A stretch of DNA of 29,927 nt from an uncultured Bacteriovoracaceae bacterium (lineage in GTDB: Bacteria; Bdellovibrionota; Bacteriovoracia; Bacteriovoracales; Bacteriovoracaceae). The stretch's first letter is position 1, and each line of letters begins with the position of its first letter. The position numbers and the translations under genes are program-made. Shown here piece after piece: positions 1-29,927 of the stretch. The notes under the pieces were generated by a model. The model was not told the origin of the DNA. It saw only the letters and a program-made list of their open reading frames with translations, and did no database searches. Location of the stretch: positions 1 to 29,927 of the forward strand of contig CAXGUD010000043.1 in NCBI GenBank assembly GCA_964012805.1, read 5' to 3'.

Positions 1-213
1 AAAAGAAGACCTTATAAGGTTTCTAAAAAAAAGCCTATAAAGGTTGGAGCATCATTTGAGTTCAAGAGGGATCAATTCTCTTTTAAGGTTTTTAAAACTA
101 AAGAAGAATTAGTTTTTTTTAATGATAAAACGGGTGTCTCTTATCATTATTGGATTAATGGAAAGAGCCTTCCTCAAAGTAAGATGGAAAGGCTTATTTT
201 AAGTCAAAGGTAG
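1..213 (+). CDS. 3' end of a hypothetical protein (runs off the window start)
   Basis: Frame 1 is open from base 1 to TAG at 211-213 (KRRPYKVSKK...MERLILSQR*) and ends 10 nt before the next ATG. Confidence 0.6.
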   Translation, partial: KRRPYKVSKKKPIKVGASFEFKRDQFSFKVFKTKEELVFFNDKTGVSYHYWINGKSLPQSKMERLILSQR

Positions 214-223
214 TTGTTTAATC

Positions 224-901
224 ATGAGAGTTATCTTTTATAACTATTTTCAGGCCCTGCTTCACCCCATTAAATTTCATAAGTATTTGAGGGAAGTTAG
301 AAATAAAGTTAAAAATCAACCAAGCTATGGCCAAAAGCTCAGGATAGCAAATGATGGAGAGACCGATCCTAAAGCTTTAGGCGAAATGTTTCGTCTAAGC
401 TTTTTTGAATCTTTGAGCATCTCCTGGGGGTTTGTTATTCTTCAGGCCCTATATTCATATCTAGGATTGTGGCTTGGAAAAAATTTAATGGAGCACCTTG
501 GCTGGGGGTCAGGTGTAGGCTTTTCAGGCAAAAAGTACATTCTCATTTATGAAATTGGGATTGTCGTAATTTTCCCTCTTCTTACCTTAGTTTATGTGAA
601 GGTTTGGAGCTATTTGATAATATTTTTTGGAATTCTTTACGATAAAGAAGAAGAATCTTCTGAAGTTGCCAATGATATAATGACGACTTCTTTAAGTACC
701 TATGCTTTTTTGGCCATACCCATAATGGGTGAATTTATTCAAAAACTAACCTTTATTTTTTATATTTTTGTTGGGCTTAAAGAAAATATGAAGCTTGGAA
801 ATCTTCAAAGTTTCCTCGTCATATTATCTCCCTTGATTTTATTCTTCGCCTCCATCATTTTTTTTACTTCCCTTTTTGTGGCCTTTATCCAATCTTTTTA
901 A
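224..901 (+). CDS. Hypothetical multi-pass membrane protein (Yip1-like topology)
   Basis: 225-aa ORF with about 5 hydrophobic segments. No recognisable catalytic motif. Confidence 0.7.
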   Translation: MRVIFYNYFQALLHPIKFHKYLREVRNKVKNQPSYGQKLRIANDGETDPKALGEMFRLSFFESLSISWGFVILQALYSYLGLWLGKNLMEHLGWGSGVGFSGKKYILIYEIGIVVIFPLLTLVYVKVWSYLIIFFGILYDKEEESSEVANDIMTTSLSTYAFLAIPIMGEFIQKLTFIFYIFVGLKENMKLGNLQSFLVILSPLILFFASIIFFTSLFVAFIQSF

Positions 902-1038
902 CATAACGGATATGAAGCTATGTAAGTCATTGAAAATAATAGAAAAATAAAAAAGCTCTCTGCAGCTTTGATGGACAAACTCCACAAGGATTGGAATAAT
1001 TCACATTAATTTTTTAATGGTTTTGGAGGTGATGAAAA

Positions 1039-1686
1039 GTGTCTGGAATCTCTTTTGGAAATCCGTTTTTTGCGGGAAGCATCGAAGTCGTTTGTGGTCC
1101 AATGTTTTCTGGTAAAACAGAGGAACTGATTCGTAGGGTCAGGCGTGCTCAGATTGCCAGACAGAAAGTGCAAATTTTCAAACCTTCAATTGATGATAGG
1201 TTTCATGAATCAGATGTTGTAAGCCACTCTTCACAATCTGTTGAAGCCGTTCCTGTAAGAAGTTCTCTGGAAATTCTTAACAAGGTTTATGACTCGACCA
1301 GAGTTGTTGCTATTGATGAGATCCAGTTCTTTGATGAGATGATTATAAAGGTCGTATCTAAGTTGGCCCGAAGAGGATGCCGGGTTATCTGTGCTGGCTT
1401 AGACCAGGACTCTAATGGTAGACCTTTTGGTTCAATACCAGATCTTTTGGCCATTTCTGATTCTGTGGATAAGGTTCAGGCAGTTTGTACAGTTTGTGGA
1501 GCCCCTGCGACCAAGAGCGTTAGAATAGACTCTTCGAAGAAGGGGCAGGTTGTTGTAGGTCATGCAGATATTTATGAAGCTCGGTGCAGAACTCACTTTG
1601 ACTATTGTGATGAAGAAGAGATGCTTCTAGAGTCTAATGTATACGGGCAGCAGGCTGAAAAAATTCCCCAAATTAGCTCATCTTAG
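1039..1686 (+). CDS. tdk: Thymidine kinase
   Basis: GPMFSGKT P-loop, IDEIQF motif, Zn-binding CTVC...CRTH. GGAGG RBS before the GTG start. Confidence 0.96.
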   Translation: MSGISFGNPFFAGSIEVVCGPMFSGKTEELIRRVRRAQIARQKVQIFKPSIDDRFHESDVVSHSSQSVEAVPVRSSLEILNKVYDSTRVVAIDEIQFFDEMIIKVVSKLARRGCRVICAGLDQDSNGRPFGSIPDLLAISDSVDKVQAVCTVCGAPATKSVRIDSSKKGQVVVGHADIYEARCRTHFDYCDEEEMLLESNVYGQQAEKIPQISSS

Positions 1687-1806
1687 GTCTTTTTTTTACT
1701 TTTCTCGTGCCAAACTTTTCGAAAATAGTTATATACCAGTCTTCGTTACTGTAATGGGTGTTTCTGGGTTCAAATTTTAGCTTCGTAATCTTAGGGGAGT
1801 CTGCGT

Positions 1807-2331
1807 ATGTCAATCGATGTTTTTATTTCTGAGGATCAAATTCAAAAGAGAATTAAAGAGCTTGGAGAGGAGATTTCAAGGGATTATAAGGGTGAAGAAG
1901 TTATTGTTGTTGGCGTTCTTAATGGATCCTTTATGTTCTGCGCTGACCTAGTGAGGGTTCTCAAATTCCCAGTTATTACCGAGTTTATGGCGGCGGCTTC
2001 TTATGGCGAGGGAACGACAACTTCTGGAGACGTTAAAATCCTTCTCGATATAAAAACTGATATTGAAGGAAAGCATGTTCTGTTTATTGAGGATATTGTT
2101 GATACAGGGCATACCTTTAAGAAAATTCTTGCAATGATAGAAAAAAGAAACCCGAAATCTGTAAGGATTGCTAGTCTTCTTAGTAAACCGGCCAGGAGAG
2201 AGCACCATATCGACATTGATTACTTAGCTTTTGAAATTGAAGATAAATTTGTTATTGGCTATGGTTTAGATCTTGGTGGAAAATATAGGGAGCTTCCTTA
2301 TATTGGGGTTTATAATCCTGAAGCAAATTAA
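1807..2331 (+). CDS. hpt: Hypoxanthine phosphoribosyltransferase
   Basis: VLFIEDIVDTGHT PRPP-binding motif, FVIGYGLD and YRELPYIG. GGGGAG RBS. Confidence 0.96.
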   Translation: MSIDVFISEDQIQKRIKELGEEISRDYKGEEVIVVGVLNGSFMFCADLVRVLKFPVITEFMAAASYGEGTTTSGDVKILLDIKTDIEGKHVLFIEDIVDTGHTFKKILAMIEKRNPKSVRIASLLSKPARREHHIDIDYLAFEIEDKFVIGYGLDLGGKYRELPYIGVYNPEAN

Positions 2332-2353
2332 AAAAAAGATCCTTCTTTTTTTT
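2331..2353 (+). terminator. Possible weak intrinsic terminator after hpt
   Basis: AAAAAAAGA-TCCT-TCTTTTTTT inverted repeat ending in a T tract. The stem is AT-only. Confidence 0.35.
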
Positions 2354-2394
2354 CATTAAATAGGTCAAGTTAAAAAATAATTCGATAGATAGAT

Positions 2395-2480
2395 CGTCTA
2401 TGCAGGGGGCTGGATTTGCCTTGATTGAATGACTTTCTCCATTCAATGTGCAGGCCCTAGACGTAGTCTTGCTTAGGCAT
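2395..2480. ncRNA. Candidate structured intergenic RNA element of unknown family
   Basis: GC-richer intergenic patch. Perfect stem ATTGAATG (2424-2431)/CATTCAAT (2440-2447) plus outer pairing of 2396-2407 with 2467-2478. Confidence 0.35.
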
Positions 2481-2535
2481 GACAATAGCTTTTGAAATCA
2501 AATATGCGGTTTAGAACCTAAATAAGGAGAAAGCT

Positions 2536-3555
2536 TTGATCTCTGTCGAAGGTAGTGTGAGAGTAGACCTTTTAGGTGGGACTCTTGATATAGCGCCCAT
2601 AAATCTTATTTTGAAAAAGGCCCTGACTTTAAACCTTGCAACTTCTTTAAAAGCAAAAGTTGAGATTTTGCCTTTAGAGTCTAGAGCTGATGGGGTTGAA
2701 ATCCATTCAAAGGATTACAATTCGACAAAGTTTTTCCATTCACACGACTTCACCCAGGAAAATATTGATAAAAACTACTTTGGACCTCTTACTTTCTTAG
2801 TTCGGATTCTTTTTTATTTAAAAGTTTCAAAAGGGATTTCAATTCACCTATCTTCAGGATCTCCTCCCGGTGCTGGACTTGGAGGATCTTCTGCAATGGG
2901 AGTAACCTTCTATAAGGCTGTCTCAGCTTATTTAGGGCAAAGTATTGCTGAGGAAAAAGTAATTGAGATTGTCGGCAATATTGAGGCCAAGAGTTTGGAC
3001 TGTGGACCAACGGGTTACCAAGATTATTATCCAGCCCTTTACGGAGGCGTTTTGGCCCTTATTCCTAAAATGGATGGAATTAAAGTTGAGCAACTTTTTT
3101 CTAAAGAATTGGTGCAAGCCTTAGAAGGAAGGCTGTCTTTGATTAGTAGTGAAGAGTCACGATTCTCTGGTCTTAATAATTGGGAAGTCATAAAAAGATT
3201 TTTTGATAAAGATCCTAAAATAAGAGAGGGGTTGGAAGAAATTTCTCAGTTAAGTTTTATGGCCTACGAAAATTTGAAGTTGAGAAACTTTAACAATTTA
3301 TTTGACCTGATTGCCAAAGAGGGAGAGGTGAGAGAAAAGCTTTTTCCAGATATTGTGACACCTTCTATGAGGTCTTTATTTAATGAATTGAAAAAAGAGT
3401 TGCCTCATCTTGGCATGAAAATTTGTGGAGCAGGAGGAGGTGGATGTTTCCTCTTAATCCACAACCCAGATGATAAGCCTTTTATTCAAAATAAAATTCA
3501 GGCAGAAACTAAAATGAAGGTTTTGCCTCTTAAAGTTTTGGACCCCATTCAGTAA
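2536..3555 (+). CDS. GHMP-family sugar kinase (HddA/heptose-7-phosphate kinase-like)
   Basis: RVDLLGGTLD, PPGAGLGGSSA and CGAGGGG GHMP motifs. AGGAG RBS before the TTG start. Confidence 0.88.
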   Translation: MISVEGSVRVDLLGGTLDIAPINLILKKALTLNLATSLKAKVEILPLESRADGVEIHSKDYNSTKFFHSHDFTQENIDKNYFGPLTFLVRILFYLKVSKGISIHLSSGSPPGAGLGGSSAMGVTFYKAVSAYLGQSIAEEKVIEIVGNIEAKSLDCGPTGYQDYYPALYGGVLALIPKMDGIKVEQLFSKELVQALEGRLSLISSEESRFSGLNNWEVIKRFFDKDPKIREGLEEISQLSFMAYENLKLRNFNNLFDLIAKEGEVREKLFPDIVTPSMRSLFNELKKELPHLGMKICGAGGGGCFLLIHNPDDKPFIQNKIQAETKMKVLPLKVLDPIQ

Positions 3556-3585
3556 GATTGATTTCGTTAATAAGGGCTTTAATTA

Positions 3586-4563
3586 ATGGAAAAAAAGAAT
3601 ATTGCTGGAATGAGCATGAAAGGAGGAAGAAAAGACAACTTTTTTTTCTGCCTTTTAGAATATTTTCCTAAAAAGGAAAGGTGGTTTCTTAATTCACTTC
3701 TTCAGGTCAAAGAACACCAAGAAGATGAGGATGATATTATAAGAAAATGGGTTAAGGACTTTTCTTTGAAAAAGCTTGTCCTCGATTTTCCTTTAACTTT
3801 ACCCCCTTGCTATGGTTGTAACCTTGAATGTCCAGGCCTGTCCCGTTGTCCAGTTGAGGGAATTAATAAAACTCGAATAAAAATGAATTCTCTCATCCTC
3901 AAAGATCAGGAAATGAAGGAGAAAAATCCAAAACGTTATGAGGCCGCTCGCAATGAAGCTGAATCAGTCGACCCTTCAAAAAACATCCTCAATTTCAAAG
4001 CAGATGAGCATATCTTATCAAGAGCTTTTAAAAGGAGAATAAAAAAAGGGATCTTACCATATTGGAATAGACCTTTAGATTTTTGGGTTTGGACTCAGTA
4101 CTATGACCAACAATTAGAAATTTTCAATACTTCTTTTGATTCATTCGGAACAGCTTCTCTAATGATCCTTTCTAGGTTCAATTATTTGAAGAGGCATTTC
4201 CCAAAAGAACTTTTACTTTTTGAAGGTAATGTTCAACTGGCCCTCCTTGAATTATTAAAGGCCAAAGTCCTTACAAAAAGAGAGGTTCTAGGGCTTGGTG
4301 ATTTTAAAGAAGGCGCAGACTATAGGTACAAAGTTATCAAAAAAATAGAAAAGAAGTTAAATGTATTTATCTACGAGTCTGATTTAGAAGCACTTCTTCA
4401 TTTTCCTCGTGCCTTTAATTCCTTTATTTTGGCCATTATTGGTCAAAGGATCCAAATGGAAAAAACTATACCTCTTCCTTCTTGGGCTTACTCGGAAAAA
4501 AGTCAGTTTGTGGTACCTCTTTTTTCTCCTAAAGATAAAAATCCTAGAAAAACCCAGAGGTAG
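3586..4563 (+). CDS. Hypothetical protein, possibly DUF429/RNase H-like fold with a Cys4 insert
   Basis: 325-aa ORF. LVLDFPLTLP resembles the DUF429 IDAPL motif, followed by the CYGCNLECPGLSRC cluster. Confidence 0.6.
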   Translation: MEKKNIAGMSMKGGRKDNFFFCLLEYFPKKERWFLNSLLQVKEHQEDEDDIIRKWVKDFSLKKLVLDFPLTLPPCYGCNLECPGLSRCPVEGINKTRIKMNSLILKDQEMKEKNPKRYEAARNEAESVDPSKNILNFKADEHILSRAFKRRIKKGILPYWNRPLDFWVWTQYYDQQLEIFNTSFDSFGTASLMILSRFNYLKRHFPKELLLFEGNVQLALLELLKAKVLTKREVLGLGDFKEGADYRYKVIKKIEKKLNVFIYESDLEALLHFPRAFNSFILAIIGQRIQMEKTIPLPSWAYSEKSQFVVPLFSPKDKNPRKTQR

Positions 4564-4979
4564 AGAAAAGATAGTAATAAAATAAAGAATCCGAGAGAAG
4601 TGGGTTGTTGAATGTGCGGCAGGCCTAAAAGTGGAGAACCCATGGCACCTAATAACGAGAGAATTTTTACGTAAAGCCAGGCAGACTTTTTTTCTCTATA
4701 AAAGAAAATATAAATAACGATATGAAACAGAACAATTAAAATACAGGTTACAACTAGGGTGTTCATCATCACTTGATGAATCTCCTTAAAAAAACTTTGA
4801 GGCAGATCCTTTTCTGATAAGTCATAAAGTTTGAGGTTAAGCAAAACAAGAGGCTTTATTCTTTCAAAATCTGAAAATCTTTGCCACAGGTAACATAGGA
4901 CAACAATATCTCCTAACGCACAAAAAAGAATAGAGAGAAGTTTGTAAGTTTTGAGACCGATTTTTTGGAAATGTTTCAT
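4503..4979 (-). CDS. Hypothetical membrane protein
   Basis: 158 aa with 4 hydrophobic segments and an AAGGA RBS. Overlaps the convergent gene by 61 bp at the 3' end. Confidence 0.7.
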   Translation of the reverse strand: MKHFQKIGLKTYKLLSILFCALGDIVVLCYLWQRFSDFERIKPLVLLNLKLYDLSEKDLPQSFFKEIHQVMMNTLVVTCILIVLFHIVIYIFFYREKKSAWLYVKILSLLGAMGSPLLGLPHIQQPTSLGFFILLLSFLYLWVFLGFLSLGEKRGTTN

Positions 4980-5055
4980 CTTGGTCCTTTGAATGCTATC
5001 GTGCTAAGTACAATCTATTATGACTTAAAAATTCTTACTCTTAAAAGAGGAATTC

Positions 5056-6003
5056 ATGATTGAAGTTAATTCTATGGTTTTAGTTCAGTCTCTACTTTTA
5101 ATCTTATCCCTTGTTGTACTTTATTTCGGGGCAGAATTTGCGCTTAGTGGCGCTGAGAAAGTTGGTAAGTACTTTGGCCTTTCCCCTTTAGTGATTGGTC
5201 TTGTGATTGTTGGCTTTGGAACTTCTCTTCCTGAGTTTTTTGTCTCCCAAATCTCTTGCTGGGGCGGTCACCCTCAAATTGCTTTGGGTAATATTGTAGG
5301 TTCTAATATTGCTAACCTCTTCTTGATTATGGGTGTTTCTGGGCTTTTAACTGAGCTTCATTTGTCAAAGCCTGAGATGAAGGAGCAGGCCATATGGCAT
5401 TTGATTTTGACATTACTCCTCATTTTTGTTTTGACGAGAGATGCCTTTTCTCCATTTTCTGCTTCCCTTTTAGCGGCTTTTTTCTTTGTTTATATGGGTA
5501 AAACTTATAGAAAAATGAAAAAAGATAAAATTTCAGAGGAAGCTGATCCTGACCGGGGTAAGCTACCTTTTATGGTTGTTGTTAAATTGATTTTGGGCTT
5601 CGCTTTTCTTTATGGGGGTGGAGAATTATTGGTATTTTCAGGTTCAAAGTTAGGACGTCTTTTAGGGGTTAAAGAATATGTTATTTCCGCTATTTTTGTT
5701 GCCTTTGGGACTTCGTTGCCAGAGCTTATAACGGCTTTGATTGCTTGTTGGAAAAAGAAAGATGCAGATTTGATCACTGGAAATATTATTGGTTCGAATA
5801 TCTTTAATGTTGCCTTCGTTCTAGCTAGTTTGGGGGGCTACACAATGACCTTTGGCAGGAGCTTTAACTTTGAGATAGCCGTTCTTTTAGGCGCGTCATT
5901 ATTTATCCTCTTTTTGGCCTTTTTGAAAAAGAATTTTTTCCGCTTTAGCGGAGGAGCTTTTCTGCTCGTTTATGCTGGAGTCATCTGGAAGTTAATAAGT
6001 TAG
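5056..6003 (+). CDS. Ca2+/Na+ (K+-dependent) antiporter, CaCA/YrbG family
   Basis: Two alpha repeats: GFGTSLPEF...GNIVGSNIAN and AFGTSLPEL...GNIIGSNIFN. Confidence 0.92.
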   Translation: MIEVNSMVLVQSLLLILSLVVLYFGAEFALSGAEKVGKYFGLSPLVIGLVIVGFGTSLPEFFVSQISCWGGHPQIALGNIVGSNIANLFLIMGVSGLLTELHLSKPEMKEQAIWHLILTLLLIFVLTRDAFSPFSASLLAAFFFVYMGKTYRKMKKDKISEEADPDRGKLPFMVVVKLILGFAFLYGGGELLVFSGSKLGRLLGVKEYVISAIFVAFGTSLPELITALIACWKKKDADLITGNIIGSNIFNVAFVLASLGGYTMTFGRSFNFEIAVLLGASLFILFLAFLKKNFFRFSGGAFLLVYAGVIWKLIS

Positions 6004-6006
6004 CTT

Positions 6007-6459
6007 TTAATCATCAAATATCGCCTTTCTAATTTTCTTATCAGCATCTTTTTTTGCTTCCACCTGGCGTTTGTCATATTTTTTCTTTCCTCTTGCCAGG
6101 GCGAACTCTAGTTTAATTCGAGATTTTTTGAAATAAATAATTGTAGGGATAATCGTTAAAGATTTTGTCTTTTGTACGTGGAGAACTTTGGTAATTTCCT
6201 TTCTGTGAAGTAATAATTTCCTTTTTCTGTTCTCTTGGTGGTTGTGAATATTTCCAAATTCAAAGTGGGGTATAGTCATATTGTGAATCCACATTTCACC
6301 AAACCTATCGACAGCAATGTGGGCTTCTCCAAGAGAGACTTTTCCTTCTCTTAAGCTTTTAACTTCAGTTCCAACCAAAACAAGGCCGGCTTCATACTTT
6401 TCTTCAAGAAAGTAATCATAAGCTGCTCTCTTATTTTTTGCTATTATTTTAATACCCAT
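6007..6459 (-). CDS. smpB: SsrA-binding protein SmpB
   Basis: IAKNKRAAYDY, EAGLVLVGTEVKSLR, RKLLLHRKEI and GKKKYDKR motifs. Start moved to the ATG at 6459 to match the family N-terminus. Confidence 0.96.
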   Translation of the reverse strand: MGIKIIAKNKRAAYDYFLEEKYEAGLVLVGTEVKSLREGKVSLGEAHIAVDRFGEMWIHNMTIPHFEFGNIHNHQENRKRKLLLHRKEITKVLHVQKTKSLTIIPTIIYFKKSRIKLEFALARGKKKYDKRQVEAKKDADKKIRKAIFDD

Positions 6460-6575
6460 TTTTGTTCTCGCAGACCAAAATTTAAGTTTCACTAGTTCCA
6501 AGTTAGGTCTTTAGAACCCAATCTATAACATTGAGTCAAAGAAAAGGAAAAAAGAAAAGAAATATGCGATGCGTT

Positions 6576-7376
6576 TTAAGGGAGCTTTTTAAAAAGCTCG
6601 TGAACTTCGTCAAGGGTCAAAGTCTCTGATCTTCTTTGAGGATCAATATTCTGTTCTTGAAGTATTTTTTCGACTTTATTTGCATCGAAACTTATTTTGA
6701 GCACTTTTCCCAATTGTTTTCTTTTTTGTAAAAAGAGTTTTTGGAAAAAAGCTTCCAGCTTTGGAATATCTGAAAGAGAGAAAGCGGGGGCTTTTTTTCT
6801 AACAAAACTTAAAACCGTGGAGTTTACCTTTGGCGGAGGGAGGAAGGCTCCGGGAGGAACTGGGCATAGCTTTTCTATTGAGAAGAAAGTTTGGCAAAGG
6901 GCCATTAAGGAATTCATGGATTTAAGTGCCTTTTTACCTTCAGGAAATATCCTTTCAGCAACTTCTTTTTGCATCATGAGAGTCATTTTCTCTAAGGAAG
7001 GAGTTGAAAGAAACTTAAGTGTTAAAGGGACACTTATATTATAAGGGAGGTTAGAGACAACCCAGAGGTTGTTTTTTGGGAAGTGATTTTCCTCAAGAAG
7101 ATCTTGGAGGTTAACTTCCAGAGCATCTTTCATGACAATTTGCTCAGGTTTAATAAATTTTTCTAAATATGGCCTAAACCTTTGATCTTTTTCTACAACT
7201 AAATAGGGGGTTGTGGTCTTTGAAAGGTACTCTGTTAGAATACCAGGACCAGGACCAATTTCTAGAATTCCTTCTGCCTCGTTAAAAAAATTATTGCAAA
7301 TTTGCTCTATAACACTTTCATTTATGAGGAAGTGTTGGCCAAGGTCTTTGTTTGCCCAAGGATATTTATGGTTCAT
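6576..7376 (-). CDS. rsmA: 16S rRNA m6,2A dimethyltransferase RsmA/KsgA
   Basis: LGQHFL, LEIGPGPG, VSNLPYNI, MQKEVAERI and FLPPPKVNS motifs. ATGA overlap with tsaD. Confidence 0.96.
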   Translation of the reverse strand: MNHKYPWANKDLGQHFLINESVIEQICNNFFNEAEGILEIGPGPGILTEYLSKTTTPYLVVEKDQRFRPYLEKFIKPEQIVMKDALEVNLQDLLEENHFPKNNLWVVSNLPYNISVPLTLKFLSTPSLEKMTLMMQKEVAERIFPEGKKALKSMNSLMALCQTFFSIEKLCPVPPGAFLPPPKVNSTVLSFVRKKAPAFSLSDIPKLEAFFQKLFLQKRKQLGKVLKISFDANKVEKILQEQNIDPQRRSETLTLDEVHELFKKLP

Positions 7377-8497
7377 GAACGCGGCTTCCTAACGATTTTA
7401 GTTTTTTGGATAAAGCTACTTTTAGCGTCTAGAGAAAGGCATTCTGGGAAACTTGTAGCATCATTCGAGTTTCTAAGGGCAAAGTTAGCAATCATTGCAC
7501 CATTATCTGTACAAAACTTAGGTTCAACAAAGTAAGTCTCTTCAAATTTTTCTTTTAGGACAGTCCTTAGTCTTGAATTACATGCGACTCCTCCACCAAC
7601 AACAAAAGAGAGCTTATCTTTTTTAGATAACTCCAATGCTTTTTTCATAGCAAAGCCTGCTTTCAATGCTAGAGCTTTGACAATACATTCTTGGTATGAC
7701 GCACAAAGATCGGCCAGGTTTTTGAAGGCCTCTGTTCCTTCTTCTGGAAGGACTCCATCCTGTACCTTATGGTGAGGGTTTTTTTCTAAGAATTGACGCA
7801 TAGCTGTTTTTACGCCTGAGAAGGACAATGATGAGTCTTTGGAGCCTTTAAGGCCGATGGGAAACTCAAAAGCTTCAGGGTTTCCTTTTTTGGCAAGGTC
7901 GTCAATAATTCTGCCGGCCGGATAGCCAAGGCCAATTAGTTTGCCACCCTTATCAAAGGCTTCTCCTGCCGCATCATCTCTCGTTGTTCCAAGGATTTCG
8001 AACTCAGAAGAAGAGTGAACGAGGAGGTAAAGGCTGTGCCCTCCACTTACTATAAGACCAAAGTAGGGGTAATTTATTTCCACATTAGCTGTGAGGTGGA
8101 TGGCCTCAAGGTGAGCGTAAACGTGGTTTACTGGTAAAATAGGTTTTTCAAGTACGAGAGAGTATGACTTCGCCGCATTTAGACCTGTTAAAAGTGGTCC
8201 TAGAAGGCCTGGATGAGTTGTTACTCCAATGAGGTCAATTTCATTGGGCTTCAGACCCGTTCTATCAAAAGCTTCCTCAATGAGAGGAGTGAGCTTCTCA
8301 AGATGGTTTCTGGAAGCTATTTCAGGGACAACCCCCCCCCATTTTTTCAATATTTTTTCTTGGGAAAATGAAAGGTGTGCCAAGACTTCGGGAGCTTCAT
8401 GTCCGTGTCCTGGAGTCCCCTTTAAAAGGCATATGGATGTATCGTCACAACTAGTTTCAATTCCGAGAACAAGCTGTTTTTTTATACTGCTTTGCAA
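7373..8497 (-). CDS. tsaD: tRNA N6-adenosine threonylcarbamoyltransferase TsaD
   Basis: LGIETSCDD, GGVVPEIASRNH, HVYAH, DDAAGEAFDK and CTDNGAMIA motifs. The TTG at 8497 has an AAGGAG RBS. Confidence 0.95.
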   Translation of the reverse strand: MQSSIKKQLVLGIETSCDDTSICLLKGTPGHGHEAPEVLAHLSFSQEKILKKWGGVVPEIASRNHLEKLTPLIEEAFDRTGLKPNEIDLIGVTTHPGLLGPLLTGLNAAKSYSLVLEKPILPVNHVYAHLEAIHLTANVEINYPYFGLIVSGGHSLYLLVHSSSEFEILGTTRDDAAGEAFDKGGKLIGLGYPAGRIIDDLAKKGNPEAFEFPIGLKGSKDSSLSFSGVKTAMRQFLEKNPHHKVQDGVLPEEGTEAFKNLADLCASYQECIVKALALKAGFAMKKALELSKKDKLSFVVGGGVACNSRLRTVLKEKFEETYFVEPKFCTDNGAMIANFALRNSNDATSFPECLSLDAKSSFIQKTKIVRKPRS

Positions 8498-8591
8498 TGT
8501 TCGCTCCTTTTGGGGCAAATCCTAGCATAAAATATCAATCTGTGGAGAGGGAATTGAAAAAAAGAAGTTAAAAAAGCTTAAAAGGAAAGTT

Positions 8592-9383
8592 TTAAAGGTA
8601 TCCTTTCGCCTGTTTTGCCCTTCTATGTTTTGGGTATCTTTTAATAAGTTCTTGGAAGATTCCTTTAGCATTCTCTTTTTGCTTTAATTTTAGGAAGGAT
8701 TTCCCCAAGAAGAGCATTCCATTTGGGATATAAGGGGCCTTAGGGTATTTGGTAAAAAGCTTGCTAAAAAGAATCGTAGCTTCTTGATACCTTTTGTCCA
8801 TGTAAGCAATCATTCCAAGGTTATGATAGACCCTTGCTTTTTTATTCCCTCTAATTCTTCTGTTTTTTAGAAGTCCTTCTAAAACAGGTCTGGCTTTTTT
8901 ATAGCGTCCTGAACGGTATAGCTTAATTGCTTTGGAGTAGGGACTTACTTTTTTTGGTGCCGGAGTTTTAGACAGTTTATCTAAGGTTTCAAGAACCTTG
9001 GCCATAAACTTTTTATTTTCTTCTAATTTAATTTTTATAATTTCTAGGTCGTTTGAAAGGTTATCAATTTGAGATTGATTGTTTTGATCGAGTTCTTGAA
9101 AGATAGCGATTTTCTTTTTTATTTCATCGATATCCTTTTTTATAATGAGGTCTTTATTATGGTTCTTTTCTTCGAAGCTTCCTGTTACTTCCTGTATTTT
9201 TTGCTCTAAGTTTTGTATGCGGACCGTTGTGTCAGCCGAAAGCTTTTGATTTTGGACCATTTGAAGGGCCATATTATCGACCATCTGGGATCGTCTTATT
9301 TGTTCCTGGGTCTTACAAGAGAAGAAAAGGGTGGTGATTATCAAAAGGATTATGTTTAAGTGGTTTTTCATTAAGTTTTCCAT
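8592..9383 (-). CDS. cpoB: Tol-Pal-associated coiled-coil/TPR lipoprotein (CpoB/YbgF-like)
   Basis: Lipobox FFSC, N-terminal coiled coil, C-terminal TPRs (FTKYPKAPYIPNGMLFLG, LIKRYP). Lies downstream of pal. Confidence 0.75.
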   Translation of the reverse strand: MENLMKNHLNIILLIITTLFFSCKTQEQIRRSQMVDNMALQMVQNQKLSADTTVRIQNLEQKIQEVTGSFEEKNHNKDLIIKKDIDEIKKKIAIFQELDQNNQSQIDNLSNDLEIIKIKLEENKKFMAKVLETLDKLSKTPAPKKVSPYSKAIKLYRSGRYKKARPVLEGLLKNRRIRGNKKARVYHNLGMIAYMDKRYQEATILFSKLFTKYPKAPYIPNGMLFLGKSFLKLKQKENAKGIFQELIKRYPKHRRAKQAKGYL

Positions 9384-9489
9384 GCATCAGATTATGGATA
9401 ATGGTATGAGTGGTTTCTACTAGAAATTATTATATTAACATATAGTTTTAATCACTTGTCTTTTTTTTGAAAAACTTTAAGGATTGTAT

Positions 9490-9792
9490 TCAAAGATTTT
9501 TTAGCGTTTCTTTTCTTTTAGCGAGGTACTCGGCCCTTTCAGAGAATTTTCTTGAAGCAATAAAAAACTTTTTGGCCTTGTTAAAAAATTTCCTTCTATA
9601 GTATGATTTTGCTTTTAGGTAGTAATATTCAGCCTTTCGGTACAAGTTAGGAGCAAGTTCTTGGGCTTTGGAGTTTCTTGCTGCGATAAAGGCTGCTGCT
9701 GAGAGACTCATTTCAAGTTTAGGGCGTACTGTGGTCAGACCACAGGACGCCACTAAAAGCAAAAGGACTAATATATATATCCGTTTCATCAC
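9490..9792 (-). CDS. Small helical lipoprotein (DUF4398-like)
   Basis: Lipobox VASC and an Ala-rich AQELAPNLYRKAE helical pattern. Adjacent to the OmpA-domain gene. Confidence 0.6.
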   Translation of the reverse strand: MMKRIYILVLLLLVASCGLTTVRPKLEMSLSAAAFIAARNSKAQELAPNLYRKAEYYYLKAKSYYRRKFFNKAKKFFIASRKFSERAEYLAKRKETLKNL

Positions 9793-9816
9793 GTGAAGGG
9801 TTACAGCTAGGTTTCG

Positions 9817-10347
9817 TTATTCTATTACGAAATTTGCCCTTCTATTTTTGCTCCATGATGCTTCATTATGGCCTGTAGCAAGCTCTCTTTCTTTACCATA
9901 AGATATTACGCTTAAGTTACTTGCATTAACACCTAAGGCAACAAGATAATTTTTAACAGACTTTGCTCTTCTTTCTCCGAGAGCTATATTGTACTGTATG
10001 CTTCCTCTTTCGTCGCAATGTCCTTCAATTTGAACCTTAACTTGTCCGTTGTTAGCAACTTTTAGAAAGTTAGCATTATCATCGAGAATATCTTTTGCTT
10101 TTTGATCTAGAGCAGATGAATCAAAAGCAAAGTTAACAGTTCTTAAACAGCCATTATCGCCATCACAAGCTTTTCCTCCATCTGAATCGAAGCCTGCTTG
10201 AAGGCCTGATTGATTTTCAGATGCTTCTTCAGTCGAAGCTGTAGTTTCAGATTTAGTTTCTTTGTTTACTTGTCCAGTTTCACAACCAAAAAGGGCTAGA
10301 CACATAACAAGCAAGAGGGGGAGAGAGAATGGATTTAGCTTTTTCAT
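9817..10347 (-). CDS. pal: Peptidoglycan-associated lipoprotein Pal (OmpA domain)
   Basis: Lipobox LFGC, VNFAFDS, IEGHCDERGSIQYNIALGERRA and NRRA motifs. The ATG at 10347 has an AAGGAG RBS. Confidence 0.92.
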   Translation of the reverse strand: MKKLNPFSLPLLLVMCLALFGCETGQVNKETKSETTASTEEASENQSGLQAGFDSDGGKACDGDNGCLRTVNFAFDSSALDQKAKDILDDNANFLKVANNGQVKVQIEGHCDERGSIQYNIALGERRAKSVKNYLVALGVNASNLSVISYGKERELATGHNEASWSKNRRANFVIE

Positions 10348-10511
10348 CAAGGGCTCCTTTTGCATATGAGAGTTGAAAAATTATTCGTAACTCATTCATT
10401 TTATTCCATATTATCGTCTCAAAAAAGATTTTATGAAAGAAAAAATTATATTTACCTAGGATAAGAATGTCCGTCAAAAGTTTAGAAAATTATTTTTGTC
10501 AGAAGTTTATT

Positions 10512-12212
10512 TTAGGATTGCCCCAAATGGAGTGAAAAAGTTGACCCCATTCCTGGACTACTTTCGACTTTTACTTGACCTCCGTGAGCGAGTGCTATGT
10601 GTTTTACGATGGCAAGGCCAATTCCTGACCCTCCTAGTTCCTTACTGCGGGCTTTATCTACGGAATAAAATCTTTCGAAAAGTCTTTCGTGATGTTTTTC
10701 ATCAATTCCTGGGCCAAGGTCTTTTACTGAGAAAATGACTTTTTCGTCTTCTTTAAAAGCTGAGACTTTTACTTGGGAATGTTCCGGGCCGTATTTAATA
10801 GCATTATCGATAAGATTTGATAGCGCTCTTACCATGAGAAGAGAATTAAACTTTCCTTCTAGTGAATCTGGACAATCAACGTGAAGACTAATACTTTTTT
10901 TCTTAGCTTTAGGCTCGCAACTTAGAAGGGCCAACTCAATCATATTTTTGACAGCTTGGTCATTCATCTCAATTCGATGACCCTCACCTTCAGCTTCTTT
11001 TTCTATTCTTGAAAGGTCGAGAAGATCCTCAATAATAGCGTAAAGACGATTGGCTTGCTTTTGAATAATAGAAATGAAGCGGTTCTGTGTTTCAATATCG
11101 TCCACTTTGCCTTCAGTTAGAGTTTCTACAAAACCTAAAATTGCGGTTAAGGGTGTTCTAAGTTCATGGGAAACATTGCCTACAAAATCCTTTCTGTGTC
11201 TTTCTAGTTTCCTCAGACGGGTGACATCATTGAGAACTAAAAGGGCACCAATCTTTTCGTCCATGGACTTTAGTGGAGCTCCTTGAAGTCTAATGATCGT
11301 TTGTCCTTCAAGATCTATTTCTGTATCAATAGGTTCATCTTTTTTTAAAAGCTGGGCCGTAATTTTCTGAATAGGTTCATTTTGAATGATAAGTTCAAGG
11401 GGGTGGCCTTTATATTTAAAATCACTTTTAAGGTTAAAAAGCTTTCTGGTCGCATTATTTAAATCGATGATACGTCCGCTTAGGTCGACTGTGAGGACGC
11501 CCTCTATCATACTTGAAAAAACAGCTTCCTTTTCATTTTTGTTTTTTATAATAGTTTGAATCCGACCCTCTAATTGGTCTTTCATTTTATTAAGGGTGTG
11601 TCCTAATTGTTTAATTTCTTTATATTGCCTTTTTTTAATTAAAATCTTTGAAGAAAAATCGCCTTCAGCAATTTTTAAGGCGTAATTTCTCATGGATTTC
11701 AAGGGACGGATAATCTTTTTAGTTAGGGTATAGTTTAAAATAAAAAAGGAGGCCAATAATGTTGAAGTCATTATACCCATCAAAAGAAAGATATATTTAA
11801 GTTCCTGATAGTAGCGGGAAAGAGGCTTTGAAGCTTTTAAATAACCCAAGTTATTTTGGGCCACTTTAAGAGGTAAGACCAAGTTAATAAAATCTTTCTC
11901 TTTATCCATATGAGGAAGGCTTGCTGAAAAAACAGGGTCCTTCTGAGGATCAAGGAGAGTAAGGTTAAGGTCCAGTTTTAGAGAATCGGAAATCATTTTT
12001 TCTTTTAACATTGCTAAAGCGTTGTCAGCTAGATCTCTAGAATAGTCCTGTTGAAGGATTGCAGATTTATTTAAGAGGATCTCTTTTTGTTTCTTATGTG
12101 TGTATGACTTAAGACTAAACCCAAAAAAGAAAAGAAGAATGAGCATTAGGCCGACAAGAGGACCCCAGAAGTAGGGAAAATAAAGGCTTTTTATAATTTT
12201 GCTCTTTTCCAT
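10512..12212 (-). CDS. phoR: PhoR-like sensor histidine kinase (2 TM, HAMP, PAS, HisKA, HATPase)
   Basis: FVGNVSHELRTPLT H-box, NLIDNAIKY, FERFYSVDKARSKELGGSGIGLAIVKH. Confidence 0.85.
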   Translation of the reverse strand: MEKSKIIKSLYFPYFWGPLVGLMLILLFFFGFSLKSYTHKKQKEILLNKSAILQQDYSRDLADNALAMLKEKMISDSLKLDLNLTLLDPQKDPVFSASLPHMDKEKDFINLVLPLKVAQNNLGYLKASKPLSRYYQELKYIFLLMGIMTSTLLASFFILNYTLTKKIIRPLKSMRNYALKIAEGDFSSKILIKKRQYKEIKQLGHTLNKMKDQLEGRIQTIIKNKNEKEAVFSSMIEGVLTVDLSGRIIDLNNATRKLFNLKSDFKYKGHPLELIIQNEPIQKITAQLLKKDEPIDTEIDLEGQTIIRLQGAPLKSMDEKIGALLVLNDVTRLRKLERHRKDFVGNVSHELRTPLTAILGFVETLTEGKVDDIETQNRFISIIQKQANRLYAIIEDLLDLSRIEKEAEGEGHRIEMNDQAVKNMIELALLSCEPKAKKKSISLHVDCPDSLEGKFNSLLMVRALSNLIDNAIKYGPEHSQVKVSAFKEDEKVIFSVKDLGPGIDEKHHERLFERFYSVDKARSKELGGSGIGLAIVKHIALAHGGQVKVESSPGMGSTFSLHLGQS

Positions 12213-12218
12213 ATATTT

Positions 12219-12920
12219 TTAAAGAGGGGCAACGTTTTCTTGAAATCTATACCCTACACCACGAACAGTTTCTATGAGGTGACCTTGGTCTCCCATTTTT
12301 TTTCTAAGATTAACAATCTGAACGTCAACGGACCTGTCAGTTATGGCGTGATTTTCTCCCCTAATAGAATCAACTATCTGACCTCTTGTAAAAACCCATC
12401 CGGACTTCTGTGCAAGAAGGTGGAGGATTTGGAACTCTGTATAGGTCAACTTTAGCTCAGTGTCCCTTATGAAAGTTTTTCTTTTTGAAAGGTCAATTCT
12501 AATGTCATTAAGCGTGAAGACATTTTTTTGGCTTTTAACAGTGTTTTTAGAACGCCTTAAAACAGCTTTTATTCTCGCTAGCAGAACTTTTGGACTAAAA
12601 GGTTTGGTAATATAATCATCCGCTCCAACTTCGAGTCCTTTGATGACATCTTCTTCTTCACCCTTGGCCGTAAGCATAATGATTGGAATTTTTTTGGTTT
12701 GTGGGTCATTTTTCAAACGTTCACAAACCTCAAAACCATCCATCTTTGGAAGCATAACATCAAGCACGATAAGTTCAGGCAATTCTTTGGTGGCGACATC
12801 GACCGCGGTTTGTCCATCAGAGGCCAGAAGAACCTGATACCGTTCTTTGAAAAGGTTAAAGTGAACCATTTCGCGGATATCCTCTTCATCTTCGACTAGG
12901 AGAACTTTAATTGTTTCCAT
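12219..12920 (-). CDS. phoB: PhoB/OmpR-family response regulator
   Basis: REC domain (VEDE, LDVMLP, GADDYITKPF) and winged helix (RSVDVQI, IETVRGVGY). GGAGGG RBS. Directly upstream of phoR. Confidence 0.85.
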   Translation of the reverse strand: METIKVLLVEDEEDIREMVHFNLFKERYQVLLASDGQTAVDVATKELPELIVLDVMLPKMDGFEVCERLKNDPQTKKIPIIMLTAKGEEEDVIKGLEVGADDYITKPFSPKVLLARIKAVLRRSKNTVKSQKNVFTLNDIRIDLSKRKTFIRDTELKLTYTEFQILHLLAQKSGWVFTRGQIVDSIRGENHAITDRSVDVQIVNLRKKMGDQGHLIETVRGVGYRFQENVAPL

Positions 12921-13150
12921 ATGCCTACCCTCCAGACTTAGACCCGTTGTGTTTATTAAACTTTGGGCTTGGACTTTTCAGAAGTGAATTCTATGAAAGT
13001 TGTTCTACCACTTAGATTTTGACCTTGAAAAGTTTTTTTTTGTGAGGAGTTTCTTAAAAAAAGATTCACAAAATTCCATTTTTTGAGTTTGTCCTCTCGC
13101 GTAACTCATGGTACGTTCCCTTTCTTGCCCTAGTGGTATCTATTCTCTAT

Positions 13151-13523
13151 GGGGGTGCCCTGGCTTCGACAGGGGACTGCGAGGTTTAATTTGCGTGTCT
13201 GGGTTGATCTCCCGGCCCAGTAAAAAGGAGATCAAACTATATTTGCTGAATCAAATGATTTTGCACCAGCGATGGCCGCTTAATTAGCGAATCCATTACT
13301 TGAGGGGCATGTCCCGATAAACAGAAACATGCAAGCAGGTTAAGGCGGCCTGTAAACTTGTCTTTCAGGAGTCGTCGGGTCTACCTGGTTAAAAAATCGC
13401 CGAGGTTTGCTGGGGATACAAAACCAGACAGCCTTGTTCCATGGCAATAATCTGGAACTACACACGTAGTAGGTTATTCTGAGAGTTCTTTGGACGTGGG
13501 TTCGATTCCCACCACCTCCACCA
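13151..13523 (+). ncRNA. ssrA: tmRNA, tag peptide (A)AESNDFAPAMAA
   Basis: 5' GGGGGTG pairs with 3' CACCTCC-A-CCA and includes a G3:U pair. 5' TTCGAC and T-loop GGTTCGATTCC are present. Tag ORF at 13245-13283 ends in AA-TAA. Confidence 0.97.
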
Positions 13524-13701
13524 TCAAAAAGTATACCTTTATCTAGAGTAGTTTTACATAAGAGATTTTGAACTTGGTGAAGCCTCAACTAAGCTAAAGA
13601 TTGGAATTAAGAAGTTTGCAGAATGTTTAGGAGTTCATGATAAGTTTCATTACATTTTAACAACAACTACGATTTATAAATTAAACCAAAGGTTAGGTAT
13701 T

Positions 13702-13776
13702 TGTAGCGACCTGTAGTTATTTCGAAATATAAATTAATAAAAACATTAGTTTATATGACTTTGACTACCACCACAC
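13702..13776 (+). repeat. Degenerate att-like junction 1
   Basis: TGTAGCGACC-TGTAGTTATT tandem, then GAAATAT, AATAAAAACATT and ACCACC. Same order as 15812-15886. Confidence 0.55.
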
Positions 13777-13846
13777 AGCGCATCATGTCTTAAGCATTGA
13801 ATCATGCTAGTTTTTCTAAACTTTTCAATTCAATTTAAGGCAATCA

Positions 13847-15805
13847 ATGAACAATCAAAACATTAATAAGAACGTCTTTTTTAGTTCTGTTATTTTTATT
13901 TTATTACTAACTGCGGTCGCCTCAATTTGGCCTACTGAGCTTGGCGAGTTTTTTAAAGAAGCACAAACAGTCATTGTTGCAAAGACAGGTTGGCTCTATG
14001 TCTTAACCGTTGGGACAATTATGTTTGTCTGTTTGTGGCTTATTACAAGTAGACTTGGCGATATCAAACTAGGCCCTGATCATGTTGACCCAGAGTACAG
14101 CAGTCTTTCATGGTTTACCATGTTGTTCTCTGCCGGCATGGGAATAGGACTCATGTTTTATGGAGTTGCTGAGCCATTAATGCATTTCTCATCGCCACCA
14201 ATAGGTGAGCCGGGAACAATAGAAAGTGCTAAACAGGCAATGAAGATCACTTTTTTCCATTGGGGCCTCCATGCTTGGGCCGTGTACGCTTTTTTGGCAG
14301 TTATTCTCGCATACTTTTGTTATCGAAAAAATCTTCCTTTACTTCCTCGTTCAACTTTTCATCCTTTCATTGGCGATAAAATTCATGGTCGAATTGGCGA
14401 TGCCATTGATACTTTTGCTGTTATCGGAACTATGTTTGGAGTTGCCACTTCACTTGGTCTCGGTGTGACTCAAGTGAATGCAGGGTTAAGTTATTTATTT
14501 GGTATAGAGCAAAGTGGAACGAACCAGGTTTTGTTGATTGCGGGTATTACTGCGATGGCAACTATATCTGTTGTCCTTGGACTTGATGGGGGGATTAAGA
14601 AATTATCAAATATCAATGTCATTTTGGCCACGGTCCTGATGGCTGCCATCCTCTTAATGGGAAGCACAGTTGATTTGCTTCAGGCTTATGTCCAAAACAC
14701 TGGTGCTTACCTCTCAGATCTTGTTTATAAAACCTTTAATCTTTATGCTTATGAGAAAAAGGAATCTTGGATTGGTGGTTGGACGCTTCTTTATTGGGCG
14801 TGGTGGATTTCATGGTCACCATTTGTAGGAATGTTTATTGCTCGAATCTCTAAAGGAAGAACGATCCGTCAGTTTATGATTGGCGTTCTTTTTATTCCTG
14901 CTGGTTTTACTTTCTTGTGGATGACAGTAATGGGTAACTCTGCTTTAGATATGGTTCTTGCTGGAGGAGCACCTGAGCTTGCTGAGGCTGTAAATAGTAA
15001 TGTTGCAATTGCCTTGTTTAAGTTTTTTGAATACTTGCCATTTTCAACTGTCTTATCAGTGGTAGGTGTCATGTTGATTGTGACATTTTTTGTAAGTTCA
15101 TCCGATAGTGGATCTCTTGTGATTGATACTCTCGCTTCTGGTGGGGCTCATGAACCTCCTGTGTGGCAAAGAGTTTTTTGGGCGGTGACAGAAGGTGTGG
15201 TGGCTGCAACTTTATTGTTTGCGGGAGGGTTAGATGCTCTTCAAACCATGACAATACTTTCAGCTTTTCCTTTGATGATTGTATTTTTAGTTGGTGGATA
15301 TGGATTTATTAAAACGTTAAAGGCCGATTATGATCTAATGCATGTAGTGCAAAATCATAATACAGTTGTTCAGTACTCTCAGGCATCAACAGACTGGAAG
15401 GAAAGACTAGATGCCTTGATCACTCACCCTGCAAAAGATGAGGCCAAAAAGTTTTTGAAAGATACCGCTCAACCGGCATTTAATGACCTTAGAGATGAAT
15501 TAGCAGACAAAGATTTAGAAGTAGAGCTTAAAAGAAAAGGTGATGAATCGATTTCTCTCGTGATAAAGAACGTCGATGTTGAAGACTTTGTTTATAATAT
15601 TCGACTTCGTACTTTTGAAACACCTGACTACGCCCCAGAAGATCGTAATTCCTATGTACGCGCAGAAGTATTTTTACAAAGTGGTGGTCAAGATTACGAT
15701 GTTTATGGTTACAACCAAGAACAGATTGTTGCGGATTTTATTACTCAATATGAAAGACATTTTTACTTTCTTCATGTGAAAAACTCTGAAATTCACCAAA
15801 GTTAA
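13847..15805 (+). CDS. betT: BCCT-family transporter with BetT-type long C-terminal domain (probably glycine betaine)
   Basis: FSAGMGIGLMFYG, FHWGLHAW and WAWWISWSPFVGMFIARIS motifs, plus C-terminal RAEVFL...YDVYGY. Confidence 0.9.
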   Translation: MNNQNINKNVFFSSVIFILLLTAVASIWPTELGEFFKEAQTVIVAKTGWLYVLTVGTIMFVCLWLITSRLGDIKLGPDHVDPEYSSLSWFTMLFSAGMGIGLMFYGVAEPLMHFSSPPIGEPGTIESAKQAMKITFFHWGLHAWAVYAFLAVILAYFCYRKNLPLLPRSTFHPFIGDKIHGRIGDAIDTFAVIGTMFGVATSLGLGVTQVNAGLSYLFGIEQSGTNQVLLIAGITAMATISVVLGLDGGIKKLSNINVILATVLMAAILLMGSTVDLLQAYVQNTGAYLSDLVYKTFNLYAYEKKESWIGGWTLLYWAWWISWSPFVGMFIARISKGRTIRQFMIGVLFIPAGFTFLWMTVMGNSALDMVLAGGAPELAEAVNSNVAIALFKFFEYLPFSTVLSVVGVMLIVTFFVSSSDSGSLVIDTLASGGAHEPPVWQRVFWAVTEGVVAATLLFAGGLDALQTMTILSAFPLMIVFLVGGYGFIKTLKADYDLMHVVQNHNTVVQYSQASTDWKERLDALITHPAKDEAKKFLKDTAQPAFNDLRDELADKDLEVELKRKGDESISLVIKNVDVEDFVYNIRLRTFETPDYAPEDRNSYVRAEVFLQSGGQDYDVYGYNQEQIVADFITQYERHFYFLHVKNSEIHQS

Positions 15806-15811
15806 GTTTAA

Positions 15812-15886
15812 TGTAGTCATTTGTAGTGATTTGAAATATTGCTTCAATAAAAACATTTACTTGTGAGGGTTACACCACCTCCACCA
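15812..15886 (+). repeat. att-like junction 2: tandem 10-bp repeats plus 14-bp ssrA core
   Basis: TGTAGTCATT-TGTAGTGATT (15812-15831), AATAAAAACATT, then CACCACCTCCACCA. Confidence 0.75.
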
Positions 15887-15898
15887 AGATTTTAAAAT

Positions 15899-16603
15899 CT
15901 ATTGCTTATTATAGATTACCGGCATTTGGTTTTTCCATTCGCTAAAAACGCCCTGGTCTGTCAACAAAGAGGCCATAAAGTGAGCTACATTGATTCGAGA
16001 CGTTTTTCCAGCATCAAATATTGCACTTCGAGTTGGAGACTGGTGTAGCTCATACTCTGAGACTTTATCTTTATCAATAAGACCATCAGGTCTTACGACA
16101 ACCCACTCGACATTGGAGCCATTTGGGTATGTGAGACGTAAAACATCGCTGGCCTTCTCATTATCTAGGTGTGGAGGAACTAAAAGTCGAATAAGCCCTA
16201 TAACTATTTTTTGTGCTGGGGAGATAGGTTCGTTTAAGTCACGATTTCTGTTACCTGTTGTATTCATCAATACAAAGCGTATCGGAGACTTAGCTGTTGA
16301 ACAGAGTCGCTTTACGGCCTCAGTCACCAGTAGACGAGGTTTTCCATAGATTCCTTTGAAAGTCATGTTATGTCCAAGGCATGAACCGACACCCTGGCAT
16401 CCTTGAATAAGCTCACTAAGTTTTTCATCACCAAAGTCAAGTAAAGCTCCTTCAATGACTTCACAGTTTTGATGTGTTCGAAGGTTTTCAGGTAGTTTAT
16501 CTTTACTTCTTGCAATAGCGCGTACCTCATGACCTTTTTCAAGAAGTTGTGAAACTAAAAGCTTTCCAGTGGCTCCGGTTGCACCGATAACAAGAAATTT
16601 CAT
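15899..16603 (-). CDS. NAD(P)H-binding oxidoreductase (flavin reductase/BVR-B-like atypical SDR)
   Basis: GATGATG Rossmann motif, WVVVRP and SRINVAHFM. GGAGG RBS. Confidence 0.88.
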   Translation of the reverse strand: MKFLVIGATGATGKLLVSQLLEKGHEVRAIARSKDKLPENLRTHQNCEVIEGALLDFGDEKLSELIQGCQGVGSCLGHNMTFKGIYGKPRLLVTEAVKRLCSTAKSPIRFVLMNTTGNRNRDLNEPISPAQKIVIGLIRLLVPPHLDNEKASDVLRLTYPNGSNVEWVVVRPDGLIDKDKVSEYELHQSPTRSAIFDAGKTSRINVAHFMASLLTDQGVFSEWKNQMPVIYNKQ

Positions 16604-16617
16604 TTTTCCTCCAAATG

Positions 16618-16631
16618 ACTACTATGGTAGT
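16618..16631. promoter_or_regulatory. Palindromic operator-like site ACTAC-N4-GTAGT
   Basis: Dyad just upstream of the RBS of the NAD(P)H oxidoreductase, in a divergent intergenic region. Confidence 0.4.
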
Positions 16632-16738
16632 TTATTGTAATCTTTTAAAGAGATTAGGTCAGAAAAATTTATGATTTAGGTCTATTCCTGCACTTTTAAA
16701 AAGTTGCAAAATTTCCTTTTTCTTGTAGACTTTTTTAT

Positions 16739-17230
16739 ATGGATCAAGAAATTTTAAAACTTAGAAAAATCAATCAAAATGACTTTCAAACTTGGAAAGA
16801 AGGTTTTTGGAAAGATATTGATGCTGATGAGGGCCATTTTAAAAATTTAGTGAAAGAGATGAATCAACAGGAAAAAGAAGACCGAGGCTACTCTTTCTAC
16901 GCAGAATTAAAAAGTGATCCAGTGGGTTTGGTCCAAGTTTTCGACGTTTTGAGGCATCCTTCTCATTCTGGGAAAATTGAAATATCCATTTTTGAAAAGC
17001 ATCAGAAAAAAGGTTTAGGTAAGAAGGCCATTTGTTTATTAGAGAAATTTTGTTTTGAAGAATTAAAATTAAAAAAATTAGCGGCCTATATTTTTCCTGA
17101 TAATAATGCATCCATTGCTTTATTTTCTTCTTTAAAATACGAAAGGGTTTACAGTGATCCTTATGCCTTTTTTCTAAAGGGAAAGCCTGTTCGATGTGAA
17201 GTCTATATAAAATTAAACCCCTTGTCATAA
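16739..17230 (+). CDS. GNAT-family N-acetyltransferase (RimJ/RimL-like)
   Basis: HQKKGLGKKA acetyl-CoA motif and PDNNASIALF. Confidence 0.88.
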   Translation: MDQEILKLRKINQNDFQTWKEGFWKDIDADEGHFKNLVKEMNQQEKEDRGYSFYAELKSDPVGLVQVFDVLRHPSHSGKIEISIFEKHQKKGLGKKAICLLEKFCFEELKLKKLAAYIFPDNNASIALFSSLKYERVYSDPYAFFLKGKPVRCEVYIKLNPLS

Positions 17231-17297
17231 ATTGTAGTTTTTCTTATTTTCGCTATAATAAAATCAATTAGATAAGACTTATAGATCTCCTCCGTTA
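17223..17297 (+). repeat. Possible highly degenerate att-like junction 3
   Basis: 17233-17297 aligns ungapped with 15822-15886 at 39/65 positions by hand count (TGTAGT, AATAAAA.CA.TTA and C.CCTCC in register). Confidence 0.35.
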
Positions 17298-17438
17298 GTG
17301 AATGCTAAGCGTTTAATTTTTGTCAAATTTTTGAATTATTTCCAAATAGGAATTTTTCAATTAAGGTCCGTGAAGAGACCTTAATTTACTAAAATACATA
17401 AGATAAAAAAACTAAATGATTTAATTGGGGAGTATTAA

Positions 17439-17822
17439 ATGAATCTAATAAAAGTATCCATACTAAGTGTGATTATGTTTTGTGCTTTAAATATACATGC
17501 TAAGAGTTTAAGTGGTACTGTGAGTATTAAAGGAAAAGTACCTAAAGGCACATTGTATGTTTTTGCAAAAAAATTTGGAAGTGCGATGCCAATGCCATTA
17601 GCAGTTCAAAAAATAGAGTCTCCAAAATTTCCTGTAAAGTTCACTCTAGATGAATCAAAAAAAATGATGCCAAGTTTACCTTTTAAGGGTCCATTTGTCG
17701 TTATTGCGAGGATCAGCCCTTCAGGAAGTGCAATGGATAAATCAGGAGTTGAAGTAAAAACTTCTAAACCAATTAGTCTGGGTTCGAAAGATATTCAACT
17801 CTCTCTTATAGGTGATAAATAA
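17439..17822 (+). CDS. Secreted protein resembling the CcmI/CycH C-terminal Ig-like domain
   Basis: Signal peptide, then GTLYVFAK, PMPLAVQK, FPVKFTLDES..MMP and VIARISPSG. GGGGAG RBS. Confidence 0.7.
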   Translation: MNLIKVSILSVIMFCALNIHAKSLSGTVSIKGKVPKGTLYVFAKKFGSAMPMPLAVQKIESPKFPVKFTLDESKKMMPSLPFKGPFVVIARISPSGSAMDKSGVEVKTSKPISLGSKDIQLSLIGDK

Positions 17823-17985
17823 AAGCTTGGAATATTAAAATATTTAGAAGGCTTCCTTAGCACTATAAGAATCCACGTCGGTAAAAATAATATTCTTTAG
17901 AATTTATAGTGGTGCTACATTATCTAATGAGCTCTAAAAATTTATGCTCCAACGGAGAGGTACGTTCATAAAAGAAGGAGCGTTT

Positions 17986-18654
17986 ATGACAAATTCAAAA
18001 TTAAATCAAAAAAATTACAATATATGGTCAGAGTTTTACGATCAGTATCCTAACTCCACAGTAACCATAGATGAGTTGAAATTTCCCTCTATGTATTCTG
18101 AAATAAAAAATCAGAATGTTTTAGAAATTGGTTGTGGGACAGGTCGACACACTATTCGCTTAATTCAACAAGAAAATAATGTAACAGGAGTTGATCTTTC
18201 TGAAGGAATGCTAGGGAAGGCAAAAGCAAAAGTTAATGGCCCAAGGATAACTTTTGTCCATGCTGATTTCTTAAAAGATGAAATACCTAATGGTCCTTTT
18301 GATGTAGCTATAATGAGCCTTGTGCTTGAGCATATTGATGATTTAGACTTATTTTTTAATAAGGTTAGAAGTTTATTAAAAAGTGAATCTAAATTTTATT
18401 TTTCTGAAATTCATCCCTCTCGCAGTCAAAAAGGGGCGCTGGCCCATTTTAAAACAGAGAGTGGAGAAAAAATTAATCTGGCCAGCCAATCTCACGCTGA
18501 TGAAGCAATCATCAAATCTGCATTGAGAAACGATTTTAAAGTTATTGAAAAAAGAAATATTTTGGGTACTAAAGAATTAGTAAATTTAAATGAGAAGTGG
18601 TCAAAGTATTTGGGTATGCCGATGATCCAGATTTGGTCTTTGAAAGTAGGGTGA
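17986..18654 (+). CDS. Class I SAM-dependent methyltransferase
   Basis: VLEIGCGTG, GVDLSEGML and SLVLEHI motifs. The ATG at 17986 has an AAGGAG RBS. Confidence 0.9.
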   Translation: MTNSKLNQKNYNIWSEFYDQYPNSTVTIDELKFPSMYSEIKNQNVLEIGCGTGRHTIRLIQQENNVTGVDLSEGMLGKAKAKVNGPRITFVHADFLKDEIPNGPFDVAIMSLVLEHIDDLDLFFNKVRSLLKSESKFYFSEIHPSRSQKGALAHFKTESGEKINLASQSHADEAIIKSALRNDFKVIEKRNILGTKELVNLNEKWSKYLGMPMIQIWSLKVG

Positions 18655-18806
18655 TGGATGATCTTTTAGTTCTTTTGAAAAATGACTTAACAATCTTAAT
18701 GGTCCATGAAAACGCAACTGGTAGAATTTATTTTAAAAAGATATTTTTAAGAAAAGATAACTTAAATTAAATCATGCTATTTTTTAAAATTAAGATAAAT
18801 TACTGT

Positions 18807-19904
18807 CTATTTTTTCGATTCCATATTTATCTTTTCCTTTTTTAATTTATAAAGCGGTAACCAACCGTAATAAGAATTCCTTAATGTTCCCAAATAGAGC
18901 TTATCACCAAATTGTTGAACACTTGTTATTGCCGAAACTTGCTTGCCCTTTGGGTCTTGGAAATTATAAAGAACTTTACCTTGGGAATTTAAGCCGAAAA
19001 CTCCTCCATATTTTGGTCGAGGGGGAACCAAGAAATTTGGCAAAAGAAGTAAAATTTTCCGTAAATTTGGAAAAGGTAAGATTCTATCTAAAAGCTTATC
19101 CCTTGGATCAATGATGGCCAACCAAAAAATATCTTTTCCATTACTTGAAATCCCATCAGGGAAACCGGGCAGGTTATCAATTAGGACCTCTGTTTTTCCA
19201 ATCTTTGGGCCTTTCAAAAAATATTTTAAAACCCTGTATTTTCCAGTTTCATTGATCAAAATGAAGTCATCATTTTTGGAAATAGCAATTCCGTTAGCAA
19301 AGTTTAAATCTTTTATTAAAAGTTTTGACTCTTTTGTTTGAGGGTCAAAAGAAAAAACTTTTCCTGTCCCCTTGTGGTAAATAAAGTCCTTCTTATACTC
19401 CTTAAAAGAATAGACATCAGAAGCTTGAGTAAAATATATAATTCCATTTTTTCCCACCGTTACATCATCAAGAAATGGAACAAAAATGCCTTCATATTTA
19501 TTAAAAAGAAGCTTTAAAGAGTTCTTTTGGGTATCTAATTTAAAGAGTCCCTTTTCAGCATCAGCTATTATTAAATGGTCTTCCTTATCAATATGGAGCC
19601 CTAATGGACGACCTCCCGTATTAACTAAAACTTCAAATTTATTCCCCTTTTCGTGTCTGACAATTTTTCCATCCTCAAGGCCAACATATGTTCTTCCTAG
19701 AGAATCAATCGCAACATCTTCTGGGTTATTTATAAAACCTTTTAATTCATAGATAGTATCTTTTAACAAATTATTGCTTTTAAAGTCTCCAACAAAGCCT
19801 TTACTTATTGGTGGACTCCACGGCTTCATTTCCTTTAGAAAAAAATTTGGTAAGATGGAGGAAAGGATAAAAAAAGAAAGTAAGAAACCAAGAAAAAATC
19901 TCAT
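18807..19904 (-). CDS. Strictosidine synthase-like / SMP-30 beta-propeller protein
   Basis: N-terminal signal/TM segment, then PEDV, GGRPLGL, LNFANGI and NLPGFPDGI. Confidence 0.9.
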   Translation of the reverse strand: MRFFLGFLLSFFILSSILPNFFLKEMKPWSPPISKGFVGDFKSNNLLKDTIYELKGFINNPEDVAIDSLGRTYVGLEDGKIVRHEKGNKFEVLVNTGGRPLGLHIDKEDHLIIADAEKGLFKLDTQKNSLKLLFNKYEGIFVPFLDDVTVGKNGIIYFTQASDVYSFKEYKKDFIYHKGTGKVFSFDPQTKESKLLIKDLNFANGIAISKNDDFILINETGKYRVLKYFLKGPKIGKTEVLIDNLPGFPDGISSNGKDIFWLAIIDPRDKLLDRILPFPNLRKILLLLPNFLVPPRPKYGGVFGLNSQGKVLYNFQDPKGKQVSAITSVQQFGDKLYLGTLRNSYYGWLPLYKLKKEKINMESKK

Positions 19905-20339
19905 AAGTATTCATCCAATCTTTTCAATTGATAAAGCTTCAAATCCCTAATTAGATTTTTAATTTTAACTCAGTCACTTAAAAAAGAAAGAGCAATAAAA
20001 TTAAAATTAGCAAATACTTTTGTTATGTTGTCTCTACAAATTCATCTTATTTCATGGCTTCCTGAGAAAGATTCGCTCAATCAATAAATTTTGATAGAAT
20101 TTAAGATGTTTTCTTAATCAACTTTTTTTTGTAAAAAATGTTGGTCGCCTTATTCATAATTTTTAATTAATTTAATGGCCAACATGAAAATAACTTGGAT
20201 TCTATTTTTGGTTGTTTACTTCAGCTCTTCACTAACAGCGTTTAATAGTTTAAGGGCCTCCAATTATTGTTCATTTTTTTTAAAAAAATCTAAAAATATT
20301 TAATTCTTAAAACTAAATTTATGATACACCACTATACTT

Positions 20340-21596
20340 ATGAGTGATAGATATTCAATTATAGATATAGAGACGTCTGGCAGTTTCAAAAAGGGGCACA
20401 AGATTACTGAGTTGGCCATTATCAATATGGACGGTGATAATGTAGTTGAAGAGTTTTCTACTTTGATTAACCCAGAAAGAAATATCCCTTTTTATATTTC
20501 TAAACTAACAGGCATTACTAATGAGATGGTCTGTGATGCTCCAAAGTTTTTTGAAGTTGCCAAAAAAATTGTTGAGATGACAAAAGGAAGAATATTTGTC
20601 GCCCATAATGTGTACTTTGATTTTAATTTTATTAAGCATGAGTTTGCGGAACTTGGATACACATACTCTCGGGATAAGCTATGTACTGTAAAATTGGCCA
20701 GAAAAAATCTTCCTGGTTATGATTCATACTCTTTGGGTCGCATCTGCTCGGACCTTGGAATCAAAATCAAAAACCGTCATAGGGCTTTAGGCGATGCTCT
20801 TGCAACTGTAGAGCTTTTTAAACTTATACTAAATAAAGACAATAGGCCTGATCTTGAGAAAACAAAGTTATTAATTCCTCCACATATAAACCCCAAAGAG
20901 ATAGAAAACCTCCCAGAAAGCTGCGGTGTATATTATATTTATAACCAAAATGATGTTTTGCTTTACATTGGAAAAAGCAAAAATATTAAAAAAAGGTTAA
21001 TGCAGCACCTTCGACTTAATATTAAAAGGCCCAAAGACTTAAAGCTAAAAGAAGCCATGGCAAAAGTCCGCTATCGTCTCTTTAATAGTGAGCTTCTTGC
21101 TCTTTTATTCGAGGCCTATGAAATTAAAGAAAATCGACCAAAATTTAATACAAATTTAAAAAGAAGACGATTTAACTATTCTTTAAAATTAGAACTTTCA
21201 AGCATGGGTATAGTTGAATTAAAGGTTTCTTCAGTTGTTGATTCTCAAGAAGACCTTTATTTATTTAAGAGTAAAAAAGCAGCTAATCAAAAACTTGAAA
21301 AAATGTTGAGAGAAATCTATGGGCCTTATAATGATTTTCAAGGGATTGCTCCCAGACAAAATCTTCTATTAAAAACGATAGGTAAAGAAGCTCATAATAA
21401 TCTTGTTAGAAAGTTATATTCACAAGGCTTTCCGAAAAAAAAAGATGTTTGTTTAAAGTTTTCTAACAAGTCTTGTGTCATTGTGGAAAATCTCTATCCT
21501 GTAAAGCTTATAAATAATGACTTTTCTTGTGACTTAAAAAAAGACCCGGATTTAAGAGGGATTTTATGGGGATATATGAATAAACACAATCCTTAA
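20340..21596 (+). CDS. DnaQ-like DEDDh 3'-5' exonuclease fused to a GIY-YIG (UvrC/Cho-like) domain
   Basis: DIETS, VAHNVYFD and HRALGDA, followed by LPESCGVY...LYIGKSKNIKKR and ALLFE...PKFN. Confidence 0.9.
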   Translation: MSDRYSIIDIETSGSFKKGHKITELAIINMDGDNVVEEFSTLINPERNIPFYISKLTGITNEMVCDAPKFFEVAKKIVEMTKGRIFVAHNVYFDFNFIKHEFAELGYTYSRDKLCTVKLARKNLPGYDSYSLGRICSDLGIKIKNRHRALGDALATVELFKLILNKDNRPDLEKTKLLIPPHINPKEIENLPESCGVYYIYNQNDVLLYIGKSKNIKKRLMQHLRLNIKRPKDLKLKEAMAKVRYRLFNSELLALLFEAYEIKENRPKFNTNLKRRRFNYSLKLELSSMGIVELKVSSVVDSQEDLYLFKSKKAANQKLEKMLREIYGPYNDFQGIAPRQNLLLKTIGKEAHNNLVRKLYSQGFPKKKDVCLKFSNKSCVIVENLYPVKLINNDFSCDLKKDPDLRGILWGYMNKHNP

Positions 21597-21664
21597 AACC
21601 GTGGCTTAGAGTTTATTGCATTTTAAAATAATTTAATCTAATTAAATAGTTTATACTTTCGCGA

Positions 21665-22216
21665 TTAATTAGAAATTTGCTTAAGACCTTTCTTACAAGA
21701 AAAAGATGAACTGTAATCAAATATTTCTTTGCCGTTACGTGAAATAAGCTTATTAGTATTTGGTGTACAAAGAGCACCATATTGAGCAATTTGCTTGAGG
21801 CCCTTTTTACAATTATTAAGTGAACTATAATCGAAAACCTCTAGGCCGTTAGATGAAAAAAGTTTGTTATTATTAGGAGCACAAATAGCTCCATATTGAT
21901 TAAGTTGTTTAAGGCCTTTTTTACAGCTAGTAGATGAATTGTAATCAAATACTTCTTGTTCATTAAGGGAAATGAGCTTATTTTTATCAGGAGTGCAAAT
22001 AGCACTATATTGATTTCCAGATGCTCCGTTTACTCTAAGGACTCTATTAAGAAGTGATTTTATTCTATTTAGTTCTTTTTGATCCATTGAGTAGGCGTTA
22101 CTTTCTAAATAATCTGAAACATCGTAAGAAAGTTGGATGACTCTATCGGAATGAACTTCAGGAAAAGCTGATAAAGAATTGACTATAAAAACAAGGGCTA
22201 GAACTGCTTTTTTCAA
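21665..22216 (-). CDS. Secreted protein with three tandem 38-aa two-Cys repeats
   Basis: Signal peptide, GGAG RBS before the TTG start, and repeats QY.A.C.P..NKL.S.N..E.FDY.S...CKKGLKQ. Confidence 0.8.
   Translation of the reverse strand: MKKAVLALVFIVNSLSAFPEVHSDRVIQLSYDVSDYLESNAYSMDQKELNRIKSLLNRVLRVNGASGNQYSAICTPDKNKLISLNEQEVFDYNSSTSCKKGLKQLNQYGAICAPNNNKLFSSNGLEVFDYSSLNNCKKGLKQIAQYGALCTPNTNKLISRNGKEIFDYSSSFSCKKGLKQISN
21671..22012 (-). repeat. 3 x 114-bp coding tandem repeat
   Basis: Residues 69-106, 107-144 and 145-182 align without gaps. Confidence 0.9.
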
Positions 22217-22570
22217 TTAGATCTCCAAAAAACAAGACATTAAACCAGGTTAAGAGATAATAATTAAGACACCCTCAAATCCAAGGGCCCATCTTTATAC
22301 CATGTAAAAAATACAGAATTTTAAGGCAAAAAATGGGCCCTAATTCAAGGTTTAACCCTATTTAAGGGGATTCTCTTTTTACAGGAAGCTATAAGGACAT
22401 TTTGAGCTTATCAATATCATGAATGATTGCAGAACTTCTTTTGTTTTAAAAAAAAGAATAATTAATAATTAAAAATCTGAATTCTGATGAATTTATTGGC
22501 CTTAAATAAAAATAATCCGCCTAAAAAGGCCCCTAAAAACCAAAAAAGTGAGGCCAAAAAATAAATTTCT

Positions 22571-22708
22571 TTACTCAAAAGCCCAAAAGTTGAAATAGCG
22601 ATTAAGTCGTTTTTTTAAATACGAATACACTTTATTTTTACTTCTTGAGTAAATCAGTTCAAATGCTTGTTCGTGACCTTCTTGATATAGCTCCATAAAT
22701 CGGGAATC
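22571..22708 (-). pseudogene. N-terminal fragment of an ECF sigma-70 factor
   Basis: DSRFMELYQEGHEQAFELIYSRSKNKVYSYLKKRL matches the ECF N-terminal pattern (D..LM..Y..G...AF..LY.R....VY..L...L). Similarity is then lost and a stop follows at 22571-22573. Confidence 0.65.
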
Positions 22709-22869
22709 TTCATATTTTAAAAAAATATGACGTTGGCAAAGATTTTAATGCTTTTTCTTGCCCAATGGTCAAAAAGAAATGGATTCAAAATAGGAAAAGG
22801 GAAGGGAAAGTAAACAACCCATACGCATCAGAAATGCCACTTTGTGGTTCTCAAGATAGTAAATATTAG
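22699..22869 (+). pseudogene. C-terminal fragment of a DUF3347/heavy-metal-binding protein
   Basis: FSCPMVKKKWIQ...VNNPYASEMPLCG matches the CPM...W...NPY...M..CG motif. An in-frame TAA at 22696-22698 precedes it, and there is no N-terminus or start. Confidence 0.7.
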
Positions 22870-22886
22870 CTAATTCTTTTTTAAAA

Positions 22887-22918
22887 AAACCTAGGCGTAG
22901 TTTCTTATGCCTAGGTTT
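22887..22918. terminator. Bidirectional intrinsic terminator
   Basis: Hairpin AAACCTAGGCGTAG-TTTC-TTATGCCTAGGTTT flanked by A and T tracts, between convergent genes. Confidence 0.75.
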
Positions 22919-22974
22919 AAATAAAGTTTGATAGTGATTGTTATTTAAAAAGGAAGGTTACCTCACTTTTTAGA

Positions 22975-23190
22975 CTACATCTCTTCCAAGGCTTGTTTAA
23001 AATATCCAAGGACTCTATCAGTCCAGTGATCCCCATATTTTTCAACAAAGGCCTTGCGACCTTGTGAATTTTTTTGGGAGAGAACTTTAATTCTTTCTTG
23101 GACGAACTCTTTTGTTAATGGAGTTTTACATTTTTGAGTAATACAATTCTTCCATGATTCGTAATGCTTTGGGAAAAGTTCATGTTCCAT
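22975..23190 (-). CDS. Small hypothetical protein downstream of the COG0523 GTPase
   Basis: 71 aa with GGGAGG RBS and the pattern P..Y..W..CI...C..PLT..F...R...YG....V..YF. Confidence 0.75.
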   Translation of the reverse strand: MEHELFPKHYESWKNCITQKCKTPLTKEFVQERIKVLSQKNSQGRKAFVEKYGDHWTDRVLGYFKQALEEM

Positions 23191-23261
23191 TTGAGTTTCC
23201 TCCCTTATTTCCTTGGGCTTTATTATTTAAGTGGTCATTTTTGACACTAATTTTATCTACC

Positions 23262-24527
23262 CTATTGTAATTCCGCATTTTGCTTGGACTCTTCACTTTC
23301 AGACTCATTTGTCTGAACGACTTGATTCCAATCTCCAAAAGGGTCTTTCAACTGCTTTATAAAGTCAGCACTTCTACTAAGTTCTTCATCTGTGAATAAA
23401 CTTTCTTCAAGGGATTCTTTTATTTTATCCAGAATATCATTTTTACCTATGAAGACTAGTTTTTGCGACCGGTCTCCGAAATGTGGATGCCAGTTTTCTT
23501 TAATATAGGCCAGAGACTCTTCATCTTTAGGCCAATCCTCTTCATTAATACTTGTCCACCAAAATCCTTTAGGGTGATATTCTCTAACTGTTCCAGCTAT
23601 GGCCATCTCTGCCATAAAGTCAGGTTGAGAAGCAATCCAAAAAAAGCCTTTTGCTCTGTAAAGCCCAGGAAATGGCGTATGCAAAAATTTAAAGAAACGC
23701 TCAGGGTGAAAAGGTTTTCTTGCATCAAATGAAAAAGATGAAACCCCGTATTCGTCTGTTTCTTTGCTCTCATCACCTCTCATGACTTTTAACCAACCCG
23801 GTGACTGAGAAGCTTTATCAAAGTCAAATCTGTTAGTGTTAAGGATTTCATCAAGAGCGACTTTAGACCTTGAAGTTTCTATAACTTTAGCATCTCTATT
23901 AAGAGAGCGTATAATCCCATATAGATGTTTTAATTGATCCTTAGACACAAGATCTGTTTTGTTGATTAAAATGACGTCAGCAAATTCAACTTGATCAACT
24001 AGAAGGTGGGCAATGGATCTTTGGTCTTCCTCACTGAGTTCCATTTTCCGGTCTTTTAAATCTTCTGCACTTTCATAATCTTTTAAAAAATTCAAAGCAT
24101 CGATGACTGTAACCATGGTATCGAGCTTGGCAATTTTTGAAAGTGAAACACCATTTTCGTCTTCAAAGGTGAAGGTTTCGGCCACTGGTAAAGGCTCTGA
24201 AATACCGGTAGATTCTATAACAAGGTAATCAAATTTCTTTTGCTTAGCGAGTTCATTAATTTCTTCAAGGAGGTCTTCGCGCAATGTACAGCAGATACAG
24301 CCATTACTCATTTCAACAAGTTTTTCCTCTGTTCTCGATAAGCTCGCTTCAGCATTTTTTACCATTTCAGCATCAATGTTAATTTCGCTCATGTCATTAA
24401 CAATGACAGCGATCTTCTTTCCTTCTCTATTATTCAAGATATGGTTAAGAAGTGTAGTTTTTCCTGCTCCTAAAAAGCCAGAGAGGACGGTAACGGGAAG
24501 ACGAGATAGGTTATCATTGTTTTGCAT
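23262..24527 (-). CDS. zigA: COG0523 zinc metallochaperone GTPase (ZigA/YciC-like)
   Basis: [40 protein letters not shown] and a CobW_C domain (PFHPERF, RAKGFFW). Confidence 0.9.
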
Positions 24528-24570
24528 ATTTAAGACCTTGAAATCATTATAAATTTATATTAATCTTTTT

Positions 24571-24585
24571 TGCAAGTCGTTTGCA
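24571..24585. promoter_or_regulatory. Candidate Zur/Fur-family box upstream of zigA
   Basis: TGCAA-GTCGT-TTGCA dyad about 44 bp upstream of the zigA ATG. Confidence 0.65.
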
Positions 24586-24726
24586 TAAATGTAATTGGCT
24601 GCAGGCTTTCTATAATGAAAAGTACAAAAATGCTAGTTTAAAAGGCTTTGTGTGGGTCTTAGCTTTTAAAAAGTAGTACCTGAGATATTAATCCTGTAAA
24701 TAGCTCTATGCATAAAATGTGGGCTC

Positions 24727-24741
24727 TGCAAGTTCTTTGCA
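24727..24741. promoter_or_regulatory. Second candidate Zur/Fur-family box, upstream of the flavoprotein gene
   Basis: TGCAA-GTTCT-TTGCA, 13/15 identical to the first box and about 21 bp upstream of the ATG at 24763. Confidence 0.65.
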
Positions 24742-24762
24742 AAAGTTAAAGGGGTTTGAAAA

Positions 24763-26307
24763 ATGTTTAATCATCCTGAAGGTCAGGCTCATCCGAGACC
24801 TCCTTCCCACCTCAAAAAGAGTAAGAGATACGATTTTGGAGAAGATATTCTTGGAGAAAGCTCCAAAGTTATAGAGGAGTTTTTAAAAAAAGAGAATCAA
24901 CTAAAAGATATATCTGAAATATCTTTGGCAAAGCAAGTTCGAAATTTTATTTATAAAAAAAGTAATAGAAAAAATTATGTTATTGAGGCCAAAAATTACC
25001 TTAAAAATAAAGAACTAATTTTCAGTGAGTATTATGATGTCATACTAGTAGGCGCAGGAGTTCACTCCGCAATTTATCTATATACAGTTAAGAAGAAGAA
25101 TCCAAATTTAAAGGTTCTAATTCTTGAGAAAAGTTCAGAAATATGCGCTACGTTCTGTAAACTAGGAGACTCGCTGGTTTTAAATTCTCCAACCTTTTCT
25201 AAAGTGGGTCTCAATTCTAATATTATGCAAGGTCATTTTATCCAGGTAAGTGATTTTGATGAACTCTTTGAAAAACCTTTTCCTACGGCTAAGCACCTTT
25301 ACGAGTTAGCAGTTATGACCCTATTTCACGCTGACGCTGATATCTTATTTGATTTTGAAGTAGAAAATATAAAAAAAGCCGAAGGTAAATATTCCCTTAA
25401 TTTTGAAAACAAAACGATTAACGCTAAAAATGTAGTCGTTTCAAATGGAATGGGAGGTAACAAGAAAAACTCTTTTCTAAAAGATATATCTTCACAAAAA
25501 CTAATTGCTGGTGACGATTTCCTCTCTCATTGCTACGAAGATAAATCTTTTTTTGAATATATCAGAGATAAAAAAGTTGCTGTTGTCGGTGCTGGAGATA
25601 CAGCAAACTGTGTAATGGAGTACCTTTTACCTTTAGTTTATCCAAATTATTATTATGGGTTTTACAGAGAGGTCCCCTTTTTTCCAAAATTTGTCTATTG
25701 GGTTGGTCAAAGTGCAAATAACATTCAAGACTATTTTTTTGCGAATAAATCAAGGTATTGTCATTCCGGTGGAATCATTGAATTTTTTTGGGATGAAGAA
25801 ACCCCTTTTGAACTATCCACTGAGATTTGGAAAAAGACAAAGGAGCTCATTAGGTGTGTTCCTGAAAAGCTTTTTTCTGTATCTCATAAGGTCAACTCAC
25901 TGGAACTTAAAACTGAAAATGAGCAGTTAGAGGTTGATCTAGTGATAGATTGCACTGGAAGATTTAATGATTTGAGTACAAAACTTTTAAAAAGTGAGCA
26001 TACTTTTGTTGAAGGAGATATAACCCTTTATGGTGGTCAATGGGATGAGGAGTTAGGTCGTTTTATAGTTTCTCCAAGATTTCTTGAAGAAAGGAGGATC
26101 GCTTGCAAGCTTCAAGGTGAAAATATTTTTTTTCTAGGAAGTGCTTGTCCCTTGGATAAACTTATTGACGATAACGAAGCAAGAAATGGCTCGCTAAAAT
26201 TCCAAGAAGACCGGACAAGCCTAACCAACAGCAAGTGGTCTCTGGAGCACACTTTACCTCGAACTGTAGCTTTTGCGGACAAGCACCAAGAAATACTTAG
26301 TGTCTAG
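24763..26307 (+). CDS. FAD/NAD(P)H-dependent oxidoreductase with two dinucleotide-binding folds (monooxygenase-like)
   Basis: DVILVGAGVHS...ILEK (FAD), KVAVVGAGDTA (NAD(P)H) and DLVIDCTG. Confidence 0.75.
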   Translation: MFNHPEGQAHPRPPSHLKKSKRYDFGEDILGESSKVIEEFLKKENQLKDISEISLAKQVRNFIYKKSNRKNYVIEAKNYLKNKELIFSEYYDVILVGAGVHSAIYLYTVKKKNPNLKVLILEKSSEICATFCKLGDSLVLNSPTFSKVGLNSNIMQGHFIQVSDFDELFEKPFPTAKHLYELAVMTLFHADADILFDFEVENIKKAEGKYSLNFENKTINAKNVVVSNGMGGNKKNSFLKDISSQKLIAGDDFLSHCYEDKSFFEYIRDKKVAVVGAGDTANCVMEYLLPLVYPNYYYGFYREVPFFPKFVYWVGQSANNIQDYFFANKSRYCHSGGIIEFFWDEETPFELSTEIWKKTKELIRCVPEKLFSVSHKVNSLELKTENEQLEVDLVIDCTGRFNDLSTKLLKSEHTFVEGDITLYGGQWDEELGRFIVSPRFLEERRIACKLQGENIFFLGSACPLDKLIDDNEARNGSLKFQEDRTSLTNSKWSLEHTLPRTVAFADKHQEILSV

Positions 26308-26396
26308 CAACAGCACTTTTCAGAGCAGCATTTGCATGACTTCTCTTTACAGCAAGGGCTATTGTTACAGTCACATTCACAAACTTTTTGATACAT
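26304..26396 (-). CDS. Metallothionein-like peptide, 30 aa (MYQKVCECDCNNSPCCKEKSCKCCSEKCCC)
   Basis: 11 Cys in 30 aa and an AAGGAGAG RBS just upstream of the ATG. Starts 13 nt after the ArsR stop. Not in the ORF track. Confidence 0.85.
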   Translation of the reverse strand: MYQKVCECDCNNSPCCKEKSCKCCSEKCCC

Positions 26397-26409
26397 AATT
26401 CTCTCCTTT

Positions 26410-26703
26410 TTAGAGGTCATTCTCAATTTGATTGGCAAGTTCTCTAAGCGTTTTAACCACGTTTTCCCGATCTAGAGTGTAAGTTCTTTCTCGACCTTTC
26501 TTTTCTAGTTTGACGACACCTTCTTGAGCAAGGATTTTGAGGTGGCGTGATACAACGGAGGCATCCACATTGCAGCACTCACAAAGGCACATGGCATTTT
26601 GAGGAGTACTACACTGACACAATTTGTAGACTAAAGAGAGCCTATTAAATTCTCCGAGCGCTTTTAGAAAGTTTGCTTGTTCTTGTATATCTAAATCTTT
26701 CAT
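26410..26703 (-). CDS. ArsR/SmtB-family metal-sensing repressor
   Basis: FLKALGEFNRL, SVVSRHLKIL and EKKGRERTY motifs with Cys cluster CQC...CLCECC. ATG 26703 is preferred because the TTG at 26730 lies inside the palindrome. Confidence 0.9.
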   Translation of the reverse strand: MKDLDIQEQANFLKALGEFNRLSLVYKLCQCSTPQNAMCLCECCNVDASVVSRHLKILAQEGVVKLEKKGRERTYTLDRENVVKTLRELANQIENDL

Positions 26704-26712
26704 GTCTTTTAT

Positions 26713-26740
26713 GTTTGCATATTTGCGCAAATAAGTAAAC
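26713..26740. promoter_or_regulatory. Candidate ArsR/SmtB operator
   Basis: GTTTGCATATTTGC|GCAAATAAGTAAAC inverted repeat with 12 of 14 positions symmetric, directly upstream of arsR. Confidence 0.75.
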
Positions 26741-26823
26741 AGGAATCTTGTGCCATGAGTCTTTTTCTAATGTGTAGTGAATAAAAGTTATTTAATGGGC
26801 TGTCATTTTTCTTGATACTATGT

Positions 26824-29493
26824 TTATTTTAAGGTTTTCGCGAAATTTTCAATGGCATACCCTAAAAGAGATTCAATAGCTTTTATTTTAAAAGCAGATG
26901 CAGCCATATTCAGTTGATTTAAAAAAGGCAGAAGGAATGTGAGCTTAGTATTTTGTATTTTTTCTTTTAAAAGGTAACTCTCATTCTCTATTTCGGAAAT
27001 TTCCATAGACTCTTTCCATAATTTAACCTTTTCTTGAATGACTTTTAAAAACTCAATATCAGTTTTATCCAGGTTATCAGGAATTTTAAATTCATGTGAT
27101 ATATTTTTAACCTCTTCCTCTTGAGTTTCTTCTTCGTGCTTTAAAAACATAGCTATAGTCTTTAAAAAAGTCTCTTCATCAACTGGTTTCTGTAGAAACC
27201 CTTGGAAAATCTTTTTTGCAGAGTCTTCTAGTTTGATTGCAGAAATCAATATAACAGGTGTGTTTATGTTTTCTTCTCTTAACTTCTTTAATACCTCATC
27301 TCCTTTTAAACCCGGCATTTCATAGTCTGTCAAAATTAGATTAGGTTTTAACTTTTTCGCTTTTTCTAAAAGTTCACTTCCATCTTTAGCAGTGTCAACA
27401 CCTAAGTTGTATTGTGAGAGATAAGCTTTATAGAGCTTAATGTTAATTGGAAAATCATCTGCAATTAAAATTGTTCCACCAAAAAATTTGTATGAAAACT
27501 TATCAGCGTGAACTTTCTCATTTGAATAAGTAACATCGGATAAGTTAATCGTAAAAATACTTCCTTTTCCAGGAGTTGACATAGCTTTTAGCTTTCCTCC
27601 TAGATCTTCAATTATCTTTGACGAAATATAAAGACCAAGACCACTTCCTCTTTCTTTAAAACTACTTCGTTTGTGAACTTGAGAAAAAGGCTTGAAAAGA
27701 CTTTCTACTTTTTCGGTAGGAAGTCCATAACCAGAATCTTCAACATAAATGATTAATTCGCATTTATCTTCACTATCTTTTTTATAATTTACAGTTACTT
27801 TTATTTTTATATGTCCCTGATTTGTAAACTTAATGGCGTTACTTAGGAGGTTGTCTAGGACCTGTTTAAAAGCCAATTCATCACTGTCAATAGATGAGGG
27901 GAGGTTTTCATCCATTTCAAGGCTAAAGGAAATACCTTTGTTCTCTGCTTCACTTTTGAAGAAAAGTGATGATGACGTTAAAACTTTTTCCAAGTTAAAT
28001 CTTTTATTTTCAATTTTAAGTTCATTGAGTTCAATTTTTGTAAAATCATGAACCGAGTTAACAAGCCTCAAGAGAGACCTACCGCTAGTGCTTATTGAAT
28101 TGATGTACTCCTTTTGTTGATTGTTTTTTATACCGCTATATAAAATTTTAGAAAATCCTAAAATCGCGTTCAAAGGAGTTCTTAATTCATGACTTAAGCT
28201 TGCAAAGAATATAGACCTTTCATTTTGTATTTTTTCTAAGGCAGTATTGCTATTTTTCAAGTCAATGTTTGTTTTCTTTAGTTCTGATGTTCTCTCATCA
28301 ACTTTTGTTTCAAGTGTATTAAGGACTTCTTCTTGCTTAATTTTTTGAATGTAACTTAAACCTAGAGAAAATAAAGCCATTTCAATAATTGACCCAAAAA
28401 TAGAAGCATTTCTAGTAAAAACATTACTGGTGATAATACCATTAAGAGTCATAATGAGAATCAAAGCACCAATAATCTTTGATACAATAGCAGCTGAAAA
28501 ATATTTAGCAGGAATAAATCTTTCTAGCATTTTCACAGAAAGAATAAAGATAAGTGATATGAAAAATAGAAGAAAAGCTAAGTTATGTATTCTTCGCATA
28601 TAAAATAAAGGAATAAAAAAAACTGAAATTGCTAATATGACAAAAATAAATGACCAAAATAAAGATATTTTATAAAGATAGGGATTCTTTTCTCTCAAAT
28701 TAAGAAATCCAGCAGCAAAAATATTTAGTGAGAGAGGAGAAAGAGAGGCAAATAAAATATGTCCCTCATTATTAAACCACCTTAAATTTTCAGTCGGAGC
28801 TAAATACCCATAACCCGAAGTTATCCCTGAAAAAATAATGTAAATAAACACATGACAAACGTAACGGAGATAATTTGGTTCCCATAGTCTTAGATAATAA
28901 GAAAGATTATGAATAAGCATCATAATAGCAAGTCCGAAATATATTCCAAAAGCAAGATTAGCTTCCATATTTTCTTTTATAAATTTATGATCGGCGGAAA
29001 TAGTTAGAGGCAACATATTAGAGAACCCTTTTAATTTTATGTAGTAAAAGGTTTCTTCTTCTTGACTTAGAGTAAAGTGAAAGGCCCTCATTTTAAATTC
29101 ACGTTTAGAAAATTCAACCATATCTCCTGACTCAATATGTTTCCATCCATCCTTCTTTTTTTGATAAAAATCAAAATAATCCTGCCCAACAAAGCTGTTA
29201 GACAAAATCCACTTCGTTGTAGGGTCCAGATTTTTAACCTTGAATCTTGCCCAAAAAGTGGACTTGGAGCGACCAAGGTTTGGTGAGAGAGAAGTGCTCC
29301 TTTTAAATTCTTTAGACCACTTTAATTCAGAAACATCTGAAATCGTAAGATTACCCTTTTTATCTTCTAAAATGTCGAGGTTTAGGCCTATTTCATATTG
29401 TTCTTTTCCTTTTTCTAAAACAACTGGAGGTGTTTCGGCCCAAAGTTTAAAACAGGCAAAAAGTGAATAGAAAATAAAGGTAGAAAACCTCAA
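26824..29493 (-). CDS. Hybrid sensor histidine kinase (7TMR-DISMED2, 7TM-DISM, HisKA, HATPase, REC)
   Basis: LEDKKGNLTI...FWARF extracellular domain, 7 TM segments, SHELRTPLN, NLLSNAIKFT, GSGLGL, and a receiver domain (IADD, TDYEMP, KP). Confidence 0.92.
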   Translation of the reverse strand: MRFSTFIFYSLFACFKLWAETPPVVLEKGKEQYEIGLNLDILEDKKGNLTISDVSELKWSKEFKRSTSLSPNLGRSKSTFWARFKVKNLDPTTKWILSNSFVGQDYFDFYQKKKDGWKHIESGDMVEFSKREFKMRAFHFTLSQEEETFYYIKLKGFSNMLPLTISADHKFIKENMEANLAFGIYFGLAIMMLIHNLSYYLRLWEPNYLRYVCHVFIYIIFSGITSGYGYLAPTENLRWFNNEGHILFASLSPLSLNIFAAGFLNLREKNPYLYKISLFWSFIFVILAISVFFIPLFYMRRIHNLAFLLFFISLIFILSVKMLERFIPAKYFSAAIVSKIIGALILIMTLNGIITSNVFTRNASIFGSIIEMALFSLGLSYIQKIKQEEVLNTLETKVDERTSELKKTNIDLKNSNTALEKIQNERSIFFASLSHELRTPLNAILGFSKILYSGIKNNQQKEYINSISTSGRSLLRLVNSVHDFTKIELNELKIENKRFNLEKVLTSSSLFFKSEAENKGISFSLEMDENLPSSIDSDELAFKQVLDNLLSNAIKFTNQGHIKIKVTVNYKKDSEDKCELIIYVEDSGYGLPTEKVESLFKPFSQVHKRSSFKERGSGLGLYISSKIIEDLGGKLKAMSTPGKGSIFTINLSDVTYSNEKVHADKFSYKFFGGTILIADDFPINIKLYKAYLSQYNLGVDTAKDGSELLEKAKKLKPNLILTDYEMPGLKGDEVLKKLREENINTPVILISAIKLEDSAKKIFQGFLQKPVDEETFLKTIAMFLKHEEETQEEEVKNISHEFKIPDNLDKTDIEFLKVIQEKVKLWKESMEISEIENESYLLKEKIQNTKLTFLLPFLNQLNMAASAFKIKAIESLLGYAIENFAKTLK

Positions 29494-29656
29494 TTGGGCC
29501 CCTCTTAAATAAAACTATTGAGCTTTAAGTATCGGTATAAAGAGCACAAAACTTTGTTAAAAAAAGTTTAAACTCAGTTTTAATTTTTTTATTGGGGGAG
29601 AGGTAAATGGTTAAAATTGTTAATAGATAAAATGATTAAGTAAAGAAGATTCAAAT

Positions 29657-29927
29657 TTAGAGCAAAGAAAGTACGTTCTTTTTTGGTGTTTTAATAATTT
29701 TTTTCAAAAAACTATATTCAACTTGGCCTTTACCGCTTTGTGCTTTTATTCTTTTGCAAATCGCATCAAAAACCAGATGAGTCGCTTCAGCATCACCAAG
29801 TGCTCTGTGTGATGCTTTATTTATAAAACCCAAAAAGTTGCAAAGGACATTAAGTTTATGCGAGTCCAAATTCTGATATATCCTCCTTGCCAACAATAAA
29901 GAACAAAGAAACTCATTCTTAGGATAA
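29657..29927 (-). CDS. 3' part of a DEDDh (DnaQ-like) 3'-5' exonuclease (runs off the window end)
   Basis: CSLLLARRIY, SHKL and HRALGDA motifs. The frame stays open to the window edge. Confidence 0.85.
   Translation of the reverse strand, partial: YPKNEFLCSLLLARRIYQNLDSHKLNVLCNFLGFINKASHRALGDAEATHLVFDAICKRIKAQSGKGQVEYSFLKKIIKTPKKNVLSLL

Follow-up and report, generated by a model that had tools for sequence, protein, structure and literature searches.

Architecture of the locus

Within the window, the whole 29,927-nucleotide stretch of DNA analyzed here, a gene for an ArsR/SmtB-family repressor is followed on the same strand by a 30-codon open reading frame (ORF) encoding MYQKVCECDCNNSPCCKEKSCKCCSEKCCC, a peptide with 11 cysteines (36.7%) and not a single histidine (Table 1). 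Situated 13 nt past the arsR stop codon, which ends at 26410, the ORF is preceded by its own Shine–Dalgarno (SD) element, AAGGAGAG. An earlier, sequence-only reading of this DNA had singled out just such a 30-residue, 11-Cys, His-free ORF with a ribosome-binding site, 13 nt beyond arsR, and the sequence agrees. The convergent oxidoreductase gene, whose product has weak family matches only (Pyr_redox_3; ArsO far below its cut-off), overlaps the stop codon of the metallothionein (MT)-like gene with its own by 4 nt, as it does at homologous locus L096, and is not a recurrent neighbor among homologous loci. Farther away, the gene for ZigA is followed by a 71-aa ORF without a Pfam family (23190–22975), and 21665–22216 on the minus strand encodes a 183-aa protein that has a signal-like N-terminus, three internal repeats of the form AICxPxxNKLxSxNGxEVFDYSS, and no Pfam family.

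Table 1. Genes and predicted regulatory elements of the cassette and its surroundings (positions in the window)
Feature	Position	Strand	Basis or remark
ZigA (COG0523) zinc metallochaperone GTPase, 1.8 kb away	23262..24527	-	NF038288, 619.5 bits (cut-off 600)
Convergent flavin-dependent oxidoreductase, 514 aa	24763..26307	+	Neighbor, outside the cassette
30-aa, 11-Cys metallothionein-like gene	26304..26396	-	Motif CxCxC-x4-CC-x4-CxCC-x3-CCC
Shine–Dalgarno element of the peptide gene	26401..26408	-	SD-like motif in homologs
ArsR/SmtB-family repressor, 97 aa	26410..26703	-	Cys29, 31, 39, 41, 43, 44; no α5 His site
Predicted −10 hexamer AAACAT (consensus AAATAT)	26711..26716	-	7 nt before the arsR ATG
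Predicted operator, 18-bp palindrome, fills the promoter spacer	26718..26735	.	Inverted repeat and conservation
Predicted −35 hexamer TTTACT (family consensus TTG[A/G]CA)	26734..26739	-	Aligned upstream regions of homologs

A conserved gene for a cysteine-rich peptide

The 30-codon ORF at 26396–26304 is a real, conserved gene. Among 34,454 ATG-started ORFs of 20–90 aa in the 4.47-Mb genome it ranks first in Cys-richness, the independent runner-up being a 21-aa ORF with 29% Cys, and this rank together with its conservation excludes a chance origin. Conservation was gauged at 160 fetched loci, 80 from genomes (of 119 confirmed) and 80 from metagenomes (of 136). At 148 of them the ArsR is at least 60% identical, and 142 of these have 150 nt or more downstream and are evaluable. 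The full CxCxC-x4-CC-x4-CxCC-x3-CCC motif lies downstream of arsR at 138 evaluable loci and is adjacent to it at 137; the sequence-only reading had proposed a scan for short Cys-rich ORFs conserved after arsR homologs, and such an ORF is what the scan returned. The other four evaluable loci hold damaged copies: truncated in L063, frameshifted in L132, decayed in L151, and ended by a premature stop in L157. L063, L151, and L157 are cyanobacteria-like loci in which the peptide gene is decaying or interrupted beside an intact arsR, and loss of the gene appears to occur in this lineage. Where the ArsR is ~40% identical, the motif peptide is found at none of 12 loci.

The 119 distinct peptides are 29–48 aa long, with a mode of 30; 113 of them have 11 Cys, seven have any His, which is never conserved, and four have any aromatic residue. 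Across 61 aligned sequences, 10 of the 11 Cys are invariant and the remaining one is more than 90% conserved. The 102 distinct 25-codon cores give pN/pS values of 0.12–0.26, a mark of purifying selection, with third codon positions the most variable, synonymous mixing of TGT and TGC at all 11 Cys columns, and an in-frame stop in none of the 102. Of 139 copies of the gene, 127 have an SD motif ahead of the start codon, compared with 9% of background ATGs, and a crude, uncontrolled test places a hairpin with a T-run 3′ of the gene in 57 of 137 homologs. RiPP precursors can be encoded by short ORFs rich in Cys, and translation of this peptide is only predicted. Even so, it is scarcely credible that the gene specifies a precursor from which a secreted peptide, modified or disulfide-bonded, is made, or that it is an untranslated element: the peptide bears neither a leader nor a signal peptide, no modifying enzyme or exporter recurs among the neighbor genes, and both the codon-level selection and the conserved SD speak against an element that is not translated.

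Promoter, operator, and transcription

Alignment of upstream regions gives a consensus of TTGACA, 17 nt, and AAATAT, the spacer holding the palindrome CATATTTGCGCAAATATG. This palindrome is present in 142 of 144 upstream regions (at least 13 of 20 matches). The copy at 26718–26735 is the best-scoring operator site of its genome, with 27.5 bits versus 19.0 for the next, and the site is essentially single-copy per genome. The sequence-only reading had assumed an operator here and had described a compact autoregulated metal-sequestration operon; the palindrome supplies the former, and of the latter the operator–arsR–MT layout stands, as a conserved anatomy, with autoregulation and sequestration carried forward below as predictions. 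No wider regulon was detected in five genomes, in which operator matches did not exceed a reversed control. A second operator-like site in G000, at C5:52984, falls within a long ORF and was rejected, and a generic promoter and terminator scan listed neither the arsR promoter nor a terminator. At L122, arsR and the peptide gene are separated by a DUF6702/HupE gene pair, and it is the peptide gene, not arsR, that has the palindrome in front of it; this arrangement links the operator to the peptide.

The arsR start codon falls 5–7 nt past the −10 hexamer in 109 of 144 homologs, which indicates a leaderless mRNA, and no SD was found before arsR in the aligned upstream regions. On this sequence evidence the arsR mRNA is probably leaderless. 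From 26730 to 26704 the operator and arsR share a reading frame, and gene callers therefore extend many homologs N-terminally across it, to 106–109 aa, and thereby mask the leaderless start.

Twenty marine metatranscriptome runs from 15 studies hold 64–83% of the words of the stretch. Among eight runs (eight studies) picked because they contain the stretch, seven have a single RNA contig that spans arsR and the peptide gene, and in the eighth the two genes are covered by two overlapping contigs, such contigs giving no strand, level, or proof of a single transcript. Their promoter-side ends, at 26640–26691, all fall short of the predicted start at 26703; the absence of RNA cover on the flanking genes was not counted as evidence. 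Elsewhere in the window, a tmRNA gene (13151–13523, plus strand; Rfam RF00023, 129.5 bits) is covered by RNA contigs in three of four runs examined.

The repressor and its arsenic-gene relatives

The repressor scores 25.2 bits against PF01022, above the cut-off of 22, and 54.4 bits against NF033788, whose cut-off is 55; its AlphaFold model (pLDDT 81.6) matches the folds of CadC and CzrA. The winged-helix profile and the predicted fold both place it in the ArsR/SmtB family. It has 845 relatives at E ≤ 0.001, and its six Cys are invariant across 36 that were aligned. A search of helix 5 for the SmtB/CzrA-type DxHx10Hx2(H/E) site found no His there, and because the sensor is without this His site, soft ions are expected as its ligand. 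The closest solved ArsR, both by profile (E = 2e-10) and by fold, is the Cd/Pb/Zn sensor CadC (S. aureus pI258; Listeria Lmo1102), which likewise carries Cys in its α3 region. Sensors of the CadC/AztR α3N type combine an α3 CxC with N-terminal Cys. The two differ in that the ArsR of the window is ~30% identical, is devoid of the N-terminal Cys pair, has the additional Cys29, Cys31, Cys43, and Cys44, and aligns its C39xC41 with the CVC of CadC only with a 3-residue gap; moreover, CadC controls an efflux ATPase, whereas this ArsR is predicted to control the peptide. A weak search that scored 7,995 candidates among longer proteins found no ArsR–peptide fusion.

In the tree, the ArsRs linked to the MT-like gene group together as one clade (100/99), itself embedded in a set of ArsRs located 5′ of arsM and hgcAB. 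Among these sisters, arsM is the next gene in L173 and L174, hgcAB in L166, and arsC is one gene further on in L003, while P0122 is an ArsR relative fused to ArsM. The sisters carry an operator resembling the palindrome of the MT clade, which has in turn lost their C-terminal CC and gained Cys39 and Cys41. Such kinship is an argument for an arsenic cassette, in which ArsR would have kept the As(III) response of its sisters and the peptide would bind about three As(III), with three thiolates each. As(III)-sensing ArsRs of the Ec, Af, and Cg types use an α3 C(V/A)C with a third Cys, a CCx5C in α5, or a CC at the N-terminus. The ArsR of the window has neither α5 nor N-terminal Cys; its α3 CLCxCC could supply three thiolates. 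According to excerpts of 10.1101/2022.10.17.512643, the P. mercurii ArsR before hgcAB, possibly of another subfamily, responds to As. The loss of the C-terminal CC argues the other way, as does the scarcity of ars-type genes, which occur near only one of the 80 genome loci (L078, convergent), and the eleven invariant Cys suit M4Cys11 better than a multiple of three. An arsenic cassette is, on balance, unlikely.

The sister loci offer further observations. In L166 (1040–2844), the ArsR lies directly 5′ of the mercury-methylation genes hgcA and hgcB, with a similar operator. In seven others (L162, L164, L165, L167, L168, L170, and L171) the sister ArsR comes second, behind a 413–426 aa protein without a Pfam or NCBIfam family, and the operator-like site sits before the gene for that protein.

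Relation to known metallothioneins

Sequence criteria for the MT superfamily comprise Cys content, CC, CxC, and CCC motifs, and few aromatics, with M4C11 domains of ~30 aa (excerpts of PMC13168519), and the peptide falls within them in size, Cys content, motifs, and aromatics; as a second criterion would have it, Cys are its most conserved residues and its gene is protein-coding. In joining a small Cys-rich protein to an ArsR/SmtB repressor, the cassette recalls the BmtA/SmtA systems of cyanobacteria (SmtB–SmtA, BxmR–BmtA). The peptide gene, however, lies in tandem behind its repressor gene, whereas smtA and smtB are divergently arranged. BmtA proteins are ~60 aa long with ~16% Cys (PMC13578184 Table 1) and possess His ligands, aromatic residues, and a conserved Tyr/Ala zinc-finger fold (PMC3323870, in part), whereas the peptide, at 30 aa and 37% Cys, has no conserved His, aromatics, or PF02069 match. 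Judged by a length of 55–60 aa, His ligands, and a Tyr/Ala core, the peptide family lies outside BmtA/SmtA. None of its 61 members matches PF02069 at E up to 10. Among 50 carrier genomes, BmtA was found in one and not in the other 49; the S. elongatus genome, as positive control, does match PF02069. Mycobacterial MymT is a Cu-metallothionein under RicR control that differs in length and His content. It resembles the peptide in being a bacterial MT outside the BmtA family (parts of PMC10612145 and PMC11672702), but none of the 61 members has an NCBIfam or Pfam match.

In length and Cys number, the peptide is more akin to the four-metal domains of animals (vertebrate, echinoderm, and mollusc α; ascidian 12C), with which it shares ~30 aa, 11 Cys, spacers of Lys, Ser, Thr, and acidic residues, and few aromatics. 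Such domains, with 11 or 12 Cys, each hold four divalent ions (PMC8476144 Table 1), and ascidian MTs act as one domain binding four ions (PMC8476144, in part). By analogy, a stoichiometry of four divalent ions per 11 Cys is predicted for the peptide, whose metal-free AlphaFold model has a pTM of 0.31. Compared by eye, none of the seven motifs tabulated in PMC8476144 Table 1 equals the peptide motif; the nearest, echinoderm α (CxCCx5[CxC]x4CCx4CCx4CC), has only the CxC-x4-CC-x4-C stretch in common with it. We infer that convergence is a likelier source of the resemblance than homology.

The 61 members have no match among Pfam MT models, NCBIfam, and the PDB, nor did the two peptides tested match PHROGs. 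A clear match to a described MT family, which the sequence-only reading had named as what would remove the novelty, thus came from none of these databases, and its expectation that gene callers miss the peptide accords with the absence of all ten exact peptides looked up, three of them from cultured strains, from a collection of 15 billion proteins. A profile of the 61-peptide alignment had no matches among 1.84 billion representatives, a null that is weak evidence because a 30-column, Cys-biased profile has little power. Scores in the ESM Atlas were low (best 0.79), with a Diptera-type MT cluster at 0.78 as a lead only, and an LSR match in Pfam (E = 0.38) was dismissed as compositional. The full-text literature searched holds no description of an arsR plus 11-Cys peptide cassette, on which subscription reviews and supplements beyond this coverage may bear, and for six core hexapeptides of the peptide it gave only two irrelevant papers; the four text supplements of PMC11705764 contain no match to the motif. 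The logic of a repressor with an MT is known; the peptide class, the tandem leaderless layout, and the sensor site are unmatched in the literature searched. The MT-like family, together with the ArsR subfamily and operator that belong to it, is apparently undescribed.

Genomic neighborhood and candidate metals

The 80 genome loci yielded 421 neighbor ORFs. BLAST against Pfam-annotated representatives labeled 79 of them, and of the 342 that remained, 283 were scanned over their first 330 aa, the 59 others being short or at an edge. Most neighbor genes are unrelated, and the cassette therefore stands alone. Its neighbor genes nonetheless lean to zinc. ZigA, ZnuA, DUF1826, or FolE2 lies within 3 kb at 16 of the 80 genome loci, the strict zinc marker being absent nearby in the other 64, and a looser list of zinc genes, chosen after seeing the data, raises the count to 28. 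Both DUF1826 and MerC-domain genes have a link to zinc. COG0523 is found near the cassette in 4 of 50 cases, compared with 0.14 expected (Poisson P ~1e-5, kinship ignored). Genes of COG0523 are often Zur-regulated (PMC11672702, in part), and bmtA, often unannotated itself, is sometimes near one (PMC3323870, in part). A gene neighborhood reveals where the cassette lands, not which metal is bound.

Conceivably, the thiolate-only sensor and the His-free peptide bind soft monovalent ions or Hg(II), making the peptide a copper, silver, or mercury thionein. The sensor ligands of ArsR are Cys only, MerC-domain genes adjoin the cassette in 4 of the 80 genome loci, and phage copies of the peptide gene lie behind iscU, Fe–S assembly being a known copper target. 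Like-minded regulation exists in BxmR, which answers Cu and Ag besides Zn and Cd (PMC11672702, in part). Yet no CopA, Cus, or multicopper oxidase is found among the 362 of 421 neighbor ORFs that were annotated, and in two of the four cases (L029 and L036) the MerC-domain gene accompanies zinc-limitation genes. A thionein for these softer ions is accordingly rated improbable.

Distribution and phage copies

Record titles place the carriers in at least eight phyla, namely Pseudomonadota, Cyanobacteriota, Planctomycetota, Myxococcota, Bdellovibrionota, Nitrospinota, Chloroflexota, and Calditrichota, and three are cultured: Alteromonas sp. 5E99-2, Ningiella sp. W23, and Parahalioglobus pacificus KCTC 23430. 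Habitat counts are not independent, because two isolate-name series account for ~35 of the 80 genome titles. The distribution is patchy. The strict pattern matched four of 401 genomes in the class of G069; three of the matches are real, G069 itself included, and all three have arsR. Across the phylum of the window's own genome (401 genomes), all but G000 among the matches listed were antisense poly-Gln/Ala repeats and were rejected, and 40 relatives of G000, two incomplete (68–72%) genomes of the same genus among them, yielded no close ArsR. In the tree, the ArsR of the window (represented by the 100% identical L095) pairs with a Nitrosomonadaceae sequence (99/94). We infer lateral spread of the cassette across phyla.

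Five marine T4-like phage contigs (L296–L300; e.g., L296:1495–2101) carry a 10-Cys version of the peptide, situated among head-closure and tail genes. The phage gene has its own SD in all four contigs with upstream sequence and a whole iscU/nifU auxiliary gene directly 5′ in three, and there is no arsR. A loose TGY pattern applied to viral sequences gave no real locus among 121, the matches being antisense poly-Gln/Ala repeats, and a second such search gave two among 120, both already among the phage contigs found. Relatives of arsR were found neither in viral contigs nor, at E 1e-12, in plasmids, and GenBank phages hold no match to the peptide. The NifU/IscU gene directly 5′ of the phage copies, together with the sister ArsR of L161, which precedes a soxC-like gene, could hint at a role in thiol redox or as a sulfur or Fe–S helper, in which ArsR would sense oxidants or persulfides and the peptide would be a thiol buffer or an iron or sulfur carrier. 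Some ArsRs do sense reactive sulfur or oxygen species via Cys, but persulfide sensors use an α2/α5 Cys pair (both from parts of PMC11672702) and the ArsR of the window has no α5 Cys. The fixed Cys spacing of the peptide, moreover, suggests a defined cluster. Such a helper role has a slim chance of being correct.

Proposed mechanism and implications

That the peptide sequesters a metal or metalloid is highly probable. That zinc and cadmium are its main target is a more modest claim, held with some confidence, and the explanation we favor, to a similarly moderate degree, is an autoregulated two-gene cassette in which a single-domain MT, under predicted ArsR control, buffers zinc and cadmium. In this cassette, a metal-free ArsR dimer would occupy the palindrome between the −35 and −10 elements and block RNA polymerase, until soft metal at the six-Cys patch (α2–α3 region) released it. 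One mRNA, on which arsR is leaderless and the peptide gene has an SD, would then yield little repressor and much peptide, the latter folding round about four Zn(II) or Cd(II) as an M4Cys11 cluster; as free metal fell, repression would return. Several observations count against this reading: the ArsR has neither a zinc site of α5 His nor the pair of N-terminal Cys known from CadC, sister ArsRs with a similar operator precede arsM, hgcAB, and, one gene further on, arsC, and the phage copies lie behind iscU without arsR. The cassette probably suits marine cells that are equipped with strong zinc-scavenging systems and require somewhere to put a sudden surplus. In marine Synechococcus it is BmtA that banks zinc (PMC9337993, in part), a parallel to the proposed role in which both protein and regulator differ.

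Characterized bacterial MTs are few and mostly of one class (PMC13578184, in part). The present family has a different Cys pattern, is carried by genomes that mostly gave no BmtA (49 of 50), and does not appear in protein catalogs. It may represent, with a chance we put a little short of even, an independently evolved class of bacterial MT, about half the length of BmtA, that converged on the 11-Cys four-metal cluster of animals, acquired a repressor rewired from an arsenic-gene lineage, spread laterally through at least eight phyla and T4-like phages, and constitutes an unseen zinc and cadmium store in ocean microbes lacking BmtA. A 30-residue peptide can be synthesized directly, and one can therefore test at once which metal it prefers, in what stoichiometry, and whether it has converged on the domains of animals. 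The ArsR–operator pair is predicted to embody a new type of ArsR sensing site and is a possible biosensor part. More broadly, the family suggests that the metal stores of many bacteria are hidden below gene-calling limits. A ~112-aa His-rich protein without a Pfam family, which adjoins the cassette in L029 (3526–3861), L038 (533–871), and L116 (1156–1503), is a candidate for a second metal store.
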